A stretch of DNA of 52,855 bases from Eubacteriales bacterium (GTDB lineage Bacteria > Bacillota > Clostridia > Oscillospirales > CAG-272). Location of the stretch: the NCBI GenBank assembly GCA_045638805.1, contig JAZUBZ010000045.1, forward strand, positions 1 to 52,855, written 5' to 3'. Shown here piece after piece: positions 1-52,855 of this stretch. Under the pieces are notes generated by a model. It saw only the letters and a program-made list of their open reading frames with translations. It made no database searches and was not told the DNA's origin. Each line of letters starts with the position of its first letter. Position 1 is the first letter of the stretch. The translations under genes and the position numbers were made by a program.

Positions 1-113
1 AGACTTGCATTTGTACAGCCTAAAAGTGCGGACAGCACGAGACACAGCGCGGCTATTGGCAGAACGATTCTGAAAAGCGCCGCAAATTCGTGGCGATAAA
101 GCTTCTTTACCAT
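1..113 (-). CDS. ABC transporter permease (5' part only, runs off the window)
   Basis: ATG at 113 overlaps the ATPase stop. Translates MVKKLYRHEFAALFRIVLPIAALCLVLSALLG..., a typical ABC-2 permease N-terminus followed by a hydrophobic helix. Confidence 0.7.
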   Translation of the reverse strand, partial: MVKKLYRHEFAALFRIVLPIAALCLVLSALLGCTNAS

Positions 114-817
114 CTGTATACCTCCCTGAACACCTCATCAACGGATTTGCCTTCAGCCTCGCGAAGCTCGTCGGCAGACTGATATCGCTCGATCACTCCG
201 TTTTTAAGGAAGATAACGTCGTCAAGTATTCCTTCAACGTCTGCGATAAGGTGAGTTGATATGACGACCGTAGCTTCCCTCGAATAGTTTGAAACTATAG
301 TATCAAGGATATAGCTTCTTGCCGCGGGGTCAACGCCAGCAAGAGGCTCGTCGAGAAGGTACAGCTTGGCTTCTCTGCTCATTGCGAGAATAAGCGACAC
401 CTTTTCCCTGTTTCCTTTTGAAAGTGTCTTGATCTTGCTTTTTCTGTTGACACCAAGCTGATCTATCATACCAAATGCGCGGTCTACTCTGAAATCCTCG
501 AAAAAATCCGCGTAGTATGCAACCGCCTTTTCAACCGACATCCATCCGGGGAGGATGTCGCGGTCGGGCAGGTATGAAACGATCTTCTTGGTTTCTGCAG
601 AGGGTTTCATACCGACTATGAGAAGCTCACCCGTTGTGGGAGTAAGCAGTCCGTTTGCTATCTTGATAAGTGTTGTTTTGCCTGAGCCGTTAGGACCTAA
701 AAGTCCCACAAGTCTACCGAGCGGAACTTCAATATTAACGTTATCCAGCGCGGCTGCGCCGTTCTTCAAATAAGTCTTGGTCAGCCCTTTTGCTTCAAGA
801 ATGATATTAGTATCCAA
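107..817 (-). CDS. ABC transporter ATP-binding protein
   Basis: Walker A GPNGSGKTT, signature LSKGN, Walker B YLLDEP, H-loop STH; TTG start. Confidence 0.95.
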   Translation of the reverse strand: MDTNIILEAKGLTKTYLKNGAAALDNVNIEVPLGRLVGLLGPNGSGKTTLIKIANGLLTPTTGELLIVGMKPSAETKKIVSYLPDRDILPGWMSVEKAVAYYADFFEDFRVDRAFGMIDQLGVNRKSKIKTLSKGNREKVSLILAMSREAKLYLLDEPLAGVDPAARSYILDTIVSNYSREATVVISTHLIADVEGILDDVIFLKNGVIERYQSADELREAEGKSVDEVFREVYRW

Positions 818-1096
818 TTCTGTTCACAGCCTTTCTTGTTTTCGGGTTGTCCCGTTACAGTTATATTATAACAAATTCCCTAAGTTTTTGCAATAGTTTT
901 ATGTATATTACCGTAAAGCACACTCTTTCACAACATTTAGTAAAAAAGTTTCAACGAATACTTGAAGATACCCTTAAAAAATGGTATACTGTAAGTTAGG
1001 AAAATATTCGGAGTTTTCACCGTCTCCGATAATGTTTATAAATACCGTAATGATCCAATCAGGAGACATCCCATGGATCGGAAAGGCAATAAAAGC

Positions 1097-1987
1097 ATGA
1101 AAGAAAAGTCAATTATAAAAAGAGCAATCACCTCCGACGGAAGTGCGCGCATCGTGTTCATCGACAGCACGGCTATCGTACGTTCCGCATGCGAGAAGCA
1201 CGGTACCTCAAAGACTATGACAGCAGTTCTCGGACGCGCTCTCAGCGCCGCATCCCTCATGGGTTCACTGCTTAAGAACAAGGGAGACTCCCTCACCCTC
1301 AAGCTTGACGGTGACGGTCCCGCAGGCACCGTTATCTGCGTTTCCGACTACAAGGGTAACGTGCGCGGATATGCCGAGGACGTGACCGTAGAGCTTCCTC
1401 CCAACGCATACGGAAAGCTTGACGTAGGCGGTGCTGTAGGCGGCGGTACTCTTTACGTTATCCGCGACCTGGGAATGAACGAGCCTTACATCGGCGCGTC
1501 CCCAATAGTCAGCGGTGAGATAGCAGAGGATATTACCGAGTACTTTGTAAACAGCGAGCAGACTCCCACTGTATGTGCTCTCGGTGTCAGAGTAAACACG
1601 GACAATATGTGCTTCGCGGCAGGCGGATATCTCCTTCAGCTCATGCCCGGCGCATACGAGGAAACAGCTATCACTCTTGAAAACAACATCACTCTGATGC
1701 GTCCCATTTCCGAGCTTATCGCAGAGGGCGCTGACGGAGACGATATCATAGCTGCCGTTATGAACGGTCTTGAATATGAGATGTTCGACGAGTTTGATGC
1801 GGAATACCTTTGCACCTGCGACAGAGAAAAATATCTCAGCGCACTGGCAGGACTTGCGGCTGACGACCTCGACGAAATTCTCGAAAAGGACGAGCCTATC
1901 GAAACAAAATGCCGTTTCTGCGGAGAGAGATACATTTTCACTCCCGAAGAAGTAAAGGCTGAGCTTGAGAAGAAAAAGGCTGAGTAA
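1097..1987 (+). CDS. hslO: Hsp33 redox-regulated chaperone
   Basis: LGRALSAASLM, GDGPAG, SGEIAEDI..YF..SEQTPT, C-terminal CTC...CRFC zinc motif; start at ATG 1097 after GAAAGG. Confidence 0.95.
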   Translation: MKEKSIIKRAITSDGSARIVFIDSTAIVRSACEKHGTSKTMTAVLGRALSAASLMGSLLKNKGDSLTLKLDGDGPAGTVICVSDYKGNVRGYAEDVTVELPPNAYGKLDVGGAVGGGTLYVIRDLGMNEPYIGASPIVSGEIAEDITEYFVNSEQTPTVCALGVRVNTDNMCFAAGGYLLQLMPGAYEETAITLENNITLMRPISELIAEGADGDDIIAAVMNGLEYEMFDEFDAEYLCTCDREKYLSALAGLAADDLDEILEKDEPIETKCRFCGERYIFTPEEVKAELEKKKAE

Positions 1988-2001
1988 AAGTAAAACAAGC
2001 A

Positions 2002-2049
2002 AAACAAACCCGACAAAAGTGACCACCGTCACTCATGTCGGGTTTGTTT
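2002..2049. terminator. Bidirectional terminator-like hairpin between convergent genes
   Basis: AAACAAACCCGACA...GTGAC-cacc-GTCAC...TGTCGGGTTTGTTT inverted repeat. Confidence 0.75.
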
Positions 2050-2064
2050 CGTTATATAAAAGCT

Positions 2065-3633
2065 TTAGTTAAGGAACACATTCAAATTCCCGAAGAACCA
2101 AGAAGAACTGTCTTTTCCGTCCTCATAAAGTCCCTCCTCATAAGGCTCACAGTATACCACGTTTCCGTTTTCGTCCGTAAACGCAATGTAAAAGTAATAA
2201 TACGGGCGGAGAGTTCCACCGGAATCTGACGACACCACGCATATCATGTTATGCTCGAAATAATCCCTGACTCCGTATTTTTCGGCAACTGTCATAACCT
2301 TTTCATAAGCCTCATTATAGCTTAATGTATCCACACTTTCGTAGGTGACATAGGGCGTGTTTGTACCGCTGTAACACACATATAAATTACTTTCATACTC
2401 ATAGTTTCCTATATATCCACTTATCTCAACGTATTTCGATGCCCTGTATACCAAAGCCTCCACGGGATCATCAGTCTTCGGAATAAATACGAATTTATAC
2501 CCGTAATTTGTATCGCTTGTTCTGATAAACGTTTTTTCCACCATATAATCTTCAAGCCCGACGTAAGACAGCATTACCTCCAAATGAGGTAGAGAAGTTA
2601 CGTACTCATATATTTCATCATACGTAAAATCACCGCGCCGCACGGTCTCCGCGTTTTTTAATATTAAAGTGGGAGTAACCTTAACATCTGAATCATTATA
2701 CTCATCCACCCTGATCGTATCGGTATAAACACGTATGGTAGTACCGTATTCGTCACCGGAATCATATATATATGTATCTATCGAATCAGTTACACTGCTG
2801 CCATAAAGCTTTTCTGCAAGAAGCTTAACATAAGGTACTATAGACGGCAAGTACGGCAAATCCCCCACAACGTAAACGGGAAATTTATCGGGGATCTCAT
2901 TTGATTCTATGAAGAAAGCATCTCCTCCGTCAAAGGTAAATTCACGGGGCCAAAAGCTGAGCCTATATGAGCTTGGTTCAGTAAAATACCCCGTTATCGA
3001 TCCGGAGTTGGTTGAACCTTGAACAGAATCCCCACCATCTGTCCGGTTTGTCTCTGCAGGTTCAGTATCAGCTTCACTTTCACTTTCCGTCTCGGGATAA
3101 TAGACGGAAGTCACAAGGCTGCCGAGAGGCACGGGTCCCGTATATTTTTGTTCCGTCTGTACAGGCTCCGTCTCTATTGGCTCTGTCCAAACAAACTCTG
3201 TATCATAATATTCCGTCTGCACAGGTTCCGTCTCGGGCGGCTCAGTCCAAAGCGGTTCTGTCTCATAATATCCTGTCCAAACAGGCTCGGTCCAAACAGG
3301 CTCAGTAACAAGCGGTTCTGTCGTTGCAGGCTCAGTTTCGACTGGCTGTGTTCCGGTCTCCTCCGTCGGTATAGCTGTCTCTACGGTTTCGATCTGCACT
3401 ATGCTTTCCGCCGCAGTTTCACTCATACTTTCCGCTTTCGTTTCCGTCACTGTCGGCACATCGGGCACATTTCGACTGCCCGTGCCTATCATCCACGCGC
3501 CTCCTCCGACGGATAAACAAACCGCAAACACCGCAAGCAAGACAACAATTCTTTTTTTCAGCTTTTTAATATATGTCCTATGAGCATCACGCCGCTTCAA
3601 TATTTCCGATGTTACTTCTTTATAATCCTTCAT
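2065..3633 (-). CDS. Putative membrane-anchored anti-sigma factor with TEP-rich linker and extracellular domain
   Basis: Start overlaps the end of the ECF sigma gene. Short basic cytoplasmic N-terminus, one TM helix (IVVLLAVFAVCLSVGGGAW), Thr/Glu/Pro repeats, large C-terminal domain. Confidence 0.7.
   Translation of the reverse strand: MKDYKEVTSEILKRRDAHRTYIKKLKKRIVVLLAVFAVCLSVGGGAWMIGTGSRNVPDVPTVTETKAESMSETAAESIVQIETVETAIPTEETGTQPVETEPATTEPLVTEPVWTEPVWTGYYETEPLWTEPPETEPVQTEYYDTEFVWTEPIETEPVQTEQKYTGPVPLGSLVTSVYYPETESESEADTEPAETNRTDGGDSVQGSTNSGSITGYFTEPSSYRLSFWPREFTFDGGDAFFIESNEIPDKFPVYVVGDLPYLPSIVPYVKLLAEKLYGSSVTDSIDTYIYDSGDEYGTTIRVYTDTIRVDEYNDSDVKVTPTLILKNAETVRRGDFTYDEIYEYVTSLPHLEVMLSYVGLEDYMVEKTFIRTSDTNYGYKFVFIPKTDDPVEALVYRASKYVEISGYIGNYEYESNLYVCYSGTNTPYVTYESVDTLSYNEAYEKVMTVAEKYGVRDYFEHNMICVVSSDSGGTLRPYYYFYIAFTDENGNVVYCEPYEEGLYEDGKDSSSWFFGNLNVFLN
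3151..3350 (-). repeat. Intragenic tandem repeat (15-bp units grouped into 60-bp units) encoding TEPxx pentapeptides
   Basis: 3151-3210, 3211-3270 and 3271-3330 align with 60-bp period; protein reads TEPVW TEPPE TEPVQ TEYYD. Confidence 0.85.
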
Positions 3634-4174
3634 AAACGACTCCTTCCTTTTCAAGTTCTTCTCTCAGAGCCTTCTTGGCTCTGTACACCAAATTATCAAA
3701 CTGCTTTGCAGATTTTTTCATGATTCCTGCGGCTTCTTTGTAAGAGAAATTCTCAAAATACAACAGCCACAATGACTGAGAATAATCCGCTTTAAGATTG
3801 TCCATGGCGCGTCTGATATTTAGTTTTTCCTCGGTTTTAAGATATTCTTCCTCCAGACTCAAAGCTTCTTCAATATAGTTTTCAACCTCATCAAGAGGAA
3901 CAGACGGAGCCTTTCCACGCCTTACCGCGTCGAGAGCAAGATTTCGTCCGATGGCATAAAGCCACGTTTTAAAAGCGGATTCTCCGCGAAAGCGGGGGCG
4001 CTTTATTACAAGCTTCGTGAAAGTGTCCTGCATCAGCTCTTCCGCAAGACACACGTCTCCTACAATACTGTTTAAATAAAAGGTGAGTCCGTCCTTATAT
4101 TCTTTGACGATCTCACAAATCCCCTCGTCATCCCCCTCAAGAAAACGGCGGTAGCTACTTTCACCGTGATCCAT
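3620..4174 (-). CDS. ECF RNA polymerase sigma-70 factor
   Basis: Region 2 AEELMQDTF...FKTWLYAIGRNLALD and region 4 SYKEAAGIM...YRAKKALR; 184 aa. Confidence 0.92.
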   Translation of the reverse strand: MDHGESSYRRFLEGDDEGICEIVKEYKDGLTFYLNSIVGDVCLAEELMQDTFTKLVIKRPRFRGESAFKTWLYAIGRNLALDAVRRGKAPSVPLDEVENYIEEALSLEEEYLKTEEKLNIRRAMDNLKADYSQSLWLLYFENFSYKEAAGIMKKSAKQFDNLVYRAKKALREELEKEGVVYEGL

Positions 4175-4224
4175 ATGAATAACACTCTCCTTTCCGCAGA
4201 AATATCCATGTAGGTCCTACATCT

Positions 4225-4256
4225 ATTTGACGCAGAAAAAACGGGGAATTCCTCTA
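4225..4256 (-). promoter_or_regulatory. Putative ECF-type (autoregulatory) promoter
   Basis: Minus strand GAGG-N18-CGTCAAAT; a matching motif lies upstream of the paralogous sigma at 10036-10065. Confidence 0.5.
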
Positions 4257-4347
4257 AGTTTTTACAAAAAAATTTGATATGATTTTTTCTGCCACCGTAT
4301 CTATTATAACACAAAAGTATCCCAAGTAGTAAATATAGTTGTATCAG

Positions 4348-4378
4348 CAAAGGACACGCCAAATTGGCGTGTCCTTTG
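4348..4378 (-). terminator. Intrinsic terminator after the SLH gene
   Basis: Perfect inverted repeat CAAAGGACACGCCAA-a-TTGGCGTGTCCTTTG. Confidence 0.8.
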
Positions 4379-4396
4379 TTTTAGAAAAGCACTATA

Positions 4397-6409
4397 TTAT
4401 TCAATACCGTAACGGCAAAGAACAGCTGCTATCTCTGCTCTTGTCAGCACATCTTTTGGGGCAAGGCACGCAGGATTTCCATCCCCTGCACTCTTACCGG
4501 TTATGATCCCCTCGGCAACGCACCACGCAAGTGAGTCTCTGTTCCACTGCGCTACGTCACCGCCGTCGGGGAAAGTTGTAATATCAGCTGTACCCGTCGT
4601 ATCAATACCCTTGTAACCGGCATATCTGTAAAGGATGGTTGCAACCTCACCGCGCGTAATGGTTCTGTCGGGGGCAAACATACCCTGACCTATTCCGTTT
4701 ACAACACCGCTCTCTGCCGCCCACTCTACAGCACTGCTGTACCAAGTATCATCAGCGGTATCTGTGAACTTGATTCCTCCCTCTCCAGTGGGTTGGGGTT
4801 CACCATCAAGTCTCCAAAGCATGGTTACGACCTGGGCACGTGATACGGGAGCATTAGGCGAAAACTGAAAGTTCCCCGTACCGTTCATAATACCCGCAGT
4901 ATAACATTCGTCTATGTAGGGATACGCCCAACTTCCCTCGTAAACGTCGTAAAGCGGGAACTTATCTCCCTTGATTATATACGCAGTATAGGTATAGTCT
5001 TCGTTTTCATCATCGGGCCAGCTCATCATTTCATAAACTTCACATCCATCCATTATGAGCACGTTAGTACATCTTGTATGCACGGGGGTGATTCGCTCAC
5101 CCTTATAGAGAAGACATTCTTCATCCGGTGAACCGTTCGAAGAAACGGCACATACGTTATCGTAAGCTTTGCCGGGAATATAGTAGTCTGTATTGACACT
5201 TTCGAGAATATTCCCTTCGGAATCATATCTGATGAATTTTTCGTTTTCAAAGTCGCCCACAACATAGGTATTATTAGCGGAGTCGTAGGATAGAAGTAAT
5301 TCCTCGCAGCTAAAAATAAACTTGCCGTTTGAGTCATATACAAGCAGTTTATTGCTAAAATTCTCTATATCACCAATTGTATCAATACATTCGTAATGAC
5401 CGTCTTCATACGTAATGATATATGCGTCAACGATCTTTTCTCCCGTAGCTATGTCTTCTATCCAGTAGCTCTTGCTAAATACATCGTGTTCACCATTCGA
5501 ATGGATAAGTGCAGTCACGCCGTTATATTCCGACACCCAGTTTTCGTCATAGAACACTTCTACGCCATCCGTAGTATATACGTGAGACGCTTCAAGCTTA
5601 TATTCCCCTACGCGTTCACTGTAGGCTATATAATACCCATTGCTTTCAATTATCTCTACGTATTCCATGGGTATAATTATCTCACCCTTGGGGTTCATCA
5701 CACCCAATCCATCACCCTTTGACACGATAAGATTGCCGAGCATTATTTCACGTACGTTACATTCGAGGGGAATCTTACTTACGGGATCGCTTGACAGATC
5801 AAGGATAAATCTTTCCTCATCATCTGCCATAAAATCGGTCATACCCTCCTCAAGGAAACAATCACCGCTAATGTGAGTTGCAATCTTGACCCCCTCGCCG
5901 TCGTGGTATATGACCTCTCCGCGGCTGTCAATAATGCTGTATCCGTAAAGGGGAATGGTGCTGTCCGGTGTTATACTTATTTCGGGATCAAGTATCCCAA
6001 GCAGTTCAGCGTATATAATGAACGAATAATCACTGTTTTCGTATTGGTAGACGCAGGAATATTCATCGTACTCAAACTTGAACGTTACGCTCTCCCCGTC
6101 AATTCCGTAGCATTTGAAGCCAATCTTTTCAACGATTTCACCGTTTGCCAACCAGTAAATCGTTATGATACACTCGTCTGTCATGGTGTATATCATTTCC
6201 GTCTCGCTGTCAAGCTTCCATATCTCGTCACCCGAGCTGTTATAAAGAGTATTGTCTATTGCAAAATAGTTGTCGCTCGAAATGAGCTGTCTCTGTATCT
6301 CCACCGTATCCTTGATAATGGCATGACCCGTCTCACCTGCATTTGCGGCAGGTATACTCGTCAGTATCATAATGGCGGAAATGATAAATGCAAAAATTCT
6401 TTTTTTCAT
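4397..6409 (-). CDS. Secreted S-layer homology (SLH) domain protein with beta-repeat N-terminal region
   Basis: Signal peptide MKKRIFAFIISAIMILTSIPAANA; three C-terminal SLH repeats (GIMNG..F.P...SRAQ, GVVNG...TRGE, GIITG...TRAE); WG-repeat-like GVMNPKGEIIIPMEY. Confidence 0.88.
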   Translation of the reverse strand: MKKRIFAFIISAIMILTSIPAANAGETGHAIIKDTVEIQRQLISSDNYFAIDNTLYNSSGDEIWKLDSETEMIYTMTDECIITIYWLANGEIVEKIGFKCYGIDGESVTFKFEYDEYSCVYQYENSDYSFIIYAELLGILDPEISITPDSTIPLYGYSIIDSRGEVIYHDGEGVKIATHISGDCFLEEGMTDFMADDEERFILDLSSDPVSKIPLECNVREIMLGNLIVSKGDGLGVMNPKGEIIIPMEYVEIIESNGYYIAYSERVGEYKLEASHVYTTDGVEVFYDENWVSEYNGVTALIHSNGEHDVFSKSYWIEDIATGEKIVDAYIITYEDGHYECIDTIGDIENFSNKLLVYDSNGKFIFSCEELLLSYDSANNTYVVGDFENEKFIRYDSEGNILESVNTDYYIPGKAYDNVCAVSSNGSPDEECLLYKGERITPVHTRCTNVLIMDGCEVYEMMSWPDDENEDYTYTAYIIKGDKFPLYDVYEGSWAYPYIDECYTAGIMNGTGNFQFSPNAPVSRAQVVTMLWRLDGEPQPTGEGGIKFTDTADDTWYSSAVEWAAESGVVNGIGQGMFAPDRTITRGEVATILYRYAGYKGIDTTGTADITTFPDGGDVAQWNRDSLAWCVAEGIITGKSAGDGNPACLAPKDVLTRAEIAAVLCRYGIE

Positions 6410-6426
6410 GGTTAGCCTCCTCAGTA

Positions 6427-6630
6427 TTACTTATCTGCGTATTTAATTATGTCACCCGGTTGGCATTCAAGTGCTTTGCAGATCGCCTCAAGTGTTGAAA
6501 AGCGAATAGCTTTTGCTTTACCTGTTTTAAGAATGGAAAGATTCGCCGGAGTTATACCGATTTTTTCTGCAAGCTCAAGTGAGGTCATTTTGCGCATTGC
6601 CAACATAACATCTAAATCAATTTCAATCAT
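6427..6630 (-). CDS. Cro/C1-type HTH transcriptional regulator (YozG-like)
   Basis: LDVMLAMRKM..ELAEKIGITPANLSILKTGKAKAIRFSTLEAICKALECQPGDI. Confidence 0.92.
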   Translation of the reverse strand: MIEIDLDVMLAMRKMTSLELAEKIGITPANLSILKTGKAKAIRFSTLEAICKALECQPGDIIKYADK

Positions 6631-6644
6631 TTACAGCCCCCGTT

Positions 6645-7115
6645 TTATATTGTAAGCTCGTTTTCAGCTTTGATCTCAGCCGCATTTTGCATAACGTTTT
6701 TAACAACGCGAAGTAAAAGGCCTACAAAAGCCGCTAAAATTGCACCGAAGATAAATGAAGGTATGCAAATGATCCCACCAACAAGTATTATAAATGCCAC
6801 CGCAAAACAACACCACGAAATGCGTCTAAGGTATACAATATTCCGATGGATAAAAATTTGATCTTTTTTTATGTTGAACAGTAATCTTAAAAGGCTGTAA
6901 ATCGTTATGAAGCCAAATACACTGCACGGATAAAAGCAAGCACAAAAAACATTGAGGATAGCTTTTATTTCCTCTCCGTCTGCACTTATACCGCGGTAGG
7001 CAGTGAGTAACTTCGTTACCATCCACGGCGCGAAAAATAATCCTAACGTAAGGACCAGAGCAAACGCAAAGCATACAACAATTGATAAGACGACAGATCT
7101 TTTTCTGTCCCACAT
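6645..7115 (-). CDS. DUF2975-family membrane protein
   Basis: Four TM segments and C-terminal IKAENELTI; the usual partner of the YozG-like HTH; ATG at 7115 follows GGAGGTG. Confidence 0.85.
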   Translation of the reverse strand: MWDRKRSVVLSIVVCFAFALVLTLGLFFAPWMVTKLLTAYRGISADGEEIKAILNVFCACFYPCSVFGFITIYSLLRLLFNIKKDQIFIHRNIVYLRRISWCCFAVAFIILVGGIICIPSFIFGAILAAFVGLLLRVVKNVMQNAAEIKAENELTI

Positions 7116-7147
7116 AAAAATCACCTCCAAAGTATTTCTCTAACATT

Positions 7148-7201
7148 ATGATAACACAAAAATTATCGTTTGTCAATAATCGAATTATCGAAAAACGATA
7201 A
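7148..7201 (-). promoter_or_regulatory. sigmaA promoter with two TTATCG-N5-CGATAA operators
   Basis: Minus strand TTGACA-N17-TATCAT with TG extension. Palindromes TTATCGtttgtCAATAA (7163-7179) and TTATCGaaaaaCGATAA (7185-7201) overlap and flank the -35. Confidence 0.7.
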
Positions 7202-7381
7202 TTTTACCAATATCGTCTCATTTCAATAAATAAAAACAGATGTCTGCTGACTTCTACAAGGTGTAAAATTCAGCAGACATCTTTCATCAGTTTCGATCGT
7301 AACGAATTTACTTGAGGCGCACTTCACAAGGAAGTACGCCTCAAGGTGTGTTTTCCATAAAGCAGGTTTTACCTAAAAAAC

Positions 7382-7416
7382 AAAAGGAGTATGAACATTT
7401 TGTTCGTACTCCTTTT
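7382..7416. repeat. GGAGTACGAAC-type hairpin, copy 1 of 3
   Basis: AAAAGGAGTATGAACA-ttt-TGTTCGTACTCCTTTT; recurs at 51084 and 52622. Confidence 0.85.
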
Positions 7417-7446
7417 GTCGCGTAGATGTACTGTCGGCGATAATGA

Positions 7447-7568
7447 GCCTCCCTTGTGTAAAGGGAGGTGGCTTGCGAAGCAAGACGGAGGGATTGGAAA
7501 TAGCAAAATTCTACCGAAAACAATCCCTCAGCCGCCTGCGGCGTCAGCTCCCTTTACACAAGGGAGCC
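7447..7568 (-). repeat. REP/REPIN-like palindromic element (GGCTC...GAGGC family), copy 1
   Basis: Terminal inverted arms CTCCCTTGTGTAAAGGGAG / CTCCCTTTACACAAGGGAG and inner GAGGGATT/AATCCCTC; same architecture as 51190-51332 in the opposite orientation. Confidence 0.75.
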
Positions 7569-7654
7569 TTTGGTTTGTGCGCCCCGAAAATCTATCTGCT
7601 TTTCCTGACAAGCACTGCTTTTGTGGACACAAAAGCTAACTTAAAATTACCTTT

Positions 7655-8098
7655 TTAGTGATTCAGATAGTATAAGTAGTCGTTATAGGTGTACTCATTT
7701 TCATTTGAAGCGTCATATTTCTCGCAACAACCAAAAGATGATCTTTTAACGTTATCTACATCTACTTTATCAAGCCAATTAATAACGTCGTCCTTGTCAT
7801 TGATGACGGCATTATTAGAACAAAGAATATAGTTGGGAATATTTCCGTATGGGCATAGTGTTCCATACTTACATGTCATGCAACATTGGATGTTTACACC
7901 GTTTGGCAGAGTCTTTTGAAGATTTGCAAAGGAGTCCGTCCATTCGAGGCTCGTTCCTTTTCCCCAATATGTTTTATCCTTGTATTCTACGTTTATAACA
8001 ACTTTAGCATCAACCTCTAACTCTTTATGTGTTATAACAATAGGTACAGCTATAAGATCACCGAGTACGGATAAATTTAAAAATCCTCGATATTCCAT
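7655..8098 (-). CDS. Cys-rich hypothetical protein (resembles DUF6304 C-terminal part)
   Basis: AT-rich ORF with GGAGG RBS and its own TTGACT/TATACT promoter; motif LQKTLP..V.IQCCMTCKYGTLCPYG. Confidence 0.65.
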   Translation of the reverse strand: MEYRGFLNLSVLGDLIAVPIVITHKELEVDAKVVINVEYKDKTYWGKGTSLEWTDSFANLQKTLPNGVNIQCCMTCKYGTLCPYGNIPNYILCSNNAVINDKDDVINWLDKVDVDNVKRSSFGCCEKYDASNENEYTYNDYLYYLNH

Positions 8099-8160
8099 AT
8101 TCTTCCCTCCTTATCTTCATATTTAGTATATCATAAATCCACAACAAAGTCAATAAAAAC

Positions 8161-8188
8161 GGCGCACCTGCTTTATCGCAGGTGCGCC
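8161..8188 (-). terminator. Intrinsic terminator
   Basis: GGCGCACCTGC-tttatc-GCAGGTGCGCC followed by TTTT on the minus strand. Confidence 0.8.
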
Positions 8189-8239
8189 AAGGGAGATGCT
8201 TTTATTTTATGATAACGTGAAACGCCAATTATATCAATA

Positions 8240-9457
8240 TTACTTTCCTGCAAGGTAGTCGTCTATTCCGTCTACTGCCGTAACGGATATCTTACGGCTG
8301 AGAGAACACCCTGCAACGGGCTCTTTAAGTCCAAAATATATCTCATAGTACGGTACAATACAGTCCGGCGTATTCCACTTATGGAGCGATGCGTGTCCGT
8401 AATGTATGAATACGTACACCTCATCAGAATTTATCTCGGGAGCATGCCCTTCTGCATATTCGGCTTTTGCCCTCTCGATCGCCTCTGATACAGGAACTGT
8501 TCTTCCCTCGACCTTCTTTTCAAGTCTGTCAGCATCTTTACTCATCGGATGGTATCCTTTATACTCAATATTTATCTTTCCGCCGTCCTCGGTTCTGACA
8601 AAAGTCATCTCTACCGTGATATGCTTTTCCGTCATCTTCATCATGCCGTCGGTAAAGTCGGTCTTCGGTGAAGCGAAGATAAACCTGTACATATACTTAT
8701 TCTGATTATATATATCAGTTCTTGCAGACCCTCTGTGAGCGACTTCTTCAAAACCGAGATATTCGACGATCGCCTTATAGTACTTATTTAAAGTAACATA
8801 TTCAAGTGCTTCTCTGTACGACATATCGCGGTATTCTTCCGCTCTTGTGATCTCAAGGGGAACCCTTACCCACTCAACATTAGCCTTCATCAATGGCTCG
8901 CCGTTTGGATTTAGTTCGATATACGGGTCATCGGGAAAATATGAGTCACCTCCCAATTTGGACTCATCATATTCCTCTCCATAGAGTATCTTTGCAAATC
9001 TTGTTATCTCTTCACGAGCCATTTGCATATGGTTTTCATTTGCAACACCGTATCTTTCAGTTGTTATGTATACGGGTAAGGTTTCGGGGAGATGTGTATC
9101 GACATTCACTTCGCACTTCTCGTCCGTGTCCATGAGTTCACTTACGAATGTAGGGGGATACGTACACTGACTGCTGTCGGGATCGTGCTCGTGTTCCGCT
9201 TCGGGATCGTACGGCTCGGGTGTCCAGTCGGGAAGGTCTGGCACTTCAATCGGAATATCTGTGTTTCCCGTTGTATCAGTAAGACCCGTCGCAGGTACGT
9301 TACCGCCACTCAGCAACCATGCGCCCGTGCCGACTGACATACATAATACAAATGCACAAAGTGTTATCGCAAGCTTTTTACGATTGTTTTTTCTTCGCTG
9401 TAACTCCGAGTCTCTTCGTCTACGGATCTCAGCGGTCGCTTCTTCATAACTCATCAT
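8240..9457 (-). CDS. Putative membrane-anchored anti-sigma factor
   Basis: Overlaps the sigma stop. N-terminus (YEEATAEIRRRRD...FVLCMSVGTGAW) is homologous to that of 2065-3633; single TM helix plus extracellular domain. Confidence 0.7.
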   Translation of the reverse strand: MMSYEEATAEIRRRRDSELQRRKNNRKKLAITLCAFVLCMSVGTGAWLLSGGNVPATGLTDTTGNTDIPIEVPDLPDWTPEPYDPEAEHEHDPDSSQCTYPPTFVSELMDTDEKCEVNVDTHLPETLPVYITTERYGVANENHMQMAREEITRFAKILYGEEYDESKLGGDSYFPDDPYIELNPNGEPLMKANVEWVRVPLEITRAEEYRDMSYREALEYVTLNKYYKAIVEYLGFEEVAHRGSARTDIYNQNKYMYRFIFASPKTDFTDGMMKMTEKHITVEMTFVRTEDGGKINIEYKGYHPMSKDADRLEKKVEGRTVPVSEAIERAKAEYAEGHAPEINSDEVYVFIHYGHASLHKWNTPDCIVPYYEIYFGLKEPVAGCSLSRKISVTAVDGIDDYLAGK

Positions 9458-9995
9458 AGGTTATTCCCTCCTTCTCAAGTTCAGTTTTAAGTGACATTCT
9501 TGCTCTGTATATAAGGCTGTCAAACTGTCTCGGGGATTTTTTCATAATTCGTGCCGCCTCAGCATAGCTGAAGCTTTCAAAATACACCAGCCACAACGCT
9601 TGGGTGTGCTCTGCTTTCAGGTTATTTATACACCGTCTGACGGATGCATTTCTCTCAGTCCGCAGGTACTCTTCTTCAACAGAATCGTCCGATTCACTGA
9701 CACCCTCAACCTCATCAAGGGGGACGTGATCCTTTCGACGTCTTAAGGTATCTATAGCAAGGTTTCTGCCAATTGAATAAAGCCAAGTTTTGAAGCTTCC
9801 ATCCCCTCGAAAACGCGGTCTTTTTACGGTCAACTTCGTGAATGTATCGAGAGTAAGCTCCTCTGCAAGAGACATATTTCTCACGTGTGTATTTATGTAA
9901 AGCATAAGTCCGTCTCTATACTCTATTACAATGTCAAGAAGTGCATCCTCGTCTCCGTCAAGGTATCGTTTATAATATATCTGTCCTTTATCCAT
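9444..9995 (-). CDS. ECF RNA polymerase sigma-70 factor (paralog of 3620-4174)
   Basis: AEELTLDTFTKL..KRPRFRG..SFKTWLYSIGRNLAID; region 4 FSYAEAARIMKKS. Confidence 0.92.
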   Translation of the reverse strand: MDKGQIYYKRYLDGDEDALLDIVIEYRDGLMLYINTHVRNMSLAEELTLDTFTKLTVKRPRFRGDGSFKTWLYSIGRNLAIDTLRRRKDHVPLDEVEGVSESDDSVEEEYLRTERNASVRRCINNLKAEHTQALWLVYFESFSYAEAARIMKKSPRQFDSLIYRARMSLKTELEKEGITYDEL

Positions 9996-10035
9996 AATGT
10001 TCCCCCTTTCGCAGGTGCTTTACGGCCGTTCACAC

Positions 10036-10065
10036 ATTAGACGAAACGGGACGGGTAAAACCTTC
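10036..10065 (-). promoter_or_regulatory. Putative ECF-type (autoregulatory) promoter
   Basis: Minus strand GAAGG-N17-CGTCTAAT. Confidence 0.5.
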
Positions 10066-10100
10066 GGTATTATTTTAAAAATGTGATAATTTTTCAAAAC

Positions 10101-10129
10101 AAAAAACGGTGCCGATAAATCGGCACCGT
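10101..10129 (-). terminator. rpsU terminator
   Basis: ACGGTGCCGAT-aa-ATCGGCACCGT with T-tract on the minus strand. Confidence 0.85.
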
Positions 10130-10142
10130 CAGAAAAAACCTA

Positions 10143-10319
10143 TTACTTATACTTGCGCTTTCTTGCTGCTTCGGATTTTTTCTTTCTCTTTACGCTGGGC
10201 TTCTCATAGCACTCTCTCTTGCGAAGCTCGGCCTGAATACCTGAACGCTGGCACTGTCTCTTGAAACGACGGAGTGCACTGTCAAGTGATTCGTTTTCCT
10301 TAACTCTTACTTCTGCCAT
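10143..10319 (-). CDS. rpsU: 30S ribosomal protein S21
   Basis: Not in the ORF track (58 aa). Manual translation [58 protein letters not shown]; GGAGGG RBS. Confidence 0.97.
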
Positions 10320-10382
10320 CTACATTCCCTCCCTTCGCACTGGACAAGAATAGTTTTTTTAAAATATGCTAAACACCCTAAC

Positions 10383-10411
10383 ATTATACTTGATTTCTAC
10401 CCTTTTGTCAA
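10383..10411 (-). promoter_or_regulatory. Consensus sigmaA promoter of rpsU
   Basis: TTGACA-N17-TATAAT on the minus strand. Confidence 0.85.
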
Positions 10412-10444
10412 TACCTTGCGGAAAACTTTAAGAGAAAAATCTAA

Positions 10445-12847
10445 TTATTTTGCAACGATGTTTACTATCTTTCCGGGAACGTAAATTTCCTTGATGATGT
10501 TCTTGCCTTCAAGAGCAGCTACGATCTTGTCGTTTGCCTTAGCAGCGGCGATTGCAGCATCACGATCCGCGTCTGCGGGGATAACGATGGTCGCACGGAG
10601 CTTACCGCAGATCTGAACTGCGATCTCGATCTCGCTGTCAACACACTTAGCCTCATCGTATGCGGGCCATGCTGCAAGAGAAGCAAAGCCTTCTCCGCCT
10701 GTCATCTCCCACATTTCCTCACAAAGGTGAGGAGCGAAGGGACAGAGCATCTTTATGATCATGTGAAGCTCGTTCTTTGTAATGTGACCTACCTCGTATA
10801 CCTTGTTGATGAGAGCCATCATAGCCGCAATAGCTGTGTTGAACTTCATCTCTTCGATGTCACATGTTACCTTCTTGAGAGTCTTATGTACAAGGCTGTC
10901 AAGCTCAGCTGTAACGTCACCGCCACGAACCATGTCAACGAGACCTGCAACTCTCTCAAGGAATCTCTTACAACCCTTAACGCCGTTTTCACTCCAGGGA
11001 GCAGCAGCACCATAGTCACCCATGAAGAGGATGTACATTCTGAGAACGTCCGCACCGTATGCGTCAACTACGTCGTTGGGGTCAACTACGTTACCCTTGG
11101 ACTTACTCATCTTCTCTCCGTCGGGACCGAGGATGAGACCCTGAGCTGTACGCTTTGCGTAAGGCTCTGCTACGGGAACAGCTCCGATATCATAAAGGAA
11201 GCGGTGCCAGAAGCGGGAGTAGATAAGGTGACGTGTTACGTGCTCCATACCGCCGTTGTACCAGTCAACGGGGAGCCAGTACTTCAGCTCCTCGGGATCA
11301 GCGATACAGTCGGCATTGGTGGGATCCACGTATCTGAGGAAGTACCAGGATGAGCCTGCCCACTGAGGCATGGTATCTGTCTCGCGCTTTGCATCCTTGC
11401 CGCAGCGAGGACACTTGCAGTTTACGTAAGAATCGATCTTAGCGAGGGGGCTTTCGCCGCCTTCACCGGGCTCAAAGTTTTCGATGGTGGGAAGCTTAAG
11501 AGGAAGCTCCTCGTAAGGAACGGGAACCATTCCGCAATGCTCGCAGTGAACGATCGGAATGGGCTCGCCCCAGTATCTCTGACGGTTGAACGCCCAGTCC
11601 TTCATCTTGTACTGAACGCCTGCCTCACCGATGCCTGCCTCTGCAAGGTGAGCGATCATAGCGTCAATGGAATCCTTTTTGTTTGTAAAACCGTTGAGGA
11701 AGCCGGAGTTGACCATCTCTCCGTCGCCTGTGTAAGCGGCTTCTTCGATGTTTCCGCCCTTGATTACCTCAACGATATCGATACCGAACTTCTTAGCGAA
11801 GTCGTAGTCTCGCTCGTCGTGTGCGGGCACAGCCATGATAGCGCCTGTACCGTAACCCATCATTACGTAGTCGGAAATGTAGATGGGAATATTCTTGCCG
11901 GAAACGGGGTTGACAGCAGAGATACCCTCAATTCTTACACCTGTCTTTTCCTTAACGAGCTGTGTACGCTCAAACTCTGTCTTCTTGGAGCAGACCTCAC
12001 GATATGCCTCAACGTCAGCGAAATTAGCGATCTTGTCTGCATACTTGTCAAGGATAGGATGCTCGGGAGCCAGCACCATGAAGGTAACACCGTAAAGTGT
12101 ATCGGGACGTGTGGTGTATATCTTCAGCTTTTCGTCAGCGCCGTCAAGTGAGAAGTCAACGAATGCTCCGCGAGACTTACCGATCCAGTTGATCTGCTGT
12201 GTCTTTACGTTGGGAAGATAGTCAACGTTTTCAAGTCCCTCAAGAAGCTTGTCTGCGTACTCTGTAATGCGGAGATACCAAACGTCCTTGCTTCTCTGTA
12301 CGATATCGCTGTGGCAGATATCACACTTACCGCCCTGAGAGTCCTCGTTAGAGAGAACTACCTTACAGCTGGGGCAGTAGTTTACGAGAGTTTTATCACG
12401 GAATACAAGTCCGTTTTCGAACATCTTGAGGAAGATCCACTGTGTCCACTTGTAGTAGTCGGTGTCAGTAGTATCAACGGTACGTGTCCAGTCAAAGGAG
12501 AAACCTACTCTCTTCATCTGAGAGGTAAACTTTGCGATATTGTTGTCGGTTACCTGTCTGGGGTGGATACCTGTCTTGATAGCGTAGTTCTCGGTGGGAA
12601 GACCGAATGCGTCAAAACCGAGGGGGAAGAGAACGTTATAGCCTTCCATTCTTCTCTTTCTTGAGATTACCTCAAGACCGGAGTAAGCCTTAACGTGGCC
12701 TACGTGCATACCTGCGCCGCTGGGATAGGGGAATTCTACAAGCGCGTAGAACTTTTTCTTGGAGTGGTCGCTTGAAGCGTTGAACACCTTCGCCTCATCC
12801 CACTTGTCCTGCCACTTCTTTTCTATGTTTCTAAAGTCGTGCTTCAT
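10445..12847 (-). CDS. leuS: Leucine--tRNA ligase
   Basis: FPYPSGAGMHVGH (HIGH), KMSKS, editing domain TTRPDT...GYGTGAIMAVPAHDERD. Confidence 0.98.
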   Translation of the reverse strand: MKHDFRNIEKKWQDKWDEAKVFNASSDHSKKKFYALVEFPYPSGAGMHVGHVKAYSGLEVISRKRRMEGYNVLFPLGFDAFGLPTENYAIKTGIHPRQVTDNNIAKFTSQMKRVGFSFDWTRTVDTTDTDYYKWTQWIFLKMFENGLVFRDKTLVNYCPSCKVVLSNEDSQGGKCDICHSDIVQRSKDVWYLRITEYADKLLEGLENVDYLPNVKTQQINWIGKSRGAFVDFSLDGADEKLKIYTTRPDTLYGVTFMVLAPEHPILDKYADKIANFADVEAYREVCSKKTEFERTQLVKEKTGVRIEGISAVNPVSGKNIPIYISDYVMMGYGTGAIMAVPAHDERDYDFAKKFGIDIVEVIKGGNIEEAAYTGDGEMVNSGFLNGFTNKKDSIDAMIAHLAEAGIGEAGVQYKMKDWAFNRQRYWGEPIPIVHCEHCGMVPVPYEELPLKLPTIENFEPGEGGESPLAKIDSYVNCKCPRCGKDAKRETDTMPQWAGSSWYFLRYVDPTNADCIADPEELKYWLPVDWYNGGMEHVTRHLIYSRFWHRFLYDIGAVPVAEPYAKRTAQGLILGPDGEKMSKSKGNVVDPNDVVDAYGADVLRMYILFMGDYGAAAPWSENGVKGCKRFLERVAGLVDMVRGGDVTAELDSLVHKTLKKVTCDIEEMKFNTAIAAMMALINKVYEVGHITKNELHMIIKMLCPFAPHLCEEMWEMTGGEGFASLAAWPAYDEAKCVDSEIEIAVQICGKLRATIVIPADADRDAAIAAAKANDKIVAALEGKNIIKEIYVPGKIVNIVAK

Positions 12848-12872
12848 TACATACTTGCCTTTCTTATATTAC

Positions 12873-13277
12873 TTAATCTTCTGTTATCATTTCGGAGATA
12901 TCTACGTCGGTGGTGCCGTCGTAGAGCTTCTCAAGATTATAAAATTCTCTTGCCTGGGGATTGAACACGTGGAGGATAACTCCGCCGTAATCCTTAAGGA
13001 GCCAGATACCTGTGTCGTATCCCTCTGTTCTGAGGCATTCGATACCGACCTGCTCAAGCTTATAGTCAGCCTCGTCTCCGAGCGCCTTTACCTGTGTACG
13101 GGACATACCCGTGCATACTACAAAGTAGTCTGTGATAACTGTCTGATCCTCTACATGAAGGAGCTTAATACCGCGCGCCTTCTTGGAGTCAAGAGCAGAA
13201 ACGATAATCTGAGCGATCTCAAGGGATGTTTCGGGAGCCTTTACTTCTTCACCTGTGATGTTTTCGATGTTTTCCAT
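12873..13277 (-). CDS. rsfS: Ribosome silencing factor
   Basis: ALDSKKA..I....TDYFVVCTG...W.L.DYG.VILHVF....REFYNLEKL. Confidence 0.95.
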   Translation of the reverse strand: MENIENITGEEVKAPETSLEIAQIIVSALDSKKARGIKLLHVEDQTVITDYFVVCTGMSRTQVKALGDEADYKLEQVGIECLRTEGYDTGIWLLKDYGGVILHVFNPQAREFYNLEKLYDGTTDVDISEMITED

Positions 13278-13337
13278 TATTTAATATCCTTCCATAATCC
13301 GACGGGGCGCACAGCGCCGTTCGGTCACGTTAATTAA

Positions 13338-14498
13338 TCATGTTCTGGGGACGCTTATGTCGTCTTCGCCCGTGTAAATGTTCTCGTCAAACAGCTTTTC
13401 ACCGTTGTAGATATTGTATACGGACGGGTCGGACGGGTTGTTGAACTGTCCCTTGCTGTCAAACACAGCGCTTGTTATCTCACGGTCAAAGGTATTGAAA
13501 TACGCATTGATCGCTTCAAGGGTCTTTGCCTTGTTCATTACGTAATGGGAATAGTTTACGTTTCCGGGCATAGTGAGCATTCTGATGTTACTCATGTCGA
13601 GAGAAAGCGCGCTTCTTCCGAAGTACACGATATCGTCGATGCCAAGGTTGGTCTCTATGTTATCGAATACCTCTTTTGCAAGATTGCTGATGGTGGAAAC
13701 GTTGGTGATGCTGATAGAGCTCTTCAGCTTACCAAAGAACGCGATTACGAACTGCTTCTGTGCATTTACTCGGCCAAGGTCACCCTGAACATATCCGTAA
13801 CGGAAGCGTACGAATCCCTCGGCCATATCACCGTTAAGTGTCTGATGACCTGCGGGAATACGAATGGTGAGATCCTGTACCGGATCGTAGTATTCCATAT
13901 CTGCGGGAACGTCCATTTCAACGCCGCCGATAGCATTAACGATATTTTTGAATCCCTTAAGATCCATTATCGCCGCAAAATCGATGTTGATACATAGGCT
14001 GTCCGCAAGTAAGTCTGCCATGGTCTCAAGCGCATGATTATATGCCTTATTTTCGCCCTCTCCCTGAACGTTACGGTAGTAATTAAAGTGGTCAACGAAC
14101 AGCTCGTTCGCCTTATTTGTAATAATAGATACGCCGTCCGTGCTCTTAACGTATGTGTCACGGGGGATCTGCATTACTGTAACGCTTCCGTTGTTATTAT
14201 TGATATTCATTATCATAATAACGTCGGTCAGCATTGCTTCTTTGTCCTGACCAAGCAGGAGTATATTGTACGAACCGCTTACCGCCTCAAAATCGTGGGT
14301 TATCTCTATGGTATTACCCTCTTCGTCGGTTACGTATTCAATAAACTGTCTGTCATCGGATTGTGGCTTATGAAGCAGAAAATAGGTTGCTGTCGCAAGG
14401 ATCGCCGCATAAAGCACCAAAATTACCGCAACGATCACCTTGTGTTTGGTAGATACTCTTGATCTGCGTCTGACATTACGGGGCTGATTATTATTCAT
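13338..14498 (-). CDS. LytR-CpsA-Psr (LCP) family protein
   Basis: N-terminal TM helix; NILLLG.D, IPRDT, IGGV, L.G..A..FVRFR, DLGR...Q. Confidence 0.92.
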   Translation of the reverse strand: MNNNQPRNVRRRSRVSTKHKVIVAVILVLYAAILATATYFLLHKPQSDDRQFIEYVTDEEGNTIEITHDFEAVSGSYNILLLGQDKEAMLTDVIMIMNINNNNGSVTVMQIPRDTYVKSTDGVSIITNKANELFVDHFNYYRNVQGEGENKAYNHALETMADLLADSLCINIDFAAIMDLKGFKNIVNAIGGVEMDVPADMEYYDPVQDLTIRIPAGHQTLNGDMAEGFVRFRYGYVQGDLGRVNAQKQFVIAFFGKLKSSISITNVSTISNLAKEVFDNIETNLGIDDIVYFGRSALSLDMSNIRMLTMPGNVNYSHYVMNKAKTLEAINAYFNTFDREITSAVFDSKGQFNNPSDPSVYNIYNGEKLFDENIYTGEDDISVPRT

Positions 14499-14546
14499 AT
14501 TCGCCTAACCTTTCTTAAAATACCGAGGATAGCGACAAGACACATG

Positions 14547-15761
14547 TCAATGTCTCGGTATATAAATGTTTTCCGCATCCTCTCCGTTGTATACGGAGGG
14601 ATCCCAGATGTTTTCCTCGGGAGAATAATACGTATAAGGAGAGCCGTTGAATATCTGGGCGGGGTCAAACATACCGTCTGTAAGTTCACCGTCATATACG
14701 TGATACCTTGTGCTTATAACATTGAGCATCGCCGCCCTGTTCATTACGTAATATCCGTTTGCCAGATTACCGGGCATGGTCATCATGTTCATACCTGACA
14801 GGTCACACTGCAGTATGCACTGAGCAAAATACAGCAAGTCTCCCGCCTCCATGTCCGTATCGATATTTGTGAATATCTCGTTTGCAAGCTCGGTAAGACG
14901 TGACACGTTGGTTATGGAAAGACTGCTCTTCACCTTGTTGAAAAGAGCCGCGATAAACTGCTTCTGCGCATTCTGTCTTCCAAGGTCCGCGGTGGTGTAT
15001 CCTGCACGGTATCTTACGAATCCTTCTGCCTGCTCTCCGTTAAGTGTTTGATAGCCTGCAGGAATGTTGATATAAAGTCCCTGTGCGGGATCGTTATAGT
15101 ACATTCCCTGCTCAACGTATATCTCAACACCGCCTAAGATATTGACGATATTACAGAATCCGTTAAGGTCCATAATGGCGGAATAGTCAATCTCGATGGC
15201 AAGGCTCTTTTCAAGAGTATCAGCAACTGCTCCCAGTGCCTTCAAATAGGAAGCCGACTGGTCAAAGGTCTGCCTGTAATTTATATTATAATATGTACTG
15301 AACAGTGCATTTATCTTGTTCGTCGGAATAAAGATTCCGTCATGGTTGGATATCCAAGTGTCACGGGGGATCTGGGTTATGGTTATGCTGTGATCTCTGT
15401 TGTTAATATTCACCAACATGAAAACATCAGTCAGCATTGCGGCTCTGTCGTGACCGAGAAGAAGAATGTTATAGCTTTCTTCATCACGGGTCATAACGTG
15501 CTCAACCTTGTCGATAACGTTTCCGTGGGTATCGGTTACCGTCTCATAATAAACCTTGGTCTTGTTTTCGATCTGAGGTCTGTAGAACACCACTACCGAT
15601 ACTGCGGCAATGACCAGCACATATAAAACAGCAATAACGGCTATTGCCACTGTCTGTTTTCTTGAAAGCCCTCTTGATTTTTTCTTGGTCTTTAAGTCAT
15701 TTTTTTCGGAAACAGCGTTTTGCTCATTATTTGTGTTGTTTTCCATTTTGTCATTTTGCAT
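14547..15761 (-). CDS. LytR-CpsA-Psr (LCP) family protein, tandem paralog
   Basis: NILLLGHD, IPRDT, KINA, LGGV, FVRYR, DLGRQNAQ. Confidence 0.92.
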   Translation of the reverse strand: MQNDKMENNTNNEQNAVSEKNDLKTKKKSRGLSRKQTVAIAVIAVLYVLVIAAVSVVVFYRPQIENKTKVYYETVTDTHGNVIDKVEHVMTRDEESYNILLLGHDRAAMLTDVFMLVNINNRDHSITITQIPRDTWISNHDGIFIPTNKINALFSTYYNINYRQTFDQSASYLKALGAVADTLEKSLAIEIDYSAIMDLNGFCNIVNILGGVEIYVEQGMYYNDPAQGLYINIPAGYQTLNGEQAEGFVRYRAGYTTADLGRQNAQKQFIAALFNKVKSSLSITNVSRLTELANEIFTNIDTDMEAGDLLYFAQCILQCDLSGMNMMTMPGNLANGYYVMNRAAMLNVISTRYHVYDGELTDGMFDPAQIFNGSPYTYYSPEENIWDPSVYNGEDAENIYIPRH

Positions 15762-15776
15762 TTACGCCACGCTCCT

Positions 15777-16427
15777 TTAGTTATCAGCTTTTCCCTCTGT
15801 GATAAGCTTTTTAACGTAATAGTTTCTGGCTTTCACCGTATCCTGACAAACAAGTTTACCGTCATCAAGGAGATTTCTCACTGTCATGTCAAAGGATTTT
15901 ATCATTGTACGGTAAAGGACAGTATACTTGTCCTCCCCTGACATTAAAGATTCTCTGAAATATCGTCTCAGCTCAACACAATCGGGAAAAGTTCTTGTGC
16001 CTTCGATATAATCTGCCAGATAAATGATAGCTTCAAAATCACTCATGCCGTCACGGCCCGTGGTATGCCATCTTACTCCGTCCGTTATCTCGCGTTCGTC
16101 AAACTCGGGAAAATCCTTTCCGACAAGCGCCGCCGCGGTCTTGGAATGGAGAGTTTTAGGTGACAGAATATCATACTCATCTACTATTATACCAAATTCC
16201 GAGCAATATTGCAACTGTTTTTCCGAAACACACATTTTTGTAATGTCGTGAAGCAGTGCGGCGATGCGCAGTTTTATCAATTTTTCGGGAAGATATATGT
16301 TTCCCAAGTACTCCGCTTCCCTTTCAACAGCCAATGTGTGAGCGTATCTCTTCTCAGTAAGATATGGTCTTATCTGCTCTCTGAGCCTTATTACGTCATC
16401 TTCCGTATAAATTCTTTCGTCAGTCAT
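15777..16427 (-). CDS. yqeK: HD-domain Ap4A hydrolase YqeK
   Basis: RYAHT, AALLHDITK, LHS, WHTTG, YLADYIE; downstream of nadD. Confidence 0.92.
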   Translation of the reverse strand: MTDERIYTEDDVIRLREQIRPYLTEKRYAHTLAVEREAEYLGNIYLPEKLIKLRIAALLHDITKMCVSEKQLQYCSEFGIIVDEYDILSPKTLHSKTAAALVGKDFPEFDEREITDGVRWHTTGRDGMSDFEAIIYLADYIEGTRTFPDCVELRRYFRESLMSGEDKYTVLYRTMIKSFDMTVRNLLDDGKLVCQDTVKARNYYVKKLITEGKADN

Positions 16428-16431
16428 GATA

Positions 16432-17052
16432 TTATCCCTCAAGGGAACTTCCGTAAAGTCCCTTTTCTCTTATATATCTGAGCACAGGAATACTAAGGTA
16501 CTCCTTAACGGCATTATCACCGAGCCTCAGCATTTCCCTCACCTCAGTGGATGACACGGGCAATGGATCAGCATCAACGAAGATAATCGATGCCGCAAAT
16601 TTGTCCTCGTATTCCCTTGCCTTTTCGTAGAGTCTTGATGCATCAGTAATGTATCTTCTCATGCAGACTATATGTGCCATGCGGAATATCTCACTGCTCT
16701 CACGCCACCGGTCAAGGGTTAGGAGCATATCGTCTCCGCAAAGCAGATATACCCTGCCGCAAGTGGGATAAAGATGCCTGAGAGTCTCCACCGTATAGCT
16801 GAGTCCCTCTTTTTTGATCTCATAATCAGACACCTCTGCCACGTCAATTTTCCCGAAGGCAAGACGGCACATTTCAAGTCTCGCTTCGCTTGGCACGGGA
16901 TCTTCAACTACCTTATGGGGCGGAATACCCGCAGGCATGATGATAAGCTTGTCAAGTCCGATCGCACGCACAAAATTTGCCGCCGCGTTTACGTGTCCCG
17001 CATGGGGAGGCGAAAACGTCCCCCCATAGAGACCGACTTTTTTCTCTTCCAT
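16432..17052 (-). CDS. nadD: Nicotinate-nucleotide adenylyltransferase
   Basis: GGTFSPPHAGH, PPHK, SYTVETL, VSSTEVR. Confidence 0.95.
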   Translation of the reverse strand: MEEKKVGLYGGTFSPPHAGHVNAAANFVRAIGLDKLIIMPAGIPPHKVVEDPVPSEARLEMCRLAFGKIDVAEVSDYEIKKEGLSYTVETLRHLYPTCGRVYLLCGDDMLLTLDRWRESSEIFRMAHIVCMRRYITDASRLYEKAREYEDKFAASIIFVDADPLPVSSTEVREMLRLGDNAVKEYLSIPVLRYIREKGLYGSSLEG

Positions 17053-17053
17053 A

Positions 17054-17362
17054 TTATTTAAGCTTCAGCTCGGCTGAGATCTTTCTGTTTTCTTCCTTTG
17101 AGCTTACTCTGAAAAGCACGAACTTTCTGCCGATAACGGACACAACGTCTGCGCCCAGCTTTTCGGATACTGCATCAGCCACTTCTCTCGAGGTAACGCC
17201 TGCAGTCTCGAGAACGGTAAGCTTTACAAGCTCGTGAGACTCAAGAGCCACGTCGATGCTGTTACATACCTCATCGGAAACGCCGCCCTTACCGATCTGT
17301 GTTACGCTTTGGAGGCTGTTTGCCAGACCTCTCAGCGCCGCTCTCTGCTTACTTGTTAACAT
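17054..17362 (-). CDS. yhbY: CRM-domain RNA-binding protein YhbY
   Basis: LTSKQRAALRGLA...QIGKGG...HELVK...IGRKFVLFR. Confidence 0.95.
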   Translation of the reverse strand: MLTSKQRAALRGLANSLQSVTQIGKGGVSDEVCNSIDVALESHELVKLTVLETAGVTSREVADAVSEKLGADVVSVIGRKFVLFRVSSKEENRKISAELKLK

Positions 17363-17394
17363 ATTTATGACCATACCTTTCTTCTTTAATCAAT

Positions 17395-18090
17395 TTAGCC
17401 TATCAGCTCTTCAATAAGACGTGCAAACTGTTCCATCGCGCGTCCTCTGTGGCTGACCGCATTCTTCACTTCGGGCGTTGCCTCTGCAAAGGCACAGCCT
17501 GTCTCTTCCGAATAGAAGATTGAATCGTAACCAAATCCGCCGTTACCTCTTTCTTCAAAGAGGATACTGCCGTGGCACTCGCCTCTGACCGTTGCCGCTG
17601 ACATTATGTCAACTCCCGCTTCTATGGAATATGCGGGACACGCAATATACTTAGCGGGGATCGTGTAAGGCGAATTTTTTGGAAGCACAAGGGACGCAAC
17701 ACATACAAAACGTGCGCTTCTTTCTTCCGCGGGAACACCGTCAAGCTTTCTGAGTATCTTCGCGCGATTAGCCGCGTCTCTGTCGTCTGCTTCTCCCTCG
17801 TCCTCGGAATATCTTGCGGAATAAATACCCGGCTCACCGCCAAGGACATCTACGCAAAGTCCGGAGTCGTCGGCAATACCGATATAACCGAGCTTTGCCG
17901 CGGCTGACGCCTTGATCAGTGAATTTGTCTCAAAGCTCTTACCGTATTCGTCAATATCTCCTTCGAATCCGATATCACGGAGTGAAAGGACTCTCGCCTT
18001 GCCTCCGAGCTTTTCGTCGATAAGGCACTGAAGCTCCGCGATCTTTTTTTTATTATTTGACGCAAGTACGAACTCTACCATATCTGCCAT
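17395..18090 (-). CDS. rdgB: Non-canonical purine NTP pyrophosphatase (RdgB/HAM1)
   Basis: ASNNKKKIAE, ADDSGL, PGIYSARY, GFGYD, KNAVSHRGRA. Confidence 0.93.
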   Translation of the reverse strand: MADMVEFVLASNNKKKIAELQCLIDEKLGGKARVLSLRDIGFEGDIDEYGKSFETNSLIKASAAAKLGYIGIADDSGLCVDVLGGEPGIYSARYSEDEGEADDRDAANRAKILRKLDGVPAEERSARFVCVASLVLPKNSPYTIPAKYIACPAYSIEAGVDIMSAATVRGECHGSILFEERGNGGFGYDSIFYSEETGCAFAEATPEVKNAVSHRGRAMEQFARLIEELIG

Positions 18091-19010
18091 TACTCCGCGT
18101 CCTCATTTCCGATAATAGCGCCTACGAACATCTCAGCGTCGAAGGGCTGCATATCATCGATCTGCTCGCCAACACCGATATACTTAACGGGAAGTCCAAC
18201 AGTACGGCGGATGGAGAAAACCGCACCGCCCTTTGCGGTACCGTCAAGCTTTGTAAGAATAAGTCCCGTAATATCGCAGGCATTCTTGAACTCTCTCGCC
18301 TGGATGAGCGCATTCTGACCCGTGGTGGAGTCAAGGACAAGAAGGGTCTCGCGGGATGCACCGGGAAGCTCGCGCTCAAGAACACGTCCGATCTTTGCAA
18401 GCTCGTCCATAAGGTTCTTTTTATTGTGGAGTCTTCCTGCCGTGTCAACGATGAGAACGTCGGCACCTCTGTTCTTTGCCGCGCCAACAGCGTCGTATAC
18501 TACAGCCGCAGGGTCGGAGCCTTCATTCTGACGGATAAGATCTACGCCGGCTCTGTCGCACCATACCGCAAGCTGCTCGATAGCCGCCGCTCTGAAGGTG
18601 TCGGCAGCCGCAACGACTACCTTTTTCCCCTGAGCCTTCAGGTTTGCGGATATCTTACCTATGGAAGTAGTTTTACCGACACCGTTCACTCCGATAACGA
18701 GAATAACGGAAGGATTGGTGTCAAGCTTGAGGGGTTCGCCCTCGCCTACAAGCTCACGAAGGATCTCGCGGAGAGCGCCTCTGACGTCGTCTGCTTCCTT
18801 GATATTTCCGCTCTTTATTCTGTCGCGAAGTTCATCGATGATATATTCGGTTGTATCCGCACCGACGTCGGAGCAGATAAGTATCTCCTCAAGCTCCTCA
18901 AGAAGCTCCTCGTCTACTTTGCGAAAGCTCTTGATAACTGCGTCTACCTGACCGAACACAGCATCCTTCGTCTTTTTAAGACCTGCTTTAAGTTTATCAA
19001 AAAATCCCAT
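18090..19010 (-). CDS. ftsY: Signal recognition particle receptor FtsY
   Basis: GVNGVGKTTSIGK, DTFRAAA, DTAGR, TKLDGTAKGG. Confidence 0.98.
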   Translation of the reverse strand: MGFFDKLKAGLKKTKDAVFGQVDAVIKSFRKVDEELLEELEEILICSDVGADTTEYIIDELRDRIKSGNIKEADDVRGALREILRELVGEGEPLKLDTNPSVILVIGVNGVGKTTSIGKISANLKAQGKKVVVAAADTFRAAAIEQLAVWCDRAGVDLIRQNEGSDPAAVVYDAVGAAKNRGADVLIVDTAGRLHNKKNLMDELAKIGRVLERELPGASRETLLVLDSTTGQNALIQAREFKNACDITGLILTKLDGTAKGGAVFSIRRTVGLPVKYIGVGEQIDDMQPFDAEMFVGAIIGNEDAE

Positions 19011-19031
19011 ATCAGATCACCTTTAATTATG

Positions 19032-22000
19032 TCATTTCAAAAATTCGTTGTTTGCTTCAGCGGCATTTACATCAAGCGTAAACACCTTTGAGATACCGCG
19101 GCGCGGCATCGTTACACCGTAGAGAGTATCTGCGATATCCATAGTTCCTCGTCTGTGCGTGATCATAATGATCTGCATTTCCTTCGAGAAACGGTGAACG
19201 TAATTTGCAACACGGGTTACGTTTACCTCGTCAAGCGCCGCCTCGATCTCGTCGAATATACAGAAGGGGGAGGGACTGTACTTGATAAGTGCAAACATAA
19301 GCGCGATGGCAATAAACGCCTGCTCACCGCCGGACAGAAGGCTGAGGCTCTTGATAGTCTTTCCGGGAGGTGCCGCAGATATCTCGATACCGCTTGTCAG
19401 CACGTCTGAGGGGTCGCTGAGTGTAAGCTCTGCTGTACCGCCGCCGAACAGCTCACGGAATACTTCGCCGAAGTTGTGATTTATCTTATGGAACGCCTCG
19501 GTGAACATAGTACGCATCTCTTCCTCAAGCTCGCGGATAATACCCTCAAGCTCCTTTTTGGATGCTTCAAGGTCATCAAGCTGACACTTAAGGTAATCAT
19601 AACGCTCTTTAGTCTCCGCGTATTCCTCGATAGCCGCTACGTTTACGTGACCGAGCGCTTTGATCTTACTCTTTAGCTCCGAGAGCATCTGGAAGGTACG
19701 TGCGCGGTTTTCCTTTGTGACCACCTCGTATCCCTCTTCGCCCTCAAGCTCCACAGCCGCGCTGTAGGTAAGCTCGTACTCGTCCCAGAGACGTGACGTC
19801 ATCTTGTCTATCTCGGCTCCCGTTCTTTCGAGAGCATTTTCGTTCTTGGTGTGCGCTACAAGCAGTATCTCCTTCTTTGAGGAAAGCTCGCGTTCACGGT
19901 GGCGCTTGGAGTTAAGCTCACTGTCAAGCTCGTCGCCCTTTTGGGAGAGAGTATCACGCTCACTTTCAAGCTTTTCGATCTCACCGTCTGTCTCAACACC
20001 GCTGAGTGTAAGGCTTTTCGACACTTCATCTGCGCCGTCGATCTGCTCCTGAAGTCTCGCAGCTTCGGTGCCGCGTCTGTCTATCTCTTCTGCAAGGGAT
20101 ACACCGCGATCCTTAGCTTCGTTCTGAGAGGAAAGGGTCATTTCCATGTCCTTACGAAGTCCCGCAAGGATTATCTGCGCGTCGGACAGCTCTGTTGTAA
20201 GCTCATCGGCTTCAAAGTCCACCTCTCCTCTTTCAGCGGCGGCGGCACTTCTCGCTTCGGTAAGCGTCTCAACCTTTGTCACAGCATCCGCAATAAACGC
20301 CTCAAGAGTTTCGATATCTCTTTCGGCTCTTTCGCTGTTTCTGTCGCTTCGTCCCGCATCATCCTCAAGCTTCGCGATAAGATCCTGAGTCATTCTCCTG
20401 TTGGCATCTATCTCGTTAAGAGATGTCGTCTCAACTGAAAGAAGTGTTTCCATGAGGCGGCGCTTTTCATCAGCTTCCGTTCTTTTACGGCTGAGAGAAG
20501 CAATACTATTTTCAGTTTCGGAAAGCTTTGCGGCAAGTACCTTACTTGCATCGATCTTCGCCTCACGCTCTGCCTTCATTGAGTCGATCTGTGCACCTCT
20601 CGTCAGCATACCGCTGTCGCGCTTTGCAGAGCCTCCCGTAAAGGAACCTCCTGCATTGATCTGCTGACCGTCGAGAGTAACTGCACGTACTTTCCAGCCA
20701 CGAGCTCTCGCCATATCGGATGCGTTATCGATATTGTCAAATACGCAGATGCGTCCCACAACGCTTCTGACGATCTCGCGGTAGCGCTCGTCGCACTCAA
20801 CAAGCTCGTCGGCAAAGCCGATAAAGCCGCGGCATGTTGCGGCGCTTTCCATCTCGGCGCTTCTGCGCTGAGACTTTACAGTTGTTATGGGGTAGAATGT
20901 AGCCCGTCCCGCACCGCTTCTCTTAAGAGATGCGATAGCAGCCTTTGCAGACACTTCGTCTGCTGTGACAATATTCTGCAAAGCCTGTCCCATAGACGTT
21001 TCCATGGCAACTGTATAACGGGAATCTACTCTGATAAGATGGGAAAGGGGTCCCATGATACCGGAAAGTCTTCCCGCAGACGCCTCGTTCATAACGTACT
21101 TGACACTGTTATTGTAACCGTCAAAGTGTTCCATCATCCGCTCCATGGCGGTGACACGGCTGGTAAGTGAATCTATCTGCGCCTTTATCTCTGACAACTC
21201 CGCACGTGCGCGCTCTCTATCGTTTACGGCTTTAGACAGAGCCGCATCAGCCTCGGCAAAGCGCGCCCCTTCGTCTTCGGAACCCGACTTATATCCATCA
21301 ACTACCTTTGCCTGTGCCTCGTAGGACTTATCCAGCTTTTCAAGCTCTGTGCGGTAGCCTGCGATCTCTCCGTCGATACCGCGGCGTCTTTCCGCGCCCT
21401 CAGTAATACTGTTTTTCAGCACGTTCAGACGTACTCTCAGGTCTCCAAGCTCGCTTTCAGCTTTTTGTCTTTCGCGGAACAGTCTTTCGATCTTCGCATC
21501 AAGCTCGACCTTTTTCGCAAGTTTTGCGTTTCTCTCTTCTGTAAGAGCGGTGCATTTACCCTCCGCCTCAGCGATTGCAGCTGTAAGCTCAATTTCCTTT
21601 GCTTCAAGTTCGGAAAGTTTTTCTGTATTTGCCTTGAGCGCCGCTTCAGCTTCAAGGCGAAGTCTCGTTTCCTCAGCAAAAGAACGCTTTGCGTGTTCGG
21701 TATTATTTATAAGAAGCTTAGCATCGTTTTCGATCTTAGCTCTTTCCGCTCTCACGCGATTTATCTCATCATGGATGCGTCCGAGCTTTTCTTTATTGAC
21801 TCTTGAAGCTTCATACAGTCTTTCGATCTGGTCACCAAGCTGTGTCATGGTGTCGTCTATCATCTCAAGCTCGTGAGCAGACATCTTCGTCTCAGCTTCA
21901 AGCTTTTCAAGCTCCTCACGGCGACGGTCCATGTCGTATCTCCACAGAGAAACGTCAAGGCGTTTTTTATCGTCGTAAAGTTCGAGATAACGTCTCGCCT

Positions 22001-22637
22001 TGTCGGCGTCACGGCTGAGCGGCCCTATGCGGTGCTCAAGCTCGGTGGCAATATCTCCGACTCTCGCCATATTGCTCTCGGTCTCTGCAAGCTTCTTCTG
22101 GGATTCGTTCTTTCTGTAGCGGTATTTTGTAATACCCGCCGCCTCCTCAAAGATGCTTCGTCTGTCCTCGCTCTTCTTAGAGATTATCTCGGCTATTCGT
22201 CCCTGTCCGATAATGGAATAGCCCTCCTTGCCCACACCGGTATTCATGAATATCTCATAAATATCCTTGAGTCTGCAAGGCTTTCTGTTTATAAAATATG
22301 CGCTGTCTCCCGCACGGTAATATCTTCTCGTTACGGTTATCTCATCGTATTCCGACTGAATGGTCTTTGCTTCCCCGCTGTTGTCGAAGGTGATAGATAC
22401 CTCGGCAAAGCCCATGGGACGGACTCCGTCAGCACCTGAGAAAATAACGTCCTCCATTTTCGAACCACGGAGAGTTTTCGATGAAAGCTCGCCGAGAACC
22501 CAACGCATAGCATCGGTAATGTTGGACTTTCCGCTTCCGTTGGGACCTACGATGATGGTCGTACCGTGGTCGAATTTCAGTACCGTTTTATCGGGAAAGG
22601 ATTTAAATCCGTGCAGTTCAAGTGATTTCAGATACAA
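19032..22637 (-). CDS. smc: Chromosome segregation protein SMC
   Basis: GFKSF, GPNGSGKSN, hinge domain, LSGGE, FDEIEAALD. Confidence 0.98.
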   Translation of the reverse strand: MYLKSLELHGFKSFPDKTVLKFDHGTTIIVGPNGSGKSNITDAMRWVLGELSSKTLRGSKMEDVIFSGADGVRPMGFAEVSITFDNSGEAKTIQSEYDEITVTRRYYRAGDSAYFINRKPCRLKDIYEIFMNTGVGKEGYSIIGQGRIAEIISKKSEDRRSIFEEAAGITKYRYRKNESQKKLAETESNMARVGDIATELEHRIGPLSRDADKARRYLELYDDKKRLDVSLWRYDMDRRREELEKLEAETKMSAHELEMIDDTMTQLGDQIERLYEASRVNKEKLGRIHDEINRVRAERAKIENDAKLLINNTEHAKRSFAEETRLRLEAEAALKANTEKLSELEAKEIELTAAIAEAEGKCTALTEERNAKLAKKVELDAKIERLFRERQKAESELGDLRVRLNVLKNSITEGAERRRGIDGEIAGYRTELEKLDKSYEAQAKVVDGYKSGSEDEGARFAEADAALSKAVNDRERARAELSEIKAQIDSLTSRVTAMERMMEHFDGYNNSVKYVMNEASAGRLSGIMGPLSHLIRVDSRYTVAMETSMGQALQNIVTADEVSAKAAIASLKRSGAGRATFYPITTVKSQRRSAEMESAATCRGFIGFADELVECDERYREIVRSVVGRICVFDNIDNASDMARARGWKVRAVTLDGQQINAGGSFTGGSAKRDSGMLTRGAQIDSMKAEREAKIDASKVLAAKLSETENSIASLSRKRTEADEKRRLMETLLSVETTSLNEIDANRRMTQDLIAKLEDDAGRSDRNSERAERDIETLEAFIADAVTKVETLTEARSAAAAERGEVDFEADELTTELSDAQIILAGLRKDMEMTLSSQNEAKDRGVSLAEEIDRRGTEAARLQEQIDGADEVSKSLTLSGVETDGEIEKLESERDTLSQKGDELDSELNSKRHRERELSSKKEILLVAHTKNENALERTGAEIDKMTSRLWDEYELTYSAAVELEGEEGYEVVTKENRARTFQMLSELKSKIKALGHVNVAAIEEYAETKERYDYLKCQLDDLEASKKELEGIIRELEEEMRTMFTEAFHKINHNFGEVFRELFGGGTAELTLSDPSDVLTSGIEISAAPPGKTIKSLSLLSGGEQAFIAIALMFALIKYSPSPFCIFDEIEAALDEVNVTRVANYVHRFSKEMQIIMITHRRGTMDIADTLYGVTMPRRGISKVFTLDVNAAEANNEFLK

Positions 22638-22652
22638 AAGTTCTGCCTCCTT

Positions 22653-23681
22653 TTATTTACTGCCGTATATTCTTTCCGCTGTGACGTCGTAGCCACAAAG
22701 GCTACAGGTCTGCGTAAATTTCAGTTTTTTTATGCCAAATTTGTTTTTCAAATATTCTCTGTTCGCTCCGTGAGCGCCTACTGCCATGGACACCGCACCT
22801 ACAGGCACCTTCACGTGGACGTATTCTCTGTCGGGAAGGTTTTCTATAGCCGATTCCATACGGCGTCTCATAAGCTCGCTTCGTACAAGCTCGCCGAGCG
22901 AGGGATGTACAGGTCCTGCGTAATACTTCTCATTGTCGTGGAGATTCTCACTGTCCTGAAGACCTATGCGAAGGCATTTTACCCCATGGGTCACAAACAC
23001 CTCCAGCACGTCCGCACTTCTCTTAACCGCGTCTTCGACGGTAAGGGGAGCATATTCTCCACGCTCAGCCATCACGGCAAGGCAAGTGTTTTTGAACACT
23101 ACCGTGGGATATATTCTGCATCCCACCGCACCGAGCTCACATATACGCTGTGCCGTATACACCTCGTCATGCACTGTTGACCCCGGAAGCCCAGTCATCA
23201 TCTGTCCGACAAAGGGGATACCTGCAGACTTCAGCAGAGCACAGGCTCTCTCTGTGTCCTCTGCGGTATGCCCGCGTCTGGACGCTGATAGTACCTTGTC
23301 CGACATACTCTGTATGCCAAGCTCCACTTCGGATAGCGTGTATCTTCCGATAATGCTTATTATCTCCTCTGAGATGTAATCGGGTCTCGTTGACATTCTG
23401 ATACCCGAGACATCACCCGTTTTCACGTACCCCTCAGCTAAGTCAAGAAGGCTTATCATAAGACCTCTGTCTATGCCCGTAAAGGAGCCTCCGAAAAAGG
23501 CGATCTCTGCGCGCCGTCCCGTACCCTTGATAGTAGCAAGGGCACCTTCAACGATCCCTCTCACATCAAGGGGGGAAAATTCGGTTACACCTGATATAGT
23601 CCGCTGATCGCAGAAAACGCAATCGTTGGGACAACCGAGATGTGGGATAAACACGGGAATATTTGCGTGAGACTTCTTCAA
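22653..23681 (-). CDS. Radical SAM protein (Elp3/YhcC-like)
   Basis: CPNDCVFC motif, FFGGSFT, STRPD; conserved rnc-radical SAM-smc order of Clostridia. Confidence 0.9.
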   Translation of the reverse strand: MKKSHANIPVFIPHLGCPNDCVFCDQRTISGVTEFSPLDVRGIVEGALATIKGTGRRAEIAFFGGSFTGIDRGLMISLLDLAEGYVKTGDVSGIRMSTRPDYISEEIISIIGRYTLSEVELGIQSMSDKVLSASRRGHTAEDTERACALLKSAGIPFVGQMMTGLPGSTVHDEVYTAQRICELGAVGCRIYPTVVFKNTCLAVMAERGEYAPLTVEDAVKRSADVLEVFVTHGVKCLRIGLQDSENLHDNEKYYAGPVHPSLGELVRSELMRRRMESAIENLPDREYVHVKVPVGAVSMAVGAHGANREYLKNKFGIKKLKFTQTCSLCGYDVTAERIYGSK

Positions 23682-24397
23682 TTTTTTTCACCGAAAAGGG
23701 AGAGCGCCTCGTGAGCGGCTCTCTGCTCAGCCTCTCGCTTGGAGTGGGCCTTTCCGCGGCCTATAACATTGCTGTTAAGTCTCGCTTCTACCTCAAAAAT
23801 CTTGTTGTGGTCGGGACCGCATTCTCCAACAAGCACGTACTCAAGCTTTTCGCCCTCCACCTGCTGTACAATCTGCTGAAGCGCTGTTTTATAATCAACG
23901 AACACACCTGCAGTTCCGATACATTCTATTTCTGCGATAATATGGGGGAGAAGAAATTTTTCAACTGTCTCGGTGTCTCTTCCCGAGTCTATATAAATTG
24001 CCGCAAGCAGAGCTTCAAAGGCATCAGCCAAAATGGACGCGCGATCTCTGCCACCGTTCAACTCTTCACCGTGTCCGAGGAAAATAAAGCTTCCAAGACC
24101 GATACTGCGGGCAAACTTGGAAAGTGCCTTTTCGCACACCACCGCAGCGCGGATCTTGGTCATGTCTCCCTCCTGTCTGTCTCTCATGCTTTCAAACAGG
24201 TATCTGCTTGTTACAATAGACAATACGGAGTCACCGAGGAACTCAAGTCTTTCGTTACAGTTTATGTTTTTACCCTTGGATCGGCATTCGTTTGAATATG
24301 ACGAATGGGTAAGCGCTTCGATGAGTACAGCGGTATCTTTGAATTTGTATCCTATAGTTTTTTCAAGAGCATCTATAGGTAATTTTTTCGTATTCAT
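23678..24397 (-). CDS. rnc: Ribonuclease III
   Basis: ALTHSS, NERLEFLGDSVL, ADAFEA, dsRBD DYKTALQ...SKREAEQ. Confidence 0.97.
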   Translation of the reverse strand: MNTKKLPIDALEKTIGYKFKDTAVLIEALTHSSYSNECRSKGKNINCNERLEFLGDSVLSIVTSRYLFESMRDRQEGDMTKIRAAVVCEKALSKFARSIGLGSFIFLGHGEELNGGRDRASILADAFEALLAAIYIDSGRDTETVEKFLLPHIIAEIECIGTAGVFVDYKTALQQIVQQVEGEKLEYVLVGECGPDHNKIFEVEARLNSNVIGRGKAHSKREAEQRAAHEALSLFGEKN

Positions 24398-24438
24398 TTT
24401 ATTTAAACCTTTATTGTTAACTGATTGTATGTAACCTA

Positions 24439-25431
24439 TCAACCTTTTCTCTTTGCGAGAGCTGCTTCGATCTCAGCGATAGCTCCGCTTGACGCAAATC
24501 TTTCTGCCTGAAGAATAGCGTTTTTGAACGCCTTCGCATCAGAGTTTCCGTGAGCCTTGATTACGGGCTTTGAAATTCCGAGAATAGGTGCACCACCGTA
24601 TTCTGCAGAGTCGTACTTCTTTCTGAAGCCCATGATTTGTTTTTTCATAACGAGGAAACAGAGCTTTGTAAATATGTTCGCCGTAAAGAGAGATTTTAAG
24701 CTCTTAAGCATAAACTTTGACATACCCTCGGTAAGCTTGAGGGCAATGTTTCCCGTAAAGCCGTCGGTAACGAGAACGTCACAGCGACAGTAAGGGATCT
24801 CCTTGGATTCAACGTTTCCGATAAAGTCAATGTCCTCACATTCGGAGAGAAGCTTGTATGTCTCAATCTGCAGGGGAGTACCCTTACATTCCTCTGTACC
24901 GTTGTTGAGAAGGCCTACCTGAGGCTTTGCAACACCCATAACCCCCTTCATATAGACAGCACCGGTATACGCCCACTGAACAAGATTTTCGGGAGCAACG
25001 CTGATGTTGGCACCGCTGTCTACAAGGAGAACGGGACGGTCAAAGGGGAGAAGCGCCGCGATCGCCGCACGGCGTACACCCTTCATATTGCGCACTTTGA
25101 GTGTAGCTCCGGTATGGAGAGCACCCGTACTTCCTGCGGAAACGAATGCATCCGCACCTTCTTTCAGCATCTTAAGTCCTACCGCCATTGAGGACTCTGT
25201 CTTCCCCTTTACAACGAGCATGGGGTCATCGTCCATTTCGATAGTTTCTTCTGCATGAACGATACTGATCTTACTTTCATCATATTTACATTCAGCAAGT
25301 ATCTCGCGGACCTTTTCTTCTCGTCCCACGAGCACAAGCTCGCTATTTACCTCAAAGGACGCCTGACATGCACCGCGTACGATTTCGACGGGAGCATTGT
25401 CACCACCCATAGCATCTATAATAATTTTCAT
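24439..25431 (-). CDS. plsX: Phosphate acyltransferase PlsX
   Basis: IDAMGGDNAP, SAGSTGA, DGFTGNIALK, KAHGNS. Confidence 0.97.
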   Translation of the reverse strand: MKIIIDAMGGDNAPVEIVRGACQASFEVNSELVLVGREEKVREILAECKYDESKISIVHAEETIEMDDDPMLVVKGKTESSMAVGLKMLKEGADAFVSAGSTGALHTGATLKVRNMKGVRRAAIAALLPFDRPVLLVDSGANISVAPENLVQWAYTGAVYMKGVMGVAKPQVGLLNNGTEECKGTPLQIETYKLLSECEDIDFIGNVESKEIPYCRCDVLVTDGFTGNIALKLTEGMSKFMLKSLKSLFTANIFTKLCFLVMKKQIMGFRKKYDSAEYGGAPILGISKPVIKAHGNSDAKAFKNAILQAERFASSGAIAEIEAALAKRKG

Positions 25432-25469
25432 AGGACAGTTTTCCTTTCTTCAAGTAGGGTCTTTCCTCA

Positions 25470-26813
25470 TTATTCCGCGGTGCCGCGGAGTGTGCGGATA
25501 CGCTCTGCCATCTCGTCACACACTTCAAGGGCACGACGGGAATATGCCTCATATCTCGCTTTTTTACCGCCTCTAACCTTCTCTTCAAGGCGCGGCACGA
25601 TGCCGAAGTTTGCGTTCATAGGCTGGAAGGGACCCGTACCTCCTTTGGAGACGTAGTCTGCCATGGCGCCCATCATAGTCTTATCGGAGAAATCAAAGCT
25701 TTCAGCTCCCATAAACTTGAGAGCCGCGCTGACACCTGCCACAAAGCCCGATGCCGCAGATTCGATATAGCCCTCAACACCCGTCATCTGTCCCGCAAAG
25801 TGGATGTTTTCCATACCTCGGAGGGAGTAATCGGAGTTAAGTCTTTCGGGGGAGTTGATGAACGTGTTTCTGTGCATCACTCCGTAGCGGAGGAATTCCG
25901 CATTTTCAAGACCGGGTATCATACCGAACACACGCTTTTGTTCGGGAAACTTCAGATGTGTCTGGAATCCGACAAGGTTGAACATTTCCCCCTCTTCGTT
26001 CTCGCGTCTCAGCTGTACCACGGCGTAGTAGGTCTCGCCCGTTTCGGGATGAGTGATACCTACGGGCTTCATGGGACCGAAGCGGAGGGTATCCTCGCCG
26101 CGCTTTGCCATGACCTCAACGGGCATACATCCCTCAAACACCTTTATCTTGAGTCCCGCGTCAGCCGCGTGTAGAGGAGCCTCTTCTGCGGTGATAAGAG
26201 CTTCGTAGAACGCCTTATACTCTTCCTCTGTCATGGGGCAGTTGATGTAATCAGCGCTTCCCTTACCGTAACGGGAAGCGAAGAACGCCTTCGACATATC
26301 GATAGAATCGAATGACACGATGGGAGCCGCCGCATCGAAGAAGTAAAGGCTGTCACCACCGATGAGAGAGGAGATATCCTCTGCAAGAGCATCAGAGGTA
26401 AGGGGGCCTGTTGCAACGACACATACCGCATCGCGGGGGATGCTTGTCACCTCGCCATATTCGACCTGAATGTTCGGGTGGTTTATTATTCTGTCCGTCA
26501 CGTAACGCGAGAACAGCTCGCGGTCTACCGCAAGGGCACCGCCTGCGGAAACTCTCGTGGCGTCACACGCCTCGATTATCACCGAGTTCATGCGGCGCAT
26601 CTCTTCCTTGAGAAGTCCTGACGCATTGGTTACGTCAGCACTTCTCAGTGAGTTAGAGCACACAAGCTCCGCCATTGTATCTGCATGGTGGGCGGGGGAT
26701 TTTTTATGAGGCTTCATTTCAAAAAGTGTTACGGGAACGCCAAGCTCTGCCGCCTGAAACGCCGCTTCACAACCTGCAAGTCCGCCGCCTATAACGTATA
26801 ATCTATCTGCCAT
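25470..26813 (-). CDS. trmFO: Folate/FAD-dependent tRNA (uracil-5)-methyltransferase
   Basis: VIGGGLAGCEAA, ELVCSNSL, FAGQMTGVEGY, FQPMNANFG; alternative GTG start at 26831. Confidence 0.97.
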   Translation of the reverse strand: MADRLYVIGGGLAGCEAAFQAAELGVPVTLFEMKPHKKSPAHHADTMAELVCSNSLRSADVTNASGLLKEEMRRMNSVIIEACDATRVSAGGALAVDRELFSRYVTDRIINHPNIQVEYGEVTSIPRDAVCVVATGPLTSDALAEDISSLIGGDSLYFFDAAAPIVSFDSIDMSKAFFASRYGKGSADYINCPMTEEEYKAFYEALITAEEAPLHAADAGLKIKVFEGCMPVEVMAKRGEDTLRFGPMKPVGITHPETGETYYAVVQLRRENEEGEMFNLVGFQTHLKFPEQKRVFGMIPGLENAEFLRYGVMHRNTFINSPERLNSDYSLRGMENIHFAGQMTGVEGYIESAASGFVAGVSAALKFMGAESFDFSDKTMMGAMADYVSKGGTGPFQPMNANFGIVPRLEEKVRGGKKARYEAYSRRALEVCDEMAERIRTLRGTAE

Positions 26814-26827
26814 TTCGTCACCGTTTT

Positions 26828-29086
26828 TCACGCCTGCTCATCCGCAGGAGCTTCTGTCTTATAACCACACTTCTCACGTCTGCAAACAAGAACATTCTTA
26901 CCCTTCTTGCTCATGAGCATGTCACCGCAAACGGGACATTTTTTATCAGTGGGCATATCCCATGATGAGAACTTACAGTCGGGGTATTTTTCACAGCTGT
27001 AGAACTGAGACTTATTCTTACCGTACTTTATAACGATCTCACCGCCGCAATCAGGGCACTTTACTCCAAGGCTTTTTGCTATCTGCTTTGTAAACTTACA
27101 TTTGGGATAGGAAGAGCAAGCGTAGAAGCTGCCGTATCTGCCGTTTCTGAGAACTACGTCGGAGCCGCAAAGCTCACACTTCATACCCTCTACCTTAACG
27201 TCGGAAGTTTCAGTCTTTTCCTTGCCGTCCTTGGTAATGGGCTTAGTATTCTTACATTCGGGGTAGTTGGGACAAGCGGCAAATCTGCCGAAGCGTCCCT
27301 CCTTGATGATCATTTTAGCACCGCACTTGTCGCAGATGATGTCAGTCTCCTCAACGGGAAGCTCAATGTCATCCTTGGACACGGATTCAAGTGCTGTGGA
27401 GAGCTCCTTTTCAAAGCCTGTGTAGAACTGTGCAAGCACGTCGTTCATCTGAACGTCGCCTTCCTCGATGCTGTCAAGGCGGTCCTCCATCATGGCTGTA
27501 AAGCGATAGTCAACGATATCGGGGAATCTCTCGCACATAAGCTTTGTGATGACCTCACCGAGAGAGGTAGGATGAAGGGTCTTACCCTGTCTCTTTACGT
27601 ATCCGCGGGATACGATAAGAGTGATGATGGATGTGTACGTACTTGGACGGCCGATCCCCTTTTCCTCAAGGAATTTGATGAGAGATGCCTCCGTATATCT
27701 TGCGGGGGGCTCGGTAAAATGCTGTTCGGGTTCTACCTTCTCCACGCCAAGCTTTTCTCCCTCTTCTATCTGAGGTAAACGGGTGGACTTTTCTTTTGTA
27801 CCGTCGTCAGTAGACTCCTCGTATACAGCCATAAATCCGGGGAACTTAACGGTATATCCGCTTGAACGGAAGAGATACTTTCCGCAGGTGATATCCACCT
27901 GAACTGTAGAAAGCTCTGCAGACTCCATCTGGCTCGACACAAATCTGTCCCAGATAAGCTTGTAAAGTCTGTACTGATCGGATGAAAGCTTAGCCTTTAT
28001 CATCTTAGGCTCAATATTAACGTGGGTGGGACGGATAGCCTCGTGAGCGTCCTGCGCGTTTGACTTTGTCTTGTAAACGCGGGGAGTTTCGGGATAATAC
28101 TTATCTCCGAAGGAGGACGTGATATAATCCTTAGCTGCACCTCTCGCCTCGTCTGCGATTCTGAGAGAGTCCGTTCTCATGTAGGTAATAAGACCCTGTA
28201 CTCCACCGAATTCGTGACCCAGATTGATACCTTCGTAAAGCTCCTGTGCCACCTTCATGGTACGCTGAGACTGGAAGTTAAGCTTTCTTGAAGCCTCTTG
28301 CTGAAGAGTGGAGGTAATAAACGGAGGCGCGGGATGTCTGAACTTCTTACCCTTTTTAACGTCACGAACGTTGAAGGGATTTTCCGCAGTCTCATTCACT
28401 ACCGCCATGGCATCTCGCTCACACTTAAGTTCCATCTTTGAGCTGTCTGCGGCAAGACCGTAAAATCCTGCTTTGAAGCTCTTGTCCTCTTCGGTCACAA
28501 GATAAGCATCTACCGTCCAATACTCAGTAGGAACGAAAGCACGGATCTCATTTTCTCTTTCAACGATTATTCTCGTTGCAACAGACTGAACGCGTCCTGC
28601 GGAAAGTCCGCTTCTCACCGTCTTCCAAAGGAAGGGGGACAGCTTATATCCAACGATTCTGTCGAGGATTCTTCTTGCCTGCTGAGAGTTTACGAGATTC
28701 ATGTCGATTTCGCGGGGATGCTTGACAGCTTCCTTGACCGCAGTCTTGGTAAGCTCGTTGAAGGTGATTCTGTTTACCTTCTTCGCATCAATACCGAGGG
28801 CGTTCACGAGATGCCAGGAGATAGCCTCGCCCTCGCGGTCAGGGTCCGTTGCCAGGAATACTTTATCAGCCGCCTTGGCTTCCTTCTTAAGTTCGCGGAT
28901 AAGGTCTCCCTTTCCGCGGATATTTATATAGTGTGCTTCAAAATTGTTGTCGATGTCGATTCCCAGGCTTGATTTGGGCAGGTCTCTTACGTGACCCTTT
29001 GATGCCACGACCTTATACCCGCTTCCAAGATAGCCCTTGATAGCGGGAGCTTTGGTAGGGGACTCGACAATTACAAGCTTCTGCAT
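26828..29086 (-). CDS. topA: DNA topoisomerase I
   Basis: IVESPTKA, DPDREGE, SAGRVQS, ITYMRTDS, C-terminal zinc ribbons. Confidence 0.98.
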   Translation of the reverse strand: MQKLVIVESPTKAPAIKGYLGSGYKVVASKGHVRDLPKSSLGIDIDNNFEAHYINIRGKGDLIRELKKEAKAADKVFLATDPDREGEAISWHLVNALGIDAKKVNRITFNELTKTAVKEAVKHPREIDMNLVNSQQARRILDRIVGYKLSPFLWKTVRSGLSAGRVQSVATRIIVERENEIRAFVPTEYWTVDAYLVTEEDKSFKAGFYGLAADSSKMELKCERDAMAVVNETAENPFNVRDVKKGKKFRHPAPPFITSTLQQEASRKLNFQSQRTMKVAQELYEGINLGHEFGGVQGLITYMRTDSLRIADEARGAAKDYITSSFGDKYYPETPRVYKTKSNAQDAHEAIRPTHVNIEPKMIKAKLSSDQYRLYKLIWDRFVSSQMESAELSTVQVDITCGKYLFRSSGYTVKFPGFMAVYEESTDDGTKEKSTRLPQIEEGEKLGVEKVEPEQHFTEPPARYTEASLIKFLEEKGIGRPSTYTSIITLIVSRGYVKRQGKTLHPTSLGEVITKLMCERFPDIVDYRFTAMMEDRLDSIEEGDVQMNDVLAQFYTGFEKELSTALESVSKDDIELPVEETDIICDKCGAKMIIKEGRFGRFAACPNYPECKNTKPITKDGKEKTETSDVKVEGMKCELCGSDVVLRNGRYGSFYACSSYPKCKFTKQIAKSLGVKCPDCGGEIVIKYGKNKSQFYSCEKYPDCKFSSWDMPTDKKCPVCGDMLMSKKGKNVLVCRREKCGYKTEAPADEQA

Positions 29087-29141
29087 GTCATTATACCTTT
29101 CATCTATGAATTAAACTGTTAACAGTCGTTTGTCTATATTA

Positions 29142-30590
29142 TTATGCCTCATCGGCGTCAAATACGATATCCTCTTCGGAAATTCTTGTGAAATATCCGC
29201 CGGGGTGCGCTTCTACCATTCCGACGATCTCCAGAACGGCAAGGGAGCTCATAACGTCGCTGACGCTTATTCCCGAGGAAGCAAGCTCATCGGGGAGCGT
29301 AGGCACGTCCGGCTTCATCATGCCGTAGACCTTGATATTTACTTCATCGAGGATATCAAGCTCTGCTCTCGAAAGCACCGTTCCGTGACGCGCTTCGGAG
29401 GTCTTAGGCATCTCGTCTTTTTTTGGGCTTGTCTTTACGGGCTCCGCCAGTCTTCCCATAGTAACGGGTGCGTCAGCATTTTTCTTGTCTGCCCGCTTTA
29501 CCTTCGGAGCCTTTGTTTTTGAGGTAAAGGGCAGTACCTGAGAAAGACTGTCACGTCCGCCGTAGGAGGAGGTACCGTAATAATTCTTGCCGCCGCGGCT
29601 TGAAACTCTCAGCTTTGCAAGGGCGTCTGCGGATTCCGTCTCAACGTCAAGCTTACGCATCGCTCTGCGGTAGGTCTTCATGTTGACACAGTGAGGATAT
29701 ATGAACTCGTATTCAACGAGAACGTCCTCTGCGCTGATGGCGGTGAACACACCGCTTTTTATAAGCTCGTTTACGCCTTCGCTGCCCGGAGCACCTATCT
29801 CACCGGGCATGGCAAAAACATTTCTTCCCTGCACGATGGCGTGCTTTGCAGTAATAAGTGCACCGCTTGTACAGTTACCTTCAACGATAACGCTTCCCGA
29901 GGAAAGACCGCTGATAATTCTGTTTCGCTGAGGAAAATGGTGTTTTATCGGTCTTGTTCCGGGAGGATACTCCGACACGATGGCGCCGTTTTTCAGTATG
30001 GTGTCGTAAAGGCAGGCGTGATCCTTCGGGTAGATAACGTCAACTCCGCACCCGAGCACAGCTATAGTGCGTCCACCGCCGCTAACTGCACCGCAAAGAG
30101 CCGCACCGTCACAGCCGAGAGCCATACCGCTTACGACGATCGCTCCGCCTGCGGCGAGGCCGTAACCCATAGCGTATGAGTTTCTTCGTCCAGCCTCACT
30201 CATGGTACGTGTCCCCACAACGGATACGCAGAGGACATCGTTCATCTCGGGAAGTCTTCCCTTGACGTACAGCACCATGGGAGCGTTCCTGAGGGACCTG
30301 AGGTTATGCGGATAATCTCTGTCAGTCGGCACCAGCACTCGCTGACCTGCCTTAGCGGCTTCTTCAAGAATACGCTCCGCATCCGACGTGTCACGGTTTT
30401 CAAGAAGCAGCTTCGCCTTCTTTGCTTCACGGTCCGTGAACATACCCTCTTTAAGTGAATCTATGTCAGAAGGATCTATACCGTGTACCGCAGATGCGTT
30501 GCCGAAGGCATTTACAAGCTTTACCGCAAGCTCACTGCCGTACCCGAGAGTCTCTGCAAGCCATATCCAATATATCCTATAGTCTTTCAT
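29142..30590 (-). CDS. dprA: DNA-processing protein DprA
   Basis: VVGTR, VSGMALGCD, FPQRNRIISGLS, SGALITA; long C-terminal extension. Confidence 0.95.
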   Translation of the reverse strand: MKDYRIYWIWLAETLGYGSELAVKLVNAFGNASAVHGIDPSDIDSLKEGMFTDREAKKAKLLLENRDTSDAERILEEAAKAGQRVLVPTDRDYPHNLRSLRNAPMVLYVKGRLPEMNDVLCVSVVGTRTMSEAGRRNSYAMGYGLAAGGAIVVSGMALGCDGAALCGAVSGGGRTIAVLGCGVDVIYPKDHACLYDTILKNGAIVSEYPPGTRPIKHHFPQRNRIISGLSSGSVIVEGNCTSGALITAKHAIVQGRNVFAMPGEIGAPGSEGVNELIKSGVFTAISAEDVLVEYEFIYPHCVNMKTYRRAMRKLDVETESADALAKLRVSSRGGKNYYGTSSYGGRDSLSQVLPFTSKTKAPKVKRADKKNADAPVTMGRLAEPVKTSPKKDEMPKTSEARHGTVLSRAELDILDEVNIKVYGMMKPDVPTLPDELASSGISVSDVMSSLAVLEIVGMVEAHPGGYFTRISEEDIVFDADEA

Positions 30591-30632
30591 CGTTTACTCC
30601 AAAATCAGCACGGGCACGTGACCCGCACCCCA

Positions 30633-31448
30633 TTACTTTTTGCCTCTCGCGTACTCCCACAGAATAACGGAGGCGGCAACGGAGGCGTTAAGGCTTTCCG
30701 TATCCTCCTCCATGGGGATAAGAAGAGAGCTTGAGCATTCAGCCATGATCTCGGGGGAAATGCCGTGCCCCTCGTTACCGATAACGATAACGTCACGTCC
30801 GTCTGTTTCATACGCACCGAGCTTCAGGCTGTCGTCGGTCAGAGCCGCCGCAAACACCCGTCGCCCCGCGCTTCTGCATTTTCTTATATATTCCACACCG
30901 TCATGTGACAGTATAATATCCGTCTTAAAAACAGCTCCCATCGCCGCGCGGACCGTTTTGGGATTATAAAGGTCGGCACAGGAATGAAGCACCACCCGTA
31001 CGCCTCCCAGCGCGCAGGCACTTCTGAGTATGGTACCTAAGTTACCTGGATCTCTGATACTGTCAAGAAAAAGTATCACGCCGCAATCGTCAGAATCCTC
31101 CGCAGAGGCGAGGTTTGAATGGACAACTGCGATAATACCCTGAGGAGCCTTTTCCGTAGTTATCTTTTCAAATGCGCTGTCGGAGAGAACGAACACGTCC
31201 GCACAACTGTCCTTTATCTTCAAGACAGTTTCAAGCAGAGAGTCAGCAGAGCTTTCGCGCACGTACACCTCGGAAAGTCTGCACCACACGGCAGCCTCAA
31301 GTGTCAGCTTTACACCCTCGCAAAGGAATTTTCCCGTGTTCTCGCGGTGTTTTTTATCCGCAAGCTTGGCAGCCCCCACTACTCGCGCGTTCTGTCTCGA
31401 CGCTATATACGGCACTTCTGTACCGTCTTTAAAAACAAATCTTTCCAT
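30633..31448 (-). CDS. TrmH/SpoU family RNA methyltransferase
   Basis: DPGNLGTILRSA, IGNEGHGIS, ESLNASVA. Confidence 0.93.
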   Translation of the reverse strand: MERFVFKDGTEVPYIASRQNARVVGAAKLADKKHRENTGKFLCEGVKLTLEAAVWCRLSEVYVRESSADSLLETVLKIKDSCADVFVLSDSAFEKITTEKAPQGIIAVVHSNLASAEDSDDCGVILFLDSIRDPGNLGTILRSACALGGVRVVLHSCADLYNPKTVRAAMGAVFKTDIILSHDGVEYIRKCRSAGRRVFAAALTDDSLKLGAYETDGRDVIVIGNEGHGISPEIMAECSSSLLIPMEEDTESLNASVAASVILWEYARGKK

Positions 31449-31529
31449 ACAAATTCGTAAAAATAAATCAAAAATTACGGGATTTACCACGCTTCAAGGC
31501 TCGTTCAAACAAGCCTTGAAAAATGCAAC

Positions 31530-31559
31530 GAGGCTATCACGCATACGCGTGATAGCCTT
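31530..31559 (-). terminator. Hairpin/terminator after rplT
   Basis: AGGCTATCACGC-atac-GCGTGATAGCCT. Confidence 0.7.
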
Positions 31560-31571
31560 ATTATTAATTCA

Positions 31572-31925
31572 TTAGAGAGCAGCCTTAGCGAGCTCTACGA
31601 TATTAGCAAATGCTTCCTTGTCGTTTACTGCGATCTCAGCGAGCATCTTACGGTTGAGGTTGATGCCAGCCTTCTTGAGACCGTGCATAAGCTGAGAGTA
31701 GTTGATACCGCATACCTTTGCCTGAGCAGAGATACGAGTGATCCAGAGAGCACGGAAGTCTCTCTTCTTCTGCTTACGGCCGATATAAGCGTAGTTACCG
31801 CTCTTCATTACGGCCTGCTTAGCCATCTTAAAATGCTTGCTCTTGGAGCCCCAATAACCCTTAGCAGCCTTGAGGATTCTATTTCTTCTCTTGCGCGTCA
31901 TCATTGCGCCCTTTACTCTTGCCAT
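31572..31925 (-). CDS. rplT: 50S ribosomal protein L20
   Basis: MARVKG...AKGYWG...[13 protein letters not shown]...[10 protein letters not shown]. Confidence 0.98.
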
Positions 31926-31958
31926 CTTTCGTTACATCCTTTCTTTCGTATGTTCTGA

Positions 31959-32156
31959 TTAGTCCTGACCGATGAGTCTCTTGATGTTAGCAGTCATTGC
32001 CTTGCTGAGGATCTGGCTGCTGCGGAGATGTCTCTTTCTCTTAGCTGTCTTCTGGTTGAGATTGTGACGGTGATCGGAGTGATATGCCTTTACCTTACCT
32101 GTTCCGGTAACAGAGAATCTCTTGGCGGATGCCTTGTGTGTCTTGATCTTTCCCAT
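31959..32156 (-). CDS. rpmI: 50S ribosomal protein L35
   Basis: [17 protein letters not shown]; lies between infC and rplT. Confidence 0.97.
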
Positions 32157-32236
32157 TGTTTTATATCCTTTCGGTTATTATATTTCCGTATATACGGTGG
32201 CACGGTTTCCCGCGGTGTGACCTTCGCGAAACTGCC

Positions 32237-32761
32237 TTATTTTGACTGATTCTTAACGGGCGCGATAAACATAGTAAGCTGACGTCCCTCAAGGGTAGGC
32301 TTCTTGTCAACGTTTCCGAATTCTGAGCAAGCCTCAGCAAATCTGCTGAGCATCTCACGGCCAAGCTCCTGGTGCGCGATCTCGCGTCCCTTGAAGCGGA
32401 GGCAAACTCTTACCTTGTTTCCGTCTGCGAGGAACTTTTTCGCACGGTTAGCCTTGGTCTCAAAGTCATGTGTGTCGATTCTGCAGGAAAGCTGAACCTC
32501 CTTGACTTCCATTGTCTGCTGCTTCTTCTTAGCCTCTTTTTCTCTCTTGTCCTGTTCATAGCAGTACTTACCGTAGTCCATTGCACGGCAAACCGGAGGC
32601 TTAGCCGTAGGAGCGATCATGACAAGGTCAAGATCACGGTCGTATGCATATGTCTTGGCTGAATCAAGGTCCATGATACCGAGCTGTTCGCCGTTCTCAT
32701 CGAGCATGCGGACTTCCTTTGCTCTGATATCATCGTTAATGTGCAGTTCTTTTGCGCTTAT
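32237..32761 (-). CDS. infC: Translation initiation factor IF-3 (ATA start)
   Basis: IN..IRAKEVR, DLDLV, PPVCRAMDYGK, RFKGRE; RBS GGAGGTG is 7 nt before ATA at 32761. Confidence 0.96.
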   Translation of the reverse strand: MSAKELHINDDIRAKEVRMLDENGEQLGIMDLDSAKTYAYDRDLDLVMIAPTAKPPVCRAMDYGKYCYEQDKREKEAKKKQQTMEVKEVQLSCRIDTHDFETKANRAKKFLADGNKVRVCLRFKGREIAHQELGREMLSRFAEACSEFGNVDKKPTLEGRQLTMFIAPVKNQSK

Positions 32762-32782
32762 GGTCAAGCACCTCCAAATCAA

Positions 32783-32930
32783 TAAAAAACGTGCCGGAAC
32801 ACACGTCCCCGCACTACGTCACCCAAAACGAACATATATTAATGTAACATAATGCCCGATTCGGTAATGTATTGACCGTACGCGCCCTGCGGCACGGTGA
32901 GAACGGAGTTGTGTTCTGCTTCTTTGTGTA
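32783..32930 (-). ncRNA. L20 ribosomal protein leader (cis-regulatory RNA)
   Basis: Leader begins AAGAAGCAGAACACAACTCCGTTCTCACC, which matches the remembered L20_leader 5' motif. It ends in terminator GTGCGGGGAC..GTTCCGGCACGTTTTTT before infC. Confidence 0.8.
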
Positions 32931-32937
32931 CTGGCAT

Positions 32938-32966
32938 ATTATACCCTATCCTCCCCCGTTTGTCAA
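32938..32966 (-). promoter_or_regulatory. Consensus sigmaA promoter of the infC operon
   Basis: TTGACA-N17-TATAAT. Confidence 0.88.
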
Positions 32967-33115
32967 CACCTTTTTGAAATTTTTTCGATTTTTTTTAAAG
33001 GACGCAAAAAATGTTTTCCGACGCCTTGATTTTAGCTCCGCGAAATAGTATAATAGTATTTGTATAAGTATATCATTTTGCCATACGGCTTAAAAACAAC
33101 GGAGCGTGAGAGTAT

Positions 33116-33604
33116 ATGAACAGAGTTTCAAAGCACAATTACTACCTTGACATCGCGCAGACTGTTTCCGAAAGATCCACCTGTCTCAGAAAGAGATACG
33201 GTGCTATCATAGTTAAGAACGACGTTATCATCTCAACCGGCTACAACGGTGCCCCCCGCGGAAGAAAAAACTGCACCGACATCGGCTCTTGCATGAGAGA
33301 TACACTCGGTATCCCCCGCGGCGAGAGATACGAACTTTGCCGTTCAGTTCACGCGGAGGCAAACGCCATCATAGCCGCATCCCGCGAGCATATGCTCGGT
33401 TCAACTCTGTATATGTGCTGTACCGATCCGAAGGATGCGAGTGTTATAGGCGGTGTCTGCTCATGCATGATGTGTAAGCGTCAGGTCATCAACGCAGGCA
33501 TCAAGGAGGTCATCATCCGCGAAGACAGCGAGAACTTCACCGTATATAACGTTGAGGACTGGATAGAGAACGACGACAGTCTCAGCGGCAAGTTCGGATA
33601 TTAA
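33116..33604 (+). CDS. dCMP deaminase family protein
   Basis: RSTC, TGYNGAP, HAEANA, CMMC zinc motif. Confidence 0.92.
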   Translation: MNRVSKHNYYLDIAQTVSERSTCLRKRYGAIIVKNDVIISTGYNGAPRGRKNCTDIGSCMRDTLGIPRGERYELCRSVHAEANAIIAASREHMLGSTLYMCCTDPKDASVIGGVCSCMMCKRQVINAGIKEVIIREDSENFTVYNVEDWIENDDSLSGKFGY

Positions 33605-33622
33605 CTCGGGAGATGACGGAAA

Positions 33623-34132
33623 ATGTCAGATTTTGAAGCTGTACTCTGCGAAGAAAAAGCAGAATGCGCCGAAAACAAGAAAAAACTTGTTTTCGTATGC
33701 ACGGGAAACACCTGCCGCTCTCCCATGGCAGCAGCACTTTACAATCATCTTTTCGAAAACGGTGAATTTGTCGCCTCATCTGCGGGACTTTACGCAGACG
33801 GCTCACCAATTTCGGCAAAGGCGTCGGATGCGCTGATGGAAAGAGGTGTGCTTCCCACTCCGTCAAACGATTACAGACACCACTTATCGAGAAGCCTTGA
33901 TGAAAAGATCATCCGCGAGGCAGACCTGATAGTGGGCATAAGCGGTTCCCACGCTATGGAGATCATGTTCCGCTACCCTGCCCACGCTTCAAAGATCGCC
34001 GTACTTAGCGAGGATGTGCCCGACCCATACGGCGGTGACGCGGATGTATACCGCGCGTGCCTTAATATGTTAGAGCGCATACTTACCAAATCTTTCGACG
34101 GAAAAAGCGTGGAGGCTACAGACGGTGAATAA
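33623..34132 (+). CDS. Low-molecular-weight protein tyrosine/arginine phosphatase
   Basis: FVCTGNTCRSPMA P-loop, DPYGG. Confidence 0.92.
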   Translation: MSDFEAVLCEEKAECAENKKKLVFVCTGNTCRSPMAAALYNHLFENGEFVASSAGLYADGSPISAKASDALMERGVLPTPSNDYRHHLSRSLDEKIIREADLIVGISGSHAMEIMFRYPAHASKIAVLSEDVPDPYGGDADVYRACLNMLERILTKSFDGKSVEATDGE

Positions 34133-34586
34133 GATAAAAATACGTCCCTGCTCTGCAGAAGACGTACCTTCTGTAGCGGCTATTGAAAAAGCCGCGTTCT
34201 CCGATCCGTGGAGTGAAGACTCTCTTATCGGCATGACAGACAGTGGATACTACCACCTCTTATGCGCCGAGGACGGAAAAGAGGTATGCGGATATATTAC
34301 AGCATCCTCCGTTGCGGGAGAGAGTGAGATACTCCGTATAGCGGTATCCGAATGCCACAGAAGACGGGGCATCGGTGCTTCCCTGCTCGACTTCTTTATA
34401 AAGGAACGTACCCATGCGGGGGACTGTGAATTTTTCCTTGAGGTACGCGCGTCAAACGCGCCTGCCATAGGTCTTTACACGTCCCGCGGATTTGAAGTCT
34501 GCGGAAAGCGGGCGAATTACTACAAATGTCCCACGGAGGACGCCGTGCTTATGAAGCTTAGTACCGTCTCCTCTGCGGATCTATGA
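34125..34586 (+). CDS. rimI: Ribosomal-protein-alanine N-acetyltransferase RimI
   Basis: IEKAAFSDPWS, RRRGIG, LEVRASN..AIGLY..GF..RANYY...EDA..M; upstream of tsaD. Confidence 0.9.
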   Translation: MNKIKIRPCSAEDVPSVAAIEKAAFSDPWSEDSLIGMTDSGYYHLLCAEDGKEVCGYITASSVAGESEILRIAVSECHRRRGIGASLLDFFIKERTHAGDCEFFLEVRASNAPAIGLYTSRGFEVCGKRANYYKCPTEDAVLMKLSTVSSADL

Positions 34587-34610
34587 CAAAATGCGAAAGG
34601 TCACTTATTT

Positions 34611-35708
34611 ATGCTGATTTTAGGAATAGAAAGCTCCTGCGACGACACCGCCGCATCCCTTCTTAAGCTTAGCGAAGGCGAAAACGGCGCACCTGAGTTA
34701 AAACTACTTTCAAACGTGGTGTCGTCTCAGACAAAGATACACGCGGAATACGGCGGAGTAGTGCCGGAGATCGCCAGCCGCTGTCACGCGGAAAACATAT
34801 CAAAGGTAGTACGCGGCGCCTTAGCTGAGGGCGGAAAATGTTTTTCCGACATCGACGCCGTTGCCGTTACCTTTGCCCCCGGACTGATCGGCTCACTTCT
34901 TGTGGGCGTCAGCTACGCAAAATCTCTTTCCTCAGCTCTCGGTGTTCCGATAATCCCCGTCGACCACATAGAGGCTCACGCTGCAGCGGCATATCTTCAG
35001 TATCCCGACATCACGGGTGACTACCTTGCGCTTATCGTATCCGGCGGTCACACATCCTTCTATGAAGTAAAAGATTACGCTTTTGAGGAGATCGGCGGCA
35101 CACGCGACGACGCTTGCGGTGAGGCTTTCGATAAGGTAGGACGCGTTATGGGTCTGCCTTACCCCGGAGGTGCGGCTATGGACCGTCTTGCAGCGGAAGG
35201 CTTTAAGAGAGACGCTTACAAGAGCATAAAATTTCCATCCCCTGCCATGAACGACGGTACGTTGGAGTTTTCGTTCAGCGGACTCAAAACGGCGGTCATC
35301 AACCACATCCACAAGCTGACTCAGCAGCTGAAGCTTTCCCACGGAAGCGAGCTTCCGTGTGAGATAAAGGAAGACATCGCCGCAGCGTTTACAAAAGTAA
35401 CGGTGGACGGCATATGCTCAAAGCTTGCAGACGCGCTTAAGACGTCGAAGGTAAGCCACCTCGTCCTTGCAGGCGGTGTTGCCGCAAACTCTCATCTGAG
35501 AGCGGGCGTCACCGAGGTTTGTAAGAAGCACGGCACGACAGCCGCTATCCCCTCTATGGCTCTTTGCGGAGACAACGGTGCTATGACCGCGGCGGCAGGC
35601 GCGATGCTGTTTAGAGCGGGTATCACAGCAGATTCTTCAATGAACGCCTTCGCATCCGACGAAGGTTCAAAGGCGTATCTCGATTCACTGCGTAAAAAGC
35701 TGAAATAA
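34611..35708 (+). CDS. tsaD: tRNA t6A threonylcarbamoyltransferase TsaD
   Basis: LGIESSCDDT, GGVVPEIASR.H, HIEAH, SGGHT, GEAFDK, GGVAAN, DNGAM. Confidence 0.97.
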   Translation: MLILGIESSCDDTAASLLKLSEGENGAPELKLLSNVVSSQTKIHAEYGGVVPEIASRCHAENISKVVRGALAEGGKCFSDIDAVAVTFAPGLIGSLLVGVSYAKSLSSALGVPIIPVDHIEAHAAAAYLQYPDITGDYLALIVSGGHTSFYEVKDYAFEEIGGTRDDACGEAFDKVGRVMGLPYPGGAAMDRLAAEGFKRDAYKSIKFPSPAMNDGTLEFSFSGLKTAVINHIHKLTQQLKLSHGSELPCEIKEDIAAAFTKVTVDGICSKLADALKTSKVSHLVLAGGVAANSHLRAGVTEVCKKHGTTAAIPSMALCGDNGAMTAAAGAMLFRAGITADSSMNAFASDEGSKAYLDSLRKKLK

Positions 35709-35764
35709 GTACTTTTCCGCACCGTTATAGACGGATTTCTCAAACATTTTGAATTTCGTCTAAG

Positions 35765-35976
35765 TTTTCAACATAGGTTTTCAACAGGGTGTTGAAAACT
35801 TTTGGTTTTTTCCACAGGCAAATATATCCATGTACATTATGGGAATGTCGAAAATACATTTTTCCTTGTATTTCAAGGAAAATCGGATCTCAACAAGTTT
35901 TCGATAGACATTTGCATAATCTTCTTTTTGCATTTACAAAATGACATTTCCCATGGTAAAACTCACGTTTTCCACA
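35765..35976. promoter_or_regulatory. Cluster of DnaA-box-like 9-mers
   Basis: TTTTCAACA at 35765 and 35778, inverted TGTTGAAAA at 35790, TTTTCCACA at 35808 and 35968, in an AT-rich intergenic region. Confidence 0.65.
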
Positions 35977-36036
35977 TATTATTGTCTAAAACACTAATTA
36001 TTACCAACGGAGGTACGGGCTCTGCCCGAAGTATAG

Positions 36037-37071
36037 ATGAAAATAGCTCCAATCTACAACAGCAGTGCTTTCATCGTCCCCACTTCCGTCCTCGACCGTC
36101 TTGCAGATGCCGACAGAGACGTTCTTGTCTGTCTTCTGTACGTACTTGCAAATCCCGATTTCAGCATAAGCTCGGCATCAGCAAAGCTGGGTATCGACGA
36201 GGCTGATTTTATAACAGCTCTCAGATTTTGGGAGGATGCGGGAATTATCGAAACAAAGAGCCGCGGAAGGGGAAAAACAAAAACGGACGATGACGCAAAA
36301 ATAAAAAAGAAATCTCCCACCCACAATGATAGCTCTACAGCAAAGCGCCGCATGACTTCCCGTCTGCCAGCTTACACCACCGACGAGGTGGCAAGATTTT
36401 TAGAGCAGAATGCATCAACAGCAGAGCTTATCGACACCTGCGAGAACATACTGGGTAAGATATTCACAACAGCCGAGACTGAGATCGTAATAGGAATGCT
36501 CGATCACCTTTCACTCTCGGAAGATTACATAATGCTTCTTTTCGCACACGCCGTAAAGATCGACAAAAAGAGCGTGAGATATATTGAAAAGATGGCTCTC
36601 GGTTTCGTTGACCGCGACATCACGAAATACAGCGAGCTTGAATCCGAGCTTGCCTCAGCCGAGGCAGTTGAAAGCAGCATCCATCACGTGAGAAGCCTTT
36701 TCGGTATCGGTTCCCGCACACTGACGTCAAAGGAAAAGGCAATGATAAAAGACTGGTGCGTCAACTGGGGCTTTTCCGACGAGATAATTACAAAGGCTTA
36801 CGAGATCACCGCAAACGCAACGGGAGAGGCTTCCCTCAGCTATGCCAACGCGATACTCGAGAACTGGCACAACGCGGGACTCAAAACCATAGAAGAGATA
36901 GAAGCATACTCCGCCGAATTCGATAAAAAGAAAAAGAACGGTAAGTATACCAAAAAGAAGGGCAGCACAGCCACACCCTTCGAGTCAAGCTTTGACACAG
37001 ACGACTTTTTCGAGGCGGCACTTCGCCGTTCATACGATGAGGCTGAAAAAATAACGGATAGTACCGATTAA
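36037..37071 (+). CDS. DnaD/DnaB-domain replication protein
   Basis: Two DnaD-like C-terminal repeats (YIEKMALGF; YANAILENWHNAGLKT); N-terminal wHTH-like segment. Confidence 0.85.
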   Translation: MKIAPIYNSSAFIVPTSVLDRLADADRDVLVCLLYVLANPDFSISSASAKLGIDEADFITALRFWEDAGIIETKSRGRGKTKTDDDAKIKKKSPTHNDSSTAKRRMTSRLPAYTTDEVARFLEQNASTAELIDTCENILGKIFTTAETEIVIGMLDHLSLSEDYIMLLFAHAVKIDKKSVRYIEKMALGFVDRDITKYSELESELASAEAVESSIHHVRSLFGIGSRTLTSKEKAMIKDWCVNWGFSDEIITKAYEITANATGEASLSYANAILENWHNAGLKTIEEIEAYSAEFDKKKKNGKYTKKKGSTATPFESSFDTDDFFEAALRRSYDEAEKITDSTD

Positions 37072-37081
37072 GGGGTTTGGT

Positions 37082-38044
37082 ATGGCATACAGCAGAGAGA
37101 ATCTGAAAAAGGTAAGCGAACTGCTTGCCTCCCGCCGACAGGAAGCGATCGCAGAGCATCAGAAAAGACAGAACAGCTTTTCTGCTATCTGTCCTGAAAT
37201 GCGAGGTATTGAGGCAAGTCTTGCCGCAACCGGTACCAAGATAATGGCAGCGGCTATGTCACATTCGCTGACAGACGAGCTTCTCGCTGAGATAAGAGAT
37301 GAAAACAAAAGGCTGAGACGTGAAAAGTCAATGCTTCTCGTCTCCCGCGGTTTCCCCGCAGACTGGCTTGACATAAAATACACCTGCGAAAAATGCTCCG
37401 ACACGGGATACGTGGGTATCGATATGTGCGAATGCATGAAGCGCGAGCTTACTCTTGCGGGATTTGCAAGTTCAGGTCTTTCCATGCTCATCGACAAACA
37501 GTCCTTTGAAAACTTCTCATTTGAATATTATACGGGAGGCGACCTTATCCACATTACTCATGCAAAGAAGTCTTTGAAAAATTTTGCTGAGACATTCGAC
37601 GGCAAAAGCGGCGCGTCATATCTGCTTCTCGGGCCCACGGGACTCGGAAAGACTCATCTTTCTACCTCCGTTGCAAAGGTCGTTATCGAGAAGGGCTATA
37701 ACGTAGTCTACGAAAGCGCACAGGGTATGATCTCTGATTTTGAAGCGGTAAGGTTCGGCAGAGACTACGAAAGCCACCGTGAGGAAAAATATTTCAATTG
37801 CGACTTACTCATCATCGACGATCTTGGCGTTGAAGTTGACAATCAGTTCACCTCCTCTTGCATATACAACGTGTTGACCTCCCGCATAAATAACAGAAGA
37901 TCTACCATAATCAATACAAATCTTTCCCAAAGCGAGTTAAGGGAAAGATATGCAGACAGAATCACCAGCAGACTGTTCGGTGAATATTTCCCTCTCCTTT
38001 TTACGGGAAGGGACATCAGACGTCAGAAAAAAGAAAAAAGATAA
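37082..38044 (+). CDS. DnaC/DnaI-like helicase loader AAA+ ATPase
   Basis: Zinc motif CEKCSDTGY..CEC, Walker A GPTGLGKTHL, LLIIDDLG, NTNL, RITSRL. Confidence 0.9.
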   Translation: MAYSRENLKKVSELLASRRQEAIAEHQKRQNSFSAICPEMRGIEASLAATGTKIMAAAMSHSLTDELLAEIRDENKRLRREKSMLLVSRGFPADWLDIKYTCEKCSDTGYVGIDMCECMKRELTLAGFASSGLSMLIDKQSFENFSFEYYTGGDLIHITHAKKSLKNFAETFDGKSGASYLLLGPTGLGKTHLSTSVAKVVIEKGYNVVYESAQGMISDFEAVRFGRDYESHREEKYFNCDLLIIDDLGVEVDNQFTSSCIYNVLTSRINNRRSTIINTNLSQSELRERYADRITSRLFGEYFPLLFTGRDIRRQKKEKR

Positions 38045-38099
38045 TGCTTCAGCATTATTCGAAACATAAGAAATATTTTCCACAAAGGAGACTTACATT

Positions 38100-38963
38100 A
38101 TGAAAATAGGCGCAATGGTTGAGTCCTTCAGACTCGGTTTCAGAGGAGGCGTTGAAAAGGCGGCGTCTCTCGGTGTTTCGGGAATTCAGGCGTTTGCCAC
38201 AAACGGCGAACTTGCTCCCGAAAAGATGACACGCGAGAAGATCCGCGAGACTCTCGACATCGTTAACTCCAACGGTATCGTATTCTCCGCTCTCTGCGGT
38301 GACTTCGGTTACGGCTTCAACGATCCCGACAAGAACGCATATTATATTGAAAAGTCCAAGCGTGTGCTTGACCTTTCTCTTGAGCTTGGATGCGGTATCG
38401 TAACCACTCACGTGGCTCACATCGCAGGCGAGGATCCCTCTAAGGTAGAGATCCTAAGAACCGCATGCCGCGAGCTTGCTGAATATGCAGATTCCGTCGG
38501 TGCATACTTCGCCATCGAAACGGGCGGTGACCGCGGCTGTGTGCTTGGTCCCTTCCTTGACAGTCTCGGCGCGCAGGGTCTTCGCGTAAACTTCGACCCC
38601 GCAAACCTTGTTATGTGTCAGGACGACCGCCCCGAGGAAGCGCTCAAGTATCTTGGTAAGTATGTCGTACATACCCACGCCAAGGACGGCGTAATGCTGA
38701 AGAAGAGAGTTGAGGGCAAGGTTGACGTTGAGCTTGACGAAGAGGCTAAGAAGCACAAGGCAATGCTTGAGATGGGTCACAGCTACCTTGAGATGCCTCT
38801 CGGCACAGGTGACGTAAACTTTGATGTATACCTCCCTGCACTTAAGGCTACCGGCTTTGACGGTTACCTTACCATTGAGCGCGAGGTAGGTGCAGACCCC
38901 ACAGCGGACATCGCTATGGCTGTAGGCTTCCTCCGTGACAAGATCGCAAAGTTTGATCTTTGA
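38100..38963 (+). CDS. Sugar phosphate isomerase/epimerase (xylose isomerase-like TIM barrel)
   Basis: AIETG, NFDPANL, HTHAKDG, LG.GDV, LTIERE. Confidence 0.9.
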   Translation: MKIGAMVESFRLGFRGGVEKAASLGVSGIQAFATNGELAPEKMTREKIRETLDIVNSNGIVFSALCGDFGYGFNDPDKNAYYIEKSKRVLDLSLELGCGIVTTHVAHIAGEDPSKVEILRTACRELAEYADSVGAYFAIETGGDRGCVLGPFLDSLGAQGLRVNFDPANLVMCQDDRPEEALKYLGKYVVHTHAKDGVMLKKRVEGKVDVELDEEAKKHKAMLEMGHSYLEMPLGTGDVNFDVYLPALKATGFDGYLTIEREVGADPTADIAMAVGFLRDKIAKFDL

Positions 38964-38978
38964 TTGAGGACATAAGTT

Positions 38979-39518
38979 ATGAAGCTTTTCATCGCATCCG
39001 ACATCCACGGCTCAGCCTACTACGCTGAGCTTGCCGTTAAAAATTTTCTTGAAAGCGGTTCCGAGCGTCTCCTTCTGTTAGGAGATATTCTGTATCACGG
39101 GCCGAGAAACGATCTGCCCCGAGATTACGCTCCAAAGAAGGTGATCGCTCTACTGAATCCTCTTGCAGATAAGATCCTTGCCGTACGCGGCAACTGCGAG
39201 GCCGAGGTAGACCAGATGGTGCTTGACTTCAACGTATCGAGCGATTATCTGACGCTTTGTGACGGCGATGTTACCATCTGCGCGTCCCACGGTCACAGAC
39301 CCGTGCCAGCTCTCGGAGAAGGAGACGTACATCTCTTTGGTCACACCCACGTTCCCGTGATCGAAAAAACAGAGGCGGGATACTTTAACGTAAACCCCGG
39401 AAGCATCTCTATTCCTAAGGAAAGCTCTCCACACAGCTGTATCATATACGAAAACGGCGTTTTCAATTGGTACGATCTTGAAACGGGTGAGTGTTACAAA
39501 GCAGGAAACGTAAGATAA
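38979..39518 (+). CDS. YfcE-family metallophosphodiesterase
   Basis: SDIHGS, GDILYHGPRN, RGNC, HGH, GHTH, NPGS. Confidence 0.93.
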   Translation: MKLFIASDIHGSAYYAELAVKNFLESGSERLLLLGDILYHGPRNDLPRDYAPKKVIALLNPLADKILAVRGNCEAEVDQMVLDFNVSSDYLTLCDGDVTICASHGHRPVPALGEGDVHLFGHTHVPVIEKTEAGYFNVNPGSISIPKESSPHSCIIYENGVFNWYDLETGECYKAGNVR

Positions 39519-39588
39519 AGAAAAAAGGGCACTTTTTCTTGCGGGGGCTATAATAAAAGCCCGGGTAAACCCTGACAGATAGAAAAAG

Positions 39589-39697
39589 ATAGGCATATCT
39601 GCCGAAATCTGATAAAATAAAGTTGACGAGACAAAATTTTATCGGATAAGCAGGTATGCCTATGTTAGATTATACAGGAAACGACGTCACTGTTTGA
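39589..39697 (+). mobile_element. Possible IS left-end remnant (75-bp hairpin enclosing a promoter-like motif and ATG, 11-codon stub)
   Basis: Nested inverted repeats ATAGGCATATCTGC/GCAGGTATGCCTAT and ATCTGATAAAAT/ATTTTATCGGAT; ATG at 39662 stops after 11 codons. Confidence 0.3.
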
Positions 39698-39744
39698 AAA
39701 GCAAACGATGCGTCACGTAAACGGATGAACGAACTGTTACATGT

Positions 39745-40001
39745 GTAGGGACCGGCGTCCCCGACGGTCAGAGCATATTCTCTACGCGAAATGCACAAAT
39801 GACCCGTCCGTGGAGACGGTGCAAGACGTATGGACGGGAGCAGCGAACTACTCCCCTACGATGTTTTTTTGGGGGTATCCGTAGGGGCTGTACCTGTGAT
39901 CCGGTCCATGGGTTAATTTAGTGGAAGTCGTTTATTCACCCGTAGCCGTGAAGACGGTTCGGATCATACGGAAACGGGCGACCGCAAGGGATCGCCCCTA
40001 C
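39745..40001. repeat. Four GTAG-type REP palindromes arranged as two inverted doublets (REPIN/BIME-like)
   Basis: GTAGGGACCGGCGTCCCCGACGGTC (+39745), GTAGGGGAGTAGTTCGCTGCTCCCGT (-39859), GTAGGGGCTGTACCTGTGATCCGGTCC (+39881), GTAGGGGCGATCCCTTGCGGTCGCCCGT (-40001). Confidence 0.8.
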
Positions 40002-40060
40002 CGGATGTAAACGGTGTTTTCCCACAGCCGTAGAGTAAAATATAAATCCAACGAAAAGAT

Positions 40061-40096
40061 CCCGCCGAGGGCGACCCAATAGTCACGCTCGGCGGG
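40061..40096. terminator. Terminator-like hairpin, copy A of a repeat flanking the long ECF gene
   Basis: CCCGCCGAGGGCGAC-ccaata-GTCACGCTCGGCGGG. Confidence 0.75.
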
Positions 40097-40101
40097 TGTT
40101 G

Positions 40102-41658
40102 TTAATTATTCAAAACAACGTATGTTGTCGGCATTTCAAGAGGATGCCATGTTGTTGACAAAAATTTTCTCTCGATAAGAATCGTTGCGGGGATGCAAAC
40201 CGCATTTACGAACTTATCCATTGACGCAATACCTATAACTTGTCCTTGCAAATGCTTTGGAGTATGTGTACCCAAAATCTCCGCGGCAGTTTTATCCATT
40301 TGCTTGATAATTGATACAAGTCTGTCGGATATAAATTCCTGCACCATGTTTTTAATTGACATATATTGTTCAGGTGTGTATATCGGTACTGTTGCGCGGT
40401 ATGTTTCGTTTTCCTTAATGACATACCCCTTTTTGATCATTTCAGCAATAGCCTCAAGATCATATTCACTCAATGTCATATTTTCTCCACGGCAAATATC
40501 ACAATAAACATTGATAAACCGTTCGTTTCCATAAAAATCGTGATGATCTCCCTTCCCTTTACCATCCTTCCAATAATCCAAAAAGTTTATACTGTCACCG
40601 TGTTTACTGTCTGCACCGCAGTATGAAAATATGTGTCTATCGTTAAGCTGTTCTACACACCAAATATATGCATTTTCTCCCCATCCTGTTTTCGGTGCAT
40701 CTATTGACCCGCCGCAGTCAACGCCGCTGATCATTCTGAAAATGATTGTAGCAAGTTGCCAACGCAATGTATTCTCTGAAAAATTACAACCACTGAATCC
40801 AGTCTTTTTATAAGCATCTGTATTGTTATTTATGAAATACTCTATTTCATCAGAAATCTGTTCATGATATCTTGTAACAGCTCGTTCGATCTCGTCAGCA
40901 CACTCTGCTGAAATAATTATCACGTTTGCCCTGTAGTGCTTTCCGTCTCTAATTATAACCTGTTTATCTTCAAGTTCTCTTATCTCATCGTCAAGATACG
41001 GAAGCGGAATTCCCGTCTCGAGACTGATTTGTTGTACATTCAGCGCGTCATTATAGCAAGCACTGACGATATTCTGTCTGATCTTGCTTTGCATAAAACG
41101 CCAAAAATGATTGGGACCTTGACCACTGTACATGGGTATCAATGTTTTGGGATTATAACTAAGTTCTCCAAGATTTCTTTCCATATTCATTCCCTCTTTC
41201 AGTATTTTTCTTGATTTAAACAGCAGGTATTTGACCATGCTCTCGGAAATGGTGAGCTTAGATGAGATTTCAGAACAAGAACGCCCATCAATGTAATACA
41301 AAATCGTTGCTTTTCGATATTTCTCGGATAACAAAGCAAGTTCGCGACGGAGAAGGTATATATCGTTATTATTATCTTCCACTGAACTTTCATCCGAGGG
41401 AATGTCATCCGTCCATTCACAAGTATTATTTTTCAGTTTCTTCCTATACCACTGTTTATAGACGTTTCCTGCGACTCCCCACATAAAAGCATAAAACGCA
41501 TTGTCATCACGGATATTTTCAGCCGATCTTATCAACTCATATATAATATCCTGCGACAGATCTTCTGCTTCTTCACGCGTAGGCGTTTTTGCCATACAGT
41601 ACGAGAAAATAGTTTTTGATACTTCTGTAATTTTCACGTGAAGTTCGTTTTCGTTCAT
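40102..41658 (-). CDS. ECF-type sigma-70 factor with long C-terminal extension
   Basis: EAEDLSQDI (region 2), SCSEIS..L.ISESMVKYLLFKSRK.L (region 4), then about 360 extra aa; AT-rich; GGAGGTG RBS. Confidence 0.88.
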   Translation of the reverse strand: MNENELHVKITEVSKTIFSYCMAKTPTREEAEDLSQDIIYELIRSAENIRDDNAFYAFMWGVAGNVYKQWYRKKLKNNTCEWTDDIPSDESSVEDNNNDIYLLRRELALLSEKYRKATILYYIDGRSCSEISSKLTISESMVKYLLFKSRKILKEGMNMERNLGELSYNPKTLIPMYSGQGPNHFWRFMQSKIRQNIVSACYNDALNVQQISLETGIPLPYLDDEIRELEDKQVIIRDGKHYRANVIIISAECADEIERAVTRYHEQISDEIEYFINNNTDAYKKTGFSGCNFSENTLRWQLATIIFRMISGVDCGGSIDAPKTGWGENAYIWCVEQLNDRHIFSYCGADSKHGDSINFLDYWKDGKGKGDHHDFYGNERFINVYCDICRGENMTLSEYDLEAIAEMIKKGYVIKENETYRATVPIYTPEQYMSIKNMVQEFISDRLVSIIKQMDKTAAEILGTHTPKHLQGQVIGIASMDKFVNAVCIPATILIERKFLSTTWHPLEMPTTYVVLNN

Positions 41659-41766
41659 ATGCTCACCTCCTATCGTCTTTTTTAGAAGCTTCTGACCTAA
41701 TAGTGAAAGAAAAATGATTTGGTTAATGTTTTTTCTAAAATAGTTTTAACTAAAATCTAAAAAGCA

Positions 41767-41801
41767 CCCGCCGAGGGCGACTGGTTGGTCACTCTCGGCG
41801 G
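41767..41801. terminator. Terminator-like hairpin, copy B (terminator of the serine hydrolase gene)
   Basis: CCCGCCGAGGGCGAC-tggttg-GTCACTCTCGGCGG, with T-tract on the minus strand. Confidence 0.75.
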
Positions 41802-41821
41802 TATTATTATTCAAATCACTC

Positions 41822-42964
41822 TCACAATACGCAGCTGTATACAGCATTTCTAAACCTGGGGGCGAAATATTCCTCTTGGCTGTTGAGCATATGCTGGCAG
41901 TAGAATGCAGCCAAGTTGTTATCGGGGTCGATAAGCACGTGTGCGCCTGCGGCACCCGCCCAGCCGAATTCTCCCACAGGTCCGTTTGAACCTGCCTCAG
42001 AGGGAGACACCATTGTACGCACACCAAGACCATAGCTGTAGCCGTAAAGGTGCATCCAATCGAAATACTTCATAACCTTACCCTGCATTGCATCCGCGCG
42101 CATAAGGTCGATAGTGCCTCTTGAAAGTATCTTCGCTCCGTTAAGTCCCACGCCGCCGTTTGCCATTGCGTACGCAAACTTTCCGTAGTCCTCAACGGTG
42201 GATATAAGTCCCGCGCCGCCGCTGTCGTACTCTGTTCCGAATACGAAGCTTACGCTGTTATCTGATGGGATGAGTCTGCCCTTGTCATCGTCGTATGTAT
42301 ACTGACGAGCCATTCTTTCTATAATGTCCGCTGAGGGATTGGTAAAGGTGGAGTCCTCCATGCCCAGAGGATCAAAGATCACACGCTTAACATAGTTTGC
42401 AAATCTCTCCCCGGAAACGACCTCTACAAGACAAGCGAGGATATCATGGCTGATGCCGTAGCTCCATGCGCTTCCCGGCTCCTCGTTAAGTGGCATTTTA
42501 GCAAATGCCTTTATCACCTCACGTGTAGGACATCTGCCGCCCGTTCTTTCCTTTACTTCCTTGATGTTCGCCTTTTCAAAATCGTATGAGTAACCTGAGC
42601 TCATGGTGAAAAGGTCACGTATTTTTATTTTATTCTTTGCGGGAGTGAGAATCTCGTTGCCGTTTTCATCCTTCGTAAGTATCACGCGGTCCGCAAACTC
42701 GGGCAGATATCTCTCAACAGGATCTGCAAGCAGTATGTCTCCCTTTTCAAGGAGAGTCAGCGCAGCCGCACAGGTGATGGGCTTTGAGCATGACCACATA
42801 TTGTAAGTCTCGTTACCACTTAACTTTTTGCCTGCTTCAATATCAGCGTATCCCGTAAAGTAACGGTGAAGCACACGTCCGTCTTTTATTACGATACAGT
42901 CGCACCCGGGCATCCTCCACGCCACAAGTCTGTCAAGAAGTGCATCAAGTTTTGAAAAATCCAT
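41822..42964 (-). CDS. Serine hydrolase, beta-lactamase/PBP-like family (probable esterase)
   Basis: SCSK (SxxK), PG..WSY, GGAGL.ST..DY, YGLG, FGWAGAAG; no signal peptide. Confidence 0.9.
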   Translation of the reverse strand: MDFSKLDALLDRLVAWRMPGCDCIVIKDGRVLHRYFTGYADIEAGKKLSGNETYNMWSCSKPITCAAALTLLEKGDILLADPVERYLPEFADRVILTKDENGNEILTPAKNKIKIRDLFTMSSGYSYDFEKANIKEVKERTGGRCPTREVIKAFAKMPLNEEPGSAWSYGISHDILACLVEVVSGERFANYVKRVIFDPLGMEDSTFTNPSADIIERMARQYTYDDDKGRLIPSDNSVSFVFGTEYDSGGAGLISTVEDYGKFAYAMANGGVGLNGAKILSRGTIDLMRADAMQGKVMKYFDWMHLYGYSYGLGVRTMVSPSEAGSNGPVGEFGWAGAAGAHVLIDPDNNLAAFYCQHMLNSQEEYFAPRFRNAVYSCVL

Positions 42965-43133
42965 AATAACCTCCGTATGAGAAATCTTATCTTAATCATA
43001 ACTCTATAATACAACAAAAACTACGTGATGTCAAGTAATTCCACAATGGGAAAATTCCCGAAAGCACTTGCAATAATTCCCCTCGCATGATAAAATCTAA
43101 TTAAGAAAACATTACGTCACGGAGGACGGTTCC

Positions 43134-44102
43134 ATGAACAAAAAATACACGATCGACCTGCATATGCATTCCATGCTGTCCGACGGTAAGGAGACTCCCG
43201 TTGAAGTCATCAATACCGCCAAGAGCTTCGGTCTTACAAAAATGGTAATGACCGACCACAATACTCTTCATCCCAACATGGACAAGCTGAGAGCATACGC
43301 CGAGTCCCAGGGGATCGAAATGCCTTTTTCCGGATGTGAAGCAAGCGTTGCCTACTACAACGAAAAGGGAGACATTGAGGGTACCTTCCATATGCTTGTC
43401 TACGGAGAGGACGACCTTATAAGAGACCCTCGCTTCACCGAGGCTGTGGGTCACTACAACGATCCCTATAACAAAGAGACTATCGCGGAGCTTAAAAGAT
43501 TTAACGATGCGGGATATGAGCTGTCATACGAAGAAGTGTTCATATTCGACGCAGATATCGCTCCCATGGAAAAGCATGACAAGGGATCAGAGCGTCACCT
43601 TATCAAATGTCTTGCCAAGAAGCAGGGTCGCCCCTACTCCGAGGTTGAAGCAGAAGTCGAGCATCTCCATACCTGCCGTTTATATACGGGAAGAAGCTGG
43701 TTGCAGCAGTTGGCTCTCATGCCCGACGCAAAGGAGCTTATCGCCCTTGCAAGAAGCCTCGGTCTTGTTACCGTAATGGCACATCCAATGTGGGTAGAAA
43801 ACGCACCCAAGCTTTCAAATCAGGACTGGCTGCCTTGTGAAAGAGTTATGGATATCATCAGAGACCTTCATTCTCACGGGCTTGACGGTGTTGAGGTATC
43901 CCACCAGATGAACTTCGACAGCTTCCCCGAAACTCTCCGCGGTATGGCAAAGGAGCTTGATATGCTCACAACGGGAGGGTCTGACTACCACGCTGAGGAG
44001 GACTACGGTCAGCACGTAACCGAATATGGTGTGACCGAGGAAGAATTCGCACGTCTTGAAGCTCTCGTTCACGAGAGAGCGGCAGAGTTCAGAAACAGAT
44101 GA
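43134..44102 (+). CDS. PHP-domain phosphoesterase
   Basis: DLHMHSMLSDG, TDHN, AHP, DGVEV.H, GGSDYH. Confidence 0.9.
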   Translation: MNKKYTIDLHMHSMLSDGKETPVEVINTAKSFGLTKMVMTDHNTLHPNMDKLRAYAESQGIEMPFSGCEASVAYYNEKGDIEGTFHMLVYGEDDLIRDPRFTEAVGHYNDPYNKETIAELKRFNDAGYELSYEEVFIFDADIAPMEKHDKGSERHLIKCLAKKQGRPYSEVEAEVEHLHTCRLYTGRSWLQQLALMPDAKELIALARSLGLVTVMAHPMWVENAPKLSNQDWLPCERVMDIIRDLHSHGLDGVEVSHQMNFDSFPETLRGMAKELDMLTTGGSDYHAEEDYGQHVTEYGVTEEEFARLEALVHERAAEFRNR

Positions 44103-44316
44103 TAATTCCTTCTTACAGGTATTTTTCTCCTGTATGACGAATTAATTTCGCATATTCTCTTGACTTATTTGAAAATACTGTTATAATTATCTTAATGGGT
44201 GTATTGTGCCTATTTGAGGCATCCCCCATACATAAATTAAAAATAAACAGCGCCTGTGGCGCCTGTTACATGATCAACTTTTTTTGCCGCCGTACTTCGG
44301 CGGAATGGAGGTCTTT

Positions 44317-45360
44317 ATGAAGAAAAATTGTGCTGTTATCGGATACGGCGGAATGGGCGGTTGGCATACCGAACATCTCCTTAAGAGCGACGTTGTTAAC
44401 CTTGCAGGTATCTACGACATTAAGGAAGAAAGATGTAAGCTCGCTGAGTCCCGCGGAATCCGCGCATACGCATCCAGAGAAGAGCTTCTCGCTGACGAGT
44501 CCATTGAGGTAGTAACCGTTGCTATCCCCAATGACGTTCACGAGGAAGTTGTTATCGCTTGCCTTGATGCAGGTAAGAACGTAATTTGTGAAAAGCCCGT
44601 TACTCTCTCTATGGAGAGCCTTGAAAGAATGATCGCGGCAGCTGAGAGAAACGGCAAGATCTTCTCCGTTCACCAGAACAGACGCTGGGACGTTGACTAT
44701 CTTGCAATGAAGCAGCTCAGTGAAACAGGTGAGATCGGCGACATTATCAATATCGAATCCCGTATCCACGGCAGCCGTGGTATCCCCTCCGACTGGAGAG
44801 GTATCAAGCAGTACGGCGGCGGTATGCTCTACGACTGGGGTGTTCACCTCATCGACCAGGCACTTATGGTTCTCGGCTTTGACGGCATTAAGAGCGTAAG
44901 ATGCACATTCGAGCACATCACCAACGACGAGGTTGACGACGGCTTTAAGCTTTGGATCAACTACGAGGACGGCAAGGAAGCGTTCATCGAGGTTGGTACA
45001 TACAACTTCATCGCTATGCCCCGTTTCTACATGAGAGCTAAGGACGGCTCAGCTTTCATCTCCGACTGGAGAGAAAAGTGCCGTGTTGCTAAGTGCAAGG
45101 CTTGGCATGAGTCCGACGTTGTTCCCGTGCAGACAGCCGCAGGTCTTACAAAGACTATGGCTCCCCGCGACAGCATCACTCTCGACGAGTACCAGCTCGA
45201 GCGTCCTCACTCCGACGTTCACGACTACTACAGAAACTTCCTCCGCGCTGTTGACGGCGTAGAGTCTCAGTTCGTAACTCACGACCAGATGAGAGTTGTT
45301 CTCAAGGTCATCATGAAGGCTTTCGAGTCTGTTGAGTGCGGCGAGAAGGTAATGTTCTAA
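44317..45360 (+). CDS. Gfo/Idh/MocA family oxidoreductase
   Basis: IGYGGMG, CEKP, HQNRRWD, GGGMLYDWGVH.ID; ATG 44317 after GGAGG. Confidence 0.93.
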   Translation: MKKNCAVIGYGGMGGWHTEHLLKSDVVNLAGIYDIKEERCKLAESRGIRAYASREELLADESIEVVTVAIPNDVHEEVVIACLDAGKNVICEKPVTLSMESLERMIAAAERNGKIFSVHQNRRWDVDYLAMKQLSETGEIGDIINIESRIHGSRGIPSDWRGIKQYGGGMLYDWGVHLIDQALMVLGFDGIKSVRCTFEHITNDEVDDGFKLWINYEDGKEAFIEVGTYNFIAMPRFYMRAKDGSAFISDWREKCRVAKCKAWHESDVVPVQTAAGLTKTMAPRDSITLDEYQLERPHSDVHDYYRNFLRAVDGVESQFVTHDQMRVVLKVIMKAFESVECGEKVMF

Positions 45361-45372
45361 TTAAAATATTCT

Positions 45373-45417
45373 AAGTACCGCAGGCTCCGCGGATATTCCG
45401 TGGAGTCTGCGGTACTT
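45373..45417. terminator. Long stem-loop between the oxidoreductase and the esterase array
   Basis: AAGTACCGCAGGCTCCGCGGA-tat-TCCGTGGAGTCTGCGGTACTT; weak U-tract. Confidence 0.55.
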
Positions 45418-45463
45418 GCGCAAAATACACCGCTAAATGCAAAAAACAGGATCGGAGTTAACT

Positions 45464-46300
45464 ATGGAATACATCAGACTTTGGGAAGGAACACCTCCCT
45501 ATTACAACGAAGACTACAAAAATGACGATAACACCGACGTAGTACCCAGTCTGAGTCCGTACGTGCTTCCCGCTCAGAAGGACGAAAACGGAAACACCAA
45601 AAAGCGTGGCTGTGTTATCGTATGTCCCGGTGGATCATACTGTAGCAGAGCATATCACGAGGGAGAGCCCGTATGTGAGTTCTTCAATGAACACGGCATC
45701 AACGGCTTTACCATTAACTACCGCGTTGCTCCCTACGATTACCACGCTATCCGCGCTGACGTCAACCGCGCGGTAAGATGGGTGCGCTATCACGCTGACG
45801 AATACGGAATCGATCCCGACAAGATTGCCATTCTCGGCTTCTCCGCAGGCGGCCACCTTGCTACAATGGGTGCTACTAATTATGACCGCGGTCTTGAAGA
45901 GGGAGACGAGATCGACCGTGTTTCCTGCCGTCCCGACGCAGCTCTTCTTTGCTATGCTGTGATCAGCATGACTCCTGCGCTTACACACGACTTGTCAAGA
46001 GACATCCTCATAGGCAGATTCGATGAAGAGTTCAAGGAAATGCTCACAAAACAGCTTTCCGGTGAGCTTGCAGTAACGGATGATACACCTCCCATGTTCC
46101 TTTGGCACACTGCGGCTGATAACTGTGTTATAGTTGAAAACAGTATCTCAATGGCAACAGCGCTTTCCGCAAAGAAGATTCCCTTCGAGCTTCACGTGTT
46201 CGACAAGGGTGACCACGGCCTCGGCCTTGCAGAGAGTACCCACGGTGCTTCTCAGTGGCCTGCTCTCGCAGCAGATTGGCTGAAGAGGCAGGGCTTCTGA
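45464..46300 (+). CDS. Alpha/beta hydrolase (acetyl/xylan esterase-like), copy 1
   Basis: PGGSY oxyanion loop, GFSAGGH nucleophile, D in HTAADNCV, H in GDHGLG. Confidence 0.9.
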   Translation: MEYIRLWEGTPPYYNEDYKNDDNTDVVPSLSPYVLPAQKDENGNTKKRGCVIVCPGGSYCSRAYHEGEPVCEFFNEHGINGFTINYRVAPYDYHAIRADVNRAVRWVRYHADEYGIDPDKIAILGFSAGGHLATMGATNYDRGLEEGDEIDRVSCRPDAALLCYAVISMTPALTHDLSRDILIGRFDEEFKEMLTKQLSGELAVTDDTPPMFLWHTAADNCVIVENSISMATALSAKKIPFELHVFDKGDHGLGLAESTHGASQWPALAADWLKRQGF

Positions 46301-46301
46301 T

Positions 46302-47108
46302 ATGATCAAAATACCTTTATGGGAAAAGGACATTCCCTTTTGGGACGAGTCCATCCCCCAGACGGCTCCTTATCTGACACCGTATCTTCCCTCTCCCGAC
46401 GCAGAGAAAAAACGCGGTGCCATCATAATATGTCCCGGTGGGTCATACGTTATGAAGGCAGACCATGAGGGAAAATCAGCGGCTGAGCTGTTCAGCAAAA
46501 GAGGATTCACCTGCTTCCTCCTTGACTACAGGGTCTATCCCTACGGATACGAGGCTATCCGTGCAGATATCAACCGTGCCGTAAGATGGGTGCGTTACCA
46601 CGCAGACGAGTACGAAATCGCTTCGGACAAGATAGCTCTCATGGGCTTTTCGGCGGGAGGTCATCTTGCCGCAATGGGCGCCACCTGCTACGACCTGGGA
46701 CGGGATGACGGCGACGAGATCGACCGCACGTCCTGCAGACCCGATGCGTCTGTCCCCTGCTACGCAGTCATCAGCATGGTCGATGAGTTCGCCCACGATC
46801 ACAGCCGCTTTGCCCTTCTCGGTAAGGCGCCTCGTGAAAATAGAGATGAGCTGAGAAAAATATATTCCCCTCACCTTGCGGCAGACGAAAACACGCCTCC
46901 CATGTTCCTTTGGCACACTGCCGAGGACAACTGCGTGGACGTGGAAAACAGCATTGCCATGGCGGCATCTCTCAGCCGTCACAAGGTTCCCTTTGAGCTT
47001 CACGTTTTCGACAAGGGTCCCCACAGCATCGGTGTTGACGAAAGCTTTCCCGGTGCTGGACAGTGGGTCGCTCTGTTTGAAAACTGGATCGCAAGACTTG
47101 GATTTTAA
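46302..47108 (+). CDS. Alpha/beta hydrolase, copy 2
   Basis: PGGSY, GFSAGGH, EDNCV, GPHSIG. Confidence 0.9.
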   Translation: MIKIPLWEKDIPFWDESIPQTAPYLTPYLPSPDAEKKRGAIIICPGGSYVMKADHEGKSAAELFSKRGFTCFLLDYRVYPYGYEAIRADINRAVRWVRYHADEYEIASDKIALMGFSAGGHLAAMGATCYDLGRDDGDEIDRTSCRPDASVPCYAVISMVDEFAHDHSRFALLGKAPRENRDELRKIYSPHLAADENTPPMFLWHTAEDNCVDVENSIAMAASLSRHKVPFELHVFDKGPHSIGVDESFPGAGQWVALFENWIARLGF

Positions 47109-47143
47109 TAAACACATATCAAATAGAAGGATAGGATATAACC

Positions 47144-47965
47144 ATGGAAAACATCAAGCTTTGGGACAATGGTACTCCCTATTTTAACGAAGAGTACGGT
47201 CAGCCCGAAACATACTTGACACCTCACATCGTTACCGCAGAGACGGACGAAAACGGTAACGTCAAGAAGACCGGTTGCGTTATCGTATGTGCCGGCGGCG
47301 GCTACGAGTTCCGCGCGAACCACGAGGGAGACCCCGTTGCAGAATTTTTCAATCAGTACGGCATCAGCTCCTTCAACCTTGCGTACCGTTTTGCGCCCTA
47401 TAATTACTACGCTATCCGCGCAGACATCAACCGTGCAGTAAGATGGGTACGTTATCACGCGGAAGAATACAATATCGACCCCGATAAGATCGCAGTTCTC
47501 GGCTTCTCCGCAGGCGGTCACCTCGCTTGCATGGGTGCGACACAGTATGACCGCGGTCTTGAGGAAGGCGACGAGATCGATCGCACGTCCTGCAGACCCG
47601 ACGCGGCTGTTCTTTGCTACCCCGTTGTGACTCTTGCATCTGACTATACTCACAGAGGTACCCGCGCAAATCTTCTCGACGGTATCGAAGAGCCGCTCAG
47701 AAGTGAGCTTTTAGAAAAGCTTTCCGGCCAGAATGCTGTAACCCCCGATACTCCCCCCACTTTCCTTTACCACAACGCAGATGACGACGGAGTACCGCCC
47801 GAAAACTCCATCAACATGGCGGCAGCTCTTTCCAAGAACAAGATCCCCTTCGAGCTCCACTTGTTCCCCAACGGCGGACACGGCGGCGGACTTTACCGTG
47901 ATCTTGAGGGAACACGTCAGTGGCCTCATCTTGCAGCAAACTGGTTAAAGAGACTCGGATTTTAA
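47144..47965 (+). CDS. Alpha/beta hydrolase, copy 3
   Basis: AGGGY, GFSAGGH, DDDGV, GGHGGG. Confidence 0.9.
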   Translation: MENIKLWDNGTPYFNEEYGQPETYLTPHIVTAETDENGNVKKTGCVIVCAGGGYEFRANHEGDPVAEFFNQYGISSFNLAYRFAPYNYYAIRADINRAVRWVRYHAEEYNIDPDKIAVLGFSAGGHLACMGATQYDRGLEEGDEIDRTSCRPDAAVLCYPVVTLASDYTHRGTRANLLDGIEEPLRSELLEKLSGQNAVTPDTPPTFLYHNADDDGVPPENSINMAAALSKNKIPFELHLFPNGGHGGGLYRDLEGTRQWPHLAANWLKRLGF

Positions 47966-47996
47966 GACAACATAAGACAATAGGAGAAATATACAA

Positions 47997-48812
47997 ATGG
48001 AAAACATCAAGCTTTGGGAGAAAAATACTCCCTTTTACGATCCCTCATTCGGTCAGCCCGAAACAGAAATGACCCCTTACATCGTACCCGAGACCCGTGA
48101 CGAAAACGGAAACGTCAAGAAGACCGGTTGCGTTATCGTTGCCCCCGGCGGAGGATACACACATACAGAGCCTCGCGAGGGAGGTCCCGTTGCCGAAATG
48201 CTTAACGAGGTCGGCATCTCCGCATTCGTACTTCATTACCGCTTTGAGCCCTACGATTACAAGGCAATCGTTGAGGACATCAAGCGTGCGGTAAGATGGG
48301 TGCGTTACAACGCAGACAAGTACAACATAGATCCCGATAAGATCGCAACAATGGGATTCTCCGCAGGCGGTCACCTTTCCGGACTGTCCGCTACCCTCTT
48401 CGACTACGGACGTGAGGATGGCGACGAGATCGACCGAGTTTCTTGCAGGCCCGACGCTGCTATTCTGTGCTACGCTGTTCTTACGATGAATCTTGACATT
48501 GGTGACGACATCTCCCGCGGTGTATTCATCGGTGATGCTGAAGCAGGCGGCGAATTGGAGCGTATCCACTCTCCTTACTATAACGTAAGAGAAGATACAC
48601 CTCCCGTGCTTATGTGGCACACCAGTGCAGACCCCATAGTTCCCGTTGAAAACGTGCTCAGAATGTCAACTGCTCTTTCCGCAAAGAAGATTCCCTTTGA
48701 GCTTCACGTATTCCCCGAAGGCGCACACGGTCTTTCCCTTGCAAAGGACATTCCCGGCACCTGTCAGTGGCCGCCTCTCGTACAGAACTGGCTGAAGAGA
48801 CAGGGATTCTGA
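47997..48812 (+). CDS. Alpha/beta hydrolase, copy 4
   Basis: PGGGY, GFSAGGH, ADPIV, GAHGLS. Confidence 0.9.
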   Translation: MENIKLWEKNTPFYDPSFGQPETEMTPYIVPETRDENGNVKKTGCVIVAPGGGYTHTEPREGGPVAEMLNEVGISAFVLHYRFEPYDYKAIVEDIKRAVRWVRYNADKYNIDPDKIATMGFSAGGHLSGLSATLFDYGREDGDEIDRVSCRPDAAILCYAVLTMNLDIGDDISRGVFIGDAEAGGELERIHSPYYNVREDTPPVLMWHTSADPIVPVENVLRMSTALSAKKIPFELHVFPEGAHGLSLAKDIPGTCQWPPLVQNWLKRQGF

Positions 48813-48816
48813 TCTT

Positions 48817-50112
48817 ATGGTTAAAACTGCTGAAATAATTTCGGTAGGAACAGAGCTTCTCCTCGGTGATATTGTAAATACGGACGCAGCGTTTATCTCG
48901 AAGAGGCTTGCTGAGGTAGGAGTTCCACTTTACCACCAAACGGTGGTGGGAGACAATGCCGCAAGACTTGAAAATGCGCTCCGCGATTCCCTCTCACGAG
49001 CTGATATCGTTATCATGACGGGCGGTCTCGGTCCCACCTGCGACGATATTACGAAAACTATCGTGTCGGCGGTATTTGACGCGCCTCTCGTAATGAACGA
49101 GGATGCGGCCAGATCCATTCAAGCATATTTCGACGATATGGGACGGGTGATGACGGAGAACAATCTGTCACAGGCAATGCTTCCCGAGGGCTCGATAATG
49201 CTTGAAAACCACCACGGTACTGCCCCCGGTGTACGTCTTAACGGACACGTCAGCGGTATTGACGGTGAAAAATGTGTCATCATGCTTCCGGGTCCTCCCC
49301 GTGAGCTTGAGCCTATGTGGAACGAGTCGGTAATGCCGTATCTCAGAGATATTTCGCCCTACACCTTCTACAGTCTTAATTTGCACCTTTACGGCATCGG
49401 CGAATCTGCGGCTGAGACGGTGCTCCGCGACATAATGAATTCCTCGGATAATCCGACGGTAGCTCCCTACGCCTGCGAGGCTGAGGTGAGAGTCCGCATA
49501 ACTGCAAGAGCAGATACACTTGAAGAATGTAAAAACGTATGTCGCGCGATGTCCGACAGGATCCGTGCAACAGAGATCGGCAGATACGTATTTGCCGAAA
49601 GCACATCGGACGACGAGACCTCGGAGGTGCTGGTAAGACGGCTCATCGAGCTTCTTCGCAAAAACTCTCTCACCGTAGCAACTGCTGAAAGCTGTACCTC
49701 GGGAATGATAGCATCCCGAATCGGAGACATCCCCGGTTGCTCCGACGTGCTCCATGGCGGAGTCGTGTCATACTCTAACGACGTGAAGATGAACGTGCTC
49801 GGCGTGTCTGCTGACGTGCTTGAAAAGCACGGTGCCGTCTCTGAAGAATGTGCCGCCATGATGGCGGAAGGTGTACGCCTGGTGACGGGTGCTGACATTG
49901 CCGTATCTGTTACGGGCATTGCCGGTCCCGGCGGAGGCACTGCAGAAAAGCCCGTAGGCACAGTTTGCTTCGGTGTGGCCGACAGCTTCGGATGCGTCAC
50001 GTCAACGGAGCACTTCGGCTCAATGAAGGACAGAGGCAAGATACGCAGACTTACAACGTCAGCGGCGATCATGAAGCTTATTAAAAGAATTTCCGAAAAT
50101 TATCGCACATAA
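48817..50112 (+). CDS. cinA: Competence/damage-inducible protein CinA (with NMN deamidase domain)
   Basis: AEIISVGTELLLG, GGLGPT.DDIT, LPGPP.E, AESCT.G, TGIAGPGGGT.EKPVG. Confidence 0.95.
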   Translation: MVKTAEIISVGTELLLGDIVNTDAAFISKRLAEVGVPLYHQTVVGDNAARLENALRDSLSRADIVIMTGGLGPTCDDITKTIVSAVFDAPLVMNEDAARSIQAYFDDMGRVMTENNLSQAMLPEGSIMLENHHGTAPGVRLNGHVSGIDGEKCVIMLPGPPRELEPMWNESVMPYLRDISPYTFYSLNLHLYGIGESAAETVLRDIMNSSDNPTVAPYACEAEVRVRITARADTLEECKNVCRAMSDRIRATEIGRYVFAESTSDDETSEVLVRRLIELLRKNSLTVATAESCTSGMIASRIGDIPGCSDVLHGGVVSYSNDVKMNVLGVSADVLEKHGAVSEECAAMMAEGVRLVTGADIAVSVTGIAGPGGGTAEKPVGTVCFGVADSFGCVTSTEHFGSMKDRGKIRRLTTSAAIMKLIKRISENYRT

Positions 50113-50204
50113 CTCTTCAAAAAAGGAAGATTTTGTGTTATAATTAATAGAGTACAAAAACTGGGTGGAAAACTGCCCTATTACAAATAAGGAGAATTAA
50201 ACCA

Positions 50205-51068
50205 ATGAACAAGTTAACTGATTCTTTCGTTCTTTCCAACGGCGTTAAGGTTCCCTGCATCGGCTACGGAACATACCTCGCTCCCAACGGTGAAGTTACC
50301 AAGAATGCCGTTTTAGAGGCTCTTAAGGTTGGCTACCGCCACGTTGACACCGCATTTGCATACGGCAACGAAACTGCTGTAGGCGAGGGCATCAAGGCTT
50401 CCGGCATCGCAAGAGACGAGATCTTCGTAACAACCAAGCACTGGGTAACCATGCGTGGCTACGAAAAGGCTACAGAGGCTATCGACATCTCTCTCAAGAA
50501 CCTCGGTCTTGACTACCTCGACCTTTACCTCATTCACTGGCCTTGCGTAGAAAAGGTTTCCCCCGATTGGAAGGAGATCAACGCAGGTACATGGAAGGCA
50601 TTTGAGGATGCATACAAGAGCGGTAAGATCCGCGCTATCGGTGTTTCCAACTTCCAGAAGAAGCACTATGACGCACTCGCTGAGATGTGCGAGATCAAGC
50701 CCATGGTAAACCAGATCGAGTTCCACCCCGGTTACACTCAGATGGATACCGTAAACTACTCCAAGGAGCAGGGCATGCTCGTTCAGGCGTTCAGCCCCCT
50801 CGGATGCGGCGCAGTTCTCTCCGACGCTACACTTGCAGAGATCGCTGCAAAGTACGGCAAGAGCGTAGCTCAGGTTTGCCTCAGATTCGTTCTTCAGTCC
50901 GGACTCAACGTACTCACCAAGTCTGTAACTCCCTCAAGAATTCTTGAGAACACACAGATCTTTGACTTTGAGCTTTCCGCTGAGGATATGGCTACCATCG
51001 CTGCTATGCCCGAGCTTGGCTTCACAGGCTGGCTCCCCGAAAACGCACCTGCAGACGCTATCGCGTAA
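50205..51068 (+). CDS. Aldo/keto reductase
   Basis: GYRHVDTA..Y.NE, LDYLDLYLIHWP, IGVSNF, NQIEFHP. Confidence 0.95.
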   Translation: MNKLTDSFVLSNGVKVPCIGYGTYLAPNGEVTKNAVLEALKVGYRHVDTAFAYGNETAVGEGIKASGIARDEIFVTTKHWVTMRGYEKATEAIDISLKNLGLDYLDLYLIHWPCVEKVSPDWKEINAGTWKAFEDAYKSGKIRAIGVSNFQKKHYDALAEMCEIKPMVNQIEFHPGYTQMDTVNYSKEQGMLVQAFSPLGCGAVLSDATLAEIAAKYGKSVAQVCLRFVLQSGLNVLTKSVTPSRILENTQIFDFELSAEDMATIAAMPELGFTGWLPENAPADAIA

Positions 51069-51083
51069 GTTAAGTTAATAAGT

Positions 51084-51332
51084 AAAGGAGTACGAACAAA
51101 ATTGTTCGTACTCCTTTTTTGTGGCTCTTGTATACATTAATTTTGCAATGTAGTACTCTGTAAAAACTAAAACTTTACTTTTTTCCATAGGCTCTCACTA
51201 TGGGAGAGCTGTCGCTACACTTTGCCAAAGGTAAATGAGCTCGCGACTGAGAGGGCAATTTTAGGCTCCACCCTCTGGTACGAACATATTCGCTTCGTGA
51301 AGTGTAGTACCACCTCTCTCGGAGGGCGAGGC
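51084..51332 (+). repeat. Long direct repeat, left copy: GGAGTACGAAC hairpin + AT-rich spacer + REP-like palindromic element (51190-51332)
   Basis: 51084-51315 aligns colinearly with 52622-52855. The opening hairpin also serves as the AKR terminator. Confidence 0.92.
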
Positions 51333-51408
51333 ATTTTTTTAGATTTGCTGTTTATAAAGTTTTAGCTGAAATAAAGTACTACGGCGCCCTAGGCAATCGA
51401 ATATTTGG

Positions 51409-51888
51409 CTACAGCCATTCTGTAGGTTCGGCAAGGTTGATTACCGTCTTACCTTGCTTAATAGCGTATTGAACAGTTTGCCAAGCACCGCCATGTTGTC
51501 TCTCGATACAGCAGATAATCAAATCAGCACGGTCTACCATTTCGCGGTTGCGTATTTTAATAGCTGCTTTCGGGTAGACTTTCGATGCTTCGTAAGAAAT
51601 CTCCACATTACTGTAGTAGTTATGGTATGCTTCTTTGTTGTTACGGTACTCAGCTCTCAAATACGGCAGTACAAGCACGAGAGAGCTGTTATCGTCCTTG
51701 TACCGCTTTCGTACCCGAAGTACCGCAGAAGAAGCAAACTGATCGAACTCTCCGTCACGCCCTACAAGAAAATTCACATATTCCTTTTCCGACAGTAAAC
51801 GGTATATATGTTCCTCCAACCGCTCCTCTACCCTGAACGGATTGTCAATGTACCGATGTCCAAAGAATGCTACTGTAAAAATATCCAT
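51409..51888 (-). CDS. SLOG-superfamily (YpsA/DUF1273-like) protein
   Basis: VAFFGHR, G..GEFD, LVLPY, RNREMVDRAD, GGAWQTVQYA..GK.VINL; AAGGAG RBS. Confidence 0.8.
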   Translation of the reverse strand: MDIFTVAFFGHRYIDNPFRVEERLEEHIYRLLSEKEYVNFLVGRDGEFDQFASSAVLRVRKRYKDDNSSLVLVLPYLRAEYRNNKEAYHNYYSNVEISYEASKVYPKAAIKIRNREMVDRADLIICCIERQHGGAWQTVQYAIKQGKTVINLAEPTEWL

Positions 51889-51902
51889 ATGTCACTCCTT
51901 GC

Positions 51903-52048
51903 AAAATACCCACCGAACGTTTATCTGTTCGGTGGGTTATTCTAATGACTCAGCTATCCGTTTGGTTCCGACTTCGAAGAGCCACGGCCTTACTCCGCAA
52001 AGGATGGGGATATACCTTCTCACAAGGCAGATGCCCTAAATTATCATG
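51903..52048 (-). ncRNA. Candidate structured leader RNA/sRNA followed by an intrinsic terminator
   Basis: Several short helices folded by eye, then ACCCACCGAAC..GTTCGGTGGGT-ATTTT immediately before the SLOG RBS. Confidence 0.45.
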
Positions 52049-52089
52049 TGTATAGCGGTCATTTAGAACCGTGTTTTACTGTTTTTTGC

Positions 52090-52156
52090 ATACTATAAGC
52101 ACAATTATTACATCTATAAGTGTTTATAGTATAGCATATAATCGAAACAATATCAA
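52090..52156 (-). promoter_or_regulatory. sigmaA promoter with overlapping palindromic operators
   Basis: Minus strand TTGATA-N17-TATACT with TG extension; inverted repeats TACTATAAGCAC/GTGTTTATAGTA and CTATAA-gtgt-TTATAG lie at and downstream of the start site. Confidence 0.65.
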
Positions 52157-52222
52157 TAGTCTGTGGAATATTAGTTTCGATATTTATAGACTATTAGTAG
52201 TGTGATAAGGATGGGTAATACT

Positions 52223-52561
52223 ATGAGTAATATTACAAAAGCTGTTGGACAGCGTATCAGAAACTACAGAACGAAAAAGGGTCTCAGCCAAGAAAAGCTC
52301 GCAGAGATTTCCGGTTGTCATCCGACCTACATCGGACAACTTGAGCGTGGCGAAAAGAACGCAACTATTGAAAGCATCGAACGAATCACCGCCGCACTTG
52401 GTATTTCTCTTTCAAAGTTATTTGAGAAATTAGGCGGACAGGATGACGTTGAAAATGATATTCCTCTCGCTTGCTATGAGTTACTCTCTGCCAAGTCCAA
52501 GGGAGAACAGGAACAGCTATACAAAATTTTGCTTGAGATGGACAAGTACAAGGCTAACTGA
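52223..52561 (+). CDS. XRE-family HTH transcriptional regulator (C-protein-like)
   Basis: VGQRIRNYR..KGLSQEKLAE.SG.HPTYIGQLERGEKNAT. Confidence 0.92.
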   Translation: MSNITKAVGQRIRNYRTKKGLSQEKLAEISGCHPTYIGQLERGEKNATIESIERITAALGISLSKLFEKLGGQDDVENDIPLACYELLSAKSKGEQEQLYKILLEMDKYKAN

Positions 52562-52577
52562 CATCTATGACAGAAAA

Positions 52578-52609
52578 AGGACCACCGGCTAAGCTAAGCT
52601 GGTGGTTTT
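52578..52609 (+). terminator. Terminator of the XRE gene
   Basis: ACCACCGGCT-aagcta-AGCTGGTGGT-TTT. Confidence 0.7.
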
Positions 52610-52621
52610 CTTATATCAACC

Positions 52622-52855
52622 AAAGGAGTACGAGAGGTTTTGTTCGTACTCCTTTTTGTCATTCTTGTATACAGTAATTTTTGTAATGTACTACCCTGTA
52701 AACACTAAAAATTTACTTTTTTTCATAGGCTCTCACTATGGGAGAGCTGTCGCTGCACTTTGCCAAAGGTAAATGTGCTCGCGACTGAGAGGGCAATTTT
52801 AGGCTCCCCCCTCTCCGGTACGAACACATTCGCTTAGCGAAGTGTAGTACCACCT
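52622..52855 (+). repeat. Long direct repeat, right copy (truncated by the window end)
   Basis: Colinear, slightly diverged copy of 51084-51315. Confidence 0.92.

Follow-up and report, generated by a model that had tools for sequence, protein, structure and literature searches.

Integron cassettes are compact gene units with attC sites (core motifs RYYYAAC ... GTTRRRY), and belong to a system that includes IntI, attI and Pc. In pdif/Xer modules, 28-bp XerC-spacer-XerD sites stand in alternating orientation. Mosaic intergenic repeats are represented by REP/BIME of E. coli, NIME/Correia of Neisseria and BOX/RUP of pneumococci. Insertion sequences of the IS1634/IS1549 type produce long target duplications, and Cas1-Cas2 duplicates the CRISPR repeat, a palindromic unit. 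CIMEs are cis-mobilizable remnants of integrative elements, flanked by attL and attR.

The locus described here lies at the end of a 52,855-nt contig of a Eubacteriales bacterium (the whole contig is referred to as the window; it is contig C45 of genome G000, which is 71% complete), and consists of an XRE-family regulator gene and a SLOG gene between two direct repeats. Like integron cassettes, this XRE-SLOG module is compact and gene-sized, its ORF ends reach a hairpin-forming flank, and its cargo includes no recombinase. Unlike integrons, the locus has no IntI, attI or Pc and forms no array, the module has its own divergent promoters, and its flanks, instead of being different attC sites, are direct, near-identical copies of local sequence; the R'/R'' core motifs are not evident when the hairpin flanks are read by eye. 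A pdif site was rejected, the flanks being directly oriented and 280 bp long. The repeats resemble REP/BIME, NIME/Correia and BOX/RUP in being modular hairpin or foldback units that are multi-copy, terminator-like, situated between convergent genes and reordered, but they belong to other sequence families, with a core motif that spans many Clostridia and is also met with in other phyla. A REP/RAYT system was also set aside, with 0 matches to Y1 (PF01797) in the incomplete genome.

As with IS1634/IS1549-type insertions and CRISPR, the module is flanked by direct copies of what would be tens to hundreds of target bases, but it has no transposase, Cas1 or terminal inverted repeats, and the likeness is one of analogy only. 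CIMEs have in common with it a small, integrase-free insert between direct repeats at the 3' end of a host gene, and XRE-SLOG is also found on conjugative-element backbones; random decay, however, would not leave seven independent remnants each consisting exactly of XRE-SLOG with stop codons abutting the repeats. A classical transposon was rejected as well (no transposase, ends not conserved, flanks of 33-351 nt).

Table 1 Features of the XRE-SLOG locus and further repeat copies in the window
Feature	Position	Strand	Basis
Hairpin H, third copy, inside a partial copy of a ~190-nt multi-hairpin element that usually bears H	7382..7415	.	blastn, pattern scan
Further member of the foldback-repeat superfamily	7430..7570	-	pattern scan, alignment
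Aldo/keto reductase (AKR) gene, left host flank	50205..51068	+	ORF; Pfam Aldo_ket_red, E = 1e-45
Direct repeat, left copy (hairpin, spacer and foldback element)	51084..51363	+	repeat search, blastn, alignments
Hairpin H, copy a: A-tract/stem/T-tract, terminator-like	51084..51117	.	16+16 nt arms, 100% complementary
Spacer	51118..51149	+	alignments; common to the two local copies only
Foldback repeat 'family 1', copy a: hairpins P1-P5, then a T-run at the end	51150..51363	+	blastn, covariation
SLOG (YpsA-like) gene, 159 aa	51409..51888	-	Pfam YpsA 25.2 bits (below cut-off); AlphaFold, Foldseek
Terminator-like hairpin in SLOG 5' leader, directly upstream of ribosome-binding site	51908..51937	-	read from sequence
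Divergent control region	52123..52193	.	promoter-like site and inverted repeat
XRE-family HTH regulator gene, longest ORF	52202..52561	+	Pfam HTH_3, E = 3e-15
Terminator-like hairpin of the XRE gene, with T-run, within the module	52581..52612	+	read from sequence
Direct repeat, right copy, cut by contig end, continuing in the reverse complement of C71	52622..52855	+	blastn, overlap

Blastn and a repeat search aligned the left copy (51084-51315) with the right copy (52622-52855) at 88.9% identity over 235 columns. The copies are colinear and offset by 1538 bp, the homology of the left copy extends to about 51363, and the full-length copies, with the right one completed from C71, match in 249 of 277 columns. 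Each copy is a mosaic in which a terminator hairpin, a 32-nt spacer and a ~215-bp foldback repeat succeed one another; alignments showed the spacer to be missing from the foldback copies on C23 and C97, and the full block has only two copies in this genome and two in G003, a sister species. The AKR stop codon at 51066-51068 leaves 15 nt before hairpin H, which is predicted to serve as the AKR terminator. Only the XRE and SLOG ORFs lie between the repeats, and the XRE gene's own hairpin was missed by the consensus terminator scan. This anatomy agrees with the original prediction, which had described two colinear, diverged copies, each beginning with a hairpin, a spacer and a multi-stem element, the left one closely following the AKR stop, and a single enclosed unit of SLOG gene, divergent control region, XRE gene and terminator. 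It had also seen no transposase or integrase, and a profile search of the window contig indeed gave no Phage_integrase, Resolvase, rve, DDE_Tnp_1, Y1_Tnp or TnpB-type match. Elsewhere in the genome, five tyrosine recombinase matches exceed the Pfam cut-off and one is weak (PF00589 on C24, C89, C53, C29 and C21, weakly C22), and there are two serine recombinase and two rve matches, the latter of which look like IS3-type genes as judged from their ORFs; DDE_Tnp_1 and TnpB-type profiles gave 0 matches. None of the recombinases is linked to the locus.

The SLOG protein scored 25.2 bits against Pfam YpsA (PF06908; E = 1.8e-5), below the cut-off of 27.7. Its AlphaFold model has a pLDDT of 93.4, and a Foldseek search returned YpsA (2nx2, E = 3e-7) as the best match, followed by DprA and ShosA, with TM1055, MCP, ThsA-SLOG and LOG among the other top matches. 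The model thus predicts a Rossmann-like SLOG fold akin to YpsA, DprA and LOG; compared with YpsA, DprA and ShosA, the fold matches whereas sequence similarity is weak. Searched as a profile against the PDB, the SLOG alignment gave 0 matches, NCBIfam and PADLOC gave none for SLOG, PHROGs gave one weak family match labelled GTP-binding domain, and matches in phage and plasmid collections were few and distant. To our knowledge, ypsA of B. subtilis is not paired with an XRE gene. The XRE homologues start with MSDIAKAVGQ, which places the likely start of the XRE gene at ATG 52223. A promoter scan detected a SLOG promoter-like site at 52156-52128 on the minus strand (10/12 matches), and the inverted repeat in the control region is probably the XRE operator. 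In run X2, the control region reaches a depth of about 1277, compared with 4-60 elsewhere.

The end of the window overlaps the reverse complement of C71 by 79 exact nt. The right copy continues there, and the next genes, in G003 as well, are a ferredoxin-like and a Crp/Fnr gene; no further cassette follows on C71, and the array that might have extended beyond the window is not present. G003 is colinear with this genome across the whole region and carries the same locus. Of the informative sites, ten unite the two copies of one genome and none unites positional orthologues. Since copies within a genome are more alike than their positional counterparts, the comparison indicates gene conversion, by which the two copies would be kept alike in concerted evolution; the identity of the copies is therefore uninformative on the time and manner of their origin. 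XRE-SLOG is missing 3' of the AKR orthologue in all six other genus genomes read (G019, G007, G015, G016, G008 and G009), which differ from the AKR stop onward.

The XRE-SLOG pair is patchily distributed, with 46 of 301 family genomes carrying it, and adjoins a conjugative coupling-protein gene in some human-gut contigs, which supports a discrete, horizontally distributed module. On pRUMAL02 of R. albus, a SLOG gene lies between two tyrosine integrase genes. A further 37 SLOG loci of family genomes (30 + 9, two counted twice) were scored for a direct repeat with a score of at least 48, starting at most 120 nt from the SLOG end and with a spacing of 850-1800. Seven of the 37 loci had such a repeat, against 7 of 800 random positions in G000 under the same geometry, where the repeats are mostly coding paralogues; with adjacency dropped, 73 of the 800 (9%) had some repeat scoring at least 48. 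All seven flanking repeats (L055, 33 nt, perfect; L059, 40 nt, perfect; L061, 60 nt; L065, 225 nt; L044, 36 nt; L107, 351 nt; L113, 40 nt) contain a terminator-like hairpin, and the HTH and SLOG stop codons abut or overlap them; the partner ORF was an XRE-type HTH in 8 of 8 cases tested. From one locus to the next the repeats vary in both sequence and length, the exception being one homologous pair of hairpins, at L044 (G008) and L055 (G278, another genus). The cassette system of the original prediction is supported as regards a discrete horizontal module, bracketed elsewhere too, but not as regards a conserved, cassette-borne recombination site.

The repeats of L055, L059 and L113 have only two copies each in their own genomes, and that of L107 is a mosaic of dispersed modules present at full length only in the two flanking copies. 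In G312, the right repeat lies directly 3' of the stop of an AMP-ligase-like gene (named from sequence alone), and three congeners have this gene without XRE-SLOG, each with a different terminator of its own behind it. A repeat copy in G008 directly follows rpsI, a gene known as an integration target in streptococci. None of 20 metagenome SLOG loci scored had such flanking repeats, and the pattern, with 7 of 37 family loci, thus holds for a minority. Searches for a true empty site (same species, single repeat copy), a check that had been proposed, were centred on G008, G278, G262 and G312 and found none among genomes that number one per species and have flanks 70-90% identical; the G312 comparison alone was informative, giving a module-free ortholog locus with a different hairpin, and the six module-free AKR loci of the genus have diverged. 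In public runs, which all consist of contigs and none of which contains more than 25% of the sampled words, a single 156-nt contig of run X1 links 51100 with 52653, the junction expected of a single-copy allele; the join is weak, with a depth of 3.3 and 30 nt on the shorter side.

The reading that we favour, at a probability of about one in two, is that XRE-SLOG is an inserted accessory module and that its flanks are the duplicated target region, not a site borne by a cassette. A self-regulated accessory module would have entered between the AKR gene and the ferredoxin-like gene, and the 280-bp repeats would represent a duplication of the insertion target, comprising nearly the whole convergent intergenic region, which would already have carried the AKR terminator hairpin and a resident foldback repeat. 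As the duplicated sequence would be the pre-existing intergenic region, the repeats would be target-derived, a very long 'target-site duplication'. After insertion, the copies would equip both outward-facing ends of the module, one each, with a terminator-like structure, and gene conversion would keep the copies alike. We infer that the duplication arose at insertion; our guess as to the mechanism is that strands are transferred at staggered positions flanking an extruded hairpin or structured block, so that repair copies the whole block. In favour of target duplication are the host-like, composite nature of the repeat, the recurrence and uniqueness of flanking repeats, the indications of a host origin of the flanks (G312, G008 and the solitary hairpin on C29 described below), the history of the locus, the lack of the module behind AKR in the six genus genomes, and the flanks of the family-2 repeats described below. 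Against it, 225-351 nt far exceeds any fixed transposase stagger, and the length varies; the hairpin homology of L044 and L055 is not predicted by target-derived repeats unless the target is specific; and there is no empty site, a minority of loci is concerned, and a repeat is found near 9% of random positions when adjacency is waived. Nor has the module any terminal inverted repeats, conserved ends or linked recombinase that would point to a mechanism.

Hairpin H is itself dispersed. Its stem is present in 74 of 401 family genomes (3 for a reversed control pattern) and conserved in 38 of 97 genera, each genome having 1-6 copies; among contigs from rumen and gut, the sequence to either side of H varies widely, with loose ends at 51084 and 51118. 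This distribution would also suit a hairpin, with or without the structured block, that travels with the module as a recombination site, as attC or pdif do. The module and its site, in circular form, would then integrate at another copy of this hairpin, through a hairpin-specific recombinase in trans or through RecA acting on the shared 30-350 bp, and regenerate the order site-module-site. The related hairpins of L044 and L055 in two genera, with a similar solitary hairpin and homologous downstream sequence in G000 (C29:18783), agree with such a site, as do stop codons that abut repeats as in integron cassettes, two copies that demonstrably recombine, the integrase genes on pRUMAL02 and, as a hint only, the X1 contig. 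We nevertheless consider it unlikely, because apart from that one pair the repeats of different loci share no sequence and vary tenfold in length, several are unique to their own locus, and the long ones are mosaics of unrelated dispersed modules. Moreover, 25 of 30 listed loci have H within one and the same conserved ~190-nt element, or adjoining a part of it, and no cassette beside it, there is neither an array nor a recombinase on the contig, and the module, unlike integron cassettes, has its own promoters.

The foldback part is likewise dispersed. Blastn detected copies without hairpin H at C23:24757-24958 and C97:5661-5864, the superfamily core pattern has 13 matches in G000, and in other genomes at least 120 stretches match the core motif, which is conserved in many genera, across Clostridia and in some other phyla. 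What the original prediction had named as evidence against a cassette, an abundant dispersed element at other intergenic sites, is thus found for the components of the repeat. Self-comparison of the genome gave 178 intra-contig direct-repeat pairs in 1.7 Mb. With genomes this dense in modular hairpin and foldback repeats, nothing need have moved at all: mosaic copies could have come to lie on either side of an ordinary gene pair by independent spread or local segmental duplication, followed by gene conversion. The random positions with a nearby repeat, the majority of SLOG loci, which have none, and the concerted evolution of the copies fit this explanation, which we hold to be improbable in view of the excess under the adjacency and spacing criteria (7/37 against 7/800), the spacer and exact block order common to the two local copies only, the short repeats elsewhere that are perfect and unique in their genomes, and the absence of the module downstream of AKR in the six genus genomes.

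Arms P1-P2 and P4-P5 of the foldback repeat are inverted copies with compensatory changes. That the structured repeat is a functional RNA or terminator-insulator, kept at both ends to block read-through in or out, is compatible with the other readings and agrees with P5 and its T-run scoring as terminator-like, a consensus fold of 47 pairs (8 with compensatory changes) and a core conserved in many genera and some other phyla, but is very doubtful given the lack of any Rfam match, single-sequence folds only modestly better than shuffles (z -1.8, -2.3), no promoter-like site within the repeat by promoter scan, and a right arm that repeats the left in inverted, degenerate form, like the arms of foldback DNA repeats. 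The Rfam 15 search, which reached E values up to 0.01-1, covered all repeat copies, other superfamily copies, cross-phylum examples and the hairpin elements, and gave only spurious miRNA-type matches and no bacterial family. A resemblance of the core motif to hammerhead-type sequences and Tn3 ends was unconvincing by eye and dropped.

The foldback repeat has MITE-like traits, being non-coding and multi-copy with inverted arms. Its family-1 copies have no convincing flanking repeat (scores 17-20), and the short, fixed target-site duplication and autonomous partner that a MITE would need were not found for the foldback repeats. A second family comprises small repeats bearing terminal inverted repeats (TIRs), flanked by 17-49 nt that form a different whole hairpin each time. 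These hairpin flanks were present in all six copies scored and in one more; two further copies lie too close to contig ends for scoring. Pairing of end motifs across G000 yielded no autonomous partner and no longer element with the same ends, and no element-end motif adjoins the two rve-type genes. When one family-2 copy was compared by BLAST with 301 family genomes, only the inner foldback core was conserved elsewhere.

Returning to target duplication, a bolder and less probable extension is that rumen and gut Clostridia might insert DNA next to terminator hairpins without a recombinase and duplicate the whole hairpin or structured block (17-351 bp) on both sides of the insert. Such insertion would act on stop-to-stop XRE-SLOG modules and on small TIR-bearing repeats, and other cargo (sigma/anti-sigma, XRE-lipoprotein and DUF559-like units) may have been inserted likewise. 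The new genes would then have the duplicated hairpins for terminators, and later excision might use them as handles. In the part of the literature covered here, neither these repeats nor hairpin-duplicating insertions are described, nor is an insertion chemistry guided by target structure in bacteria.

Should the flanks prove to be target duplications, these genomes would preserve traces of an insertion process in which whole terminator hairpins are copied and no element-encoded recombinase is needed. This would be a new route for small accessory or regulatory modules into gut-bacterial chromosomes that leaves neighbouring operons unbroken, and small units bracketed by a unique hairpin repeat would be a simple signature of recent insertion in metagenome-assembled genomes. 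Should this reading fail, what remains is an ordinary gene pair with a copy of a dispersed repeat on each side. Both repeat components are widespread, conserved and outside Rfam, and because they break assemblies, describing them would aid the annotation of Oscillospiraceae and Ruminococcus-type genomes. Unique hairpin repeats also flank sigma/anti-sigma, XRE-lipoprotein and DUF559-like units on C56, C93, C34, C14, C23 and C53.

The predicted pair of direct repeats around the XRE-SLOG gene pair was confirmed: the two copies align at 88.9% over 235 columns with an offset of 1538, and each opens with the hairpin AAAGGAGTACGA...TCGTACTCCTTT (H), whose stem in the left copy is a perfect 16+16 and lies 15 nt from the stop of the aldo/keto reductase (AKR) gene. 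As described, they enclose a single unit: the SLOG and XRE HTH genes with a divergent control region between them, and the XRE gene's own terminator-like hairpin. Homology in the left copy extends to about 51363, and the right copy is truncated by the contig end. A chance control of identical geometry gave a comparable flanking repeat at 7 of 800 random positions, mostly tandem paralogous genes.

The window is one entire contig (C45) of a 1.73-Mb, 116-contig assembly, G000, that is 71% complete. Its final 79 bases are the first 79 of contig C71, reverse-read, and variants specific to the right copy carry on into C71. A single contig of the sister species G003 is colinear across this join, with the order CinA, AKR, repeat, SLOG, XRE, repeat; beyond the second repeat, the opposite strand encodes a 236-aa 4Fe-4S protein and a Crp/Fnr regulator. 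The suggested continuation of an array was not borne out, since by both the C71 join and G003 the arrangement ends at the right repeat and the 4Fe-4S protein and Crp/Fnr genes come next.

Among 40 relatives, the repeat pair was found only in G003, and the congener G019 gave one 31-nt match. Comparison of the four copies from G000 and G003 revealed 10 informative sites uniting the copies within each genome and 0 uniting positional orthologues, with a 10-nt deletion common to both G003 copies. This within-genome grouping at a conserved locus indicates that the arrangement is older than the G000/G003 split, with gene conversion homogenising the copies. In the six other genus genomes read downstream of the AKR gene (G019, G007, G015, G016, G008 and G009), both the terminator and the genes that come after it differ. 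The presence/absence variation anticipated at this locus was thus seen among genus genomes, but without a clean empty site; synteny is lost at the AKR stop, and a search for a same-species empty site found none.

Features of the window and of other loci (bare coordinates, window; C, contigs of G000; other G numbers, further genomes; L, extracted SLOG loci)
Feature	Location	Strand	Size, identity or content
Left repeat copy	51084-51315		
Right repeat copy	52622-52855		
Foldback element	51150-51363		
Solo foldback copy	C23:24757-24958		87%
Solo foldback copy	C97:5661-5864		84%
SLOG gene	between repeat copies	minus	159 aa
Terminator-like hairpin with U-run	51908-51937	minus	
SLOG 5' leader stretch	51959-52046		88 nt
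XRE/SLOG control region	52123-52193		inverted repeat
Partial ~190-nt H-bearing element, then directly foldback repeat	7300-7575	minus (foldback repeat)	
Third H	7382-7415		
Foldback core match	7430-7570		
Four tandem paralogues	45440-48812		about 270 aa; DNA identity 65-74%
Flanked unit	C56:1291-4316		
Flanked unit	C93:11484-17441		
Flanked unit	C34:29971-32071		
Flanked unit	C14:7231-9257		
Flanked unit	C23:15011-18123		
Flanked unit	C53:8152-8845		
Threefold repeat	C67:33383-36046		~110 nt, hairpin-containing
Non-coding insert	L040 (G015:C45) 3486-3805		~180 bp
Multicopy repeat	L113 (G312:C60) 1-140		~130 nt
SLOG locus of pRUMAL02	L147, 194293-200745		
Flanking repeat	G278		33 nt, perfect
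Flanking repeat	G262		40 nt, perfect
Flanking repeat	G141		60 nt
Flanking repeat	G265		225 nt
Flanking repeat	G008		36 nt
Flanking repeat	G140		351 nt
Flanking repeat	G312		40 nt

Three parts make up the mosaic repeat: H, a 32-nt spacer common to the two local copies only, and a foldback element. Alignment of the latter revealed five hairpins, P1-P5, the P4-P5 right arm being a degenerate inverted copy of the P1-P2 left arm, and a consensus fold of 47 pairs with compensatory changes in 8. Its core, GAGCTGTCGC-hairpin-GCGACTGAG, is common to other repeat families: a core regex gave 13 matches in G000, and at least 120 stretches in other genomes were recovered when a single genome of each species was scanned, those listed being mostly from Clostridia, Oscillospiraceae or Ruminococcus-type MAGs, with some from Bifidobacterium, Caulobacterales and others. 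BLAST with a copy of a second family of small, TIR-bearing repeats matched 43 of 301 family genomes, by the inner core alone. H was detected in 74 of 401 family genomes, which represent 38 of 97 genera, with 1-6 copies per genome (reversed control pattern, 3 genomes). Among the loci listed, 25 of 30 have H inside, or abutting part of, one conserved ~190-nt multi-hairpin element, which many genera of the family possess in full and which surrounds the third H of the window as a partial copy. Rfam gave no match for any repeat part or for the ~190-nt element. The occurrence of the foldback element and H at other intergenic sites is the dispersed-element behaviour that the original prediction had named as evidence against itself, and the repeat belongs to an ordinary, albeit undescribed, type of dispersed element. 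Its components behave like REP/BIME, NIME-type mosaic repeats and foldback MITEs, to which they are unrelated in sequence.

The SLOG protein scores slightly below the Pfam YpsA cut-off, and its predicted fold (pLDDT 93) most closely resembles YpsA, DprA and ShosA. Homologues were found in 46 of the 301 family genomes, spanning 31 of 97 genera, with two or three copies in several genomes, and 11 of the 54 places listed begin no more than about 720 nt from a contig start. Human-gut metagenome contigs carry the XRE-SLOG pair at identities of 74-84% and about 87%; in the nine such loci listed, the pair lies directly 3' of a type IV coupling protein gene in four and 3' of a small HTH_36 gene in five, with variable cargo downstream. 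On the R. albus 7 plasmid pRUMAL02, a SLOG gene is flanked on either side by a tyrosine integrase gene. These contexts and the distribution identify the pair as a mobile-element-associated accessory module. The pRUMAL02 integrase genes are inverted and paralogous, with 5' ends that make up an inverted repeat of 44 nt, 80% complementary. The assembled 71% of G000 yielded no Y1, TnpB-type or DDE_Tnp_1 gene.

A further 37 SLOG loci from family genomes were oriented, and the best direct repeat between upstream and downstream flanks was scored. Seven have a strong repeat beginning at most 120 nt from the SLOG end with a spacing of 850-1800; an eighth, in G209 (110 nt), is non-adjacent, two loci are weak, and nothing was found at the remaining 27 or at any of 20 scored metagenome loci. 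Interiors of positive loci span 850-1130 bp and hold XRE HTH and SLOG genes (XRE HTH confirmed in 8/8), and gene stop codons overlap or abut the repeats. Every repeat holds a terminator-like hairpin, and all sequences differ except in one pair, the homologous hairpins of G008 and G278. In G278, G262 and G312 the two flanking copies are the sole copies in the genome, while the G140 repeat is, like that of the window, a mosaic of dispersed modules, full length in the two flanking copies only. The right G312 repeat lies directly 3' of the stop of a putative AMP-ligase-like gene, which in three congeners has its own terminators and no module. At L113, another repeat, of ~130 nt, is present at least 30 times in the G312 genome, with many copies at contig ends.

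The unusual feature is that terminator regions are repeatedly found duplicated, with a sequence specific to the locus, around an XRE-SLOG module that lacks a recombinase. In the simplest account, the module would have inserted into the AKR/ferredoxin intergenic region, a convergent region of ~315 nt before insertion, and duplicated it, so that 280 nt would now be twofold; a cruciform-guided staggered cut could be the mechanism. We assign target duplication at insertion a probability of about one half. Against it, there is no same-species empty site, the pattern occurs in a minority of loci, and no enzyme is known here for duplications of hundreds of bases. IS1634/IS1549 elements generate long duplications of variable length, and CRISPR adaptation duplicates a whole repeat; the likeness of either to the window duplication is one of analogy only. 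The homology of the G008 and G278 hairpins would better suit a travelling or specifically targeted site. That the hairpin is itself a recombination site is improbable: this homology, the wide conservation of H in many contexts and one weak hairpin-to-hairpin joint in the public sequencing run X1 speak for it, but flanking repeats elsewhere are different, locus-specific sequences, which argues that the repeats are not cassette-borne sites. A coincidence of dispersed repeats around the gene pair is likewise unlikely. A terminator or insulator role of the repeat would be compatible with any of these readings. Of the cassette interpretation, an accessory, mobile-element-associated module with recurrent flanks stands, but not an array or a cassette-borne site. 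Like an integron cassette, the window module is compact and its ORFs run into a hairpin; unlike one, it has no IntI and no array, its local flanks are identical and its promoters its own, and on these counts it does not qualify as one.

Second-family repeats in G000 are flanked alike, by whole hairpins of 17-49 nt that differ from copy to copy, and several other small gene units also bear such flanks. In the six units tabulated, these are 27-39-nt direct repeats, 91-100% identical, several being hairpins that abut a host gene stop; putative contents, named from ORFs, are XRE + sigma-like, sigma/anti-sigma-like, XRE + lipoprotein-like and DUF559-like. The C67 repeat, with a relative on C29 around 16280, separates small GNAT-like and EamA-like genes, and its locus resembles a cassette array more closely than that of the window. 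The L040 insert lies between 57-nt direct repeats containing a whole hairpin, the second-family flank style in a different species. The tandem paralogues of the window look like putative alpha/beta-hydrolase or esterase genes.

In public run X2, contig depth over the control region reaches ~1277, and in three other runs 38-88; over the remainder of the locus it is about 4-60. This indicates that the operator-like stretch also belongs to something far more abundant; run contigs covering it diverge past 52193. One X2 contig (depth 172) has 10 other letters in place of the tabulated leader stretch, and the intergenic region in modules of other genomes is much shorter, about 140-170 nt; a portion of the SLOG leader may be an insertion. 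The U-run hairpin, just 5' of the SLOG ribosome-binding site and with no Rfam match, is a possible attenuator.
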